A stretch of 64,000 nucleotides of DNA from an uncultured Nocardioidaceae bacterium (GTDB lineage: Bacteria; Actinomycetota; Actinomycetes; Propionibacteriales; Nocardioidaceae). The position numbers were made by a program, and so were the translations under genes. A model generated the notes under the pieces. The model did no database searches. It worked only from the letters and a program-made list of their open reading frames with translations, and had not been told where the DNA came from. The stretch lies in assembly GCA_964237315.1 (NCBI GenBank), contig CAXSHL010000010.1, positions 10,556 through 74,555 of the forward strand. Reading direction: 5' to 3'. Positions 1-64,000 of this stretch are shown in pieces. Position 1 is the first letter of the stretch. Each line of letters begins with the position of its first letter.

Positions 1-4
1 GGTC

Positions 5-1336
5 GTGAAGGAGCAGGCACTCACCGACGACCTCACCGGTCTGGCCAACCGTCGTGCGCTCTACGCACGCCTCGACGAGCTGCTGGGCCCCGACGCACTC
101 GACAGCACCGTCGCACCGAACAGGTTCGCCCTGGTGCTGGTGGACCTCGACCGGTTCAAGGAGGTCAACGACTCGCTCGGCCACGCGACCGGCGACGAGC
201 TCCTGCAGACGGTCGTCGCACGGTTCGCCGAGGCCCTCGCCGCACTGAACACCGCACACCTGCTCACGCGGCTCGGCGGCGATGAGTTCGCGGTCGTGCT
301 CGACGAGCTGACCACCCCGGTCGAGGCGATGGCCGTGGGCCAGACCCTGCAGGCCAGCCTCTTGGAACCGATCCACCTCGGACGGGCGGTGCTGCACGTC
401 CGCGCCAGCATCGGCGTGGCCGTCTCACCGCAGCACGGGAGCACCCGAAGCGACATCCTCTTCGCCGCCGACGCCGCGATGTACGCCGCCAAGACCTCCG
501 GCGAGCCGGTCTCCCTCTACGCGCCGGCCGTGGTCGGCGACCGGCGCACCCGGCTGTCGGTGGCCGAGGAGCTGCACACAGCACTGGAGAAGCGGGAGCT
601 GACCGTCGCCTACCAGCCGATCTGCGACACGGACGGCCGGCTGGTGGCCGCCGAGTCCCTGGTCCGCTGGGACCACCCCACCCGCGGGAGGCTGTCCCCC
701 GAGGAGTTCCTCGAGACCGCCGAGCGCTACCGGCTGACCCACGTCATCGCCGAGCGGGTGCTCGACGTGGCTCTGTCCGACCTCGCGCGGTGGCGGGTCC
801 TGGACCCTGCGCTGACCATGTCGGTGAACATCTCCGCCTCCGACCTCCGCGACGAGAGCATCGTGCACGTCGTGGCCGAGGCCCTGCTCGACCACCGGGT
901 GCCGCCGGCGGCGCTCACCGTCGAGGTCACCGAGACGGCCATGATGCGCGACCCGGAGATGGCCCAGCAGGTGATGCACGCCCTGTCCGACCTGGGGGTC
1001 GAGCTCTCGGTCGACGACTACGGCACCGGCTACAGCTCGCTGGAGTATCTCCTGAAGCTGCCGGTCAGCGAGATCAAGCTGGACCGCGCGTTCTCGACCA
1101 ACCTCGAGCGCGGCCTGCGCCCGGTCGAGATCGTCCGCTCCACCGTCCTGCTCACCCACGCCCTGGGCCTGCGGATGGTCGCCGAGGGCGTCGAGGACGA
1201 GGCCACCCTGCTCGTGCTGCGCGAGCTCGGCTGCGACCGGGTCCAGGGCTGGCACCTGGGCCGGCCGATGGACGCGACGGCGTTCGGCAGGCTCGTCGGC
1301 CGGCTGCCCGCCCCCCGGCCGGCGGGAACCCCCTAG
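5..1336 (+). CDS. GGDEF-EAL diguanylate cyclase/phosphodiesterase (probably 5'-truncated by the window edge)
   Basis: DDLTGLANRR, DLDRFKEVNDSLGH, RLGGDEF, ESL+VRW, VDDYGTGYSSL, VAEGVE, QGW motifs. Confidence 0.93.
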   Translation: MKEQALTDDLTGLANRRALYARLDELLGPDALDSTVAPNRFALVLVDLDRFKEVNDSLGHATGDELLQTVVARFAEALAALNTAHLLTRLGGDEFAVVLDELTTPVEAMAVGQTLQASLLEPIHLGRAVLHVRASIGVAVSPQHGSTRSDILFAADAAMYAAKTSGEPVSLYAPAVVGDRRTRLSVAEELHTALEKRELTVAYQPICDTDGRLVAAESLVRWDHPTRGRLSPEEFLETAERYRLTHVIAERVLDVALSDLARWRVLDPALTMSVNISASDLRDESIVHVVAEALLDHRVPPAALTVEVTETAMMRDPEMAQQVMHALSDLGVELSVDDYGTGYSSLEYLLKLPVSEIKLDRAFSTNLERGLRPVEIVRSTVLLTHALGLRMVAEGVEDEATLLVLRELGCDRVQGWHLGRPMDATAFGRLVGRLPAPRPAGTP

Positions 1337-3756
1337 GCGTCGAGGCGGCGCACCGCAGAGATCCGGTGTACGGCGAAGGACCGGACGTCCTCGGTGCGGT
1401 GGTCGTAGGCCGACAGCCAGCCCGCGTCGACCTTCACCGGGTCGACCACCCGCTCGACGGTCGTGCCGTGACTGTCGACGTAGCCGATCCAGACGCTGTC
1501 GCCCGACTCGACGGCCTCCCGCAGCACGGCGAGGGTGGAGGCGGGTGTCCTGGGCTCGGCGGCGAGCAGTGCCGGGTCGGGCCGGGTCGCGGCAGCGAGG
1601 TCACCTGCCCGGATGGCGGTGACGGTGGCCGCGATGCGCGCAGCGAGCCGGGCCGACTCGCGGGCTCCCGCCGGTCCCCGCCGCGGGGCCGGTCCTTGGC
1701 CTGGTGCCTGAGCCGGTGGGCGGCGAGGCGTATGCGCCCGCAGGGCCTCTCGGCGGGCCACCCGCACCGTGCCGTCCGGGGCCTCGACGACCGGGGCCGA
1801 GCCGAGGTCGCGGAGCCGGGGGAGCAGCACGTCGAGCGGCACGTCGCTGACCAGCACGGTCGGCGCGATCCGTCGCAGCCGCAGCGCGGCCGCCCTGGGA
1901 TGGTGCAGCAGCTCGGCGAGCGCGGTCTCGTCGTCGCTGCGCAGGAACGACTCGACCGCGCCGACCCGGATCGTGCCGAACCGCCGCGACACGTCGTCGA
2001 CGAGGTAGGTCAGCCCCTGCGGCACCGGCGTCCGGGACGCCGAGGAGAGGAAGTCGTGCACCTCGCCCGCGGACCAGCCGGAGTCGAAGGCCCGGCGCAC
2101 CGACGACTCGGTGAACCGGTAGACCGTCGCCCCGCCACGCGACTCGATGTCGGCCACGGTGGCCAGCTGCCGGGCGACCTCCGGCTCCACCGGACCGGGA
2201 GCCACCGCCGTCAGGTCCGCCTGCAGCAGCACGTGGTCGACGTACGCAGGCAGGAGAGGCGCCAGCACGGCAGCCGCCTCGTGCGCCGGGTCGTCGCCAT
2301 GCAGCAGCGCGCGCCCGTGGGCCGCCGTCCCGCCCAGCGCGGTCAGCCCCAGCACCGCCGACTCCTCGACGGCCCAGGTCACCGCCTGCGCCCGGGCGGG
2401 TGGGCGGCGCGGCCGCAGCCAGGTCAGCCGCTCGACCAGCGACGGCAGCCCGGTGCCGGCGGCGAGCACCCGGCCGGGCCCGATCGAGGCGATCTCCACC
2501 ACCGCCGTGCGACGTGTCTCCGGCAGCCAGGCCCGGTCCAGGTCGGGCAGCAGGGCGTTCACCGGCTTGCCGCCCTCGCGTCCGCCGACGAGCCCGGTCA
2601 TGCGCGGGTTGGCGAGCCAGGCAAGGGCCAGCCGCGTCCAGCGCTCGGCGACGGGAGCGGCGCTCCACAGGTCGAAGCCGTCGGTCGGCAGCCACACCGT
2701 GCTCGCGTCCGGAGCCGTCCCAACGGCCAGCAGGTCCGCGGCCGCGGCTAGCTCGACGTGCAGGGCGGCGGTCCGCTCGTCGAGGTGCAGGAGCTCGGCG
2801 GCGGCCTTGAGCTCGCGCACCCCCAGGCCCCCGGTGCGCAGCGCCGACGGCGGAGCGCTGCCCCAGTGCTCGAGCAGCAGCTCGACGTGCCGCACCAGCT
2901 CGAAGGCCGCCCCGGCCGCCGTCCGGTCCACGAGGGACGGGTCGCGCTCGGCGGTCACCAGTGCCGGCTCCGCGTCGACCTGCTGCCGGGTCGTGTGTCC
3001 GTCCCGCAGGCAGATCGCCACCTCCCTGGGTACGGCGACGTGCCGGCTGTCGCGCGCCACGAGCAGCCCTCGGGACAGCAGCTGCTCGACCGGTCCGCCA
3101 CCGGGACGCGAGGTGGACCGCTCGGTGGACTCGACGGAGCCGTCCTTGCCCTCCCGGTCCAGGTGCTCCAGGATCGCGCGGGCCGGCGGGTCGACCTCGG
3201 CGAGCAGCCGCGCCACGGCCTGCTGGTCGGCGAGCACCGCAGCCACAGCCGCCACGTCGTCCTGCCGGCTGCCGCTGGGGGTGAGGCCGAGGTCGCGGAC
3301 CAGGGTGCTCACGCGGGCCGGGCCGTAGGCGCCGAGCAGGGTGGCAGCCGGGGCGCCCAGCCGGCTGATCCGCGTGCCGACGATGTCGGTGAGGCAGCTC
3401 AGCGCGCGCAATGAGTCGTCGGTGCCCCACAGCAGGGCACCGCGACGGAGGTGCTCCAGCGCCTGGTCCACGCTGTCCGGCGCGGCGTTGACCCGGGCCT
3501 GCAGCTGGTCCACCGACGCCGCGCCGCCCAGGGCGACGACCGCGTCCAGCACCGTCAGCTCGAGCTGGGTGAGCTGGTCGACTGCGAGCAGGACCGAGGC
3601 CCGGGTGCCTACCCGCGAGGCGAGCTGCGAGGTGTCCTGCGGCACCGGGGTGGCCAGGTCGGGACGGGCCGTCAGCAGGGCGGCGACCTGCTCGTCGGAC
3701 CATCCGCGAAGCTGGTCGGCGAGGGTGCGGGGCGCCGTGGCGGACGGTGTGGACAT
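1333..3756 (-). CDS. Helicase-associated (XPB/Ssl2-like) domain protein with C-terminal WYL-like domain (Rv0862c-like)
   Basis: [14 protein letters not shown]...[11 protein letters not shown]...[15 protein letters not shown]; C-terminal IGYVD...ERVVDP...RSFAVHRI; -10 TATCGT 7 nt before ATG. Confidence 0.85.
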
Positions 3757-3794
3757 CCGCTCCACGATACCGACCGCCTGAACATCGGCGGAGC

Positions 3795-4019
3795 GTGGTC
3801 GAGGCGGACTCGTTCGAGTTCCACCGCCGCCGGAAGGCCCTGACCCGGGACTGCGTCCGCTACAACGCGCTGGTCCTGCGCGGCTGGACGGTGCTGCGGT
3901 TCAGCTGGGAGCAGGTGATGTTCGACCACGACTACGTGCGCGGTTGCCTGGCCCGATTGGCCGCCCAGGGTGCGGCGCGACAGGCGACTCTCCCCCGCAG
4001 GGGCCGTCTGAGCGCCTGA
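3795..4019 (+). pseudogene. C-terminal fragment of a DUF559/Vsr-like endonuclease
   Basis: VEADSFEFH...[24 protein letters not shown]; N-terminal part missing. Confidence 0.7.
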
Positions 4020-4074
4020 TCAGGGCAGGTCACCTGTTGGTCGGCACCGGTGGAGCCCGGCTTAGGCTTGGCGG

Positions 4075-4866
4075 ATGACTGAGACGACTCCCACGCACTC
4101 CACCGAAGCACACCGGTCACTCGACGGGCGCACCGCGCTGGTCACCGGCGCAGCCAGCGGCATCGGCCTCGCCGTCGCCTCCACGCTGGCCGAGCGCGGC
4201 GCCCAGGTGCTCGTGCTGGACCGCAACGAGGAGGGCGCCCGGTCGGTCGCCGAGGAGATCGGTGGAAAGCCGCTGGTCGCCGACCTGTCCGACGGTGCGT
4301 CCATCGACGCGTTGGGCCTGGGCGGCCTGGGCGTCGACATCCTCGTCAACAACGCCGGCATCCAGCACGTGGCCCCGGTCGAGGACTTCGACCCCGAGCG
4401 GTTCTCCTTCATCCAGCGCCTGATGCTCGAGGCGCCGTTCCGGCTGGCCCGCGGTCTGCTGCCGGGGATGTACGAGCGCGGCTGGGGCCGGCTGGTGCAC
4501 GTGTCGTCGGTGCACGGTCACCGGGCCTCGCCGTACAAGTCGGCCTATGTCTCGGCAAAGCACGGTCTCGAGGGCCTCTCGAAGGTGATCGCGCTGGAGG
4601 CCGCCGGCAAGGGCGTCACCAGCAACACCGTCTGCCCCGGCTACGTCCGGACGCCCCTGGTCGAGGGGCAGATCGCTGACCAAGCGCGCTCCCACGGGAT
4701 CCCCGAGGACGAGGTGCTGGACAAGGTCCTGCTCGGCCGGACGCCGATCAAGCGGCTGGTCGAGCCGGCGGAGGTGGCCGAGCTCGTGTGCTTCCTGTGC
4801 GGACCCGGCACGGACTCGGTGACCGGCACCTCGTTCATGATGGACGGCGGCTGGACCGCCACCTGA
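4075..4866 (+). CDS. 3-hydroxybutyrate dehydrogenase (SDR)
   Basis: TGAASGIG, NNAGIQH, YVSAKHG, CPGYVRTPLV. Confidence 0.9.
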   Translation: MTETTPTHSTEAHRSLDGRTALVTGAASGIGLAVASTLAERGAQVLVLDRNEEGARSVAEEIGGKPLVADLSDGASIDALGLGGLGVDILVNNAGIQHVAPVEDFDPERFSFIQRLMLEAPFRLARGLLPGMYERGWGRLVHVSSVHGHRASPYKSAYVSAKHGLEGLSKVIALEAAGKGVTSNTVCPGYVRTPLVEGQIADQARSHGIPEDEVLDKVLLGRTPIKRLVEPAEVAELVCFLCGPGTDSVTGTSFMMDGGWTAT

Positions 4867-4868
4867 GG

Positions 4869-5444
4869 CTAGCGGGGCCGCTCGCCGCGGCCGGCCTTCT
4901 CGGCGGCCTGGGCGACCCGGGTCGCCCGGGTGGGTGGCCGCTTGGCCTGCACGATCCACTCCAGGGTCGCGCGGCGCGCCGACCGCGGGAACGTCTCCCA
5001 TGCCGCCCTCGCGCCGGGATGCTCGTCGAAGGCGGCCGCCAGGTCGTCGGGTACGACGAGGTTCTCCACGTCGTCCAGCAGGGACCACGAGCCGTTGTCC
5101 TTGGCAACGTCGATCGCCCGCTGTCCCGCAGGGCCCATCCGGCCGTCGGCGTACAGCCGCTCGACCCGCTCCTTGTTCGGCCTCGACCAGCCGCTCGTCG
5201 CGCGCCGGGGGCAGAACCACAGCATCGAGCGGTCCTCGTCCAGCCGCTGGGCCTTGCTGTCCACCCACCCGACGGCGAGGGCCTCGGTGACCGCCTCGTC
5301 GTAGGTCACCGTCGGGTTGCCGGTGTGCTTGCGCCAGGTCACCAGCCAGGCTCCGGGGGTGCTCTCGTGGTGGTCCTCCAGCCAGCCGCGCCACTCCCCG
5401 GGCGTCGCGGGCTGCACGCGCGTCGCGTCGTCCATCACCGTCAT
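4869..5444 (-). CDS. YdeI/OmpD-associated family protein
   Basis: WRGWLEDHH...EALAVGWVDS...WSRPNKERV...VPDDLAAAF...AKRPPTR. Confidence 0.85.
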   Translation of the reverse strand: MTVMDDATRVQPATPGEWRGWLEDHHESTPGAWLVTWRKHTGNPTVTYDEAVTEALAVGWVDSKAQRLDEDRSMLWFCPRRATSGWSRPNKERVERLYADGRMGPAGQRAIDVAKDNGSWSLLDDVENLVVPDDLAAAFDEHPGARAAWETFPRSARRATLEWIVQAKRPPTRATRVAQAAEKAGRGERPR

Positions 5445-5506
5445 GGGGTCCAGGGTCGACCTCCGGCCGTCGGAGGGCAACCACGGTCGCTATCGTGGGC
5501 GGCGCC

Positions 5507-6097
5507 ATGTCGCAGGTCTGGTACGTCAGCTACGGCTCCAACATGAGCTCCGCCCGGTTCGCCTGCTACCTCTCCGGAGGCCGGCCGCCCGGCGGCTCCC
5601 GGGTGAACCCCGGCGCCCGCGACCGGACGCCTCCGGCCCGCACCGTCCCGGTGGACCTGCCCGGCACCGTCTACTTCGCAGGGGAGTCGCCGCAGTGGGG
5701 AGGGGGCGTCGCCTTCTACGACCACTCGCGACCGGGCTGGACGGCGGCCCGCGGCTACCTGGTGACCCGCGGCCAGTTCGCCGACATCGCCGCGCAGGAG
5801 ATGTATCGCGCGCCGCGCGACGACGACCCGCTCGAGCAGCTGCTCGGCGAGCCGCTGCCCGGCGGCCGGCACGAGCTCGGTCCCGGCCGCTACGAGACGC
5901 TGCTCGAGGTGGGCCGGCTCGACGGGCTGCCCCTGTTGACCTTCACCTCGCCGCACGGCATGCACCACGTGCCGCACACCAGGCCGCGGGAGAGCTACCT
6001 CGCCGTCGTGGCCCAGGGGCTCCGCGAGTCACGAGGCTGGGACGACGACCAGGTGGCGGACTACCTCGGCACCCTGACTGCGGGGTCGTGGGGCTGA
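5507..6097 (+). CDS. Gamma-glutamylcyclotransferase-like hypothetical protein
   Basis: WYVSYGSNM N-terminal motif; YFAGESPQWGGGVAFYD. Confidence 0.65.
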   Translation: MSQVWYVSYGSNMSSARFACYLSGGRPPGGSRVNPGARDRTPPARTVPVDLPGTVYFAGESPQWGGGVAFYDHSRPGWTAARGYLVTRGQFADIAAQEMYRAPRDDDPLEQLLGEPLPGGRHELGPGRYETLLEVGRLDGLPLLTFTSPHGMHHVPHTRPRESYLAVVAQGLRESRGWDDDQVADYLGTLTAGSWG

Positions 6098-6131
6098 GGG
6101 TGCGCCCCAGCGCACGCTCAGCCACACGACC
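6084..6131. repeat. REP-like 48-bp imperfect palindrome, copy 1
   Basis: GGTCGTGGGGCTGA...TCAGCCACACGACC; near-identical copy at 7656-7703. Confidence 0.8.
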
Positions 6132-6185
6132 GGACCAGGGGGCGACCCTTGCGCACGGCAACCTTCCTGGGGTCTGATCGGGACC

Positions 6186-7637
6186 ATGTCCCTTGACCTT
6201 CGCCGTCCCCGCGCCCGCCGAGTCGGCGTCGTCCTCGCCGCCGCGACGCTCGCCGTCGCCGTCCCCGCCACGGCAGGGGCGGCACCGCCGTACCCCAGTG
6301 ACTCGACGGCACCCGACCTGATCCCTCTGGAGGCCGGCTACAACGCGTTCTGGGTCTCCGACGGCGCCAACGACCTGCACGGCACCGTGCGCGACGCGCG
6401 GGTGCTCGCGCGCGACGACCAGCTGGTGGTGTGGGTCAACCAGCACACCACCGCGAAGCAGCAGTTCAAGGCGCTGCAGGACTCGGAGTACCAGAACGAC
6501 ACGAACACCTCCTTCGACCAGTCGGTGACGCTCGCCACCGGCCTGGGGCCCCGGCTGGGACGGATCTATGCTCAGGGCCGCAAGTCCGGTGCCCTGCGGC
6601 TGACCGGCAAGCTCATCAACAGCGAGACCGGCACCGCCGGTGCCTACGTGAGCACCAGCGTGGCCAAGGCGTACTACAGCCATCCGCGCCCCTACCTGCC
6701 CAGCGACCCGACCGTCGCCCCGGTCCCGGGCGACGACCCCGGCTGTGCGCCGTCGATCATCAACGGCTCCTCCCAGCAGGCGATCAGGATCGGCAAGCCG
6801 TGGGCCGACGCCAAGGGCAACCTGCTCATCACCCGGGTCGCGCCGGTGAACGACACGACCCACCAGTTCTCGTCGAGGGATGTGCTGCTCGACCCGGGCT
6901 ACGGCACGACGGGCCTGTGCACCGGCGGGTCCTTCCCGAGCGGCCACACCTCGACGGCGTACCAGGCGGGCCTCACGCTGGCCACGCTGCTGCCCGAGCT
7001 CGCGCCGGAGATCCTCACCCGCGCGTCGGAGGCCGCGAACAACCGTCTGACGCTCGGCGTGCACTATCCCCTCGACCTGATGGGCGGCCGGATCGCCGGC
7101 GAGGCGGCGCTGGCTGCCCGCTGGACGGACCCGAAGTACCGCGCCGAGGTGCTGGCCCCCGCGCGTGCCGAGCTCGTGCGCTACCTCCAGAAGGGGTGCG
7201 GGCACGCGCTCTCGGTGTGCATCGCGCGCCAGGGGCACTACACCTCGAACCCGTACGGCGGGCGGCGGATGCCCGGCGGCACCGCGCAGATCGTGGTGGA
7301 CCGCAGGAGCGCCGTCCGGGTCTACCGCGAGCGGATGACCTACGGGTTCCCGCGGGTCGGGTCCCGGCTGCAGCCCTCGGTGCCGGCCAGGGCCGCGAAC
7401 CTGCTTCGCACCACGTTCCCGCGGCTGACCCAGGCGCAGCGCAGGAGCGTCCTCGCCCAGACGGAGATCGCCTCGGGCTACCCGCTGGACCGCAGCGGCA
7501 CCCCGAACGGGTCGTGGGAGCGGCTGAACCTGGCCGCCGCGATGAGTGCGACGGTGCGGCTGACCGGGCACGGCTCCGTGCGGGTCGTCTCGACCGGTGG
7601 CCCGGCGAAGGTGCTGCCCCTGCGGCACCGATCCTGA
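6186..7637 (+). CDS. Secreted PAP2-family acid phosphatase
   Basis: Signal peptide; KAYYSHPRP, SFPSGHT, RLTLGVHYPLD motifs. Confidence 0.88.
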   Translation: MSLDLRRPRARRVGVVLAAATLAVAVPATAGAAPPYPSDSTAPDLIPLEAGYNAFWVSDGANDLHGTVRDARVLARDDQLVVWVNQHTTAKQQFKALQDSEYQNDTNTSFDQSVTLATGLGPRLGRIYAQGRKSGALRLTGKLINSETGTAGAYVSTSVAKAYYSHPRPYLPSDPTVAPVPGDDPGCAPSIINGSSQQAIRIGKPWADAKGNLLITRVAPVNDTTHQFSSRDVLLDPGYGTTGLCTGGSFPSGHTSTAYQAGLTLATLLPELAPEILTRASEAANNRLTLGVHYPLDLMGGRIAGEAALAARWTDPKYRAEVLAPARAELVRYLQKGCGHALSVCIARQGHYTSNPYGGRRMPGGTAQIVVDRRSAVRVYRERMTYGFPRVGSRLQPSVPARAANLLRTTFPRLTQAQRRSVLAQTEIASGYPLDRSGTPNGSWERLNLAAAMSATVRLTGHGSVRVVSTGGPAKVLPLRHRS

Positions 7638-7655
7638 CCCGAGCCCGCTCCACCA

Positions 7656-7703
7656 GGTCGTGGGGCTGACAGTGCGCCCGGGCGCACGCTGAGCCCCACG
7701 ACC
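7656..7703. repeat. REP-like 48-bp imperfect palindrome, copy 2
   Basis: GGTCGTGGGGCTGA...TGAGCCCCACGACC. Confidence 0.8.
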
Positions 7704-7722
7704 CGGGTGGTAGGGATGACCC

Positions 7723-8103
7723 ATGACGACCGCGGCCCTCACCGTCCTCGTCGTGCTGGCGCTCGTCGTCGAGACCGGCCTCGCCCTGGCGACGGCCCTG
7801 GGATCTCCTCTGGACCGGGCGTCGCGGATCGGCGCGCTGGTGGCGGAGGGGCTGCTCGTGGTGTCCGCAGCGCTCGACCTGGGCCGGATCGCCGCCGGCC
7901 ACCGGCCCGACGAGCTGCTGGTCCACCTCGGCTACGTGCTGGTGTCCGTGCTCCTGCTGCCGATCCTCGTGCGGCCGGTCGCCGGGAACGCCGAGGAGGC
8001 CGGGGAGATCTCCGACGACGACCGGCGCGGGCGACAGCTGGTGCTCTCGATCGCCTGCCTCGCGGTGCTCGTCGTCGTCTGGCGGCAGCGGGTGACCGCA
8101 TGA
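7723..8103 (+). CDS. Small integral membrane protein
   Basis: About four hydrophobic segments; ATGA overlap with next gene. Confidence 0.7.
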   Translation: MTTAALTVLVVLALVVETGLALATALGSPLDRASRIGALVAEGLLVVSAALDLGRIAAGHRPDELLVHLGYVLVSVLLLPILVRPVAGNAEEAGEISDDDRRGRQLVLSIACLAVLVVVWRQRVTA

Positions 8104-8513
8104 CCAGCATGATCAGCCGGGCGACCGCGGGACGCGTGCTGGTGGCGTTGTACACGCTGCTGGCGATCGCCGCGGGCTCGAGGTCCGCGGTGCAGCTGTC
8201 CACCCAGTTCTCCGAGGCGCCGCTGGCCTACCTGCTCTCGGCGGCGGCGGCCGTCGTCTACCTGGTCGCGGCCATCGCGCTGCGGCGCCCGGACCAGGTC
8301 GCCCGCCGGATCGCGGCGGTGTCGATGACGGTCGAGCTGGTCGGGGTCCTCGCGGTCGGGACGTTCACGCTGGTGCGGCCCGGTGACTTCCCGGACCAGA
8401 CGGTGTGGTCGGCCTACGGCGAGGGCTACGTCTTCGTGCCGCTGGTGCTGCCCGTGCTGGGGCTGTGGTGGCTGCGACGAGGAGGGGTCGTGCGCGGGAC
8501 CGGGCGGGGCTAG
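8100..8513 (+). CDS. Integral membrane protein (conserved actinobacterial type)
   Basis: MTSMISRATAGRVLVALY...SRSAVQL...EAPLAYLLSA...FPDQTVWSAYGEGY. Confidence 0.75.
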   Translation: MTSMISRATAGRVLVALYTLLAIAAGSRSAVQLSTQFSEAPLAYLLSAAAAVVYLVAAIALRRPDQVARRIAAVSMTVELVGVLAVGTFTLVRPGDFPDQTVWSAYGEGYVFVPLVLPVLGLWWLRRGGVVRGTGRG

Positions 8514-8522
8514 CCTCAGCCC

Positions 8523-10139
8523 GTGGAGTCATACGCGGCCGGGGACACCGGCATCCCGCTCATCGAGGAGACCATCGGCGCCAACTTCGCGCGGATCGCG
8601 GCGACGCACGGCGACCGCGAGGCGCTGGTGGAGGTCGCGTCCGGCCGCCGGCGGACCTATGCCGAGCTGGACGCCGCCGTCGACGAGGTCGCCCGCGGGC
8701 TCATCGCTGGCGGCATCGAGAAGGGCGACCGGGTCGGCATCTGGGCGCCGAACTGCGCGGAGTGGACGATCGTGCAGTACGCCACCGCCAAGGCCGGGGC
8801 CATCCTGGTCAACGTCAACCCGGCCTACCGGACCCACGAGCTGGCCTACGCGCTGAACCAGTCCGGTCTGCGGCTGCTGGTCTCCGCGGAGAGCTTCAAG
8901 ACCTCGGACTACCGCGGGATGGTGGAGGAGGTGCGCGGCGAGACGACGGCGATGGAGCGGGCGGTGTTCCTCGGGACGCCGGACTGGGACGAGCTGCTCG
9001 CCGCGGGCCGTGACCTGCCCGCGGACGCCGTACCCGACAGGATGGCGACGCTGAACCCTGGCGACCCGATCAACATCCAGTACACCTCCGGCACCACCGG
9101 CCACCCCAAGGGCGCGACCCTCTCGCACCGCAACATCCTCAACAACGGCTTCTTCGTGACCGAGACGATCAACTTCACCGAGCAGGACCGGCTGTGCATC
9201 CCGGTGCCCTTCTACCACTGCTTCGGGATGGTGATGGGCAACCTCGGGTGCACCACGCACGGCGCCGCGATGGTGATCCCGGCGCCCGGCTTCGACCCGT
9301 CGGCGACCCTGAAGGCGGTGCAGGACGAGCGCTGCACCGGTGTGTACGGCGTCCCGACGATGTTCATCGCCATGCAGAACGCTCCGGACTTCGCGACCTA
9401 CGACCTCTCCACCCTGCGCACCGGCATCATGGCCGGCTCGATCTGCCCGATCGAGGTGATGAAGCGCTGTGTCAGCGACATGCACATGGCCGAGGCGTCG
9501 ATCGCCTACGGCATGACCGAGACGTCGCCGGTGTCCTGCCAGACGCTGTCGGATGATGACCTGGATCGCCGCACCGCCACGATCGGCCGGGTGCACCCGC
9601 ACGTCGAGGTGAAGGTGATCGACCCGATCACCGGCGACACCGTGGAGCGCGGCGAGACCGGCGAGCTGTGCACGCGCGGCTACAGCGTGATGATCGGCTA
9701 CTGGGACGAGCCGGAGCGGACCGCGGAGGCGATCGACGAGGACGGCTGGATGCACACCGGTGACCTGGCGGTGATGCGCGAGGACGGCTACTGCAACATC
9801 GTCGGGCGGATCAAGGACATGGTGATCCGCGGCGGTGAGAACATCTACCCCCGCGAGATCGAGGAGTTCCTCTACAGCCACCCCGACATCGAGGACGTGC
9901 AGGTGATCGGCGTCCCCGACGAGAGGTACGGCGAGGAGCTGTGCGCGTGGGTCAAGCTGCGCAGCGGCGCCCAGCCGCTCGACGAGGCGAAGGTGCGCGA
10001 GTTCTGCACCGGCCGGCTCTCGCACTACAAGATCCCGCGCTACGTGATGGTGGTCGACGAGTTCCCGATGACCGTGACCGGCAAGATCCGCAAGGTGCAG
10101 ATGCGCGAGGAGACGGCGCAGAAGCTGGGGCTGGCCTGA
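8523..10139 (+). CDS. AMP-binding acyl-CoA synthetase
   Basis: [41 protein letters not shown]. Confidence 0.95.
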
Positions 10140-10158
10140 GCCCGTCGCTGCGGGAGTC

Positions 10159-10593
10159 TCACGGCTCCCGGGTGGCGGCGTCCGTCGTGGTGCGCGGGGT
10201 GTGGAAGGTCAGCCGGTTCCCGAAGGGGTCGGGCACGGTCAGGTCGTCGCCCCACGGCTCGCTGTCCAGGCCGATCCGCAGGGGGTAGACCGGGCTCTCG
10301 GTGAGCTCGCGTTGCAGGCTGCGCACGTCGGAGACCTCGATCCGGACGGCGGAGCCGGGCGTGGCGTCGCCGTGGTGCTCGCTCAGGTGCAGCACGCACC
10401 CGGCGCGGGACACCTGCTGGTAGAGCGGCATCCCCTCGCCGAACCTGTGCTCCCAGTCCACGCTGAAGCCGAGGAAGTCGACGTAGAACCGCCGTGCCTC
10501 CTCACCGGGGAAGGTCCGCAGGATCGGAACCGTGACCGGAGTCGGCGAGGCCGTGGGCCCGGGGTCTAGGTCAGGGTCGGTGTCGATGATCAC
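10159..10593 (-). CDS. Glyoxalase/bleomycin-resistance superfamily protein
   Basis: PILRTF...FYVDFLGFSVDWEHRF...LHLSEHHGDATPG...DPFGNRLTF; start codon uncertain. Confidence 0.85.
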   Translation of the reverse strand: MIIDTDPDLDPGPTASPTPVTVPILRTFPGEEARRFYVDFLGFSVDWEHRFGEGMPLYQQVSRAGCVLHLSEHHGDATPGSAVRIEVSDVRSLQRELTESPVYPLRIGLDSEPWGDDLTVPDPFGNRLTFHTPRTTTDAATREP

Positions 10594-10664
10594 TCCTCCA
10601 CCGGCGAGATGTCGTCGGGCTCTGCGTTGCTCACCGTACATCCGCGCCCCCTAGGATCGGCCGG

Positions 10665-12317
10665 GTGAGCGAGGACCTGAGCCGGCTGGCCGAGGACTAC
10701 CAGGACTTCCGGCTGCGCACCGCCCCGACGTGGGCGCACCTGATCGGGGAGTACCGCTACGCGGACCGGTTCGACGACGTCAGCCGCGCCGGGGAGGAGG
10801 CTGCCGCGGACGAGTCGCGGGCGTTCGCGTCCCGGGCCTCGGCGCTCACCGACGACGGGCTCGACGACCAGGAGCGGCTCACCAGGTCGATCGTCGCGTG
10901 GGACGCGGAGTCCCGGGCCGGGCTGCTGGACTCGCGCACCACCGAGTTCGCGGCGAACCCGATCTTCGGCGTGCAGGCCTCGCTCGGGGTCTACATCCCG
11001 AAGCTCGCGGTCCCGGACACCGAGGTGGCCGAGGCGATGGTCGGCAAGTTCGAGCACGTGGCGGTCTACTTCCACGACCTCGCCGACCGGCACCGTGACG
11101 GCCTCGCGTCCGGGCGCACGCCGGCGGACTTCGCGGTCGCGCAGACGGTCGCGCAGCTCGACGAGTGGCTCGGCACGCCGGTGAACGAGGACCCCATGCT
11201 CACCGTGCAGGACCCGCCGTCGGGCATGGACGCTGCGCGGTGGCACGAGCGGTTGCTGGCCGTGGTGCAGAAGTCGGTGCGACCGGCCGTCGAGCGCTAC
11301 CGCGACGTGCTCCGAGACGAGGTCGCGCCGCACGCGCGGCCCGACGAGCGGTGCGGGCTGGTGCACCTGCCGGACGGGGAGTCGGTCTACGCGAAGGCGG
11401 CCGCCTTCTACACCACCGTCGACACGTCTCCAGCGGAGATCCACCAGATCGGGCTGGACCAGGTGACGTCGCTGGCGCAGGAGTACGCCGAGCTGGGACC
11501 CGAGGTCGTCGGCACCTCCGACGTACCGTCCGTGTTCGCCGCGCTGCGCGACGACCCCGCCCTGCACCACACGAGCGGCGAGGAGGTCGTCGCGGCGTCC
11601 AAGGCCGCGATGGCCAAGGCGCGCGCGGCGATGGGCGACTGGTTCGGCCGGGTGCCGCGCTCGGAGTGCGACGTCGAGGCGACCACCAGCGGTGCGATCG
11701 CCTACTACTTCGCGCCGCCCCGCGACGGCAGCCGCGGAGGCGTCTTCTTCATGAACGTCTCGGACCCGGAGGGCTGGGGACGCTACGAGATCGAGAACAC
11801 CAGCTACCACGAGGGCATCCCCGGTCACCACCTGCAGCTCGGCATCGCGGCCGAGCTCGACGGCATCCCGGAGTTCCGCAAGCGTGCGTTCATCGCGGCG
11901 TACGGCGAGGGCTGGGGGCTCTACACCGAGCGGCTCGCGGACGAGATGGGGCTCTACTCGACCCCCCTGGACCGGATGGGGATGCTGTCCGCGGACTCGA
12001 TGCGGGCCTGCCGGCTGGTCGTGGACACCGGGATGCACGCGCTCGGCTGGAGCCGGCAGCAGGCGATCGACTACATGCTGGCCAACTCGCCGATGCGTGC
12101 GGGTCACGTGACGGCCGAGGTGGACCGCTACGCCGTGACACCCGGCCAGGCCCTGTCCTACATGGTCGGCCGGCTGGAGATCCAGCGGATCCGCCGGGCC
12201 GCCGAGAGGCGTCAGGGCGACGCCTTCGACATCAGGGCGTTCCACGACGCGGTGCTGGACTCCGGCCCGTTGCCGCTCGGCCTCCTCGACCAGGTGGTGT
12301 CCGCCCGCCTCCCGTGA
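10665..12317 (+). CDS. DUF885 family protein
   Basis: HEGIPGHHLQ, EGWGLYTE, RACRLVVDTGMH, PGQALSY. Confidence 0.92.
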   Translation: MSEDLSRLAEDYQDFRLRTAPTWAHLIGEYRYADRFDDVSRAGEEAAADESRAFASRASALTDDGLDDQERLTRSIVAWDAESRAGLLDSRTTEFAANPIFGVQASLGVYIPKLAVPDTEVAEAMVGKFEHVAVYFHDLADRHRDGLASGRTPADFAVAQTVAQLDEWLGTPVNEDPMLTVQDPPSGMDAARWHERLLAVVQKSVRPAVERYRDVLRDEVAPHARPDERCGLVHLPDGESVYAKAAAFYTTVDTSPAEIHQIGLDQVTSLAQEYAELGPEVVGTSDVPSVFAALRDDPALHHTSGEEVVAASKAAMAKARAAMGDWFGRVPRSECDVEATTSGAIAYYFAPPRDGSRGGVFFMNVSDPEGWGRYEIENTSYHEGIPGHHLQLGIAAELDGIPEFRKRAFIAAYGEGWGLYTERLADEMGLYSTPLDRMGMLSADSMRACRLVVDTGMHALGWSRQQAIDYMLANSPMRAGHVTAEVDRYAVTPGQALSYMVGRLEIQRIRRAAERRQGDAFDIRAFHDAVLDSGPLPLGLLDQVVSARLP

Positions 12318-12373
12318 CCGGTCACAGAACGGGATGCCTCGGCGTCGGGGGTCGGCCGCCTAGGCTGGGGAGC

Positions 12374-13840
12374 ATGCCCGACTCCGACCGCCTCGACGAC
12401 GCCGCCGGGAGGCTCGTGGTCGGGTTCGACCTGGACATGACGCTGATCGACACGCGTCCCGGGTTCGCGGCGACCCTCGGGGTGCTGGCCGAGGAGACCG
12501 GGGTGGTCCTCGACATCGAGGAGATGAGCAGCCGCCTCGGTCCGCCGCTGGACCACCTGCTCGCCCCGCACTATCCCGCCGAGCAGATCGGGCCGCTCGT
12601 CGACTCCTTCCGGGCGCACTACCCCGAGCACGCCGTCCCGCCGACCCTCGCGCTGCGCGGGGCGCACGAGGCACTGGCGGCCGTCCGCCGCCATGGCGGC
12701 AGCACCGTCCTGGTCACCGGGAAGTACGCCCCCAACGCCCGCCTGCACGTCGAGGCACTCGACCTCGACGTCGACGTCCTGGTCGGTGAGGTGTGGGGCT
12801 CGGGCAAGGCGGCCGCACTGGTCGAGCACGGCGCGACCGTCTACGTCGGCGACCACGTGTACGACGTCGAGGGGGCCCGGGCCGCGGGGGCGCTCAGCGT
12901 CTCGGTGGCGACCGGCGGCTGCACGCCGGAGGAGCTGCTCGACGCCGGGACCGACGTGCTGCTCACCGACCTCACCGAGTTCCCGGACTGGCTCGACGAG
13001 CACGTCCTCGGGCTCCGGCTGCGGGCGCTGGAGGAGGACCTGCGGGCCATGGGCTCGGTGCTGGTCGCCTACAGCGGGGGCGCCGACAGCGCGTTCCTGC
13101 TCGCCGCCGCCGTGCGCGCGCTCGGTCCGGAGAAGGTGGGCGCGGCCACCGCCTACTCGGACTCCCTGCCGCACAGTGAGCGGCCGCCCGCCCTCGCCTT
13201 CGCCGAGCAGCTCGGCGTCCGGGTGCTCACGCCCGAGACCCACGAGATGGACCGGGAGGGCTACCGCGCCAACGCCGGGGACCGCTGCTACTTCTGCAAG
13301 GCCGAGCTGCTCGACGTGCTCGTGCCGCTGGCTGCGCTGCACGGCTTCGCCCAGGTCGCCACCGGCACCAACGCCGACGACGCCGTCGCCGGCTTCCGGC
13401 CCGGCATCCGCGCGGCCGCCGAGCGCGGGGCCCGCACGCCGCTGCGGGACGCCGGCCTGACCAAGCAGCAGGTGCGCGCGGCCTCCCACACCTGGGGGCT
13501 GCCCACCTGGGACAAGCCGGCTGCCGCCTGCCTGTCCAGCCGGGTCGCCTACGGCATCGAGGTCAGCCCGTTCCGGCTGGCCCGGGTGGAGCGCGCCGAG
13601 GACGCCGTACGCACCACTCTGCTGGCCGCCGGCGTCCAGGTCCGGGACCTGCGGGTGCGCGACCTGGGTGACCGGGCCTCGCTGGAGGTCGATGCCGAGC
13701 ACGTGCAGGCGGTCCGGGCGCTGCCGGCGGTCCTGGACGCCTTGGGTGAGGCGGGTTTCGCCGAGGCGGAGGTCGACGCACGCGGGTTCCGGTCCGGGTC
13801 CATGAACGAGCGGCTGGGGCAGCCGGACCACTACCGCTGA
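12374..13840 (+). CDS. larE: Fusion of an N-terminal HAD hydrolase and a C-terminal LarE-like ATP-dependent sulfur transferase
   Basis: FDLDMTLIDT and YVGDHVYD (HAD); SGGADS PP-loop, RCYFCK, GTNADD, RPG, WDKPAAACLSSR (LarE); one continuous frame. Confidence 0.85.
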   Translation: MPDSDRLDDAAGRLVVGFDLDMTLIDTRPGFAATLGVLAEETGVVLDIEEMSSRLGPPLDHLLAPHYPAEQIGPLVDSFRAHYPEHAVPPTLALRGAHEALAAVRRHGGSTVLVTGKYAPNARLHVEALDLDVDVLVGEVWGSGKAAALVEHGATVYVGDHVYDVEGARAAGALSVSVATGGCTPEELLDAGTDVLLTDLTEFPDWLDEHVLGLRLRALEEDLRAMGSVLVAYSGGADSAFLLAAAVRALGPEKVGAATAYSDSLPHSERPPALAFAEQLGVRVLTPETHEMDREGYRANAGDRCYFCKAELLDVLVPLAALHGFAQVATGTNADDAVAGFRPGIRAAAERGARTPLRDAGLTKQQVRAASHTWGLPTWDKPAAACLSSRVAYGIEVSPFRLARVERAEDAVRTTLLAAGVQVRDLRVRDLGDRASLEVDAEHVQAVRALPAVLDALGEAGFAEAEVDARGFRSGSMNERLGQPDHYR

Positions 13841-13951
13841 GACGGCCGTTATCCGCGTGGCCCGCGGGCGGCCCCGGGCCGTAGGCTTGCGCCTCGGTCC
13901 GACAGTGGCCGTCCGAACGGCTGATCCCATGAGCAGAGAGAGGTCCGACCC

Positions 13952-14347
13952 GTGCCGACTGGCAAGGTGAAGTGGTACGACGCCGAGAAGGGCTTCGGCT
14001 TCTTGTCCAAGGACGAGGGCGGCGACGTCTACGTGCGCGCCGACGCCCTCCCCGCGGGCGCGCCCACGCTCAAGCCAGGTGCCCGGGTCGAGTTCGGTCT
14101 CGTGCAGGGCCGCAAGGGCGACCAGGCGCTGCAGGTCCGGCTGCTCGAGCCGGTCGTGTCGGTGGCGAAGGCGGTCTCCAAGGCGAGCCGCAAGAAGCCC
14201 GCCGACATGGTGAACATCATCGAGGACCTCTACGGCCTGCTCGAGAACGTCCAGGGCTCCTACCGCGCCGGTCGGCACCCGGACGCCAAGATGGCCAAGC
14301 CGACCGCGAAGGTGCTGCGCGCGCTGGCCGACGAGCTCGAGCTGTAG
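13952..14347 (+). CDS. Cold-shock domain protein (CspB-like, extended C-terminus)
   Basis: MPTGKVKWYDAEKGFGFL. Confidence 0.92.
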   Translation: MPTGKVKWYDAEKGFGFLSKDEGGDVYVRADALPAGAPTLKPGARVEFGLVQGRKGDQALQVRLLEPVVSVAKAVSKASRKKPADMVNIIEDLYGLLENVQGSYRAGRHPDAKMAKPTAKVLRALADELEL

Positions 14348-14356
14348 GCGAAGGGC

Positions 14357-15826
14357 TCAGGCCCGGGACCGGACCCCGGCGACCGTCCACAGGCTCCAGC
14401 CCACCAGGATCGCCGCCGCGACGCCCAGCCCGAGCTGCGGCACGAGCGGCAGGGCGATGCCGATCAGGCCGCCGACCACCCAGGACAGCTGCAGCAGCGT
14501 CTCCGAGCGGGCGAACGTCGCCGACCGCCTGGACTCCGGGATGTCGCGCTGGATCAGCGCGTCCAGCGACAGCTTCCCCAGCGACTGCGCCAGGCCGGCC
14601 GTCAGACCCAGGAGTACGGCCGTCGCCAGCCCGTAGAACAGCGTCACCACGATCGCCGCGGCCGCGTCGGCGAGCAGCGTGGCCACCACCGTCACCTCGG
14701 GCCGGATCCGCCGCAGGATCGATCCGAGCGCGATGCCGACCGTGCTCCCCAGCCCGGCGGAGCCGATCACCAGGCCGAGGAGCAGCTCCGGGCGGTCCTC
14801 CCAGCCGGGCAGCGGCTTGTCGCGGAGCAGGAACGCCATGAACATCAGCAGGAACCCGCTGAGCACGCGCATGCCGGTGTTGGCCCGCAGGGCGATGGCG
14901 AGCGGGTGGGGCAGCTGGGGGCGACGGGGCTTCTGCCGGCCCAGCGCGTCCACCGACGCCTTGTCCTCCCCGGCGGAGCTGTCCACCCGGCCGGGCAGCA
15001 GGATGGCCAGCACGGTGCCGCCGATGAACAGCAGGAACGCGTAGCGCAGCGACCACTGCGGCCCGAACGTCGAGGCGCCCACGGCCAGCGGCCCGGACAC
15101 GGCGGCCCCGGCGACCGAGGCGAGCGAGATGCGGGAGTTGGCCTTGACCAGGGTGAGCCGCTCGGGCAGCAGTCGGGGCACGGCCGCGGCGCGGGTCACG
15201 CCGTACGCCTTGGACGCCACGAGGCAGCCGAGAGCCGCAGGGAAGAGCGCGACGGTGTCCCCGCTGCCGACCGCGTCGGCGAGCACCCAGCACAGGAACG
15301 CCCGCAGCGCCATCGTGGCGCCGATCGCCCAGCGGCGTCCGTGGCTGAACCGGTCCAGGACCGGGCCGATCAGGGGCGCGACCACCGCGAAGGGCAGCAT
15401 CGTGAGGCCGAGGAACAGCGCCACCTGCCCGCGGGCCTGGTCGGTCGGCACCTGGAAGAACAGCGTGCCGGCCAGCGAGATCGCCACCGCGGCGTCGCCG
15501 GCCCCGTTGAACGCGTGCAGCTCGATCAGCCGGGACAGCCCGCTGTCGCCGGCGCCCTCGGCGTGGGTGGCGCGCCGGGCCTGGCGATAGGTGAAGCCGG
15601 CAGCTCGACCAGTGGCCGACCCGGCGCGTCTGGCGCCGCGCGATGAGAACGAGCCGGCCGCCCGGGCGCGGCGTGCGGTGGCACCCGCGGCGCGGCGGGT
15701 CCGGCCGGGTGGCGGCCCAGCGGAGGCAGGCGGGTCGGGGGCGGTCCCGGGCTCGGCGGCCGTCGCGTCCAGCAGCTGATCGGCCGGAGTCTCCTCCTCC
15801 ACAGAGCTGGACTCCTCGGGCCGCAT
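14357..15826 (-). CDS. MFS transporter (Rv0876c-like)
   Basis: SLAGTLFF...VALFLGLTMLPFAVVAPLIGPVLDR; multiple TM segments; conserved position beside csp and DUF3027. Confidence 0.85.
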   Translation of the reverse strand: MRPEESSSVEEETPADQLLDATAAEPGTAPDPPASAGPPPGRTRRAAGATARRARAAGSFSSRGARRAGSATGRAAGFTYRQARRATHAEGAGDSGLSRLIELHAFNGAGDAAVAISLAGTLFFQVPTDQARGQVALFLGLTMLPFAVVAPLIGPVLDRFSHGRRWAIGATMALRAFLCWVLADAVGSGDTVALFPAALGCLVASKAYGVTRAAAVPRLLPERLTLVKANSRISLASVAGAAVSGPLAVGASTFGPQWSLRYAFLLFIGGTVLAILLPGRVDSSAGEDKASVDALGRQKPRRPQLPHPLAIALRANTGMRVLSGFLLMFMAFLLRDKPLPGWEDRPELLLGLVIGSAGLGSTVGIALGSILRRIRPEVTVVATLLADAAAAIVVTLFYGLATAVLLGLTAGLAQSLGKLSLDALIQRDIPESRRSATFARSETLLQLSWVVGGLIGIALPLVPQLGLGVAAAILVGWSLWTVAGVRSRA

Positions 15827-15904
15827 GTGCCCATCTTGCCTGGCCGTTGGAAGCAGCGCTCCCCTGACCGCGCGACCTGTGGATCCGTGGAACAATGGTC
15901 ACTC

Positions 15905-16684
15905 GTGATCACCGCAACCAGGGCCGTCAAGCCGGACACCGTCGGAGTCCGCTCGGTCGACGCCGCCCGCGACGCGCTCGTGGACCTCGTCGACGCCTCT
16001 GACGTGGGCGAGCACCTCGGCTTCGCCGCCGAGGACGAGCGAGTGGTCACCCACTACTTCGCGTGCCTGCGCCAGGGCTACCGCGGCTGGCGGTGGGCCG
16101 TCACGGTGGCGCGTGCGCCCCGGATGAAGACCGTGACCGTCGACGAGGTCGTGCTGCTGCCCAGCGAGGGCGCGATCATCGCCCCCGAGTGGGTGCCCTA
16201 CCGGGACCGCATCCAGGCCGGCGACCTCAGCCCCGGTGACCTGCTGCCCACCGAGGACGACGACCCCCGCCTCGTGCCGGGCTACCTCAGCGGCGACCCC
16301 GGCGACGAGATCGTCGACGAGGACTCCGTCCGTGAGGTGATCGACGAGGTCGGGCTGGGCCGGGCCCGGGTGCTCTCGCTGGAGGGACGGGACCTGGCAG
16401 CCCAGCGCTGGTACGACGGCAGCCACGGCCCCGAGGCGCTGCTGGCGCAGTCGGCTCCCGCGCCATGTGTCACCTGCGGGTTCCTGGTCCGGCTGGCGGG
16501 TCCGCTGTCCCAGGCGTTCGGCGTGTGCGCCAACGCCCAGGCCAACGACGACGGCCGGGTGGTCTCGCACGACCACGGCTGCGGCGCGCACTCCGAGGCC
16601 CAGCTGGCCAAGAACAGCCAGCCGCAGCCGCTCCCCGACCCGGTCCTCGACACGCTGTCCTGGGACGAGCTCGAGAAGTTCTAG
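15905..16684 (+). CDS. DUF3027 family protein
   Basis: VGEHLG...GYRGWRWAVTV...APEWVPY...CVTCGF...FGVCAN...DHGCGAHSE. Confidence 0.88.
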   Translation: MITATRAVKPDTVGVRSVDAARDALVDLVDASDVGEHLGFAAEDERVVTHYFACLRQGYRGWRWAVTVARAPRMKTVTVDEVVLLPSEGAIIAPEWVPYRDRIQAGDLSPGDLLPTEDDDPRLVPGYLSGDPGDEIVDEDSVREVIDEVGLGRARVLSLEGRDLAAQRWYDGSHGPEALLAQSAPAPCVTCGFLVRLAGPLSQAFGVCANAQANDDGRVVSHDHGCGAHSEAQLAKNSQPQPLPDPVLDTLSWDELEKF

Positions 16685-16989
16685 GGCCGCGCCCCCTCGC
16701 GCGACCTGCGGTGGTTCCTGCGGCGACGGCAGTACTCCCAGCCGACCACGCCGAGCACGAAGCCGGCCAGGCACGTCCACTGCCACCAGCCCCGGCCGGC
16801 ATCCTCGAGCCGGTCGTGGAAGGGCAGCAGCACCAGGAACGCGACCAGGAACAGTCCGGTCCCGACCGCGACCGTCCAGGTGCCGTCCAGGTCGAGCGGG
16901 TCGACGTCGGCGACGACGTACGTCCGGTTGCCGATCTCGTGCGTGACCACCCCGTCGACGGGCTGCTCGGGGTAGTCGGACTGCTGCAC
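16681..16989 (-). CDS. DUF2530-like membrane protein
   Basis: PLDLDG..TVAVGT...WWQWTCLAGFVLG; synteny with DUF3027 and NCS2. Confidence 0.75.
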   Translation of the reverse strand: MQQSDYPEQPVDGVVTHEIGNRTYVVADVDPLDLDGTWTVAVGTGLFLVAFLVLLPFHDRLEDAGRGWWQWTCLAGFVLGVVGWEYCRRRRNHRRSREGARP

Positions 16990-17018
16990 GACTCGAATGT
17001 ACGCCGCGCGTCCGCCGC

Positions 17019-17392
17019 CGCAGAACGGGACGCCTCGGCAGCGAAGGTCCCCGCTCCCCTGTCGCCGAGGCGTCGCATTCTGCGATCCCCCGATGACGAC
17101 CGACGACGACCGATGACGGGCGATGCCGGGACCCAGATGATCCCCGGGCTGTCATCGGTCACCGCCACAACCGGTCGTGGTGACCGATCCTGGCGCCTCG
17201 GGTCGTCGGATCATCGCCACAACGGTTCATGGCGACCGATCACGGCGACGGTGGCCAGCTGAGGGCACCCGGGGGATCGCAGAACGGGACGCCTCGGCAG
17301 CCGGGATCGCAGAACGGGACGCCTCGGCACCCGGGGGATCGCAGAACGGGACGCCTCGGCACCCGCGGGATCGCAGAACGGGACGCCTCGGC
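17019..17392. repeat. Mosaic intergenic REP-like cluster
   Basis: 26-nt core GGGATCGCAGAACGGGACGCCTCGGC x4 (starts 17273, 17303, 17335, 17367), partial copy 17019-17039, inverted copy 17064-17089, plus two copies of a second CGCCACAAC...GACCGATC unit between them. Confidence 0.9.
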
Positions 17393-17454
17393 GGCGGGAC
17401 TGGCGGTGGGACTGCGGCAACATCGCTGTTACGCGGGTCTGCCATGATCCGCGC

Positions 17455-18893
17455 GTGGACAGGTTCTTCGAGATCACCGACCGCGGCTCGACCATCGGGC
17501 GTGAGGTCCGGGGAGGCGTGGTCACCTTCTTCACGATGGCCTACATCATCGTGCTCAACCCCTGATCCTCGGCTTCGCCAAGGACGCCGACGGGAAGTAC
17601 CTCGGGGGAGGGTCCGGCCCCGACCTGCCGCTGATCGCCGCCGCCACCGCGCTGGTGGCCGGGGTGATGACGATCCTGATGGGGGTGGTCGCGAACTACC
17701 CGCTCGCACTGGCCACCGGTCTCGGGCTGAATGCCTTCGTGGCCTTCTCGATCGCCTCCGGGATGTCCTGGCAGGACGCCATGGGCCTGGTGGTCCTCGA
17801 GGGCCTCGTGATCCTGGTGCTGGTGCTCACCGGCTTCCGCAGCGCCGTGTTCCACGCCGTGCCGGCCCAGCTGAAGACTGCCATCAGCGTGGGCATCGGC
17901 CTGTTCATCGCCCTCATCGGCCTGGTGGACGCCGGGTTCGTGCGGCGGATCCCGGACGCCTCGAACACCACCGTGCCCGTGCAGCTCGGCGCGACCGGGT
18001 CGCTGGACGGCTGGCCGGTGCTGGTCTTCGCTCTCGGGCTGCTGCTGATGATCACCCTGTTCGTGCTGCGCGTGCGGGGCGCGATCCTGATCTCGATCGT
18101 CGCGGCCACCGTGCTCGCCATCGTGATCGAGGCGGTCGCGAACGTGGGCCCCTCGGTGTCGGGCGACAAGACCAATCCGAACGGGTGGAGCCTCAACGTG
18201 CCGTCCCTGCCGGACAAGGTGGTCGACGTCCCGGACTTCGGCCTGCTGGGGCACGTGTCGCTGTTCGGCGCGTTCGAGCGGGTCGGGCTGGTCACCGCGG
18301 TGCTGTTCGTGTTCACGCTGATGCTGGCTGACTTCTTCGACACGATGGGCACGATGACCGCCATCGGCGCAGAGGCCGGCCTCCTCGACGAGGACGGCGT
18401 CCCCCCGAACAGCCGGCGGATCCTGGTCGTGGACTCGGTGGCGGCCGCGGCCGGCGGTTTCGCGTCGGTGTCCAGCAACACGTCCTACGTCGAGTCCGCC
18501 TCCGGTGTCGGCGAGGGGGCCCGCACCGGACTGGCCAGCGTGGTCACCGGGGTGCTGTTCCTGCTCGCCACCGTCCTCTCGCCGCTGGTGGCGGTCATCC
18601 CGAACGAGGCGGCCACCCCGGCGCTGGTGCTGGTCGGCTTCTTGATGATGCAGCAGGTCAAGGACATCGAGTGGGACGACGTGGAGATCGCCCTGCCGGC
18701 ATTCCTGACGATCGTGCTGATGCCGTTCACCTACTCGATCTCGGTCGGGATCGGCGCCGGGTTCATCGCCTACGTCCTGATCAAGGTCGTCCGCGGCAAG
18801 GCGGGTGTGCTGCACCCGCTGCTGTGGCTGGTCTCCGCGCTGTTCGTCCTCTACTTCTTCATCTCGCCGGTCAGGCAGCTGCTGGGCGCCTGA
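17455..18893 (+). CDS. NCS2 (AzgA/PbuG-like) purine permease, frameshifted at about 17562
   Basis: VDRFFEITDRGSTIGREVRGGVVTFFTMAYIIVLNP then TGA at 17563; one extra C restores NPLILG; downstream DFFDTMGT and TSYVESASG. Confidence 0.88.
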
Positions 18894-18918
18894 GAATGCC
18901 GGGTGCCGCTAGGGGTAC
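18894..18918 (+). promoter_or_regulatory. Putative SigF/SigB-type stress promoter
   Basis: GAAT-N15-GGGTAC upstream of the acidic peptide ORF. Confidence 0.4.
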
Positions 18919-18964
18919 GTTCACGGCGGCGGCACCTTCGCCGCCCCACGAAGGGAGCAACCCC

Positions 18965-19189
18965 ATGACGACCACGCCAGGCGAGCCGGTCAGCGACGAG
19001 GACATCACCACGGGCATCACCGACAGCAGCACCGGTGGCGACGCGGACGGGACCGACGGGGGCGCGGACGCCGACGGCACCGACGGCGACGCCACGGACA
19101 CCACTGACGGGGACGCCACCGACGGCACCGGGACCGGCGGGGACGCTGACGGGACCGACGGCGGGGACGCCGACGGCACCGACGGCTGA
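18965..19189 (+). CDS. 74-aa acidic Asp/Gly/Thr repeat peptide (putative precursor or substrate peptide)
   Basis: RBS AAGGGAG at 18951-18957; MTTTPGEPVSDEDITTGITDSSTGG followed by 4 exact DADGTDG repeats; 20 Asp; GC-rich third codon positions. Confidence 0.8.
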   Translation: MTTTPGEPVSDEDITTGITDSSTGGDADGTDGGADADGTDGDATDTTDGDATDGTGTGGDADGTDGGDADGTDG

Positions 19190-19193
19190 GCTG

Positions 19194-20343
19194 TTGCCCG
19201 ACCTGCCGTCCGACCCGGTCGCGGCGCTCGAGCTGCTCAGCGGGGACGCCCAGAGCTTCGTGTCGAAGGTCTGGGCGTCCCGCGCGCACATCCACCACGC
19301 GGACCCCGACTCCACGCGTCAGCTGGTCGCCCTGCTCACCTTCGACGACGTCGACCACCTGCTGACGGGTACGGCGATCCGCACCCCCGCCGTACGCATC
19401 GCCCAGGACGGGACCGTCCTGCCCGCCTCCGCCTACACGCGTCAGGCGAGCCTGGCCGGCCAGGCGCTGACCGGCCTGCTCGACCCGCGCAAGGTGTTCG
19501 GGCTCTTCGACGGCGGCTCGACCGTGGTGCTCCAGGGCCTGCACCGCTACTGGGAGCCGCTCGGTGCCCTGGTCGCCGACCTCGAGCTGGCGCTGGGGCA
19601 CCCCTGTCAGGCGAACGCCTACCTCACCCCGCCCGGGGCGCAGGGGTTCGCGGTGCACTCCGACAGCCACGACGTCTTCGTGTTCCAGACCCACGGCAGC
19701 AAGGTCTGGGAGGTCCATGCCAGCGAGGGCGAGGTGCAGACCGTGGTGCTCGAGCCGGGGGTGAGCATGTACCTCCCGACCGGCACCCCGCACGCCGCCC
19801 GGGCCCAGGAGACCGTGTCGCTGCACGTCACGATCGGCATCAACCAGGTCACCTGGCGCCACCTCCTCGAGCGGGTGCTGGCGGACGCGCTCGAGGAGTC
19901 CGGTGCACAGCACCTGCCGGCGGGCTACCTCGACGACCCGGCCCTGCTCGCGGACGGCCTGACCGAGCGGGTGGACGCACTGTCGAGCGCCCTGCGCGGG
20001 CTGGACCCCGCGGCGGTCGCGAACGCCGAGGTCCGACGGTTCCTGACCAGCAGGACCCTGTGGCAGCGAGGCGGTCTGCGCGACCGGGTCGCGGCCGGCG
20101 GGCTCAGCGACACCAGCGAGCTTCGGCGCCGGCCGGGGCACCCGTGCGTGCTCGTCCCGGAGGGCGACCGGCTCAGCGTGCGACCGGGAGCTGGTGATGC
20201 CGGCCCGGCTCGCGGCACCCCTGCAGGTGGTGCGGGCCGCCTCGACCTTCCGGCCCGCCGATCTCGCCGAGCACCTCGACGAGCAGAGCCGGCTGGTGGT
20301 GTGCCGACGGCTGGTGCGCGAAGGCCTCCTCGAAGTCGTCTAG
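19194..20343 (+). CDS. JmjC/cupin 2OG-Fe(II) oxygenase (ROXA/NO66-like), frameshifted at about 20181
   Basis: GSTVVLQGLHRYW, ANAYLTPPGAQGFAVHSDSHDVFVFQTHGSKVW, LEPGVSMYLPTGTPH (HxD...H); C-terminus DRELVMP...RRLVREGLLEVV in another frame; start (TTG 19194) uncertain. Confidence 0.88.
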
Positions 20344-21234
20344 ATGACCTACAGCTGCTCCGCCGCCAGCCTCGAGCGCGACGAGCCCGTGGCCGGCTCC
20401 GCGTCGACGGTCCGCGCCTTCCTGCTGGTCGAGAACGCCGGGCCCTGGGGCGTCGCGGCGCTCCGGGACGCCCGGCTGCCCGAGCAGGTCAAGACGGGGC
20501 TGCGGGCGCGCGCAGCGGCCGACGGGGTCCGCGTGCTGCTGGTCCGCCGGCACCGAGGTGCGGAGTCCGGCCCCGGCCTGCGGGTGTTCGCCGCCTGGGC
20601 AGACGCCGCCTCGCCATGGCTGGAGACCGCGTCGCTGGACTCGCCCGAGGCACTGCTCGACATGGACCTCGACTCCCTGGGCCGGGGCAGGTCGCCCGGC
20701 CTGACCCGCTCCGAGCGGCCGGTGTTCTGCGTGTGCACCCACGGCCGGCACGACAGCTGCTGCGCGACGCTGGGCCGCCCCACCGCCACGGCACTCACCC
20801 GCTCGCACCCGGAGGAGACCTGGGACGTCTCCCACATCGGCGGGGACCGGTTCGCCGCCAACGTGCTTGTGCTCCCGGAGGGCCTGTACTACGGCCGGGT
20901 CTCCGCCGCCGCTGCGCCGGCTCTGGCCGATCGGCACCTGGCCGGGCACCTCGACCTCGACCTGCTGCGTGGGAGGTCCGGCTTCGCGTTCCCCGTGCAG
21001 GTCGCCGAGGTCGCAGCGCGCCGGGAGGCGGGGGAGACCCGCACGGGCGCCGTACGACTGGTCTCGACGGCTCGTGCCGACGACGACCTCACCGTCCGGC
21101 TCGACGTCGCCGGGACGCCGTACGACGTGGTGGTGCGCCGCTCCCACACCGACCAGCAGCACCGGCTCACCTGCCGCGCGCACCGGGCGGAGGCGGCGCC
21201 GACGTACGACGTCCTGTCGGTGACCCAGGTGTGA
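20344..21234 (+). CDS. Sucrase/ferredoxin-like (thioredoxin-like [2Fe-2S]) protein
   Basis: N-terminal CS...GSA...LLVENAGPWG; VCTHGRHDSCCA; SHIGGDRFAANV..LPEGLYYGRV; starts immediately after the JmjC stop. Confidence 0.88.
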   Translation: MTYSCSAASLERDEPVAGSASTVRAFLLVENAGPWGVAALRDARLPEQVKTGLRARAAADGVRVLLVRRHRGAESGPGLRVFAAWADAASPWLETASLDSPEALLDMDLDSLGRGRSPGLTRSERPVFCVCTHGRHDSCCATLGRPTATALTRSHPEETWDVSHIGGDRFAANVLVLPEGLYYGRVSAAAAPALADRHLAGHLDLDLLRGRSGFAFPVQVAEVAARREAGETRTGAVRLVSTARADDDLTVRLDVAGTPYDVVVRRSHTDQQHRLTCRAHRAEAAPTYDVLSVTQV

Positions 21235-21279
21235 CGAATCCCCCGTGACGGCGGGTCGCAGCGGGTGCACGATGGGAGC

Positions 21280-22185
21280 ATGACCTCAGCGATCAGCGCA
21301 CGAGGACTGCGCAAGACGTTCGGCAGGACGGTGGCCCTGGACGGGCTCGACCTCGAGGTGGCCACCGGCGAGGTGCACGGCTTCCTCGGCCCCAATGGTG
21401 CCGGCAAGTCCACCACGATCCGCGTGCTGCTGGGTCTGCTGCGGCTGGACGGGGGAGAGGCGCGGCTGCTCGGTGGCGACCCGTGGCACGACGCGGCGAC
21501 CCTGCACCGCAGGCTCGCCTACGTGCCCGGTGACGTGAGCCTGTGGCCGAACCTGACCGGAGGCGAGGTCATCGACCTGCTCGGGCGCCTGCGCGGCAGC
21601 CACGACCCCCGCCGGCGCGCGGAGCTGCTCGAGCGGTTCGACCTGGACCCGACGAAGAAGGCGCGCAGCTACAGCAAGGGCAACCGGCAGAAGGTCGCGC
21701 TGGTGGCGGCGCTCGCCTCCGACGTGGAGCTGCTGCTGCTCGACGAGCCGACCTCGGGCCTCGACCCGCTGATGGAGGCGGTCTTCCAGGACTGCATCCA
21801 CGAGGAGGCGGCCCGCGGACGCACGGTGCTGCTGTCCAGCCACATCCTGGCCGAGGCCGAGGCGCTGTGCGACCGGGTGAGCATCATCCGCGCGGGACGC
21901 ACGGTGCAGAGCGGCACCCTCGACGACCTGCGCCACCTGACCCGCACCACCGTGGTCGCCGAGACCCTGCGGCACCCGGACGGGCTCACCGCGGTGCCCG
22001 GGGTGGCGCACGTCGAGCGGGTGGACGGACGCGTCAGCTTCGACGTGGACACCGACCACCTCGACGAGGCGATGAGCTATCTGGCCGCCCTGAGCATCCG
22101 GTCCCTGGTCAGCCACCCGCCGACGCTCGAGGAGCTCTTCCTCAGGCAGTACGGCGAGCAGGTGCCGGCCGAGCCGGCCCGATGA
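21280..22185 (+). CDS. ABC transporter ATP-binding protein
   Basis: [32 protein letters not shown]. Confidence 0.95.
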
Positions 22186-23817
22186 GCACCCTTCCGCGGC
22201 TGCACCGCACCGTCCCGCAGGACACCACGCCGGCGGGTCCCGCGTCGGGGGGCACCGGCCTCGAAGGCACCGGCGGCCTGCTGGCACTCGCCGCGCGGCG
22301 CGACCGGCTGCGGCTGACCGTGTGGGTGGTCGCCCTCACGGCGGTCACCTACCTGTCCGGGAGCGCGATGGCGACCACCTTCCCGACGCCGGCCTCCATC
22401 GCGGCCTACGCACAGTCCGCTGCCTCGCCCGCCGTCGTCGCGCTGGCCGGCCCGCCGATCGCCCTGGACACGCTGCCCGGCATCGTGATCAGCAAGGTGG
22501 CGATCACCTGCATCGTCGCCACGGCGCTGCTGGCGGTCCTCACCGTGGTCCGGCACACCCGCAGCGAGGAGGAGGAGGGTCGCAGCGAGATGCTGCGGGC
22601 CACCGTCGTCGGCCGGCACGCCGGGACCGCCGCGGCCCTGCTGCTCGCCTGGGGCGTCTCGGTGCTGCTCGGGGCAGGCTCGGCGGTCGCGCTGGCCGGG
22701 GCCTCGGTGCCCGGGTCCGCGGCGTGGCTCTTCGGCGCCGGGATCGCCGCCCTGGGGATGGTCTTCGCGGCGCTGACGGCGGTGCTGGCCCAGGTCTTCA
22801 CGCACGCCCGGACCGCGCTCGGCGCGGCACTCGCGCTGCTCGGGGTGGCCTACGTCGTGCGCGCGGCCGGTGACGTCCAGGACAGCTGGCTGGTCTGGCT
22901 CTCTCCGATCGGCTGGTCCCAGGCCACCCACCCGCTCGGCGACGAGCGATGGTGGCCGCTGCTGGTCAGCGTCGTCGTCGCGGGGCTGCTGGTCGGGGTC
23001 GCGGTGGCCTTGGCGAACCGCCGCGACGTCGGCGCAGGCCTGGTGTCCCCGCGCCCACATCGAGGACGAGCTCGGGCCGGTCGGGCTGGCGCTGCGCCTC
23101 CAGAGGGGAATGCTGGCCGGCTGGGCGGCGGGGCTCCTCGTGCTCGGGGTGGCCCTCGGGTCGCTGTCCAACGCGGTCCAGGACATGACCCGGGACAACC
23201 CGACCCTGGAGAAGTACCTCGCCGGCACCGGTCAGGGGTCGCTGACAGACACCTACCTCTCCTCGATGCTGCTCATCATGGCGCTGCTCTCCGCCGGCTT
23301 CTCGGTGTCCTCGGCGATGCGGCTGCGGCCCGACGAGACGTCCGGCCGGCTCGAGCTGCTGCTGTCCACCGGCGCGTCCCGGACCCGCTGCCTGCTCGGC
23401 AGCCTGCTGGTCACCGCCCTCGGCACGGTCGTGGTGCTGGCCGCCGGCGGCCTCGGGCTCGGCCTGTCCTACGGGCTCGTCGTCTCCGACGCCACCCAGC
23501 CGCTGAGGTTCGCGGGACTGCTTCTCCTCTACGCCCCGGCGGTGCTGGCCACGGCCGCCCTCGCGGTCCTGCTCCTGGGCTGGCGACCGGCCTGGGCGGC
23601 GGTCGCCTGGGCCGCCCTCGGCGTGTGCTTCGTGCTCGGCTGGCTCGGGGGCCTGGTGCACCCGCCACAGTGGCTGCAGGAGCTGTCCCCGTTCTGGCAC
23701 ACGCCGGCGGTGCCGGTGGACCCGGTCAGCCTCGCCGCTCCGTCGGTGATCGCCCTGGCCGTCGTGCTCCTGGTGGCGGGAGGCGTGCTGGGCCTGCGGC
23801 GCCGGGACGTCGGGTGA
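22182..23817 (+). CDS. ABC exporter permease (duplicated 6-TM type), frameshifted at about 23055
   Basis: RRDRLR...[17 protein letters not shown]...WLSPIGW...RRDVGAG; second half [14 protein letters not shown]...LSPFWH...RRRDVG in another frame. Confidence 0.8.
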
Positions 23818-23873
23818 GCAGCGCGCTCGAGCGGCGGAATACTTAGCAGAAGTAATGAGTTATGCTCAGTACC

Positions 23874-24323
23874 ATGCCTTCCGCCGAGAGAGTTGCCCGC
23901 ACCGACACCGGTCTCGCGTCCGCGCTCCGGGTCTCCGTCGCGCGGCTGTCGCGACGCCTGCGCAGCGAACGGCACCCCGAGAACGAGCTGCTCCCCGTGG
24001 GGCAGCTCTCCGTCCTCGGGTCGCTGTTCCGCCACGGGGAGTGCACGATCGGCGAGCTGGCCACCCTCGAGCGGGTGCAGCCGCCATCGATGACCCGCAC
24101 CGTGAGTGGCCTCGTCGCCGGTGGGTACGTCGTGCGACGTCGAGGTGAGAAGGACGGCCGGCAGGTCGTGGTCGCACTCGCACCCCGTGGTGTGGAGACC
24201 CTCACCGCCGACCGGCGCCGTCGTGACGCCTGGCTCGCGCAGCGGCTGCGCGAGCTCTCCGTAGAAGAACGCACCGTGCTGCGAAAAGCAGCCCCCATCC
24301 TCGAAAGACTGGCACAGATTTGA
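23874..24323 (+). CDS. MarR family regulator
   Basis: LRVSVARLSRRLR...ELATLERVQPPSMTR...DGRQVVV; -10 TATGCT 7 nt upstream. Confidence 0.9.
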   Translation: MPSAERVARTDTGLASALRVSVARLSRRLRSERHPENELLPVGQLSVLGSLFRHGECTIGELATLERVQPPSMTRTVSGLVAGGYVVRRRGEKDGRQVVVALAPRGVETLTADRRRRDAWLAQRLRELSVEERTVLRKAAPILERLAQI

Positions 24324-25612
24324 GCCCCACCTTCCGCTCGCTCTCCGTCCGCAACTACCGGCTCTACGCCTCCGGGGCCGTCGTGTCGAACGTCGGGACC
24401 TGGATGCAGCGCGTGGCGCAGGACTGGCTGGTCCTGCAGCTGACCCACAACAACGGCACCGCGCTGGGCATCACGACCGGCCTCCAGTTCCTGCCCATCC
24501 TGCTGCTCTCGCCGTACGCCGGGCTGATCGCCGACCGCTTCCCCAAGCGGCGCCTGCTCCAGGTGACGCAGCTGATGCTGGCCGTCCCCGCGCTGCTGCT
24601 CGGCCTGCTCGCGGTCACCGGCGTCGCGCAGAGCTGGCACGTCTACCTGCTGGCGTTCGTCTTCGGCATCGGGTCGGCCTTCGACGCCCCGGCGCGGCAG
24701 TCGTTCGTCAGCGAGATCGTCGGACCCGAGGACCTGACCAACGCGGTCGGCCTGAACTCGGCCTCCTTCAACCTGGCCCGGATGATCGGCCCGGCGCTGG
24801 CCGGCCTGCTGATCGCGGCGCTCGGCTCCGGCGTGCCCGCCACCGGCGCGGTGATCCTGGTCAACGCGTTCAGCTACGGCGCGGTGATCCTCTCCCTGCA
24901 GCGGATGCACGAGCGGGAGCTGCACCCCGCCAAGCCGACCGAGCGGCACAAGGGGATGATCGCCGACGGCGTCCGCTACACGCTGGCGCGGCCGGACCTG
25001 ATGCTGATCCTGACCATCGTGTTCTTCGCCGGCACCTTCGGCCTGAACTTCCAGATCACCTCCGCCCTGATGGCCACCGAGGTGTTCCACAAGGGCGCCG
25101 GTGAATACGGCCTGCTCGGCACGACGCTCGCCATCGGCTCGCTGTCCGGTGCCCTGCTCGCCGCCCGCCGCGGACGGATCCGGCACCGGCTGGTGATCAT
25201 GGCCGCGGTGACGTTCGGCCTCACCGAGATCGTCGCGGGCCTGCTGCCGTCGTACCTCCTGTTCGCGATCTGGACCCCGGTGATCGGGCTGTTCTCGCTG
25301 ACCATGATCACCTCGGCCAACGCGACCTTCCAGATGAGCGTGGCACCGCAGATGCGGGGTCGAGTGATGGCGCTGTACATGATGGTCTTCATGGGCGGCA
25401 CCCCGCTCGGCGCACCCATCGTCGGCTGGGTCGGCGAGGAGTTCGGCGCCCGGTGGACGCTGATCGGGGGCGGGGCGGTCACCATCCTCGGCACGCTGTT
25501 CGCCGTCGCGATGTTCAGCCGGGCCAAGGGCCTGATCGGGCACCTGCGCGACGACACGACCGAGCACTCCGAGGACGACTCCGCGGCGGCGGACGAGCTG
25601 GCTCGTGCGTGA
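24320..25612 (+). CDS. MFS transporter (MFS_3/DUF894-like)
   Basis: NYRLYASG..VSNVGTWMQRVAQDWLV, GLIADRFPKR, DAPARQSF. Confidence 0.9.
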   Translation: MSPTFRSLSVRNYRLYASGAVVSNVGTWMQRVAQDWLVLQLTHNNGTALGITTGLQFLPILLLSPYAGLIADRFPKRRLLQVTQLMLAVPALLLGLLAVTGVAQSWHVYLLAFVFGIGSAFDAPARQSFVSEIVGPEDLTNAVGLNSASFNLARMIGPALAGLLIAALGSGVPATGAVILVNAFSYGAVILSLQRMHERELHPAKPTERHKGMIADGVRYTLARPDLMLILTIVFFAGTFGLNFQITSALMATEVFHKGAGEYGLLGTTLAIGSLSGALLAARRGRIRHRLVIMAAVTFGLTEIVAGLLPSYLLFAIWTPVIGLFSLTMITSANATFQMSVAPQMRGRVMALYMMVFMGGTPLGAPIVGWVGEEFGARWTLIGGGAVTILGTLFAVAMFSRAKGLIGHLRDDTTEHSEDDSAAADELARA

Positions 25613-25657
25613 CCGGCGCCCCGGCACCCGGTGCCCCGGGTGCCTAGGGTGGACCGG

Positions 25658-25747
25658 GTGAACCCCCGCATCCGGCGCCTGGTGATCCCGGGCGCGCTCG
25701 TGGCGCTGATCCTGATCGTGGTCGTCTCAGCCCTGCTGAGGCGCTGA
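25658..25747 (+). CDS. 29-aa single-TM small protein (absent from the ORF track)
   Basis: GTG start 7 nt after TAGGGT; MNPRIRRLVIPGALVALILIVVVSALLRR; stop 3 nt before the next gene. Confidence 0.65.
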   Translation: MNPRIRRLVIPGALVALILIVVVSALLRR

Positions 25748-25750
25748 CGC

Positions 25751-26968
25751 GTGGCCGAGCCGCTGCTTCGCGCGCTGTCCCGGGTCCGCGGGCTGCTCCT
25801 CGACGAGGCCTCGCTGGTCCGGGCCGTCGCGTCCGGCCGCCAGAAGGGCCGCACGCCCCGCTGGCGACGGGTCGAGCTGCGCTACGTCGACCTCAAGGCG
25901 GGTCGCCGGCTGCAGGTCACGGCGTACGACGAGACGCAGGCGCACACCTCGAACCACGAGCCGGGGCCCGCGGCGGCTCAGGCCGTCGACGACCTGCTCG
26001 ACGAGCCGTTCGGCAACTGGCACGTCGAGACGACGACCGAGACCGCCCAGCTCCGGGTGACCCGCAAGCTCGAGGCGATGGTGCACACGGCCGCCCGGGA
26101 CGCGGAGTCCCCCATGGACGAGCGGGAGCACGACCGGCACAAGGCACGGCTGCTGCCCGAGGACGACCCGGTGCTCGCAGCCCTCGGGCTCGTCGATGAG
26201 CAGGGCCACATCAAGCCGAGCCGGCAGGCGAAGTACCGCCAGGTCGAGGAGTTCCTCCGCGACCTCGCTCCCGTCGTGGACGCGGCGGTCGCCTCCGGGC
26301 GGGTGCACCGCCCCACACCGGAGCAGCCGCTGCAGGTCGTGGACCTCGGCTGCGGCAACGCCTACCTGACCTTCGCGGCCCACCGGTTCCTCACCCACGT
26401 GCGCGGGCTGCCCGTGCACACCACCGGGGTCGACGTGAAGTCCCAGTCCCGCGAGCACAACGCCGCGCTGGCGTCGACCCTGGGGCTGGACGGGGAGATG
26501 ACCTTCCTCACCAGCGACATCGCCACCGCGGAGCTCGACCACGCGCCCGACGTGGTGCTCGCTCTGCACGCCTGCGACACCGCCACTGACGACGCGCTGG
26601 CCCGGGCGGTCACCTGGGACGCCCCGGTGGTGCTCGCCGCGCCCTGCTGCCACCACGACGTCGCGGCCCAGCTGCGTCGGGCGCCGACCCCGGCGCCGTA
26701 CTCCCTGCTGACCCGCAACGGCATCCTGCGCGAGCGCTTCGCGGACACCCTGACCGACGCGATGCGCGCGGCGGTGCTGCGGACGGTCGGCTACCGCGTG
26801 GACGTCATCGACTTCGTGGACAGCAAGCACACGCCGCGCAACACGCTGCTGCGCGCGGTCCGCACCGGAGCCACGGGAGGCGACACCGGTGCCGAGCTGC
26901 GGGAGCTGACCGAGACGTGGAGCGTGCACCCGAGGCTGGCGGAGCTGCTGCGTGACCGGCTGGCGTAG
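25751..26968 (+). CDS. SAM-dependent methyltransferase (Methyltransf_32-like)
   Basis: KYRQVEEF, VDLGCGNAYLTF, ALHACDTATD, APCCHH, HTPRN. Confidence 0.9.
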   Translation: MAEPLLRALSRVRGLLLDEASLVRAVASGRQKGRTPRWRRVELRYVDLKAGRRLQVTAYDETQAHTSNHEPGPAAAQAVDDLLDEPFGNWHVETTTETAQLRVTRKLEAMVHTAARDAESPMDEREHDRHKARLLPEDDPVLAALGLVDEQGHIKPSRQAKYRQVEEFLRDLAPVVDAAVASGRVHRPTPEQPLQVVDLGCGNAYLTFAAHRFLTHVRGLPVHTTGVDVKSQSREHNAALASTLGLDGEMTFLTSDIATAELDHAPDVVLALHACDTATDDALARAVTWDAPVVLAAPCCHHDVAAQLRRAPTPAPYSLLTRNGILRERFADTLTDAMRAAVLRTVGYRVDVIDFVDSKHTPRNTLLRAVRTGATGGDTGAELRELTETWSVHPRLAELLRDRLA

Positions 26969-27980
26969 CCGGACACTCGGGTGCGTCGCAAGCCTGCTGC
27001 TCCTCGGGTTCGCGACCGCACCCGACGCGGACGCCGACGAGCCGGCGCTTCCGGGTGCGACGGTGTTCTCCTTCGCCGACGACGACATCTTCGAGTCCAG
27101 CGGACTGGTGGACCGTGGTGAGGTCGTCTACACCATCAACGACTCCGGCGACGACGCGGTGGTCTACGGCGTGGACCCGTCGTCGGGGCGCACGGTGAGC
27201 CGCACCACCTACGCCGACTCCGTGGAGGACGTCGAGGCGATCGCGCCCGGCGCAGGCGGCACGCTGTGGGTCGGGGACACCGGGGACAACCGACACCGGC
27301 GCGACGACATCGCGGTCTACCGGGTCCGGCCGGCCGAGGGTGACCAGACCGGTGAGCGCTACGACCTGGCCTACCCCGACGGCCCGCACGACGCCGAGAC
27401 GCTGCTGGTCGAGCCGCGCACGCAGCGGCTCTTCGTGGTCTCCAAGTCGGTCTTCGGCGGCACGGTGTACGCCGCTCCCAGCAGCCTCACGCCCCACGAC
27501 ACTCCCGGTGGGGAGCCGAACCGGCTGCGGGCCTACGCCCGGGTCCGGGGGCTGGTCACCGACGGCGCCTTCCTCCCCGACGGTCGGCACGTCGTGCTGC
27601 GGACCTACGGCGAGGCGATGGTCTACACCTTCCCCGCCTTCGGCCTGGTCGGCACGGTGCGACTGCCGGCGCAGCCGCAGGGGGAGGGCATCTCCGTGGG
27701 CGCGGACGGGCGGGTCCTGCTGTCCACGGAAGGGGTGCACGCAGACGTGCTGCGGGTCCGGCTGCCGACCTCGCTCACCGCCCCACGGGCCCCGGCGGTC
27801 TCGCCCTCGCCGCTGCCGCTGCCCTCGGACCGGGCGGCCACGGCCGACGGACCCGCCTCCGCGGAGGCGGGTCCCTCTCGGAACGGCTGGGACTGGACCG
27901 GCATCGGCCTGGTGACCCTCGGCATCCTCGGCCTGGGCTACCTGACCGTGTCGGTCACCCGGTCGCACCGGGCTCGGTGA
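26952..27980 (+). CDS. Secreted beta-propeller-like protein with C-terminal membrane anchor
   Basis: Signal peptide; ESSGL...NDSGD...DVEAI...GDTGDN...YPDGPHDAETL...QGEGI; C-terminal TM segment. Confidence 0.75.
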   Translation: MTGWRSRTLGCVASLLLLGFATAPDADADEPALPGATVFSFADDDIFESSGLVDRGEVVYTINDSGDDAVVYGVDPSSGRTVSRTTYADSVEDVEAIAPGAGGTLWVGDTGDNRHRRDDIAVYRVRPAEGDQTGERYDLAYPDGPHDAETLLVEPRTQRLFVVSKSVFGGTVYAAPSSLTPHDTPGGEPNRLRAYARVRGLVTDGAFLPDGRHVVLRTYGEAMVYTFPAFGLVGTVRLPAQPQGEGISVGADGRVLLSTEGVHADVLRVRLPTSLTAPRAPAVSPSPLPLPSDRAATADGPASAEAGPSRNGWDWTGIGLVTLGILGLGYLTVSVTRSHRAR

Positions 27981-28093
27981 GGGTCCCACGCCTCGGCCGA
28001 GGTGTCGCCGCTTGTCCCGGGTGAACAAAGACCCTCGATCCGCTCACTCTTCACGACCATGAACTGGTCGCTGCGGCGAGACATGCTGGTTCC

Positions 28094-28768
28094 ATGACCT
28101 CCCTGGACCACCTCTCGCGCGAGATGGGACGCCTCGTCGACGAGGTCAGGCCACGGCTGCGCGGTCAGCTGCACCGGGTCAGCGCCCCGCTGGTGGCGGT
28201 CGCGGCCGCCGTACAGGTCGGGTTCGCGCCGGGCACCTCCGCCAAGCTCGCGTGTGCCGTCTTCGGCCTCGGGGCGGTGTTGCTGTTCTCCGTCAGCGCG
28301 GCGTACCACACGCGCAGCTGGCCGGAGCCGACCCGGCTGCTGCTGCGCCGGTGGGACCACGCGAACATCTTCGTGCTGATCGCCGCCTCCTACACGCCGT
28401 TCGCGGTGCTGCTGCTCAGCGGCCGCTCGGCCCGCACGCTGCTGACGCTGGTGTGGGCGGGTGCCCTGGCGGGTGCCGCCTTCCAGGTGCTGTGGGTGCA
28501 CGCACCGCGCTGGCTCTACGTGCCGGTCTACGTCGCGCTCGGCTGGGCCGCCGCCTTCTGGGCCGGTGAGTTCCTGGCCGCCGACCGGCCGGCGGTCCTG
28601 GTGCTCATCGTGCTCGGCGGGCTCCTCTACACCTGTGGCGCGGTCGTCTACGGGGTCCGGCGGCCCAACCCGGCGCCCGCGTGGTTCGGCTTCCACGAGG
28701 TCTTCCACGCCCTGACCATCGCGGCCTTCGCGGCCCACTACATCGGGGTGTGGCTGGTCCTGGCCTGA
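28094..28768 (+). CDS. Hemolysin III/PAQR family membrane protein
   Basis: RPRLRG..H, SAAYH, RRWDHANIF..IAASYTP, FGFHEVFH. Confidence 0.92.
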   Translation: MTSLDHLSREMGRLVDEVRPRLRGQLHRVSAPLVAVAAAVQVGFAPGTSAKLACAVFGLGAVLLFSVSAAYHTRSWPEPTRLLLRRWDHANIFVLIAASYTPFAVLLLSGRSARTLLTLVWAGALAGAAFQVLWVHAPRWLYVPVYVALGWAAAFWAGEFLAADRPAVLVLIVLGGLLYTCGAVVYGVRRPNPAPAWFGFHEVFHALTIAAFAAHYIGVWLVLA

Positions 28769-28792
28769 GCCGGGCCGGGGTGGCGGCCACTC

Positions 28793-28853
28793 GAACATGC
28801 AGCTCCGCGGCCGAACCCCCCGATGAGCTCCTGAGGCGTCGAGCTGCATGTTC
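28793..28853. repeat. Inverted repeat between convergent genes (REP- or terminator-like)
   Basis: GAACATGCAGCTC ... GAGCTGCATGTTC, 13-bp perfect arms. Confidence 0.6.
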
Positions 28854-28902
28854 CTGTGGCCGCTTGTTCCACCAGGCGCCTCACCGACGGTGAATCCGTG
28901 CG

Positions 28903-29736
28903 TCAGCCCTGCGCGGACAGCCACAGCGCGAGCGTCGAGGCCAGCGCCTCGGGCTGGTCGAGTTGGACCAGGTGACCTGCGTCGTCGATGATCCTGAGCC
29001 GAGCGCCGGGCAGCAGCTCGCTCAGCCGGCGGGCGCGGTCCACGGGGATCCACGTGTCCTCGCGTCCCCAGACCACCAGCACCGGCACCGCCACCTCGCC
29101 GTATCGCCCCTCGACCTCGTCGGTGTAGGCCTGGTCGGACTGGGCGATCTGGCGGTAGAAGGCGGCCTGGCCCGGACCGTCGAGCCAGGGCGCCACGAGG
29201 GCGTCCATGGCGTCCGGCGCAAGTCCGGTGTGGCTGGCGCCGGAGATGTAGCCACGTATGGCGCCCTCGTGCACCGCGGCGGGCAGGGCGCTGAACACCT
29301 CGGCGTGGTCGCGCACCAACCGGAAGAACTCCGAGCCCCACGGCGCCAGAGCGACGACGTCGACCAGGGCCATCGACGCGACCCGGGCACCGTGCAGCAG
29401 GTGTGCTCGCAAGGCGACCGCGCCGCCGTAGTCGTGTGCCACCACGTGCGGGGACGGCAGGCCCCACTCCGCCAGCAGGTCGGCGAACAGCTCACCCTGG
29501 ACGTCCAGTGACACCCGGTGCTCGGGAAGCTTCGAGGACCGGCCGTACCCGGGCATGTCCCACTGATAGACAGTGAAGTACGGCGCCAGCGCCTCGGCGC
29601 AGGGTCGCCACAGCTCGGAGGACCAGGGGGTGCCGTGGCAGAGGACGACGTCGGGACCCGACCCGATCCGGCCCCACCGGACGGTCCGGCCGCGCCACGA
29701 GAGCTGCTCGGTCAGCAGCTCCACGCTCCCGGACAC
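28903..29736 (-). CDS. Alpha/beta hydrolase (epoxide hydrolase/dehalogenase-like)
   Basis: HGTPWSS, DMPGYGRS, AHDYGG, WGREDTWIP, AGHLVQ. Confidence 0.9.
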   Translation of the reverse strand: MSGSVELLTEQLSWRGRTVRWGRIGSGPDVVLCHGTPWSSELWRPCAEALAPYFTVYQWDMPGYGRSSKLPEHRVSLDVQGELFADLLAEWGLPSPHVVAHDYGGAVALRAHLLHGARVASMALVDVVALAPWGSEFFRLVRDHAEVFSALPAAVHEGAIRGYISGASHTGLAPDAMDALVAPWLDGPGQAAFYRQIAQSDQAYTDEVEGRYGEVAVPVLVVWGREDTWIPVDRARRLSELLPGARLRIIDDAGHLVQLDQPEALASTLALWLSAQG

Positions 29737-29762
29737 CGTGTCGCGGCGGAGCCGGTCCTCGC

Positions 29763-30185
29763 TCAACCCGCGGCCCGGTCGAGGGCCAGCCGCAGCAGCT
29801 GTGGCAGGCGCGGGTCCGCCAGCTCCAGGCCGCTGAGCTCGAGGTCGGTCAGCCAGGCGAGCGCGTCGTGCTCGAGCGGGTCCTGGCTGGTCGGTTCGCC
29901 GGCCCACAGGTCGACCACCCAGATGTGCTTGCGGAAGCCACGGCCCTGGACGTGGGCGAGGGGGTCCCCGGCGACCTGGGCGACGATGCCGAGCTGATCG
30001 ACCAGCGCCCGCACCAGTGCCTGTGACGGCGACTCGCCCGCCAGGCCATCGCCTCCGGGCAGGTCCCAGGTGTCGGGGTACCACTCACGGCTCGGCGGGC
30101 GACGCACCACCAGCACGCGGCCGCGCCGGCGCAGCAGCGCTGCCACCACGACGCGATCGACGGTCGCCGTGTCCCGCGTGCTCAC
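29763..30185 (-). CDS. NUDIX-fold protein with degenerate Nudix box
   Basis: WDLPGGDGLAGESPSQALVRALVDQLG. Confidence 0.7.
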   Translation of the reverse strand: MSTRDTATVDRVVVAALLRRRGRVLVVRRPPSREWYPDTWDLPGGDGLAGESPSQALVRALVDQLGIVAQVAGDPLAHVQGRGFRKHIWVVDLWAGEPTSQDPLEHDALAWLTDLELSGLELADPRLPQLLRLALDRAAG

Positions 30186-30682
30186 GAGTCGACCAGCTTG
30201 CGGTCCAGCCAGGCAGCGGACTCCTCGACCGAGGTCTGCGGCAGGTCCAGGTGCCCGCCGGGGTTCTCCACCAGGGTCTTGTCGGGCGAGCCGAGCGCGG
30301 CGAACAGCGCCCGGCAGTCGTCCGGCCGGACCATCTCGTCCTCGGTCTGGAGGTAGAAGAGCACCGAGGCGGTGACCAGGGGAGCCGAGGCGATCGGCCC
30401 GTCCGCGAGCCCGAGCACCGCGGCGGAGACCAGCGGCTCGGCGGCGAGCAGCGGCAGCCCGAGCCGGGCGCCCTGGGACAGGCCCCAGAACCCGACCGGG
30501 CCGGGATGTCGGGCGAGCACGGGCGGGACCTCGTCCAGCGAGCGGACGACCGCGACGACGAACCCGTCGTCGGTCAGACGGGTGGCGCGGGCGAGGACGC
30601 CGGGCGAGGTGTGGTCCTGGCCGCCGCCGGGGGCGAGCAGGACCAGTCCTCGTGAGGCGGAGCCGGGGGTGAACAGGTGCAT
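30182..30682 (-). CDS. Short alpha/beta hydrolase (dienelactone hydrolase-like)
   Basis: PGGGQD, GFWGLSQGA elbow, EDEMV, NPGGH. Confidence 0.7.
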   Translation of the reverse strand: MHLFTPGSASRGLVLLAPGGGQDHTSPGVLARATRLTDDGFVVAVVRSLDEVPPVLARHPGPVGFWGLSQGARLGLPLLAAEPLVSAAVLGLADGPIASAPLVTASVLFYLQTEDEMVRPDDCRALFAALGSPDKTLVENPGGHLDLPQTSVEESAAWLDRKLVDS

Positions 30683-30754
30683 GGCCAGAGCAGCAGGCTA
30701 CCGCCGGCGTCCGGTGACCCGGCCAGGCGCGCCCGGCTGCGGTCGCGGCCTCGG

Positions 30755-31204
30755 TCAGGAGATCGCGGCCCGCACCAGCTCGACGACCTGCTTCTCGACC
30801 ACGGGGCTCCACTTCGACAGCGCGTACGACGTCGGCCACATGTCCCCGTCGTCGAGCTTCGCCGCGTCCTGGAAGCCGAGGGTCGAGTAGCGGTACTTGA
30901 ACTTGCCCGAGTCCTGGAAGAACACGACGACCTTGCCGTCCGCGTTCGCGTAGGCAGGCATGCCGTACCAGGTCTTGGGAGTCAGCTCCGGCGCGGTGGC
31001 GGTCACCGTCACGTGCACGCGCCCGGCGAGCTCACGGTCCTCAGGCGCCATCGAGGCGATGGCGTCCAGGACCGCCGTCAGCCCGTCGGCCTTCTTCGCG
31101 CCCTTCTTGCCCTCGGCGCGCAGCTCGACGGCGCGCTCCTTCATCGCAGCACGCTCCTCGGCGCTGAACCCGTCGGTCCCCTGGTCGGCCTTCTTGGTAG
31201 GCAT
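30755..31204 (-). CDS. DUF1801/YdhG-like protein
   Basis: FSAEERAAMKER...PKTWYGMPAY...FKYRYSTLGF. Confidence 0.85.
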   Translation of the reverse strand: MPTKKADQGTDGFSAEERAAMKERAVELRAEGKKGAKKADGLTAVLDAIASMAPEDRELAGRVHVTVTATAPELTPKTWYGMPAYANADGKVVVFFQDSGKFKYRYSTLGFQDAAKLDDGDMWPTSYALSKWSPVVEKQVVELVRAAIS

Positions 31205-31303
31205 CTCTCGTTCCCTCCGGTGCTCGGTCCGGCATGGTGCCGGCTCGTCACACCCGAGGCTAGGCGCCACGGGCGGGTCGGGGCTTCTCGATTCCTGACC
31301 GGA

Positions 31304-32497
<1,194 letters not shown>

Positions 32498-32546
32498 TCA
32501 CCCGTCGCTCGTCCGCACCCCACCCGTTCCAGCCTGGCAGGAGACC

Positions 32547-33047
32547 ATGGGCACGCTCACCCCCCGTATCGAGCCGGTCCGCTTCGCCGACCCGGACACC
32601 CAGGCGCTGGTCGCCGAGGTGCAGGCGGAGTACACCGTGCTCTACGGCGGCCCGGACGACACCCCGCTCGAGGACGGCATCTTCGACCCGCCGCGCGGCG
32701 CCTTCTTCCTCGCATATGTCGACGGGGCGGACGTCGACGGGGCCGCCGTCGCGATGGGCGGGTGGCGGCTGCGCTCCGACGTACACCCGTGGGGTCTCGG
32801 CCGGGCAGCCGAGGTGAAGCGGATGTACGTCGCTCCGGCCGCCCGTCGTCGGGGCTACGCCCGGCTGGTGCTCGCGCACCTCGAGCGGACGGCGCGCGAG
32901 GCGGGCGCCGAGGTGATGGTGCTGGAGACCGGCACTGCGCAGCCCGAGGCGATCGCGATGTACGTCGCGACGGGGTATTCACCGATCGAGAAGTTCGGTC
33001 ACTACACCTGGTCGCCGCGGCAGCGGTGCTTCGGCAAGCCGCTGTAG
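32547..33047 (+). CDS. GNAT N-acetyltransferase
   Basis: EVKRMYV..ARRRGYA, LETGTAQPEAIAMY; RBS AGGAG. Confidence 0.9.
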   Translation: MGTLTPRIEPVRFADPDTQALVAEVQAEYTVLYGGPDDTPLEDGIFDPPRGAFFLAYVDGADVDGAAVAMGGWRLRSDVHPWGLGRAAEVKRMYVAPAARRRGYARLVLAHLERTAREAGAEVMVLETGTAQPEAIAMYVATGYSPIEKFGHYTWSPRQRCFGKPL

Positions 33048-33075
33048 CCGCCGGCCGCGGGCTCCGGGGATCTCG

Positions 33076-33870
33076 TCACTCGAAGGTCGCGGTCTCGCCC
33101 CGCCCGACCACCCGCACCAGGTCGGCCAGCCCCCGGCGCGACATCTCCTCGGTGAAGTCCGACAGCGGCGACCTCATCACCGTGTAGTCGTCGACGTGCA
33201 CCGGGACCGCCCGACGGGGGCGGACCGCCTCGAGCAGGTCGGCGCCCTGCCGGCCGTCCATGGTCACCACCAGGCCGCCGGGCAGCGTCGTGCCGCCGAG
33301 GTGCACGACGGCCAGGTCGATGTCGGGGCAGCGGCGGGCGATCTCGTGGATCCGGTGGTACATCAGCGTGTCCCCGGTCAGGTACACCCGCTGGGCCACA
33401 CCCGTCGCGTCCCCGAGCTCCAGCAGGCTGCCCATCACGGGCGGCAGCAGCCGGCTGATCGGCAGCGGAGCATGGGTGCCGGGCAGCGCGGTGACCGTCA
33501 GCGTCTGCTGGTCCTTGACCACGCTGTGCTGCTCCCAGGTCCGCATCCCGATCGCCCGACGGAAGCCGGCGAGGCCCTGCAGCCGTCGCGAGGCGTGCGG
33601 CGTGGTGATGATCGGCAGCGAGTGGTCGAGGTGTCGCTGGGCGACCCGGTCCCAGTGGTCGCCGTGCAGGTGTGAGAGCACCACGGCGTCCAGGGGTGGC
33701 AGCTCGTCGACCCGCATGGCGGGTTCGCGAAGCCGCTTGGAGAACAGTCCGTAGCCCAGGTGGGTGCGCTGGCCCGCGTGCAGGAAGTTGGGGTCGGTGA
33801 GCAGCGTGAACGCACCCCACCGGATCAGGACGGTGGCGTTGCCGATGAAGGTCAGCGAGAGCGGCGACAT
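33076..33870 (-). CDS. Metallo-beta-lactamase-fold hydrolase
   Basis: LTDPNF, SHLHGDHWD, GDT, PVHVDDY. Confidence 0.9.
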   Translation of the reverse strand: MSPLSLTFIGNATVLIRWGAFTLLTDPNFLHAGQRTHLGYGLFSKRLREPAMRVDELPPLDAVVLSHLHGDHWDRVAQRHLDHSLPIITTPHASRRLQGLAGFRRAIGMRTWEQHSVVKDQQTLTVTALPGTHAPLPISRLLPPVMGSLLELGDATGVAQRVYLTGDTLMYHRIHEIARRCPDIDLAVVHLGGTTLPGGLVVTMDGRQGADLLEAVRPRRAVPVHVDDYTVMRSPLSDFTEEMSRRGLADLVRVVGRGETATFE

Positions 33871-33898
33871 GCGGCGGGCGTACCCAGGCCGGCGGGCC

Positions 33899-34999
33899 TC
33901 ACGCCCAGGCGGGGTTCCAGCCGTCGACCTCGTCGGCCTTGCGGCTCGGCGGCCCGGTGTAGATCGCAGAGGGCCGGATCAGCCGCCCGGTGCGCTTCTG
34001 CTCCAGGATGTGCGCGGACCAGCCGCCCGTGCGCGCGCAGGTGAACATGGATGTGAACATCGACGGCGGCACCTCGGCGAAGTCCAGGACGATCGCGGCC
34101 CAGAACTCCACGTTGGTCTCCAGTACCCGGTCCGGGCGGCGCTCCTTGAGCTCGGCGAGCGCGGCCTTCTCCAGGGCCTCGGCGACCTCGTAGCGCGGGG
34201 CGCCGAGCTCCTTCGCCGTACGCCGGAGGACGCGGGCGCGCGGGTCCTCCGCCCGGTAGACGCGGTGCCCGAAGCCCATCAGCCGCTCGCCCTTGTCCAG
34301 CAGGCCCTTGACGTATCCCTCGGCGTCGCCGCTGCCCTCGACCGCCTCGATCATCCCCAGCACCCGGGACGGCGCGCCGCCGTGCAGCGGGCCGCTCATC
34401 GCGCCGATCGCCCCGGAGAAGGCGGCCGCGACGTCCGCGCCGGTGGAGGTGATCACGCGTGCGGTGAAGGTGGAGGCGTTCATGCCGTGCTCGGCAGCCG
34501 AGCTCCAGTAGGCGTCGATCGCCTTGACGTGCTTGGGATCCGCCTCGCCCTTCCAGCGGATCATGAACCGCTCCGCGAGGGTGGCGCCGCGGTCCACGTC
34601 GCGCTGGGGGACCACCGGGAGGTTGAGGCCCCGGGCGGCCTGGGCGGCGTAGGAGAGCACCATCACCGCGACCCGGCTCAGGTCCTCGCGTGCCTGCTCG
34701 TCGGAGATGTCATAGGTCTGGCGCATCCCGAACGCGGGGGCGAGCATCGCGACGGCAGCCTGCACGTCGACACGGATGTCGCCGGTGTGCACCGGGATGT
34801 TGTAGGGCTCCGCGGGCGGCAGACCGGGGTCGTAGGAACCGTCGATCAGCAGCCCCCACACCTTCTCGAACGGGACCCGGCCCACGAGATCCTCGATGTC
34901 CACGCCGCGGTAGCGCAGCGCGGAGCCCTCCTTGTCCGGCTCGGCGATCTCGGTCGCGAACGCGACCACGCCTTCGAGTCCGTGCTGGACCTCGCTCAT
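33899..34999 (-). CDS. citA: Citrate synthase 2
   Basis: GLEGVVAF, AEHGMNASTF, GPLHGGA, GFGHRVY, TNVEFW. Confidence 0.95.
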   Translation of the reverse strand: MSEVQHGLEGVVAFATEIAEPDKEGSALRYRGVDIEDLVGRVPFEKVWGLLIDGSYDPGLPPAEPYNIPVHTGDIRVDVQAAVAMLAPAFGMRQTYDISDEQAREDLSRVAVMVLSYAAQAARGLNLPVVPQRDVDRGATLAERFMIRWKGEADPKHVKAIDAYWSSAAEHGMNASTFTARVITSTGADVAAAFSGAIGAMSGPLHGGAPSRVLGMIEAVEGSGDAEGYVKGLLDKGERLMGFGHRVYRAEDPRARVLRRTAKELGAPRYEVAEALEKAALAELKERRPDRVLETNVEFWAAIVLDFAEVPPSMFTSMFTCARTGGWSAHILEQKRTGRLIRPSAIYTGPPSRKADEVDGWNPAWA

Positions 35000-35095
35000 G
35001 GACGACTCCTTCGTCACGCAGTTGGCCAAACGTCCCCATCATCCCCACCCCGCCGGTCCATGTCGCAGGCAGGGGGCGGTTGCTAGGTTCGAGCC

Positions 35096-35758
35096 ATGAG
35101 CGGGCAGCCCAAGCAGGACCTCGGCAGGCTCCGGCGGGAGTACGGCGACGCCGGGCTGGACACCCCCGACCTCGCCGACGACCCGGTCGCGATGTTCCGA
35201 CGCTGGTTCGACGACACCGTCGAGGCGGGCGTGCACGAGCCGAACGCCATGGTGGTCGCCACCGTCTCCGCCGACGGCCGCCCGTCGGCGCGGCTGGTGC
35301 TGCTCAAGGGCCTCGACGAGCGGGGCTTCGTGTTCTACACGAACCTCGCCTCCCGCAAGGGCCACGACATCGACGCGAACCCCGCCGTCTCGCTGCTCTT
35401 CCCCTGGCACGACCTGCAGCGCCAGGTGCGGGTCGAGGGTGTCGCGTCCCGGGTCTCGGCCGAGGAGGACGAGGACTACTTCGCCAGCCGTCCCCGCGGC
35501 TCCCAGCTCGGCGCCTGGGCCTCCCCCCAGTCCGAGGTCGTCTCCTCGCGGGCCGCCCTCGACGAGAGGTACGGCGGGGTGCTGGCCCGGTTCGCCGACG
35601 CGGACGACGTACCCCTGCCGCCGTTCTGGGGAGGCTTCCGGGTCGCGCCCGTGGCCGTGGAGTTCTGGCAGGGCCGCAAGGGCCGGATGCACGACCGGCT
35701 GGTGTACCGCCGCTCCGATGGGTCGGGCGGCTGGGCCGTGGAGCGCCTGGCCCCCTGA
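35096..35758 (+). CDS. pdxH: Pyridoxamine 5'-phosphate oxidase
   Basis: EPNAM, RLVLLKG, YTNLASRKG, RQVRVEG, EFWQGR..RMHDR. Confidence 0.96.
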   Translation: MSGQPKQDLGRLRREYGDAGLDTPDLADDPVAMFRRWFDDTVEAGVHEPNAMVVATVSADGRPSARLVLLKGLDERGFVFYTNLASRKGHDIDANPAVSLLFPWHDLQRQVRVEGVASRVSAEEDEDYFASRPRGSQLGAWASPQSEVVSSRAALDERYGGVLARFADADDVPLPPFWGGFRVAPVAVEFWQGRKGRMHDRLVYRRSDGSGGWAVERLAP

Positions 35759-35778
35759 GGCGATCGGCGGAAAAGCAC

Positions 35779-35807
35779 TTGTGAGTGAGTGCTCACTCAC
35801 CTACGAT
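35779..35807 (+). promoter_or_regulatory. Promoter with TetR-type operator
   Basis: TTGTGA-N17-TACGAT; palindrome GTGAGTGAG-TG-CTCACTCAC at 35781-35800; ATG 7 nt after the -10. Confidence 0.8.
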
Positions 35808-35814
35808 TGGCGAC

Positions 35815-36447
35815 ATGACCTCCACGACTCGTCGCTCCGGCCGGGCTGCCCCGATGGCCCCGGACGAGCGCCGGCGCACCATCATCGAGGCCGTCGTCCC
35901 CCTGCTGCTGCAGCACGGTGACGAGGTCACCACGAAACAGATCGCCGAGGCCGCCGGGATCGCCGAGGGCACCATCTTCCGGGTCTTCCCCGACAAGGCC
36001 GCGCTGCTGATGGCCACCGCCGAGGAGACCCTGGACCCGGCGCTGAACCGCGTCCAGCTCGAGGCCGCGATCGCCGGCACGGACGACCTGCGCGAGAAGG
36101 TGCTGATCACCGTGAACCGGCTGTTCGAGCGCTCCGAGCGGGTGATGCTCGTGATGATGGCGCTGCGGCGGCTCTGGATGAACCAGCCGGACCGGCACCG
36201 GGAGCACAGCGGCCCACCCGGCTTCATCACCGACGCGAACCTCGCCCTGCACGAGCTGCTCACCTCCCTGTTCGAGCCGCACCGCGCGGAGCTCGCCGTC
36301 GATCCCGAGCTCGCCGCCACGCTGCTGCGGACCCTGGTCCAGGGCTCCCGGCACCCCGGCGCGGACTCCGTCCGGCGGCTGACCGACCAGCAGATCACCG
36401 ACTCGCTGCTCGACGGGATCCGCCACCGTCCCACGAAGGAGGACTGA
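35815..36447 (+). CDS. TetR family regulator
   Basis: TTKQIAEAAGIAEGTIFRVFPDK helix-turn-helix. Confidence 0.92.
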   Translation: MTSTTRRSGRAAPMAPDERRRTIIEAVVPLLLQHGDEVTTKQIAEAAGIAEGTIFRVFPDKAALLMATAEETLDPALNRVQLEAAIAGTDDLREKVLITVNRLFERSERVMLVMMALRRLWMNQPDRHREHSGPPGFITDANLALHELLTSLFEPHRAELAVDPELAATLLRTLVQGSRHPGADSVRRLTDQQITDSLLDGIRHRPTKED

Positions 36448-36448
36448 G

Positions 36449-38182
36449 ATGCTGCTGCGACTTCTTCGGGAGCACCTCGTGCCGTACCGCCCGCAGCTCG
36501 GCCTCGTCGTCCTGCTGCAGTTCGTCGGGACGATGGCGGCGCTCTACCTGCCCCGCCTGAACGCCGACATCATCGACAACGGCGTCGCCCGCGGCGACAC
36601 GAGCTACATCATGCACACCGGCATGGTGATGCTCGGCGTGTCCCTGCTGCAGATCCTGTGCAGCTCCGCGGCGGTCTACGTCGGGGCGCGCACCGCCATG
36701 GGCTTCGGCCGCGACCTGCGGGCGGCCATCTTCCATCGGGTCGGCGAGTTCTCCGACCGCGAGGTCATCCAGTTCGGCGCACCCTCGCTGATCACCCGAA
36801 ATACCAACGACGTGCAGCAGGTGCAGATGCTGGTGCTGATGACCTGCACGATGATGGTCGCCGCACCGATCATGATGGTCGGCGGCGTGCTGATGGCGAT
36901 GCGCGAGAACTTCGGGCTGTCCTGGCTGCTGGCCGTCTGCGTCCCGGCACTGTTCGTCTCGGTCGGCTTCATCATCACCCGGATGGTGCCCGGCTTCCGG
37001 CTGATGCAGACGCGGATCGACGGGGTCAACCGCATCCTGCGCGAGCAGATCACCGGGATCCGGGTGGTGCGCGCCTTCGTGCGGGAGCCCTTGGAGACAA
37101 GGCGGTTCGGGGTCGCGAACGACGACCTGACCGCCGTCGCCGTGACCACCGGGCGGTGGATGGCGACGATGTTCCCCACCGTGATGCTGATCCTGAACGC
37201 CTCCAGCGTCGCGGTGCTGTGGTTCGGCGGGCACCGCGTCGACTCGGGTCAGATGCAGATCGGTGCCCTGACGGCGTTCCTGGCCTACCTCGTGCAGATC
37301 CTGATGTCGGTGATGATGGCGACCTTCATGCTCGTGATGGTGCCGCGCGCCTCGGTGTGTGCGGACCGCGTCGGCGAGGTGCTCGACCTCGAGTCCTCCG
37401 TCGTGCCCCCCGCCCAGCCGGTCACCGAGCTCGTGGGCCACGGAGAGCTGGAGTTCCGGGGGGTCGAGTTCACCTACCCGGGAGCCGACGCGCCGGTCCT
37501 GCGCGACATGTCGTTCACCGCCCGTCCGGGACAGACGACCGCGATCATCGGCTCCACCGGAGCGGGCAAGACCACGATGGTCGGGCTGGTCCCGCGGCTC
37601 TTCGACGTGACCGGCGGCGCGGTGTACGTCGACGGGGTCGACGTGCGCAACCTCGACCCGCAGCTGCTGTGGAGCCAGATCGGGCTGGTGCCGCAGAAGG
37701 CGTTCCTGTTCTCCGGGACGGTGGCGAGCAACCTGCGCTACGGCAAGCCGGACGCCACCGAGGAGGAGATGTGGCAGGCCCTGGAGATCGCTCAGGGCCG
37801 TGACTTCGTCGAGGCGATGCCGGAGGGTCTGGAGGCACCGATCACCCAGGGAGGCACGAACGTCTCGGGCGGTCAGCGCCAGCGCATCGCCATCGCGCGG
37901 GCGCTGATCCGCAGACCCGCGATCTACCTGTTCGACGACTCGTTCTCGGCTCTCGACCTGACCACCGATGCCCGGCTGCGCGCTGCGCTCGGCCCGGTCA
38001 CCAAGGACTCGACGGTCGTCATCGTGGCCCAACGGGTCTCCACGATCATCCGAGCAGACCAGATCCTGGTCGTCGAGGACGGCGTGGTCGTCGGGCGAGG
38101 GCGGCACGACGAGCTGCTGGAGACATGTGAGACCTACCAGGAGATCGTCGAGTCCCAGCTGACTGCCGAGGAGGCCGCATGA
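36449..38182 (+). CDS. ABC multidrug exporter subunit (TMD+NBD)
   Basis: [25 protein letters not shown] (degenerate site). Confidence 0.95.
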
Positions 38183-40191
38183 GTGCCACGACGTCCGGTC
38201 CCACCCAGTCCGGCCCCACGAAGCCCGGTGCCTCGAAGCCCGGCGGTCCGATGAAGGAGACCGAGCGCATCCAGGTCGCCGGCGGCCCCGGTCGCGGCGG
38301 CCCGATGGGCGGCGGCATGGTCGGGCAGAAGTCCATGGACTTCGGCCCGTCCGCCAAGCGCCTGGTCGCCCGGATGCGCCCCGAGCGCGGGCGGGCGGTC
38401 GCGGTCGTGCTGCTGGCGGTCGTCAGCGTCGGGCTGACCGTCCTGGGCCCGAAGATCCTCGGTCACGCGACCGACCTGATCTTCTCCGGCCTCTTCGGCC
38501 GCCAGCTCGCCGGCACCACCAAGGGCGAGGCCGTCGAGGCGCTGCGCGAGAAGGGCGACGGCCGGCTCGCGGACATGCTGAGCCGGATGGACGTGGTGCC
38601 CGGGCAGGGCGTCGACTTCCACGCCGTACGCAACGTCCTGCTGCTGGTGCTCGCGGTGTACGTCGCCGCGTCACTCATCTCGTGGCTGCAGGGGTTCGTG
38701 CTCAACGGCGTGGTGCAGAACACGGTGCGCCGGATGCGCGCCGACGTCGAAGAGAAGATCAACCGGCTGCCGCTCAGCTATTTCGACAAGCAGCCGCGCG
38801 GTGAGCTGCTCTCCCGGGTGACCAACGACATCGACAACGTCAGCCAGACGCTGCAGCAGACGATGAGCCAGCTGCTGGTGTCGCTGCTCACCGTGGTGGG
38901 CGTGCTGGCGATGATGCTGACGATCTCGCCGACGCTGGCGCTGGTCGCCCTGGTCACGGTGCCGGTCTCGATGCTGCTCACCGGCCAGATCATGAAGCGC
39001 TCGCAGGGCAAGTTCATCGCCCAGTGGCGGCGCACCGGTCAGCTCAACGCGCACATCGAGGAGACGTTCAGCGGGCACGCCCTGGTCAAGGTGTTCGGTC
39101 GCCAGCAGGAGGTCGAGGACGTCTTCGAGCGGCAGAACGACGAGCTGTTCGAGGCCAGCTTCGGGGCGCAGTTCATCTCCGGGCTGATCATGCCGATGAT
39201 GATGTTCATCGGGAACCTCAACTACGTGGTGATCGCCGTCGTCGGCGGCTTCCGGGTGGCCGGCGGCGCCATGACGCTCGGTGACGTGCAGGCGTTCATC
39301 CAGTACTCCCGGCAGTTCACCCAGCCGCTCACGCAGGTCGCCTCGATGGTCAACCTCCTGCAGTCCGGGGTCGCCTCGGCGGAGCGGGTCTTCGAGCTGC
39401 TGGACGCCGAGGAGGAGCCCGTCGAGCGGGTCGAGCCGCTCGCCGTCGGTGGCCGCGGGCAGGTGGTCTTCGAGCACGTGTCGTTCCGCTACGAGGACGA
39501 CCAGCCGCTGATCGAGGACCTGTCACTGGTGGCGCGGCCGGGTCAGACCATCGCCATCGTCGGGCCGACCGGCGCCGGCAAGACGACGCTGGTGAACCTG
39601 ATCATGAGGTTCTACGACGTGGACGGCGGGCGGATCACGCTGGACGGCGTGGACATCGCCAGCATGCGGCGCAGCGACCTGCGCGGGATGACCGGGATGG
39701 TGCTGCAGGACACCTGGCTCTTCAAGGGCACGATCCGCGACAACATCGCCTACGGTCGCCCCGACGCCTCCGAGGAGGAGCTCATGCAGGCGGCCCGCGC
39801 CACGTTCGTGGACCGGTTCGTGCACAACCTCCCCGACGGCTACGACACCGTCGTGGACGAGGACGGCAGCAGCATCAGTGCGGGTGAGCGCCAGCTGGTC
39901 ACCATCGCCCGAGCCTTCCTGGCCGACCCTGCGCTGCTGATCCTCGACGAGGCGACCAGCTCGGTGGACACCCGCACCGAGCTGCTGGTGCAGAAGGCGA
40001 TGGCCGCCCTCCGCTCGGACCGGACCAGCTTCGTGATCGCCCACCGGCTGTCCACGATCCGCGACGCCGACCTCATCCTGGTGATGGAGGCGGGCAGCAT
40101 CGTCGAGCAGGGCACCCACGAGGAGCTGCTGGCCGCCGACGGCGCCTACGCGGCCCTCTACAACTCCCAGTTCGCCCAGGCGCTGGTCTGA
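38179..40191 (+). CDS. ABC multidrug exporter subunit (TMD+NBD), heterodimer partner
   Basis: [30 protein letters not shown]. Confidence 0.95.
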
Positions 40192-40227
40192 CCTGGCCCT
40201 CCCGCCCCGAAGCCCGCTCGTCCTGCT

Positions 40228-40593
40228 GATTACCAGGGGATGCAGGACGTTTGGCGCTTCCCATGGGCCGTGACCCATGGGAAGCGCCAGTCTTCCATGG
40301 GGAGTGGCGGTCCATCGCCGGGCAGTGGTGCCGCGCGGCGGGACGCTTCCCAGTGCCGGAGGCAGCTCGCCGACGACGTCCCGGACATCGTCGTGGGCGG
40401 CTGGGCAGCGCCGTGCGGCGGCCCACGAGATCGTCGTACGGCGGGCCGGCGCTCGTCGTACGACGGATGGGTGACCGCCGCAGGCCGGCGCTTCCCCAGC
40501 ACCCCACCGGCCCCTGCTTCCCATGGGAAACTTGCCCTTCCCATGGGTCACGGCCCGTGGGAAGCGCCAAACGTCCTGCATACCCTGGTAATC
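40228..40593. repeat. MITE/REPIN-like element with ~75-bp terminal inverted repeats
   Basis: GATTACCAGGGGATGCAGGACGTTTGGCGCTTCCCATGGG... at 40228, inverted copy ending at 40593; related copy at 52259-52374. Confidence 0.8.
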
Positions 40594-40610
40594 GGCGCAG
40601 GGGGAGGGGC

Positions 40611-40683
40611 AAGAAAACAGCCCGTGGGCGTTGCGGTTCTTGAACCGCTCTCCGGTCGGATGATGTCCGGAGCGCCCACGGGC
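40611..40683 (-). terminator. Branched intrinsic terminator
   Basis: GCCCGTGGGCG...CGCCCACGGGC stem enclosing two small hairpins, followed by a U-rich tract on the minus strand. Confidence 0.6.
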
Positions 40684-40743
40684 CGGGTGACTGCTTGGGA
40701 TTACCAGCGCGCACTGCAGTCAGCGTGGCTGGTTGGTGCGCTG

Positions 40744-40782
40744 CTAGCGAGCAGCCACCTCACGAATCCGTAAAGAATGCAC
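40744..40782 (-). CDS. 12-aa micropeptide MHSLRIREVAAR
   Basis: SD AGGAGG (40798-40793) 10 nt upstream of GTG. Confidence 0.45.
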   Translation of the reverse strand: MHSLRIREVAAR

Positions 40783-40872
40783 TCTCGGACCACCTCCTCT
40801 CTCGTGTACCTCAACGGTACGTCGCACCCCGCCCGCCGGACAAGCGATTTCTGCGGATGAGAACGTTGGCCC

Positions 40873-42138
40873 ATGCAGACAGGATCCGGGCGTCGGCAGG
40901 GCCGCTGGCGCTCGGTGCTCACCGACACCCGTCCGCTGCAGGTGTCGCCCGCCTTCCGTCGGCTGTTCTTCGGCAGCACCGTGTCGCAGCTGGGCCAGCA
41001 GATGACCAACGTCGCCGTCGCCATCCAGGTCTACGCCCTCACCGGGTCGTCGTTCTACGTCGGGCTCGTCGGGGTGTTCGCGCTCGTCCCGCTCGTCGCG
41101 CTGGGGCTCTACGGCGGCGCGATCGCCGACGCGGTCGACCGCCGTACCCTCGCCCTCGTCGCCAGCGCCGGGCTCTGGGCGGTCTCCATGGCGCTGGCCG
41201 TGCAGGCGTTCGCGGGCAACCGCTCGGTGTGGGTGCTCTACGCGTGCATCGCCGTCCAGTCGGGCTTCTACGCCATCAACAACCCGGCACGGAGCGCGAT
41301 GATGCCGCGGCTGCTGGACAAGGAGCTGATCCCGGCCGCGTCGGCGCTGAACATGGCCTCGTTCAACCTGGGCTTCACCTTCGGCCCGGTGATCGGCGCG
41401 CTGGCCATCACCTGGCACGGCTACGGCGCGGCGTACACCATCGACGTGGTCACCTTCGCCGCCGCCTACTACGCGCTGGTCCGACTGCCCCGGATGCCGC
41501 CGATGGACAACAGCCCACGTGCGGGCCTCAGGTCGGTGGTCGACGGGCTGAAGTTCCTGCGGCACTCGGGGAACCTGCGGATGACGTTCGTCGTCGACCT
41601 GTGCGCGATGGTGCTGGCCCAGCCTCGGGCGCTGTTCCCGGCGCTCGCCTACAAGGTGTACGGCGGCGGCGCCGGCGTCGTCGGTGTCCTCCAGGCCGCG
41701 CCCGCAGCGGGGGCGGTGATCGCGTTCCTGTTCTCGGGATGGGTGAGCAAGGTCCGCCTGCAGGGACTGGCGATCGTGATCTCCGTGGTCGTCTACGGGG
41801 CAGCGGTCGGCGGCGTCGGTCTCACCGACATCCTCTGGGTCGGGGTGGTCTTCCTGGCGATCTCGGGGATGGCAGACATGGTCAGCGCCGCCTACCGCTC
41901 CACGATGCTGCAGGTCGCGGCGCCGGACCAGATGCGCGGCCGGCTGCAGGGAGTCTTCATCGTCGTGGTCGCCGGCGGACCGCGTGCCGGTGACTTCCTG
42001 GCCGGGTCGGTGGCCAGCACCATCGGCGAGCGGCTCGCCCTGCTGCTCGGCGGTCTCGCCTGCGTGGTCGGCGTGCTCAGCGCCAGCGCGCTGTCCCGGC
42101 GGTTCCTCGAGTACGACGCCCGGCACCCGACCGCCTGA
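40873..42138 (+). CDS. MFS transporter (EntS-like)
   Basis: DTRPLQ..PAFRRL, GGAIADAVDRR, DLCAMVLAQPRALFP, RGRLQGVF. Confidence 0.9.
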   Translation: MQTGSGRRQGRWRSVLTDTRPLQVSPAFRRLFFGSTVSQLGQQMTNVAVAIQVYALTGSSFYVGLVGVFALVPLVALGLYGGAIADAVDRRTLALVASAGLWAVSMALAVQAFAGNRSVWVLYACIAVQSGFYAINNPARSAMMPRLLDKELIPAASALNMASFNLGFTFGPVIGALAITWHGYGAAYTIDVVTFAAAYYALVRLPRMPPMDNSPRAGLRSVVDGLKFLRHSGNLRMTFVVDLCAMVLAQPRALFPALAYKVYGGGAGVVGVLQAAPAAGAVIAFLFSGWVSKVRLQGLAIVISVVVYGAAVGGVGLTDILWVGVVFLAISGMADMVSAAYRSTMLQVAAPDQMRGRLQGVFIVVVAGGPRAGDFLAGSVASTIGERLALLLGGLACVVGVLSASALSRRFLEYDARHPTA

Positions 42139-42201
42139 GAGCGGCTGAGAACGCCTGACCCGCCCACGTGGGCGGCGTCACGGGAATTTCGGCCGCAAAA
42201 G

Positions 42202-42224
42202 GATGGTTGCAGCACGCAAGCATC
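42202..42224. promoter_or_regulatory. Inverted-repeat operator upstream of the DHA2 MFS gene
   Basis: GATGGTTGC-N5-GCAAGCATC (one mismatch). Confidence 0.55.
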
Positions 42225-42270
42225 GGGTACCCTGAGGGGGCACCCGACGAACTCCAGGAACTCCGAGGCC

Positions 42271-44004
42271 ATGACTCAGACTGCACACTCCTCCGGCAAG
42301 CACCTCGCATCCGGTCGGCACGCCGCCCGGGTGCCCGCCGACTCCCCGACCACCAGTCGCGGCGGCCGGCACGCCGCCGCCTCGACGCCGGTCCCGGCAG
42401 CGACCGCCGCGCAGGCGCCGAGCCCGGCCCCGCGCGAGCAGCACGAGGTCACCGGGCCCGGCCAGATGTCGCACCGGCAGATCCTCGAGGCACTGTCCGG
42501 GCTGCTGCTCGGCCTCTTCGTGGCGATGCTGTCCTCGACGGTGGTCACCAACGCGCTGCCGCGGATCGTGGCGGACCTCAACGGCAGCGAGTCGGGTTAC
42601 ACCTGGGTCGTCGTCGCGACGCTGCTCACCATGACCGCCTCGACACCGATCTGGGGCAAGCTGTCGGACCTGTTCAGCAAGAAGATGCTGGTGCAGACCG
42701 CCCTGGTCGTCTACTCCCTCGGCTCGCTCGCAGCCGCTGTCTCCCCGAACATGGGGACCCTGATCGCCTCCCGCGCCGTGCAGGGACTCGGTGTCGGTGG
42801 CCTGACCGCCCTGGTGCAGGTCGTGATCGCCTCGATCGTCTCGCCGCGTGAGCGCGGTCGCTACTCGGGCTACATCGGTGCGGTCTTCGCGCTGGCGACC
42901 GTCAGCGGGCCGCTCATCGGCGGCGTGATCGTGGACTCGTCCTTCGGCTGGCGCGGCTGCTTCTTCGTCGGGCTGCCGATCGCCGCACTCGCCTTCGTCG
43001 TGCTGCAGAAGACCCTGCACATCAAGACGGTCAAGCGCGAGGTGAACATCGACTACCTCGGTGCCGCACTGATCACCGGTGGCGTCTCGACGCTGCTGAT
43101 CTGGGTCTCCCTGGCCGGCAACAACTTCGGCTGGGGCTCCTTCACCAGCGCGGGGATGATCGTCCTCGGCGTGCTGCTGCTCGCCGCCGCCGTCGCCGTC
43201 GAGATGCGTGCGGTCGAGCCGATCATCCCGCTGCGCCTGTTCCGCGACCGGACGACCAGCCTGGCCACCTTCGCCTCGGTGATGATCGGCATCGCGATGT
43301 TCGGCTCGACGGTCTACCTCTCCCAGTACTTCCAGATCGCCAAGGGCATGACCCCCACGCACGCCGGCCTGATGTCGGTCGCGATGGTGGGTGGCCTGGT
43401 GGTCTCGAGCCTGGTCATCGGCCGGATCATCAGCGCCACCGGTCGCTGGAAGCGCTACCTGGTGGGCGGAATGGTGCTCACCCTGGTGGGGCTGTTCCTG
43501 CTCGGGTCCATCGACAACACCACCAGCCTCGTCCGGGTGGGCCTGTTCATGGGCGTCCTCGGCCTCGGCCTGGGTGCGACGATGCAGAACCTGGTGCTGG
43601 CCGTGCAGAACAACACGGCGCAGAAGGACATGGGCGCCGCCAGCTCGGTCGTCGCGTTCTTCCGCTCCATGGGCGGCTCGATCGGCGTGTCCGTCCTGGG
43701 CGCCGTGCTCAGCCACCACGTCACCGCCGACGTCACCTCCGGGCTGGCCAGGCTCGGCGTGCGCGCCTCCTCCGCCTCCGGGTCGAGCGGCATCCCGGAC
43801 ATGTCCACGCTTCCGGCACCGGTGCGCGCTGTCTTCGAGGCGGCCTACGGCCAGGGCATCGGCACCATCTTCATGATCGCGGCGCCCTGCGCGCTGGTCG
43901 CGCTGGTCGCCGTGCTGTTCATCCGCGAGGTCCCGCTGCGCACCACGATCGAGCGTCCGGACGAGGTGGCCGAGGTCGCCGCGGAGCCGGTCACCGTTCG
44001 CTGA
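42271..44004 (+). CDS. DHA2 (14-TM) multidrug MFS efflux protein
   Basis: WGKLSDLFSKK, SRAVQGLG, PRERGRYSG, GPLIGG, EPIIPLRLF. Confidence 0.92.
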   Translation: MTQTAHSSGKHLASGRHAARVPADSPTTSRGGRHAAASTPVPAATAAQAPSPAPREQHEVTGPGQMSHRQILEALSGLLLGLFVAMLSSTVVTNALPRIVADLNGSESGYTWVVVATLLTMTASTPIWGKLSDLFSKKMLVQTALVVYSLGSLAAAVSPNMGTLIASRAVQGLGVGGLTALVQVVIASIVSPRERGRYSGYIGAVFALATVSGPLIGGVIVDSSFGWRGCFFVGLPIAALAFVVLQKTLHIKTVKREVNIDYLGAALITGGVSTLLIWVSLAGNNFGWGSFTSAGMIVLGVLLLAAAVAVEMRAVEPIIPLRLFRDRTTSLATFASVMIGIAMFGSTVYLSQYFQIAKGMTPTHAGLMSVAMVGGLVVSSLVIGRIISATGRWKRYLVGGMVLTLVGLFLLGSIDNTTSLVRVGLFMGVLGLGLGATMQNLVLAVQNNTAQKDMGAASSVVAFFRSMGGSIGVSVLGAVLSHHVTADVTSGLARLGVRASSASGSSGIPDMSTLPAPVRAVFEAAYGQGIGTIFMIAAPCALVALVAVLFIREVPLRTTIERPDEVAEVAAEPVTVR

Positions 44005-44020
44005 CCCCCGGACGACAGAC

Positions 44021-44051
44021 CCGCCCCGGCCATCACGGCCGGGGCGGTTCT
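44021..44051 (+). terminator. Intrinsic terminator hairpin
   Basis: CCGCCCCGGCC-ATCAC-GGCCGGGGCGG-TTCT after the stop codon. Confidence 0.7.
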
Positions 44052-44172
44052 GCGTCACCGGCGAACGACCCGTCGGACGGGCACTCGCGCCGGTCAGGAG
44101 CCTCTCCTCCGCCTGGGGACCGGCCGGACGCTGCTCGAGTGCACGTCCGAGTGGTCGTCGGTTCGGGCGATG

Positions 44173-45477
44173 TCAGGCGTCCGGCTCCACCAGGACGTCC
44201 GGCTCGGGCGTCCGGACGGGATCGTCCGCCCGCCGCTGGGACGGAACGCGTGCCTCCACGGCCCCGGCGCTGCGTCGTCCCAGTGCGGCGACGGTCGCCA
44301 TGGAAGCCGCCGCCAGGAACAGCACCACGCCCCGGGGCCCGAGCGCCGAGGACAGCCAGGGGGCCAGCAGCGACCCGGCGAGGCCTGCCCCGACCATCAC
44401 GCTGTCGGTCAGACCGAGGGCGCCGGCGCGCTGCGAGTCCGGCACGGCGTCCTGGATCGCCTCGGTGACCGCGCCCTCGACGTGCACGGTCGCGGCACCT
44501 GCGAGGACGAGCGGCAGCGCGGCCCAGCCCACGGCCGGGGTCAGCGGCACGGCGACCAGCGAGCCGCCGAGGAGGAGCAGGCCCCACCGGGCCCGGCCGC
44601 GCGCCGAGGAGCCGAGCCGCCACAGCAGCGGCGCGCCCACCGCGCCGAACCCCAGCAGCCCCGTGGCCAGGCCGTACCCCGAGTCGCCCGCATGCCACAG
44701 CTGCGCACTCACCGGCAGCAGCGCGAGGAGCAGCACGGCGTCCACCGCGTTCAGCAGACCGGCCACCCCGATCGCCCGGCTGGCCGACGAGGATGCCCGC
44801 AGGGTCGCGCCGATGCCGGTGCGAGCCTGTTCCGGCGCCGGCTCACCTGGAGCGTCGGCAGCATCCAAGGCCGGCTGGTCCGGCGCCGGCCGGGGCAGGA
44901 CCACACCGGGGATGGCCGCGAGGGCGAGCAGCGTCAGCAGGACACCGATGACCGGCGACCACGACCGGGTGGGTGCCGCGAGCAGCAGCCCGCCGATCGC
45001 CGGACCCACCACGAACGAGGCGACCTCGATGGTGACCAGCAGGTCGGTGGCCCGCCGGCGTCCCGGTCCCGCCGCGCCCGGCATCGCGGCAGCGAGCGCG
45101 GGGTAGGCGGGCGTGCCGCACGCGACGGCCAGGGCGGCGGCGAGGACCGCGACCAGCAACCAGCCCTGCGCCACCGCCACCGCGACGGTCGCCAGCAGCG
45201 CGACCCGCGCGGCGAGCGTCACCCGGACCAGCCGGTCGCGCCGGAACCGGTCGGCGAGCATCCCGGTCGCCCAGGACAGCAGGACGTAGGGAAGCATCCG
45301 CGCGGCGGCGGTGAGCCCCAGCATCAGGTCGCCGTGCGACCCCTGCCCGGTGCGGTCCCACACCAGCACCAGCAGGAGCGGCCAGGGCAGGGACATCCCC
45401 ACCGATGCGAGCGCGTGGCTGACCAGCAGCCGGCGCACCGGCCCCGGGACCTGCCGGGACGTCACAGCGACGGGCAT
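44173..45477 (-). CDS. MFS transporter
   Basis: GMLADRFRRD, multiple TM segments; start overlaps the decarboxylase stop. Confidence 0.85.
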   Translation of the reverse strand: MPVAVTSRQVPGPVRRLLVSHALASVGMSLPWPLLLVLVWDRTGQGSHGDLMLGLTAAARMLPYVLLSWATGMLADRFRRDRLVRVTLAARVALLATVAVAVAQGWLLVAVLAAALAVACGTPAYPALAAAMPGAAGPGRRRATDLLVTIEVASFVVGPAIGGLLLAAPTRSWSPVIGVLLTLLALAAIPGVVLPRPAPDQPALDAADAPGEPAPEQARTGIGATLRASSSASRAIGVAGLLNAVDAVLLLALLPVSAQLWHAGDSGYGLATGLLGFGAVGAPLLWRLGSSARGRARWGLLLLGGSLVAVPLTPAVGWAALPLVLAGAATVHVEGAVTEAIQDAVPDSQRAGALGLTDSVMVGAGLAGSLLAPWLSSALGPRGVVLFLAAASMATVAALGRRSAGAVEARVPSQRRADDPVRTPEPDVLVEPDA

Positions 45478-46643
45478 CACACGAGGCGGGTGGGCAGGGG
45501 GGCGAACCCGTTGAACCCCACGGTGGAGTAGCAGGTGGTGTAGGCGCCGGTGGACAGCAGCCGCAGGGTGTCGCCCTCGCCGAGCGCCAGGGGGAGGTGC
45601 ACCGGAGTCTTCTCGTACAGCACGTCGGCGCTGTCGCAGGTCGGTCCGGCGAGCACGCACGGACCCGTGGGGCCGCCGTCGACGCTGGTGCGGATCGGGT
45701 AGCGGATCGCCTCGTCGAGGGTCTCGACCAGGCCGGTGAAGACCCCGGCGTCCAGGAACACCCAACGCGTCGCGCCGCGTCGTACGACCGCGATGACCGT
45801 GGTCACCAGGGTCCCGGCGTCGGCGACCACCCCCCGGCCGGGCTCCACCAGGAGGCCCGGACGGTTGTCGCCGAAGTGCCTCTGCAGGCTTCGCTCGATC
45901 GCTGCGCCGTAGCTCGGCAGCGGCGGGCAGTCGCCCTCCAGGTGGGCCGGGAACCCGCCGCCGAGATCGAGCAGGAACCGGGAGCGGTCCTCGACCCCGA
46001 GCGCGGCGAGGATCCCCGCGGCAGCGCCGATCGGAGCGTCCCACGCCCGAGGATCGCGCTGCTGGGAGCCGACGTGGAAGGAGATGCCCGCCGCGTCGAG
46101 CCCCGCGGTCGCAGCGGAGCGGAGCAGGTGCGCGGCATCGCGGGGCGAGCAGCCGTACTTGCGCGACAGCGACCAGTCCGAGCCCTCGCCCGAGGTGTGG
46201 ATCCGGCACAGCACCCCCGAGCCGGGAGCGACCGCCGCCACCTTCTGGACCTCCTCGACGGAGTCCACCGCGAACAGTCGGACGCCGCGGTGCCAGGCCA
46301 GCGCGATGTCCGTGCGGCGCTTGATGGGGTTGGAGTAGACCAGCTCGGCGGGATCGGCTCCCGCGTCGAGCGCTGCGCCCACCTCGGCCGGGCTGGCCAC
46401 GTCGAAGCGACACCCTGCTCCGGCGAGCGCCGCGAGCAGCTCGGGCTGCGGGTTGGCCTTGACCGCGTAGTGGACCGCGGCGCCGGGCACCGTGGCGGCC
46501 AGCCGCCGGAAGCGGGTCACGGCCAGCGCCACGTCGAGGTCGAGGTACGGCGTGTGGCCGGCGGACTGTCCGGCCTCACGAGCAGGCGCCACGGACGACC
46601 GCTGGAGCGGGACCGGCGACATCGGGTCGAGCAGGGAGGGCAT
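45477..46643 (-). CDS. Fold-type III PLP-dependent ornithine/lysine decarboxylase
   Basis: [40 protein letters not shown]...FNGF. Confidence 0.93.
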
Positions 46644-46867
46644 CGGGACGTCCTGACGTGCGGCGAGATGCCGTCTCGCGGGTAGACGGCCCGGTCACCG
46701 ACTCAGGAGCAGGCGAGCGGTCGCGTGATACGCCCCGAAGAACCCGTCCCCACCCTGAGAGGTATAGATTCCGAGACTGCTCCCCGGCAGCCGTCAGCAC
46801 AAGTCAAATTTCCGGCGGGCCGGCCGAAGCCCACCCACGCTGCCACGGCGCGCGACGCGGGTGGGAG

Positions 46868-48421
46868 CTACCGGGTGCGGAACCAGGCCGCCGTGTCCGG
46901 CGCCAGGAGTCCGCCGGCGGGCTCCGGGCCACTGCTGAGCACCAGCTCGCCGGCCACGTCGGGAAGCCGGGCGTCCCGGTTGCCGCAGTTGACCACGCAC
47001 ACCAGGTCGCCGCGGCGCACCGCGAAGGTGTCCGTCGCCGAGGCCAGCACCTCGACGTGGTCGGGAAGCCCGGCGACCACCTCCCGGCGCACCCGCAGCA
47101 TCCGCCGGAAGAATCCCAGCGTCGAGGCCGGGTCGGCGAGCTGCGCCTCCACGGTGAGGTGCGCCCATCCGGTCGGCATCGGCAGCCAGGGACGGGCGTC
47201 GCCCGCGCTGAACCCGTACGGCGAGGAGTCGCCGGACCACGGGACCGGCACCCGGCAGCCGTCGCGGCCCTCGCGCCCGCCGCGGTGGAAGGCCGGGTCC
47301 TGCCGGTCCTCGGGTGGCACGTCCACCTGCTCGAGACCGAGCTCCTCGCCCTGGTAGACGTAGGCGGACCCGGGCAGCGCCATCATGGTCAGCGCAGCGG
47401 CCCGCGCCCGCGCCACGCCGGTCGGGCCGCCGCCGTAGCGGGTCGTCTCCCGGACCACGTCGTGGTTCGACAGCACCCAGGTCGGCGTACCGTCCACGAG
47501 CCCGACCGCCTCGAAGGTGTCCACGACGACGTCGCGGAACGCTGCCGCCGACCAGTCGGCCTGCAGCCACTCGAAGTTGAACGTCTGCTGCAGCTCGTCG
47601 GAGCGGATGTAGCGCGCCATCGCCTCCGCGCTGCCCGCCCACGCCTCGGCGACGGCCATCCGGTCGCCGTCGTAGGACTCCAGCACCTTGCGCCAGCGGC
47701 GGTAGACCTCGTGCACCTCCGGCTGGTCCCACATCGGGTGCGGCGGCTTGTCGCCGGGCTCGCTGGGGGTGAGGTCGAGCGGCTTGTAGAGGCCGTGGGC
47801 GACGTCCACGCGGAAGCCGTCCACGCCGCGGTCCAGCCAGAACCGCAGGATCGACTCGAACTCGTCGCCGACCTCGGGGTTCCACCAGTTCAGGTCGGGC
47901 TGGCTGGAGTCGAAGAGGTGGAGGTACCACTGGCCGTCCGGGAGCCGGGTCCACGCCGGGCCGCCGAACATCGACTGCCAGTTGTTCGGCGGCAGGTCAC
48001 CGTCCGGGCCGAGACCGTCGCGGAACACGTAGCGCTCGCGCAGCGGGTCACCGGGCTCGGCCGCCAGCGCCTCGCGGAACCACGGGTGCTCGCTCGAGGT
48101 GTGGTTGGGTACGACGTCCACGATCACCTTCACGCCCAGGGCGTGGGCCGTCGCGAGCATCGAGTCGAAGTCGTCGAGCGTGCCGAACAGCGGGTCGACG
48201 TCACGGTAGTCCGACACGTCGTAGCCGTGGTCGTGCTGCGGCGAGGGGTAGAACGGCGTGATCCACACCGCGTCCACGCCGAGGTCCGCGAGGTAGGGCA
48301 GCCGCTGCTCGATCCCCGGCAGGTCGCCGACGCCGTTCCCGTCCGCGTCGGCGAAGCTGCGGACGTAGATCTGGTAGCAGACGGCGTGCCGCCACCACGG
48401 GCCCGAAGAATGGATTTGCAC
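46868..48421 (-). CDS. GH13 alpha-glucosidase
   Basis: [41 protein letters not shown]. Confidence 0.93.
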
Positions 48422-48487
48422 GTTCCAATCTCACGGCAGCGCGCAACCCGCTGTCAAACGCGGGGACCTCGCCGGACGGGTGGCCGG

Positions 48488-50059
48488 TCAGGAGATCGCG
48501 GCACCGACCACCAGGAAGGCCGTGCACAGCACCAGCAGCCCGACCAGCAGCGGCGCGACGAACCGGAGGAACTCGTCGTAGCGGACCTTGGCCAGCGCCA
48601 GGCCGCCCATCACCACCGCCGACGTCGGCGTGATCAGGTTGACCACCCCGGAGGCGGACTGGAAGGCCGTCACCACCATCGAGCGCGGGACGCCCGCGAA
48701 GTCCGCGAGCGGCGCCAGGATCGGCATCGCCAGTGCCGCGTGACCGGAGGTGGAGGGCACCAGGAACGCCAGCGGCAGGTTGACCGCGAACATCAGCGCG
48801 CCGAAGACGCCGGAGGAGGTGTGGGCGACCAGGCTCTCCATGGAGTGCAGGACGGTCCCGGTGATCTCGGAGTTGTTCATGATCACCGTCACTCCGCGGG
48901 CCAGCACGATGACCAGCCCCACGCCGACGAAGTCCCCTGCTCCGCGCACGACGGTGTCGGTCAGCCGCTTCTCCCCGAGCCCGCCGATCAGTCCGACCAC
49001 GACCGACATCACCACGAACAGCATCGCCAGCTCGGGGAAGTACCAGTCCAGCTGCCAGGGGTAGCTGGCGGCCGACGGTCCCTCGATGACCTGGGCCCAC
49101 GGCACGATGGCGAAGATCAGCATCGCGAAGGTCAGCCCGACCACCACGAGGACGAGCCGCTGCCGCCGGGTCAGGGTGGGCACCGTGCCGAGGCCGCGCG
49201 AGGCCAGCTCCGCGTCCTCGTCCTGGACGGTGACCAGGGACCGGGTCGGGTCGGTCCTGACCCGGTGGGCGTAGCGGAGCACGAACAGCACCGCACCGGC
49301 GGTCAGCACGACGTACATCAGGAATCGGAACCCGAGCCCGGCACCGATCGACACCCCGGCCGCGTCCGAGGCGACCCCGGTCGCGAACGGGTTCACCGTC
49401 GAGGCCAGCACGCCGACGCCGGCGCCCACGTGGATGGTCGCCAGCGCCACCATCCGGTCGTAGCCGAGGCTCAGCATCAGCGGCACGACCAGGGCGTAGA
49501 AGCCCAGCGTCTCCTCGGCCATCCCCTCGGCAGTGCCACCCACGGAGAACACCAGCATCAGGATCACGATCACCAGAGCACCGCGGTCCCGCAGCCGGTG
49601 CGCCACCCTGGCGACCCCGGTGTCGATGGCGCCGGTGCTCATGGAGACCGTGATGAAGATGCCGATCGCGATCACGAACAGGAACACGCCGGCGGCGCCG
49701 AACAGCTCGCCGCTCTCGTTCGGCCCGATGAACCCCGAGGAGGACTGCACGCCGTACAGCCCGTTCACCGGCGCCAGGAACAGCTGCATCAGCCGGTCCA
49801 CGAAGCTCAGCCCGGTGGGTACGGCGTGGTAGCTACCCGGGACCGCGCGGCCGGTGTCGCCGTCCAGCCGGTAGGCGCCGGTGGGGATCACGAACGTCAG
49901 CAGCCACACGCCGACGGTGACCCCGACGAGCACCGTCAAGGCGGAGGGGAACCGGAACCGCGTGGAGGGCTCGGCCGATCCGGTGCCGGCCGATCCGGTG
50001 CGGGCCGATCCAGAGCTGGCCGATCCAGAGCTGGGCGGGCTGGCGGGGTCGGGTGTCAT
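48488..50059 (-). CDS. YfcC/DcuC-family transporter (possible basic amino-acid antiporter)
   Basis: [39 protein letters not shown]. Confidence 0.88.
49973..50032. repeat. In-frame 15-bp tandem repeat (4 units) in the YfcC N-terminus
   Basis: GGCCGATCC(GGTGCC/GGTGCG/AGAGCT/AGAGCT), encoding xxGSA repeats. Confidence 0.8.
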
Positions 50060-50125
50060 GGCGCCTCCTCGCGCGGCAACCTACCGCCGGCAGGAGGTGC
50101 TGGTCAGGGGCCGGTCAGCAGCCGG

Positions 50126-51493
50126 TCAGGACCGGACGGCCTCGTAGCGGCGCAGCGCCTCGGCCCGCTCGGCCTTGTGGTCCACGATCGGCGCCGGGTA
50201 GCCCTCCGGCTGACCCTCCGGCCTCGCCCATGGCTGGTGCACGAACTTCAGCTCGACGTCGGCGAGCTCCGGCACCCACCGCCGGATGTAGCGGCCCTCG
50301 GGGTCGAACTTCTCGCCCTGCATGACCGGGTTGAAGATCCGGAAGTACGGCGCCGCGTCGGTGCCGCAGCCTGCCGTCCACTGCCAGCCGTGCTGGTTCG
50401 ACGGCAGGTCGCCGTCGACGAGCCAGTGCATGAAGTGCCGCGCGCCGTGCTGCCACTCGATGTGCAGGTCCTTGATCAGGAAGCTGGCCACGATCATCCG
50501 CACCCGGTTGTGCATCCAGCCGATGCCCCGCAGCTGCCGCATCCCGGCGTCCACGACGGGGAAGCCCGTGCGGCCCTCGCACCATGCCTGGAACCGCTCG
50601 CCCGGCTCGTCGTACTGCATGTGGGCGAACTCCTCGCGGAGGTAGTCGCGCGCGGTCCGCGGCTGCTGGAACAGCACGTCGGCGTAGAACTCGCGCCAGG
50701 CCAGCTCCTTGCGGTAGGTCGCGGCGGCCTTGGTCGGGCGGTCTCGCAGCTCCGCGAGGAGGGTGCGCGGGTGGATCTCGCCCCACTTCAGCCGCACCGA
50801 CATGTGACTGGTGGCATCGAGGTCCGGGCGGTCGCGCTGCCGGTCGTAGTCGCCCAGCCGCTCGTCGACGTAGTCGCGCCACGCCTCGCGGGCCGCCTCC
50901 TCCCCGGCCTCCGGCAGCTGCAGCCCGGTCGGCAGCTCGGGGTCGGGGATCTCCACGCGGTCGCGCAGCGAGAGCCAGGTGACGTCCTGGGGCGCCTCGA
51001 CGGGGTCCCGCCAGCCGTGCTCCAGCCAGCTCCGAGAGAAGGGGGTGAACACCTGGAACGGTCGGCCGGAGCCGTTCTTCACCCGGTCCGGGGCCACGGC
51101 GTACGGCGACCCGGTCCGCACCAGCTCGATGCCCGCCTCGCCCAGGGACTGCTCGACGTCGAGGTCGCGCTGCCGGCCGTAGGGACCGTAGTCGGCCGCG
51201 ACGTGCACGCGGCTCGCGCCCACCTCGCGGGCGGCGGCGAGCACCTCGCGCACCGGGTCGCCCTCGCGGACCGACAGCCCGTCGCCGTGCTCGCGCAGGG
51301 TCGTGTCGAGGGCGGCGAGGGAGCGGGAGAGGTACCAGCGTCGGGAGACCCCGGCCGGGCCCCACAGCGCCGGGTCGAGCACGAACAGGGGCAGCACCCC
51401 GCCGTCGTCGGCTGTGCTGCAGGCGTCGAGCAGGGCGGGGTTGTCCGCGAGACGGAGGTCGCGGCGGAACCACATCACGGCATTTGTCGTCAC
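50126..51493 (-). CDS. phrB: Class I CPD DNA photolyase
   Basis: [60 protein letters not shown]. Confidence 0.93.
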
Positions 51494-51553
51494 CCTGGCT
51501 ACTTTGCCAGCCGACGCCGACAGTCCCCAGGACGCGTAGGACAGAATGGTCCT

Positions 51554-52243
51554 GTGAGCGACCTGATCGACACCACCGAGATGTACCTCCGGACCGTCTA
51601 TGAGCTGGTCGAGGAGGGCATCGTCCCGCTGCGTGCCCGCATCGCCGAGCGGCTGCACCAGAGCGGGCCGACGGTCAGCCAGACGGTCGCCCGGATGGAG
51701 CGCGACGGGCTCCTCACCGTCGAGGGCGACCGGCACCTGCAGCTCTCCGAGGAGGGCAACCGGCTCGCCGTGCGCGTGATGCGCAAGCACCGCCTCGCCG
51801 AGCGCCTCCTGACCGACGTGATCGGCCTGGAGTGGGAGCACGTCCACGCTGAGGCCTGCCGGTGGGAGCACGTGATGTCCGAGACGGTCGAGCGGCGCCT
51901 CGTGGAGCTGCTCGGCCACCCGACGGAGTCGCCCTACGGCAACCCCATCCCCGGCCTGTCCGAGCTCGGCGAGGTGAACGCCGTCGACCACGACGCCACC
52001 GACGCCGAGCCCCTCGACGTGGTCGCCCGGGTCGCCGGGGACCACCGGGTGCTGGTGCGCAGGATCGGCGAGGAGATGCAGAAGGACGAGCTCGTGATGG
52101 CCGCCCTGCGCCGGGTGGGGGCCCTGCCGGACAAGGTGGTCACCGTCGCCGCAGGTGCGGGAGGGGTGCTCGTCGGCAGTGGCGGGGAGACCGCGGAGAT
52201 CGACCTCGAGCTCGCCTCGCACCTGTTCGTGCACCGCCTCTAG
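51554..52243 (+). CDS. ideR: DtxR/IdeR metal-dependent repressor
   Basis: [34 protein letters not shown]. Confidence 0.93.
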
Positions 52244-52258
52244 CCCGTCGCCGCGGCT

Positions 52259-52374
52259 GATTACCAGGGGATGCAGGAAGTTGAGCGCTTCCCATGGGCC
52301 ATGACCCATGGGAAGCGCCAGATTGCCATGGGAACCTTCAGGGTGGGCGTCAAACGTCCTGCATCCCCTGGTAA
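52259..52374. repeat. Short copy of the 40228 inverted-repeat element
   Basis: GATTACCAGGGGATGCAGGA...CCCATGGG... closing with AAACGTCCTGCATCCCCTGGTAA. Confidence 0.8.
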
Positions 52375-52541
52375 ACCGCCACGGTGCCCGATGGCCCAGG
52401 CCGAAGCCCGCTCGCCGAGCCGCAACCTCGCCCGGGCGAGGTTGTCGTCGCCCGATCGCTGGAACGGGAGCGCCAACGTCGCCTGTGCGTAGTTGTCGCA
52501 CTCAGCTCACTCCGCGCTCCCAGCGCCAGGACCACGCGCCA

Positions 52542-53318
52542 TCAGCGCGCCGGGATGCGCTCGAGCCGGGTCCACCCCCGCCAGCCGCTGGCCTCCAGCA
52601 GCTGCAGGAGCCGGGGGGCGACCGGCACCGAGTCGAGGAAGACAGAGTCCAGGAGCTCGACCAGCTCGTCGGTCAGCTGGTCGTCCGAGGCGTCCCATCC
52701 CTCCGGAGCGGCGGCGTCCCCGGCCTCGAGCAGCGCGACGAGCCGGTCGCTCACCCGGGCCAGCCGGGGGTCGTCGGCCTGCCAGTCGATCGCGGCGGCG
52801 AGGTCACGGTAGAGGTTCAGGGTCGCCGCGTCGTCGAGCTGCTGCTGCTTCACCCGCATGTAGGTCGACATCTGCTCAGGGAGCTGCGCGGCCACCAGGA
52901 TCCAGGCATCCCGCTCGCCACAGACGAACCGCTCCGCGAAGCCGAGCTCGCGGAGCCGGTCGAGGTAGTCGGTCACGTCCCTGGGCAGGGCCAGGCTGTC
53001 ACCCGCCGCCAGCTGCGCGATCCGCTCGCGGTGCCGCTGGCGCTCCCTGATCTCCGCGCGGAGGCGCCGGTCGATGTCGGCGACCGCAGCGGTGAACTCC
53101 TCCTGGCGTGCGGCGAGCAGCTCGCTGACCCGCGAGAGGGGCACGCCGGCGGCCGCGAGCGTCCGGATCCTGATCAGCTCGACGACGGCTGCGGCGTCGT
53201 ACCGCCGGTAGCCGGAGCTGTCGCGTTCCGGCTCCGGCAGCAGACCCTTGGCGTGGTAGTGCCGGACGGTGCGCACCGTCACGCCGGCGTACGACGCCAG
53301 CTGGCCGATGGTCAGCAT
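52542..53318 (-). CDS. MerR family regulator
   Basis: LTIGQLASYAGVTVRTVRHYH..GLL..ERDSSGYRRY. Confidence 0.92.
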   Translation of the reverse strand: MLTIGQLASYAGVTVRTVRHYHAKGLLPEPERDSSGYRRYDAAAVVELIRIRTLAAAGVPLSRVSELLAARQEEFTAAVADIDRRLRAEIRERQRHRERIAQLAAGDSLALPRDVTDYLDRLRELGFAERFVCGERDAWILVAAQLPEQMSTYMRVKQQQLDDAATLNLYRDLAAAIDWQADDPRLARVSDRLVALLEAGDAAAPEGWDASDDQLTDELVELLDSVFLDSVPVAPRLLQLLEASGWRGWTRLERIPAR

Positions 53319-54076
53319 GGCCCCACTCTGCGATAGGTGCTCATCGCGAGCACGTAGGACACGACGAGGAGACCGACGCACCAGGCGAGGGCGACCCAGC
53401 CGCCGCTGCCGACCGGCTGCTCGGCGAGGAGGCTGCGGAGGGTGTCGACGACGGAGGTGACCGGCTGGTGCTCGGCGAACCAGCGCACCGGGCCTGGCAT
53501 GCCGGCGGTGGGCACGAAGGCCGAGCTGACGAAGGGCAGGAAGATCAGCGGGTAGGAGAAGCCGCTGACCCCGTCCACCGATGTCGCGGTCAGGCCGGGT
53601 ATCACGGCGAGCCAGGTCAGCGCCAGGACGAACAGCAGCATGATCCCCAGTACGGCGAGCCAGGCGAGCACCCCTGCGCCGGACCGGAAGCCGATCGCGA
53701 GGGCGACGAGGACGACGAGGGCGAGGGACACGAGGTTGGCGACGACGGAGGTCAGCACATGACTCCACAGCAGGGCCGACCGGGCAATCGGCATCGAGGA
53801 GAACCGTTCGAAGATGCCGCTCGAGACGTCGGTGAAGAGCCGGAACGCCGTGTAGGCGATGCCGGAGGCGACCGTGATCAGCAGGATCCCGGGCAGCAGG
53901 TAGTCGACGTAGGTGTCACCGCCGCTGTCGATCGCGCCGCCGAACACGTAGACGAACAGCAGCAGCATGGCGATCGGCGTGATGGCCGTGGTGAGGATGG
54001 TGTCCGGACTGCGCAGGACGTGGCGCAGCGAGCGCTTGAGAAGCACGGAGGTGTCCCGGACGAAGGAGGTGCTCAT
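53312..54076 (-). CDS. ABC-2 (DrrB-like) permease
   Basis: LLFVYVFGGAI...YLLPGIL...ERFSSMPI...SSAFVP. Confidence 0.9.
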   Translation of the reverse strand: MSTSFVRDTSVLLKRSLRHVLRSPDTILTTAITPIAMLLLFVYVFGGAIDSGGDTYVDYLLPGILLITVASGIAYTAFRLFTDVSSGIFERFSSMPIARSALLWSHVLTSVVANLVSLALVVLVALAIGFRSGAGVLAWLAVLGIMLLFVLALTWLAVIPGLTATSVDGVSGFSYPLIFLPFVSSAFVPTAGMPGPVRWFAEHQPVTSVVDTLRSLLAEQPVGSGGWVALAWCVGLLVVSYVLAMSTYRRVGPC

Positions 54077-54876
54077 CGCCCCGCTCCGCTCTGGCTGCTC
54101 GTGCGGCGGACGGCGTCGGTGCCGACGATCGCGAGGAAGATGTCCTCGAGACTCGGCTGCTTCTCGACGTACTCGACCGTGGCCGGCGGAAGCAGCTGCT
54201 CGAGCTCGGCGAGGGTCCCGTCGGCGATCACCCTTCCCTCGTGGAGGATCGCGATCCGGTCGGCCAGCTGCTCGGCCTCCTCGAGCTGCTGGGTGGTGAG
54301 CAGCACCGTGGTGCCCCGGCCCGCGAGCTCTCGGACCGTCTCCCAGACCTCGTGCCGTGACTGCGGGTCGAGCCCGGTGGTCGGCTCGTCGAGGAACAGC
54401 ACGGGCGGGTCGCCGATCAGGCTCATGGCGATGTCGAGGCGGCGGCGCATGCCGCCGGAGTACGTCGCCACCCTCCGCCGGGCCGCGTCGGTCAGGGCGA
54501 ACCGCCTGAGCAGGTCCTCAGCGATGCCGCCGGGGTCCGGAAGGTGTCGCAGCTGGGCGACGAGCACGAGGTTCTCCCTCCCGGTGAGGATCTCGTCGAC
54601 GGCGGCGAACTGGCCCGTCAGGCTGATCGACTCGCGCACCCTTCCGGGGTGCGAGTGGACGTCGTGCCCGTGCACCCGGGCCGAGCCGCCGTCGGCACGC
54701 AGCAGCGTGGAGAGGATCCTCACCGTCGTCGTCTTGCCCGCGCCGTTGGAGCCGAGCAGGGCCTGGACGGTGCCTCGCGGGACGAGGAGGTCGACGCCCG
54801 TGAGCACGGCCTGGTCGCCGTAGGACTTGGTGAGGCCGGCGATCTCGATGGCCGGCGGAGCTGGTGTGCTGGTCAT
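54073..54876 (-). CDS. ABC (DrrA-like) ATP-binding protein
   Basis: GSNGAGKT, YSGGMRRR, LDEPTTGLDP. Confidence 0.93.
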   Translation of the reverse strand: MTSTPAPPAIEIAGLTKSYGDQAVLTGVDLLVPRGTVQALLGSNGAGKTTTVRILSTLLRADGGSARVHGHDVHSHPGRVRESISLTGQFAAVDEILTGRENLVLVAQLRHLPDPGGIAEDLLRRFALTDAARRRVATYSGGMRRRLDIAMSLIGDPPVLFLDEPTTGLDPQSRHEVWETVRELAGRGTTVLLTTQQLEEAEQLADRIAILHEGRVIADGTLAELEQLLPPATVEYVEKQPSLEDIFLAIVGTDAVRRTSSQSGAGR

Positions 54877-54882
54877 GGCACC

Positions 54883-54914
54883 AGCCTGCAGCCCTGACCC
54901 TGCGTCAGGGTCAA
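54883..54914 (-). promoter_or_regulatory. MerR-type promoter/operator
   Basis: TTGACC-N20-CAGGCT with dyad CCCTGAC-N5-GTCAGGG; a long spacer is typical of MerR promoters; ATG 6 nt downstream. Confidence 0.75.
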
Positions 54915-54934
54915 CTGCCGGCTCGGTGCCTTTC

Positions 54935-55777
54935 TCAGGGAGCGACCAGGGCGGTCAGGAACTCGGTGGTGCCGTGGTGGAGCTTGAGGACCGGGAGGCC
55001 GTCGGCGCGCGTCGGGCCCCGGTTGACGACCACCACGGGGACCCCGAGCTTGGTGGCGCGACGGACGAACCGGAGGCCGGACATCACCGTCAGCGAGGAG
55101 CCGAGCACCACCAGCGCCTCCGAGCAGGGGTCGAGAGCGTCGATGGCTGCGTAGCATCGCTCGACCCGGGCCTTGGGGACGTTCTCGCCGAAGAAGACCA
55201 CGTCGGGCTTCAGCACCCCGCCGCACGAGTCGCAGCCGGGGACCCGGAAGCCGGCGGTCTCCGCGAGGTCGACGTCACCGTCGGGGCGCACCTCCACGTC
55301 TGCGTGCCGGTCGGCCCAGCCGGGGTTGAGCACGCCCAGGCGCTCGTGCAGGGCGGACCGGCTGGTCCGCGCGCGACAGGAGAGGCAGATCACGTCGGCG
55401 ATCCGCCCGTGCAACGCGCACGTCGACCGGGTGCCGGCTGCCTCGTGCAGGCCGTCGACGTTCTGGGTGATCAGCAGCCGCAGTCGCCCGGCGTCCTCGA
55501 GGGCGGTCACGGCCCGGTGGCCGTCGTTCGGAACCGCCCGCCTCATCCGCGACCAACCGAGGTGCGAGCGGGCCCAGTAGCGCTGCTGCGCCTGGGGTCC
55601 GGAGACGAAGTCGGAGTAGGTCATCGGCATCCGGACCGGTGACCCCGGCCCGCGGTAGTCGGGGATCCCGGAGTCCGTGCTCATCCCGGCACCGGTCAGG
55701 GCGACGAGCGGGCGGCCGGCCAGCAGGTCGAGGGCGACGGGCAGGTCGGCGACGTCGGGGACGGGCAGCGCGGTCAT
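54935..55777 (-). CDS. NAD-dependent deacylase, class II sirtuin
   Basis: GAGMSTDSGIPDYRG, QRYWARS, TQNVDGLH, CxxC...CxxC, KPDVVFFGE, GSSL. Confidence 0.93.
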   Translation of the reverse strand: MTALPVPDVADLPVALDLLAGRPLVALTGAGMSTDSGIPDYRGPGSPVRMPMTYSDFVSGPQAQQRYWARSHLGWSRMRRAVPNDGHRAVTALEDAGRLRLLITQNVDGLHEAAGTRSTCALHGRIADVICLSCRARTSRSALHERLGVLNPGWADRHADVEVRPDGDVDLAETAGFRVPGCDSCGGVLKPDVVFFGENVPKARVERCYAAIDALDPCSEALVVLGSSLTVMSGLRFVRRATKLGVPVVVVNRGPTRADGLPVLKLHHGTTEFLTALVAP

Positions 55778-55853
55778 CGACTCCCAGCCTACGGGCCCGC
55801 CGTAGTCATCGGAATGCACGTCGTCCCGACGGTGGTGAACCTACCCTCATGAC

Positions 55854-56504
55854 ATGCGCAACGACTGGGTGCCGATCTCCGCGAGCGCCCTGGTGATCGG
55901 GGCGATGTCGCTGGTGTTCGGGTCGGTGCTCAACCCGGCCGATCCCGGCGCGTCGAGTGCCGAGACGTTCCGGGTGGTCACCGACGAGAGCGCCCGCTGG
56001 CAGGGGATGGCGGTGATGTACACCCTCGCCTCGGTCGCCCTCACCCTCGGGCTGCCGGCGGTCCTGACCCTGTTCGACCGACGCGGCCGGACCTTCGCGC
56101 TCGTCGCTGTCGTGGTGTTCTCCGTGGGAGCGATCGGCACCTGTGGCTACGCGATGCTGATGGTGTTCTTCCGCGCGCTGGTCGTCACCGGCGCCCTGCA
56201 CGGTGGCCAGCTCGAGCACGTCACGCAGGACCGGGGACTAGCCCTGTTCCTGGCCGGCTGGATCGCCTGCTTCTACGGCGGTGCGCTGCTCATCGCGGTC
56301 GCCCTCCTGAGGGCCGGGACCGCCCCTCGCTGGGTGCCGGGGCTGCTGGTGCTGTTCGTGGTGCTGCTGCCGTTCGCCTCCCATCTCGGCCGGATCGGCT
56401 CGGCGCTGCAGGTGATGGCCTTCGCGACCGCGTTCACCGGGATCGCCGTCAACGCGGTGGCCCGGGCGAACCAGGCGGCTCCGTCCCGCCAGCCGGTGTC
56501 CTAG
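55854..56504 (+). CDS. Membrane protein of unknown function
   Basis: About six TM segments; GC-rich third codon positions. Confidence 0.7.
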   Translation: MRNDWVPISASALVIGAMSLVFGSVLNPADPGASSAETFRVVTDESARWQGMAVMYTLASVALTLGLPAVLTLFDRRGRTFALVAVVVFSVGAIGTCGYAMLMVFFRALVVTGALHGGQLEHVTQDRGLALFLAGWIACFYGGALLIAVALLRAGTAPRWVPGLLVLFVVLLPFASHLGRIGSALQVMAFATAFTGIAVNAVARANQAAPSRQPVS

Positions 56505-56572
56505 CGTCGCGTGTCGCGCGTCGGCTCGCCACGATCCCGAGGCCGACCCCGACACATGGCAGCATGGTGCGC

Positions 56573-57412
56573 ATGAGTGGTCGATCCCCAACGCCCAAGC
56601 GATCCGTCCGAGCGTGGCTGTCCGACATGGACGGGGTGCTCGTCCACGAGGAGGAGCCGATCCCCGGTGCCGCGGACTTCATCGAGCGGCTCAGGGCGAC
56701 CGGGCGGCCGTTCCTGCTGCTCACGAACAACTCGATCTTCACCCCCCGCGACCTCAAGGCCCGGCTGCACCGGTCCGGGATCGACGTACCCGAGGACGCG
56801 ATCTGGACCAGTGCCCTGGCCACGGCGCAGTTCCTGGACAACCAGCGGCCGGAGGGTACGGCGTACGTCATCGGCGAGGCCGGGCTGACCACCGCCATGC
56901 ACGAGATCGGCTACGTGATGACCGAGCGCGACCCCGACTACGTGGTGCTCGGCGAGACCCGGACGTACTCCTTCGAGGCGATCACCACCGCGATCCGCCT
57001 GGTGGAGAAGGGCGCGCGGTTCATCGCGACGAACCCGGACGTCTCCGGACCCAGCCTGCACGGGCCGATCCCGGCGACAGGCTCGGTGGCGGCCCTGATC
57101 ACCAAGGCGACCGGCATCGACCCCTACTCCGTCGGCAAGCCGAACCCACTGATGATGCGCTCGGCGCTGAACCGCATCGACGCGCACTCCGAGACGACCG
57201 TGATGGTCGGGGACCGCATGGACACCGACGTGGTCTCGGGACTCGAGGCGGGGCTGCGGACCATCCTGGTGATGACCGGTTCGACGAAGGTGGGGCAGGT
57301 GGAGCGGTTCCCCTACCGGCCCACTCACATCGTCGAATCGGTGGCCGATCTCGTCGACCTGGTCGATGATTGGAACGACGACGACGAGGAGGTCGTGGAC
57401 TTCGCCCGGTGA
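56573..57412 (+). CDS. HAD-IIA (NagD-like) phosphatase
   Basis: DMDGVL, LTNNS, ATNPD, GKPNP, GDRMDTD. Confidence 0.93.
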   Translation: MSGRSPTPKRSVRAWLSDMDGVLVHEEEPIPGAADFIERLRATGRPFLLLTNNSIFTPRDLKARLHRSGIDVPEDAIWTSALATAQFLDNQRPEGTAYVIGEAGLTTAMHEIGYVMTERDPDYVVLGETRTYSFEAITTAIRLVEKGARFIATNPDVSGPSLHGPIPATGSVAALITKATGIDPYSVGKPNPLMMRSALNRIDAHSETTVMVGDRMDTDVVSGLEAGLRTILVMTGSTKVGQVERFPYRPTHIVESVADLVDLVDDWNDDDEEVVDFAR

Positions 57413-57525
57413 CGTGCGCCCTCTGTGCGGCGCGTCGCCCACTCCGGACCTCGGCGACCTCTAGCGTCATCCAATGACGGCAGGCTCCGAGCAACGGGCC
57501 CGCGTCTCCCGGGAAGGCAACAGCG

Positions 57526-59565
57526 ATGTTCCCCAAGCAGCGTGCATCCGCGGCACTCGCCGTGGCCGCCATGGTGGTCGGGTCCAGCCTGGCCGCCACC
57601 GCGACCGCCGGCAGTGCGGCAGGAGTCGAGCGACCGAGCACCGGCAGGGCAGCCGCCGAGCCGGCCCCTCCGGCTCAGGGAGCGGTCGCGGCCGCCGTCG
57701 AGCGGGCGACCCGGCAGGCCGGCATCCAGCTCGGCGCCAAGCACACCCGCCGCCCGACGGTGACCATCGACGGCCGCGCGTATCCCGCTGCCGACCCGAT
57801 GCTGGCCGAGCTGCCGGACGGCATCCCGACCGACCTCTTCTACTGGCGCCGCCACCACCGGCAGCAGGGCCTGGCGCGGATGCGGGCCAGGGTCCCCGGA
57901 ACGCGGGCGGGTCGGGCCGTGGTGCCCACCCCGTTCGTCTACCGCGAGCACGAGCCGGTGGGTGTGATCGGTCGCAACGACGGACGCGCGTCGGCGGAGC
58001 CCCTCGAGAACCTCGGTGTCGACCGCCCGCGGCAGGCGGCGCGGATCGTGGGTCGGCTGTCGTCGCCACCGGTCCCGGCCAGGCGGGTGTCGACCCACGA
58101 GGACCAGGGCTCGATCTACCGCGCGACGCCGAGCGGCATCGGGCGGGCGCACCCCCGGATCGTCGTACGCAGCCGGATCGGTGACGGCCCGCACGGCAGT
58201 CACGGTGACCGTCACGGCGACTTCGACTTCTTCCGCGTGCACGCCTTCGCCGGGTCCGCGATCGCAGCCGACACCGCGGGCAGCGGGTTCGACACGGTCC
58301 TGGTGGTCTACGACGCCGCGGGGCACATCGTCTCGGCCAACGACGACGTGGATTCCGACGAGGGCGACGAGTCGGTCACGCTCACCAGCGCGCTGGAGTA
58401 CAACGTCCGCAAGACCGCCAACTACTTCGTGATGGTCGGCGGCTTCAACGACGACGGCTCCGTGCCGGCGAGTCCGTTCCGCAGCGGAAGCGGCGCGTCG
58501 ACGGGGGCGCAGGGCACCTACCGGCTGCGGATCACCGCCCGACCCGTGGACCGCGACCTCTACCGCGTCCGGCTGCGCAGCGGCGACCTGCTCGGTGGCG
58601 TGCTGACCGGCGCGGCGAAGTCGGTGCAGGTGGTCCGCACCGACGGTCGCGGCATGGTGGCCTCCGAGCAGGATGCCTCGTCGGCCTACCCGGCCGAGAG
58701 CCCGCTGCCGGGCGGCGGGGCGAGCTTCGCCTACGTCGCGGAGCAGCCAGGCTGGTACGCCGTCTCGGCTCGCAACGGCGTGGGCGACTACCGGCTGCTC
58801 CTGGAGACCTACCCGCCCGGCACCACCGGCACCGGTCAGCAGACGGTCTTCCTCGACTTCGACGGAGCGCGGGTGAACACCGCCCAGTTCGGCGGAGACG
58901 GGGTGCGGACGCTGTCGCCGCTGCGCACGTTCCTGCCCCGCTGGCGGCTTCCCGCCAGCGCGCAGAACGCGCTGATCGACGCGACGGTGGCCGCCGTCAG
59001 GGAGAACATCGACGCGACCCCGCGCGCGAGAGGCCTGAACAAGGCACTGTCCGTGCAGGTGCTCAACAGCCGCGACAACCCCGACCCGTTCGGTCAGCCG
59101 AACGTGACGCGGATCGTCGTGGGCGGGACCATCAGGCAGACGGGGCTGCCGACCATCGGCATCGCGCAGTCCATCGACCCCGGCAACTACGCCCACCAGG
59201 AGACCGCGATCGTGCTGCTGGACGAGCTCAGTCGGCGGGCGGGGCCCAGCTCCTCGCTGAACACCTACCTGCGACCGCGCAGCAACCGGGTCGCGTTCGT
59301 CGGTCACGCCCTGGGCAACGTCATCGCCCACGAGACCGGCCATCTGCTCGGCAACTTCCACACCAACAACGCGGACCGTCGCGTGAACCTGATGGACGCC
59401 GGCGGAGGGAGCTTCAGTCGGTTCTTCGGCGTCGGGCCGGACCGCGTCGGCGGCACGGCGGACGACACGGACGTCAACTTCGGTGAGGACGTCTACTCCC
59501 CGGACGAGGGGTTCCACGGCGTCGAGAACACGTTGAACAACAGCGCCTGGGCGTTCGTCCCGTAG
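57526..59565 (+). CDS. Secreted metzincin-like metallopeptidase with PPC-like domains
   Basis: Signal peptide; DFDFFRV...DTVLVVYD...NDD (PPC-like); VFLDFDG; HETGHLLGNFH...NLM. Confidence 0.75.
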   Translation: MFPKQRASAALAVAAMVVGSSLAATATAGSAAGVERPSTGRAAAEPAPPAQGAVAAAVERATRQAGIQLGAKHTRRPTVTIDGRAYPAADPMLAELPDGIPTDLFYWRRHHRQQGLARMRARVPGTRAGRAVVPTPFVYREHEPVGVIGRNDGRASAEPLENLGVDRPRQAARIVGRLSSPPVPARRVSTHEDQGSIYRATPSGIGRAHPRIVVRSRIGDGPHGSHGDRHGDFDFFRVHAFAGSAIAADTAGSGFDTVLVVYDAAGHIVSANDDVDSDEGDESVTLTSALEYNVRKTANYFVMVGGFNDDGSVPASPFRSGSGASTGAQGTYRLRITARPVDRDLYRVRLRSGDLLGGVLTGAAKSVQVVRTDGRGMVASEQDASSAYPAESPLPGGGASFAYVAEQPGWYAVSARNGVGDYRLLLETYPPGTTGTGQQTVFLDFDGARVNTAQFGGDGVRTLSPLRTFLPRWRLPASAQNALIDATVAAVRENIDATPRARGLNKALSVQVLNSRDNPDPFGQPNVTRIVVGGTIRQTGLPTIGIAQSIDPGNYAHQETAIVLLDELSRRAGPSSSLNTYLRPRSNRVAFVGHALGNVIAHETGHLLGNFHTNNADRRVNLMDAGGGSFSRFFGVGPDRVGGTADDTDVNFGEDVYSPDEGFHGVENTLNNSAWAFVP

Positions 59566-59609
59566 GCGACCCGGCGGGTGTGGCGGAGCGGCCGCCGGGA
59601 GGGGCTGGC

Positions 59610-59876
59610 TCAGGCGTAGCGGGCGGCTGAGCGGGCCCGGGCCTTGGCGGCCTCGACGTCGCGGTCCTTGGGCGGGGCGCTGGTGGTCAGCTCCTCGAGC
59701 AGCCGGCGGGTCGTGACGGTGATCTCGTGGACGGCACGGTCGAAGGCCGCCTGGTTGGCCTGGGACGGGTGCGTGGAACCACTGACCTTGCGGACATACT
59801 GCAGGGCGGCGGCTCCGACCTCGTCGACGGTCGCCGGCGGCTCGAAGTTGTGCAGGGTCCTGATGTTGCGGCACAT
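59610..59876 (-). CDS. DUF2277 family protein
   Basis: MCRNIRTLHNFEPPAT..E..AAALQYVRKVSG. Confidence 0.9.
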   Translation of the reverse strand: MCRNIRTLHNFEPPATVDEVGAAALQYVRKVSGSTHPSQANQAAFDRAVHEITVTTRRLLEELTTSAPPKDRDVEAAKARARSAARYA

Positions 59877-59959
59877 GCCGCCCAGGATAGGGCCCCGAAC
59901 GGGCCCTGGCAGAGTGGGTCCGACAGCGCCCAGCTGTGATGACCAGCCGAGGAGCACCG

Positions 59960-61159
59960 GTGCCAGATCGTCCGTCCCCGTCCACCCGTGACCTCGACGT
60001 GGTCCTGTTCGGAGCGACCGGGTTCACCGGGGGACTGACCGCCGACTACCTGGCGCGTCACGTCCCGGAGGGTTGCCGGTGGGGCCTGGCCGGGCGCACC
60101 ATGGCCCGGCTCGAGGCGGTGCGGGATCGGCTGGCCGCCGTCGACCCGGCTCTCGTGGCGCTGCCCCTGCTGCGGGCGGACGTGACGGATCCGGACTCCC
60201 TGGCCGAGGTCGCCCGGCGTGCCCGGGTGGTCATCACCACCGTCGGGCCCTACATCGAGCATGGCGAGCCGCTGGTCGCCGCCTGCGCCGAGGCAGGCAC
60301 CGACTACGTCGACCTGACCGGGGAGCCCGAGTTCGTGGACCGGATGTACCTCGCGCACCACGAGCAGGCGGTCCGCTCCGGTGCCCGCCTCGTGCACGCC
60401 TGCGGCTTCGACTCGGTGCCGCACGACCTCGGGGCGCTGTTCACCGTGCAGCAGCTGCCCACCGGGCTCGCCCTTCGGGTGCGGGGGATGGTGCGCAGCA
60501 ACGCCGGCTTCTCGGGAGGCACCTTCGCCTCGGCGCTGACCGCCTTCTCCCGCCTCCCGCAGACGAGGTCCGCCCACGCCGAGCGTCGACGCGTCGAGGG
60601 CCGCCCTCAGGGCCGCCGCGTGCGAGGCGTCACGAGGCCCCCGCACTGGGACGGGGAGGCCGGCTCCTGGCTCGTGCCCCTGCCGACGATCGACCCGCAG
60701 GTCGTGCTCCGCTCCGCGGCGGCCCTGGAGCGCTACGGGCCGGACTTCACCTACGGCCACTACGCGGCGGTACGCCGGCTGCCGGTCGCCGTGGCCGGGA
60801 TGGCGGTTGTCGGAGTCCTCGGCGCGAGCGCACAGGTCGGGCCGCTGCGCAGGTTCCTGATCGGCCGGGTGCCTGCCGGGCAGGGCCCCAGCGAGGAGCG
60901 CCGGGCACGCTCGTTCTTCTCGGTGCGGTTCGTCGGGGAGGGCGGAGGCCGCCGGGTGTTCACCGAGGTGCGTGGCGGCGATCCGGGCTACACCGAGACC
61001 GCGAAGATGCTCGCCGAGTCGGCGCTCTGCCTCGCCTTCGACGCGAACCCGCCCACCGCGGGACAGGTGACGACCGCCGCGGCGATGGGCGAGAACCTCA
61101 CCAAGCGCCTGGTCGGCGCAGGTCTGGTGTTCCGGGTGCTGCGCACCGAGCGGGTGTGA
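59960..61159 (+). CDS. Saccharopine dehydrogenase-like oxidoreductase
   Basis: GATGFTG, TTVGPY, YVDLTGE, CGFDSVPHD, GDPGY; RBS GAGGAG. Confidence 0.9.
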   Translation: MPDRPSPSTRDLDVVLFGATGFTGGLTADYLARHVPEGCRWGLAGRTMARLEAVRDRLAAVDPALVALPLLRADVTDPDSLAEVARRARVVITTVGPYIEHGEPLVAACAEAGTDYVDLTGEPEFVDRMYLAHHEQAVRSGARLVHACGFDSVPHDLGALFTVQQLPTGLALRVRGMVRSNAGFSGGTFASALTAFSRLPQTRSAHAERRRVEGRPQGRRVRGVTRPPHWDGEAGSWLVPLPTIDPQVVLRSAAALERYGPDFTYGHYAAVRRLPVAVAGMAVVGVLGASAQVGPLRRFLIGRVPAGQGPSEERRARSFFSVRFVGEGGGRRVFTEVRGGDPGYTETAKMLAESALCLAFDANPPTAGQVTTAAAMGENLTKRLVGAGLVFRVLRTERV

Positions 61160-61256
61160 GGAGACCCACGTCGCGCGATGACCGGTTCCTCCGTACACCT
61201 GGTGCCGGCTGCCTAGCCTGGATCCGGACCAGTCGGGCACACGGGGGAGCAGCGTT

Positions 61257-62687
61257 GTGGATGTCGTCATCTCGTCACGCGTGCGGCTCTGTGCAGTGGT
61301 CGCCCTCGCGGTCGTGCCCCTCTCGGTGGCGTCCGTGCTTGCCGTCGCTGCGGCGTCGGACCCGGTCGCGTTCACGGCCGGTCCCACGCTCGAGCTGACG
61401 GCTGCCTCGGTGGTGGCCGGCCTGCACCCCCAGCCGGCCGCACCGCAGGTCACCCTCTCCGGCCGCCTGGAGCTGCGCACCGCGGCAGAGCGGCGGGCCA
61501 GGATCTCGCTGGCGAGCGCCAAGGGCCGGCACACGTGGACCGCGAGCGCCCTGGCCGAGCACGACCTCCCCTCGGCGGCCATGCGGGCCTACCGGACCGC
61601 GGCTGCCCGCATCGACGCGTCGACCCCGGGCTGTCACCTGCCCTGGACCCTGCTGGCCGGCATCGGTCGGGTGGAGTCCGACCACGGCCGGTACGGCGGC
61701 TCGGTGCTCGGCTCGGACGGGGTGTCCCGCCCGGCCATCGTCGGGGTCGCGCTCGACGGGGCCGGCCCGGTCGCGGCGATCCCCGACTCGGACGGCGGAC
61801 GCTTCGACGGCGACCGGACCTGGGACCGTGCGGTCGGCCCGATGCAGTTCATCCCCTCGACCTGGCGCAGCGTCGGCATGGACGGCGACGGCGACGGCGT
61901 GGCCTCGCCCAACGACATCGACGACGCGTCGCTGGCCGCCGCGTCGTACCTCTGCCGCGGAGGGCGCGACCTGTCGCTCCCGGACCAGGAGCGCGCAGCG
62001 ATCTTCGGCTACAACCCCTCGGACTACTACGTCGACCTGGTCAGCGCCTTCGCGACCGGCTACCAGACCGGCAGCTTCGTGATCCCCTCACCCGCGGTGC
62101 CCCCGGGCTCCGGCGACGTGGCCGCTGCTCCGGTGCGCGCGCCCCAGCACCCGCACCCCTCCACGACGCCACCCACGACGCCACCCACGACGCCGCCCTC
62201 GACGCCGCCCACGACACGCCCGGCGCCGACTCCCGCACCGCATCCGACGCCGACCTCCCGGCCGACACCGACCACCGGCCCGAGGCCACATCCGAGCCCC
62301 GGCCACCACCCCGCTCCCGGCCACCACCCCGCCCCGACGTCTCACCCGGCTGCCACTCCCAAGCCGGCCCCGAAGCCGGCCCCCGCTCCAGCGCCCGCTC
62401 CGTCGACGCCGGCCGCCACCCCGAGTCCGGTGCCCACCCCCACCCCGAGCCCGGTGCCGGCGACCGCGCAGGGACCGGTGCTCGCCGTGACCGGCGGCTG
62501 GTCGATCGGGACCGTGCTGCTGTCCACGCCCGACGTGGCGGCCCTCGTCCCCGCCGACTGGGACGGTGACCGGGTGCTGGAGCCGGCGGCGCAGGAGCTG
62601 GCCGGACTGGTCGCCTCGGGCGCCCGGGTCACGCTGACCTACCTCGCCGGGCCGCCGATCGTGCTGGTCAGCCGGACCGTGGGCTGA
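61257..62687 (+). CDS. Lytic transglycosylase (SLT_2-like) with Pro/Thr-rich tail
   Basis: WTLLAGIGRVESDHG, DRAVGPMQFIPSTW, YLC, YN. Confidence 0.88.
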   Translation: MDVVISSRVRLCAVVALAVVPLSVASVLAVAAASDPVAFTAGPTLELTAASVVAGLHPQPAAPQVTLSGRLELRTAAERRARISLASAKGRHTWTASALAEHDLPSAAMRAYRTAAARIDASTPGCHLPWTLLAGIGRVESDHGRYGGSVLGSDGVSRPAIVGVALDGAGPVAAIPDSDGGRFDGDRTWDRAVGPMQFIPSTWRSVGMDGDGDGVASPNDIDDASLAAASYLCRGGRDLSLPDQERAAIFGYNPSDYYVDLVSAFATGYQTGSFVIPSPAVPPGSGDVAAAPVRAPQHPHPSTTPPTTPPTTPPSTPPTTRPAPTPAPHPTPTSRPTPTTGPRPHPSPGHHPAPGHHPAPTSHPAATPKPAPKPAPAPAPAPSTPAATPSPVPTPTPSPVPATAQGPVLAVTGGWSIGTVLLSTPDVAALVPADWDGDRVLEPAAQELAGLVASGARVTLTYLAGPPIVLVSRTVG

Positions 62688-63975
62688 ACAGCGAGTCACC
62701 GACGAATCCGCCGGGCCGGACGCCGGGCGGTACGGCGAACAGCGCGGACCCGGTGTGGGTGAGGTACTCCATCAGCCCGTCGTGGCCGGACAGCTTCGTC
62801 TGCATCGGGATGTACTGCGTGTCGGGGTCCCGGATGTAGGCCAGGAAGAACAAGCCCGCGTCGAGGCGGCCCAGCGCGTCGTTGCCGTCGGTGAAGTTGT
62901 AGCCCCGCCGCAGCATCCGCACGCCGTTGTTCTGGTCGGGGTGCGCCAGCCGGACGTGGGCGTTCCTGGCGATGATCGGCTGGTTGTTGGACCCCATCAG
63001 CGAGAAGTCCGGCTTGGTGTACTCCTTGCCTCCCGACATCGGCGCGCCCTGGGCCCGGTCCCGGCCGATCAGCGTCTCCTGCTCGCTGAGCGAGGTGCGG
63101 TCCCAGGACTCGATGACCATGTTGATGCGCCGCGCGACGAGGTAGGAACCGCCCACGAGCCAGGACGCCTTGGGGTCGTCGTCCTCCCCGACCCACACGA
63201 ACTCGTCGACCAGGCTGGGCTCCTCGGCCTTCAGGTTGGCAGTGCCGTCCTTGAAGCCGAACAGGTTGCGGGGGGTCTGCTGCGACGTGGACGTGGACGA
63301 CGTACGCCCGAACCCCAGCTGGGCCCACCGCAGGGCCGCGCTGCCGAACGCGATCCGCGAGAGGTTGCGGATCGCGTGCACGGCGACCTGCGGGTCGTCG
63401 GCACACGCCTGCACGCACAGGTCGCCGTCGCTGCGCTCCTCACGGAGCATGTCGGCGGGGAAGTGCGGCAGCCGGCGCAGCGCCTCGGGCCGGCGGTCGG
63501 CGATGCCGAAGCGGTCCTTGCCGTCGCGGTCGCGGAACAGCGTCGGGCCGAAGCCGAAGGTCAGGGTCAGCCTCGACGGGGACAGCCCGATCGCCTCCCC
63601 GGTGTCGCTGGGCGGCGCGTCGTACGGGAGCGGAGCGTTGTCGCCGACCGGTCGCCCCTGCGTCATCGCTGCCGCGGCCGCCGTCCAGGCACGGAGCAGC
63701 ATCACCAGCTCGGACCGCGAGGTGGCGGTGACGTCGAAGGCGGCGAAGTGGACGCGGTCCTGGGCAGGCGTGACGATGCCCGCCTGGTGCGTGCCGTGGA
63801 AGGCGTAGCGGTCGGTGTGCACGACCGCCTCGCCGTCGGTGGCCCGTGCCGTCCCGATGCCGCCGGCGAACCCGGCCGCCCCCGCTGCGACGCCCGCTCC
63901 GGCATAGCCCAGCAGCCGCCGCCGGCTGACGCCGGAGCGGGGCTGCTGGTCGTGTTCGGGGTGGTCGTCGGTCAT
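62668..63975 (-). CDS. efeB: Tat-exported DyP peroxidase/deferrochelatase
   Basis: SRRRLL Tat motif, HQAGIVTP, FGFKDGTAN, AHVRLA, LRRGYNF. Confidence 0.93.
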   Translation of the reverse strand: MTDDHPEHDQQPRSGVSRRRLLGYAGAGVAAGAAGFAGGIGTARATDGEAVVHTDRYAFHGTHQAGIVTPAQDRVHFAAFDVTATSRSELVMLLRAWTAAAAAMTQGRPVGDNAPLPYDAPPSDTGEAIGLSPSRLTLTFGFGPTLFRDRDGKDRFGIADRRPEALRRLPHFPADMLREERSDGDLCVQACADDPQVAVHAIRNLSRIAFGSAALRWAQLGFGRTSSTSTSQQTPRNLFGFKDGTANLKAEEPSLVDEFVWVGEDDDPKASWLVGGSYLVARRINMVIESWDRTSLSEQETLIGRDRAQGAPMSGGKEYTKPDFSLMGSNNQPIIARNAHVRLAHPDQNNGVRMLRRGYNFTDGNDALGRLDAGLFFLAYIRDPDTQYIPMQTKLSGHDGLMEYLTHTGSALFAVPPGVRPGGFVGDSLFSPRSG

Positions 63976-63979
63976 CGGC

Positions 63980-64000
63980 TCAGAGGGCGACTGCCGCCGT
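63980..64000 (-). CDS. 3' end of an upstream gene, probably EfeO
   Basis: ...TAAVAL-stop 4 nt before the efeB start; identity inferred from the usual efeUOB order only. Confidence 0.35.
   Translation of the reverse strand, partial: TAAVAL

Follow-up and report, generated by a model that had tools for sequence, protein, structure and literature searches.

Fe(II)/2-oxoglutarate (2OG) hydroxylases, of the JmjC and other families, have been described as RiPP enzymes in several instances, namely CzlI, BpmG/PbsQ, CinX, CanE and ThoJ/TsaJ, two of which, CinX and CanE, act on the C-beta of Asp to give beta-hydroxy-Asp (PMC11575548, PMC12257519). FIH has likewise been described as accepting Asp as a substrate residue. 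In MppG from Moorena producens, an Fe/2OG hydroxylase, the C-terminal RRE takes up an L(X)4L leader as a strand, and hydroxylation at C-beta is processive (bioRxiv 10.64898/2026.10.04.756588). In the ROX enzymes the function of the winged helix was described as unclear (PMC6182338), while the substrate contacts of one of them, NO66, were assigned to R297, S421 and the N376 loop (PMC4556315). Finally, the Apd1/Aim32 [2Fe-2S] proteins show bis-His ligation through an H-X-G-G-H motif (PMC11138216, PMC8482512).

The window analysed here, a stretch of 64,000 nucleotides from an uncultured Nocardioidaceae bacterium, contains three adjoining genes preceded by a candidate promoter:

18892..18918, + strand: candidate SigB/SigF-type promoter GAGAAT-N15-GGGTAC, proposed from the sequence, with an imperfect match at the -35 element
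18951..18957, + strand: ribosome-binding site AAGGGAG of the peptide gene, seen in the sequence 7 nt before the ATG
18965..19189, + strand: precursor-like peptide of 74 aa, with the leader V9-S-D-E-D-I14-T-T, a linker and a D/G/T/A core with four DADGTDG units
19194..20179, + strand: 5' part of a JmjC Fe(II)/2OG oxygenase gene of NO66/ROX fold, comprising the catalytic barrel, the dimerisation helices and the start of the winged-helix domain
20182..20343, + strand: 3' part of the JmjC gene past an 8-bp gap, completing the winged-helix/RRE-like domain and covering those of its strands and helices that would contact the leader according to the prediction
20344..21234, + strand: sucrase/ferredoxin-like protein with a thioredoxin-like [2Fe-2S] fold and a C-terminal cystatin-like domain (C131-X8-C140...H164-IGG-D168)

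The initial annotation had recognized in this region a 74-aa ORF with its own ribosome-binding site, a core made only of D/G/T/A with four exact DADGTDG units, and JmjC and sucrase/ferredoxin genes adjoining it, and the sequence bears out these descriptions. The JmjC gene starts with TTG at 19194, 4 nt past the peptide stop, and its own stop TAG (20341-20343) directly adjoins the ATG of the sucrase/ferredoxin-like gene with zero gap. From residue 25 onward the peptide consists exclusively of D (17), G (16), T (10) and A (7); the first residues of the four units are 26, 35, 60 and 68, and only synonymous changes separate their codons.

Among 23,489 ATG-started frames of 40-140 aa scanned in the genome, only four had an Asp content of 20% or more together with two or more DxDG; these correspond to two loci, each with two counted starts, the second of which lacks the leader motif and carries a different repeat. 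Since only two loci match, the window peptide appears to be more than a chance frame. Profile searches of the peptide against Pfam and NCBIfam gave zero matches, and among its 78 homologues all those with a name are called 'hypothetical'; 'BatC' may be a label in use for such peptides. The homologues share a leader of about 17 residues with the motif L(X)4[I/M], whose conserved positions are occupied, in 127 peptides, by L (116) or V (10), D (126), I (60), M (56) or L (10), and T (118). This strict pattern gave 127 of 147, a figure to be taken as an underestimate because it missed real ones (L086, L112, several of type ii and of type iii). The number of repeats in the core varies among homologous peptides. 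Of 2596 core Asp residues, 480 lie in TDG, 363 in ADG and 176 in SDG, so that Gly follows Asp in most sites; Ala and Ser exchange freely in DADG/DSDG, the canonical DxDxDG occurs in just 13 of the 127 cores, Cys in none (0/127), and the type iii peptides are devoid of A-D-G.

The view that the peptide is a ribosomal precursor, advanced in the initial annotation, is supported by the conserved leader, the variable number of core repeats and the tight linkage to JmjC throughout the phylum; indeed, a conserved leader followed by a variable core beside a modifying enzyme is how a precursor would behave. The resemblance to double-glycine leaders noted there fared less well: its L(X)4L part is real, but no more than 24 of 127 peptides have GG at the expected place (+10/+11), and a leader of this type was rejected. 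The first GG or GA after the leader appears anywhere from +8 to +81 and is missing in 17 of the 127, and no C39 peptidase (PF03412) was found in the source genome, which is 81% complete. A leader of the Nif11/MppG type was also discarded, given the length of about 17 residues, the Cys-free cores and the lack of any Pfam match.

The trio recurs across Actinomycetota, where the unit was present in 66 of 396 good genomes sampled, about one in six. In a distant set of 67 loci from 66 genomes, 65 of them with upstream DNA, an acidic peptide lies upstream of JmjC in 61. The initial annotation had named the lack of a conserved upstream peptide in homologous loci as the outcome that would speak against it, and that is not what these 61 of 65 loci reveal. 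The repeat peptide stands directly upstream in 49/49 type i, 8/8 type ii and 3/3 type iii distant loci, another acidic ORF precedes the L134 enzyme, and the four most distant enzymes have no upstream peptide. In 80 close loci the ferredoxin is always present (80/80), and an Asp-rich upstream ORF occurs in 78, the other two being one without upstream DNA and one frameshifted. With crude ORF calling in flanks of 2.4-4 kb, no neighbour protein family was common to more than four distant loci, and the trio loci showed neither a protease nor an exporter nor a signal peptide that is conserved; host enzymes encoded elsewhere may yet serve. In S. clavuligerus, genes for an ABC transporter and a peptidase of family S9 lie beside a relative that is more distant, and viral contigs yielded one weak partial match of 26% identity. 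In the records examined the trio genes are named 'hypothetical protein', 'cupin domain-containing protein' and 'sucrase ferredoxin', and no description of the peptide/JmjC/ferredoxin unit was found in the open-access papers searched, judged by title or the start of the abstract.

The trio may be under the control of a general-stress promoter of SigB/SigF type in many Actinomycetia. With a consensus taken from PMC7693655, PMC4694148 and PMC8346170, whose main texts contain neither 'cupin' nor 'sucrase', GGGTA was found within 200 nt upstream of 58 of the 127 peptides versus 22.6 in mononucleotide shuffles (maximum 34); the corresponding figures are 4 of 126 for sequence farther upstream and 1 of 127 for the JmjC interior. 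Most of these sites lie 40-80 nt before the peptide ATG, and the box appears in just 11 of 51 distant loci. Neither a sigma-70 promoter nor an intrinsic terminator was found in 18700-21500.

The window JmjC protein matches PF08007 with 67.2 bits (cut-off 22), and its H155-S-D157...H200 triad and 2OG-binding K170 show little or no variation in the alignments. Its reading frame breaks after about codon 329, where an 8-base gap near 20180 is apparent in comparison with three relatives, and the tail 20182-20343 encodes the remaining C-terminal domain. The break is probably an assembly error or a lesion private to this strain; if real, it would cost this copy its leader-binding part. Sequencing run X1, possibly the source, has no contig across 20172-20208, and no RNA data set with this sequence was listed among the sequencing runs. 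The fold was predicted on L001, a relative with an intact gene and 85% identity across residues 9-329. The model displays the full ROX architecture, with JmjC barrel, dimerisation helices and C-terminal winged helix, and matches NO66 (Z 27.9, 366 residues aligned, rmsd 5.8) better than MINA53 (Z 23.3) or YcfD (Z 18.8-19.1), and in profile comparison the protein is likewise far closer to NO66 (E ~1e-38) than to YcfD (~1e-15). The C-terminal domain resembles WHD_ROXA clusters, and the Atlas search returned WHD_ROXA and no PqqD; a wide fold search with the whole protein was filled by barrel matches and is uninformative on the RRE/PqqD likeness of that domain alone.

According to the HMM alignment, the equivalents of NO66 N326, Y328 and K355 are kept, whereas the substrate contacts are changed: R297 is replaced by V109, L299 by Q and the His-binding S421 by G212. 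Furthermore, the loop of NO66 Asn376 is short in type i enzymes and an invariant His156 takes the place of I344. The substrate pocket (R60, R65, Q111, R115, Q136, N138, Y140, H156, G212) is near-identical across enzymes with DADGTD and DGGADG cores, whose common word is A-D-G, and this points to Asp C-beta as the likeliest target of hydroxylation, an argument weakened by the type iii enzymes, in which the pocket is nearly unchanged beside peptides without A-D-G. In a quick version of the enzyme tree, core type tracks both the tree and the length of the active-site loop (40-41 residues in 8/8 type ii enzymes, 16-42 in type i).

Co-folding of peptide and JmjC, suggested in the initial annotation as a check, was carried out with the L001 enzyme, Fe and peptide residues 1-46, and predicted binding of the leader. 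The score was 0.65 (runs 0.65, 0.65 and 0.71) versus 0.08 for the best control; the mark applied was reached by 116 of 157 solved pairs and 2 of 215 mismatched ones, a calibration only roughly valid here, since our own alignments and a ligand were used. The runs had at least 30% of contacts in common, with a partner pLDDT of 48-51. Leader residues 13-17 are placed against JmjC strand 331-336 as an extra strand on the C-terminal winged-helix domain, V9 contacts residues 336, 339, 361, 365, 368 and 369, and no core residue is placed confidently. The enzyme is thus predicted to bind the leader through its RRE-like C-terminal domain as an added strand, even if, RRE-leader complexes having already been solved, the result may reflect likeness to them. 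A clade of enzymes (L134, L136, L138, L141; SH-aLRT 100) in which the leader is lost or altered is consistent with this prediction: its C-terminal domains score -1 to 11 bits versus 41-61 in the other five type ii enzymes, while core scores are equal (229-239). This degeneration of the winged-helix domain together with the leader is a co-loss that represents a single evolutionary event, and the very existence of leaderless enzymes (L136, L138) weakens the case. The domain is also found in ribosomal oxygenases and in two distant peptide-less enzymes (L139, L142), so that alone it does not mark a RiPP enzyme.

The third protein matches PF06999 with 65.5 bits (cut-off 34.9), and its model aligns with 1f37 (Z 13.0, rmsd 2.5, 94 residues), a thioredoxin-like ferredoxin fold; a sequence search of the PDB gave a best E of 0.13, the rest being weaker. 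In addition to C131-X8-C140, H164-IGG-D168 and H136, it has the conserved C5, C139 and C277. C131/C140 are present in 133 of 134 linked ferredoxins, and HxGGD (D168) in 132 of 134, versus HxGGH (H168) in 38 of 40 unlinked homologues; likewise, H136 occurs in 123 of 134 linked copies versus R136 in 37 of 40 unlinked ones. Judged from these residues, the trio ferredoxin is not a standard Apd1/Aim32-type protein, since Asp occupies the fourth ligand position. Of 58 type i/ii enzymes that could be scored, 4 (L085, L086, L099, L133) lack it as a neighbour, as do the three of type iii, and hence it cannot be essential for the core reaction.

Taken together, with a probability of roughly 0.6, the data suggest a conserved three-gene unit in which a leader-guided NO66-type oxygenase repeatedly beta-hydroxylates the Asp residues of an intracellular, possibly metal-binding peptide, with the Fe-S protein as accessory reductant. 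The contiguous genes would be co-expressed, putatively from the stress promoter. The leader would then add a strand to the three-stranded C-terminal sheet of the oxygenase, with L/V9 and I14 in an inter-helix pocket, as predicted by co-folding and in agreement with the co-loss in one clade, and the flexible core would thread the Fe/2OG site, where Asp C-beta atoms in x-A-D-G repeats would be hydroxylated successively. The product probably stays cytoplasmic, given that the search for a conserved protease, exporter or signal peptide came up empty. In the weakest step of the proposal, the resulting poly-alpha-hydroxy-carboxylate might bind Fe or some other cation when the cell is stressed, and the scarcity of canonical DxDxDG in the cores counts against a metal role. 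The HxGGD ferredoxin, dispensable in a few loci, would most simply re-reduce the oxidised iron of the oxygenase, or free iron from the product.

Other schemes may account for part of these observations. A leader-directed reaction of a different chemistry, which we regard as unlikely, might consist in Gly C-alpha hydroxylation leading to cleavage into short amidated units, attack on Thr or Ala, desaturation of Asp, or a second catalytic step in which the HxGGD protein, through a labile iron ligated by Asp, dehydrates or oxidises beta-hydroxy-Asp. The Gly that follows most core Asp residues, the coupled R136/H168 to H136/D168 swap restricted to linked ferredoxins and the capability of FIH for desaturation would fit such schemes, as would the lack of a conserved protease, which means that cleavage would need another route. 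However, ROX/JmjC protein hydroxylases and the RiPP precedents cited here work at C-beta/C-3, Ala and Ser exchange freely in the core, and the ferredoxin, absent from some loci, cannot be essential for the core reaction. It is more doubtful still that the peptide stays unmodified and serves the oxygenase, bound to it, as regulator, inhibitor or cation carrier, the true substrate being another protein or metabolite. The co-folding covers leader binding only, NO66 and MINA53 can be inhibited by non-oxidised peptides (PMC9994133), and genes for export or cleavage are not conserved; nevertheless, a leader followed by a conserved word in variable repeat number is the layout of a multi-site substrate, the core type follows the enzyme tree down to the active-site loop length, and the pocket is lined by conserved Arg and His.

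The complete ROX architecture, and the fact that this is the sole PF08007 gene found in the source genome, could suggest a ribosomal oxygenase with a housekeeping role, comparable to YcfD or NO66, whose neighbours are incidental. We consider this very improbable in view of the patchy occurrence of the unit, the near-strict linkage to peptide and ferredoxin in different families against a changing set of other neighbours, and the altered NO66 substrate contacts; a YcfD-like role is further disfavoured by the closer profile match to NO66 and by the mostly proteobacterial distribution of YcfD (PMC5862935). There is similarly slight reason to expect that cleavage at a double-glycine site releases a siderophore-like metallophore for export, despite the L(X)4L spacing common to both kinds of leader, the frequency of beta-hydroxy-Asp as a siderophore ligand (PMC12628792) and the peptidase and transporter genes of the S. 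clavuligerus relative, since GG is so seldom at the expected place, some peptides offer neither GG nor GA, and widely shared neighbour families are lacking.

Repeated Asp hydroxylation under leader guidance would give a function to a unit that is common in actinobacteria and yet has none assigned. It would provide a bacterial NO66-like enzyme with a readily testable candidate substrate and propose a role for the ROX winged-helix domain, and might offer a leader-programmable enzyme that installs many beta-hydroxy-Asp residues; the locus also suggests that the Apd1/Aim32 cluster site has a natural Cys2/His/Asp variant. A farther-reaching reading, which we put forward only tentatively, is a new RiPP class where NO66-like winged-helix leader recognition gives rise to a poly-beta-hydroxyaspartate metal sink, with the rewired His/Asp [2Fe-2S] protein loading or unloading iron or running a second reaction. 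If this were true, the winged helix of human NO66/MINA53 would seem to descend from a peptide-docking module.

Compared with the described systems, the trio resembles MppG/MppE in the His/Asp/His triad and, as far as predicted, in the C-terminal RRE and the L(X)4L leader bound as an added strand; the successive C-beta hydroxylation proposed here would match the processive reaction of MppG. It differs in its short leader, its Asp/Gly/Thr/Ala repeat core, the oxygenase as the only clear modifying enzyme and the attached Fe-S protein, whereas MppG, as described, modifies Trp in a lanthipeptide whose Nif11 leader is folded, and belongs to a larger cluster. With CzlI, BpmG/PbsQ, CinX, CanE and ThoJ/TsaJ it would share the hydroxylation of ribosomal precursor peptides; these enzymes are single-site and belong to clusters defined by other enzymes, and the descriptions cited here mention neither a repeat core nor a sucrase/ferredoxin partner for any of them. 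From NO66/RIOX1, MINA53/RIOX2 and YcfD/RoxA (PF08007, winged helix PF20514), with which it has in common the whole-length fold, the metal triad, the 2OG lysine and the N326/Y328 equivalents, the trio enzyme is set apart by its changed substrate contacts, a dedicated peptide gene and a winged helix predicted to bind the leader. Similarly, the ferredoxin shares C-X8-C, H-x-G-G and the thioredoxin-like ferredoxin fold with Apd1/Aim32 (PF06999), while the linked trio copies carry Asp at the fourth ligand position together with His136, and unlinked actinobacterial homologues keep HxGGH and Arg136.

The trio of Asp-rich repeat peptide, NO66-type JmjC oxygenase and sucrase/ferredoxin-like protein is a real, widespread and undescribed RiPP-like unit. 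Its contiguity in the window, noticed in the initial annotation, was correct as judged from ORFs and coordinates:

18965–19189, + strand: peptide ORF of 74 aa, with a ribosome-binding site
from 19194, + strand: JmjC gene, starting 4 nt past the peptide ORF
20344–21234, + strand: sucrase/ferredoxin-like gene, abutting the JmjC stop

From residue 25 onwards the peptide is composed only of D, G, T and A, and the codon differences among its four DADGTDG units are all synonymous, pointing to selection on the protein. A loose filter for such Asp-repeat composition was passed by 4 of 23,489 candidate short frames, at two loci, in the genome behind the window (81% complete); the only other locus is a short ORF with GPDHD/GQD repeats (contig C24, near 40382, + strand). 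Upstream of the trio lies an NCS2 (xanthine/uracil) permease (17500–18893; PF00860), whose start apparently precedes the listed 412-aa ORF; its frame changes near 17560, where there may be a second assembly indel.

The reading frame of the window JmjC is lost beyond roughly codon 329, as a gap of 8 bases relative to three relatives puts the last 53 codons in another frame. The gap site is intact in four same-genus loci, a record from a separate study, 98% alike, has eight extra letters there, and the best-matching sequencing run (depth 4–7) gave no contig spanning 20172–20208; most likely, the frameshift is an assembly error or a strain-private lesion. Breaks occur elsewhere in other assemblies, in the JmjC of L025, L031, L200 and L204 and the peptide of L016, L055 and L068. 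Since the window frame is broken, all structure work used the intact relative L001.

Among the best 80 of 451 related GTDB stretches (close loci, Nocardioidaceae wherever named), the ferredoxin lies downstream in all 80 and an Asp-rich ORF upstream in 78, the exceptions being L009 (no upstream DNA) and L016 (frameshifted). In an even draw of Actinomycetota, 70 of 401 genomes had a JmjC match (66/396 counting good genomes), a tally that takes in the window's own genome and two unpublished ones. The 67 distant loci, fetched from 66 of the 69 other JmjC-positive genomes, were sorted by inspection into five groups. Type i (51 loci) has DADGTD/DGDATD cores and a peptide in 49/49 loci with upstream DNA (L099 is partial, L118 cut off); type ii (8) has EGPADGG..HDGGADG repeats and a peptide in 8/8; type iii (3) has PTEDDENLDAPGEHSQDTGDE twice and a peptide in 3/3. 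Hence the conserved upstream peptide that the initial annotation proposed to look for was found in 78/80 close and all scorable type i–iii loci. The type iii loci L127, L128 and L129 (family f41) combine the leader ISNDD[IV]S with two ENLDAPGEHSQDTGDE units and no adjoining ferredoxin; as their peptides contain His and Asn, another residue may be the target. L134, preceded by an acidic ORF of another kind, forms its own group, and four enzymes lacking a peptide score 107–144 for the core versus at least 216 for the others. The ferredoxin adjoins JmjC in 54/67 distant loci (L149 unscorable), and is not adjoining in L085, L086, L099, L133, L134, the type iii loci and the four peptide-less enzymes; in L130 (genome G399) it is convergent with JmjC, on the opposite strand. 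With crude ORF calls, no other neighbour family was common to more than four distant loci. Peptide type clusters on a quick enzyme tree, for which kinship alone would suffice.

A strict leader pattern matched in 127 of 147 loci, and the leader of these 127 peptides reads L/V-x-D-[DE]-[DE]-[IML]-x-T (L116/V10, D126, I60/M56/L10, T118). DxDG is present in 118 of their cores and DADGTD in 104, while none contains Cys. The double-glycine leader initially suspected did not hold up: GG stands at the expected position in only 24/127, so that the leader is of L(X)4L type.

The L001 JmjC model (pLDDT 95.9) matched NO66 over its whole length (Z 27.9, rmsd 5.8, 366 aligned), with MINA53 and YcfD next, and the JmjC profile matched NO66 near E 1e-38 and YcfD near 1e-15. 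The Rpl8-contacting residues of NO66 are known (available portions of PMC4556315 and PMC9994133), and HMM alignment with them reveals an altered pocket: N326 and Y328 are kept, whereas R297 becomes V109, L299 becomes Q111, the His-binding S421 becomes an invariant G212, the I344 position is an invariant H156, and many type i enzymes have a short N376 loop. Types i and ii share conserved R60, R65, Q111, R115, Q136 and H156, which are almost as conserved in type iii.

In the model, the L001 C-terminal domain comprises three strands followed by three helices, a winged helix predicted to bind the leader. Co-folding of L001 JmjC, Fe and peptide residues 1–46, a test suggested at the outset, scored 0.65 against 0.08 for the best control, passing a mark reached by 116/157 solved and 2/215 mismatched pairs, a calibration only roughly valid here. 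Runs shared at least 30% of contacts (partner pLDDT 48–51). The confident interface places leader residues 6–19 on the C-terminal domain, with strand 331–336 paired along residues 13–17 and V9 between helices, but no core residue was placed confidently. This is the mode described for leader-recognition domains (RREs) and shown for the Moorena producens hydroxylase MppG in the accessible part of bioRxiv 10.64898/2026.10.04.756588, so solved RRE complexes may partly explain why the co-fold passed. In one clade (L134, L136, L138, L141) the C-terminal domain is degenerate, its profile scoring −1 to 11 bits versus 41–61 in the other five type ii and 32–49 in type iii enzymes, at similar core scores, and the peptide leader is absent or altered. 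This co-loss, a single event, hints independently at leader binding, and the clade is a natural control for leader-independent activity. Two distant peptide-less enzymes retain the domain. Elsewhere, the window's genome has one PqqD/RRE-family match (contig C8, 22866–23024; L190).

In the ferredoxin model (pLDDT 96.5), the core is of the thioredoxin-like [2Fe-2S] ferredoxin type (1f37, Z 13.0) and the C-terminal domain resembles cystatins (Z about 9), although such an arrangement is common. In Apd1 and Aim32 the cluster is held by C-X8-C...H-X-G-G-H (PMC11138216 and PMC8482512, in the text available); in linked ferredoxins Asp replaces the last His, which unlinked homologues mostly keep. D168 occurs in 132/134 JmjC-linked copies (of the other two, one is truncated and one has Cys), and 123/134 have H136, versus H168 in 38/40 and R136 in 37/40 unlinked PF06999 matches from the same genome draw, picked among stronger matches. 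The linked ferredoxins thus form a specialised subfamily, although some loci lack one. The two unlinked Asp168 copies belong to JmjC-positive genomes (G162 and G282), and in G282 the distance to a type iii locus is 22 kb. Three cysteines conserved in linked and unlinked proteins alike (C5, C139, C277) may form a second metal site.

GGGTA occurs upstream of 58/127 peptides (47/76 close, 11/51 distant loci), against 22.6 expected in simple shuffles and 4/126 and 1/127 in control stretches. Preceded at about 16 nt by a GTT-like element, it resembles the SigB/SigF consensus as given in the available parts of PMC7693655, PMC4694148 and PMC8346170, making a candidate promoter; a GC-rich inverted repeat (GGCGGCG...CGCCGCC, 18926–18946) separates it from the ribosome-binding site in the window. 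The peptide sequence has no signal peptide, and the neighbours of distant loci, under crude ORF calls, yielded no conserved protease or exporter, making an intracellular product likelier than an exported one. The ABC-2-type exporter downstream of the window trio (21265–23817; ATPase, PF00005 with DrrA-like C-terminus, then a permease apparently split across two frames) is not conserved beside distant trios. On Streptomyces clavuligerus plasmid NZ_CP065235.1 (L191, 3769–5164), a 33%-identical JmjC with pocket substitutions R65K, Q111K and R115E follows a 48-aa peptide (leader LEPDEIEV, IADxDP repeats), with an S9 peptidase and an ABC transporter next to it; this may be a branch of the family that is exported. 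A more distant JmjC retaining the winged helix (L192, 524–7964, Streptomyces sp. WAC00288 plasmid) sits with YcaO, TfuA, methyltransferase and carbamoyltransferase genes in a thioamitide-like RiPP cluster.

We propose, with a probability of about 0.8, that JmjC modifies the peptide. In the proposed mechanism the winged helix would grip the leader, and the enzyme would repeatedly hydroxylate core Asp at C-beta. Of the residues that carry a functional group, Asp alone is shared by all core types, and the pocket has acquired Arg and His. As 2OG oxygenases do not consume supplied electrons at each turnover, yet stall once their iron is oxidised, the ferredoxin may act as reductant. Side-chain hydroxylation by ROX enzymes and, in the accessible text, by the RiPP enzymes CinX, CanE, CzlI and BpmG/PbsQ (PMC11575548, PMC12257519) and MppG (bioRxiv 10.64898/2026.10.04.756588) makes Asp beta-hydroxylation the probable reaction. 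By analogy with the siderophore role of beta-hydroxy-Asp (PMC12628792, available part), the product might bind metal, with storage a tentative purpose. We found no description in the open-access literature of the unit as a stand-alone system, of its repeat core or of its HxGGD partner; the logic itself is already known, since MppG, as far as its available text goes, is a tested precedent for this type of enzyme.
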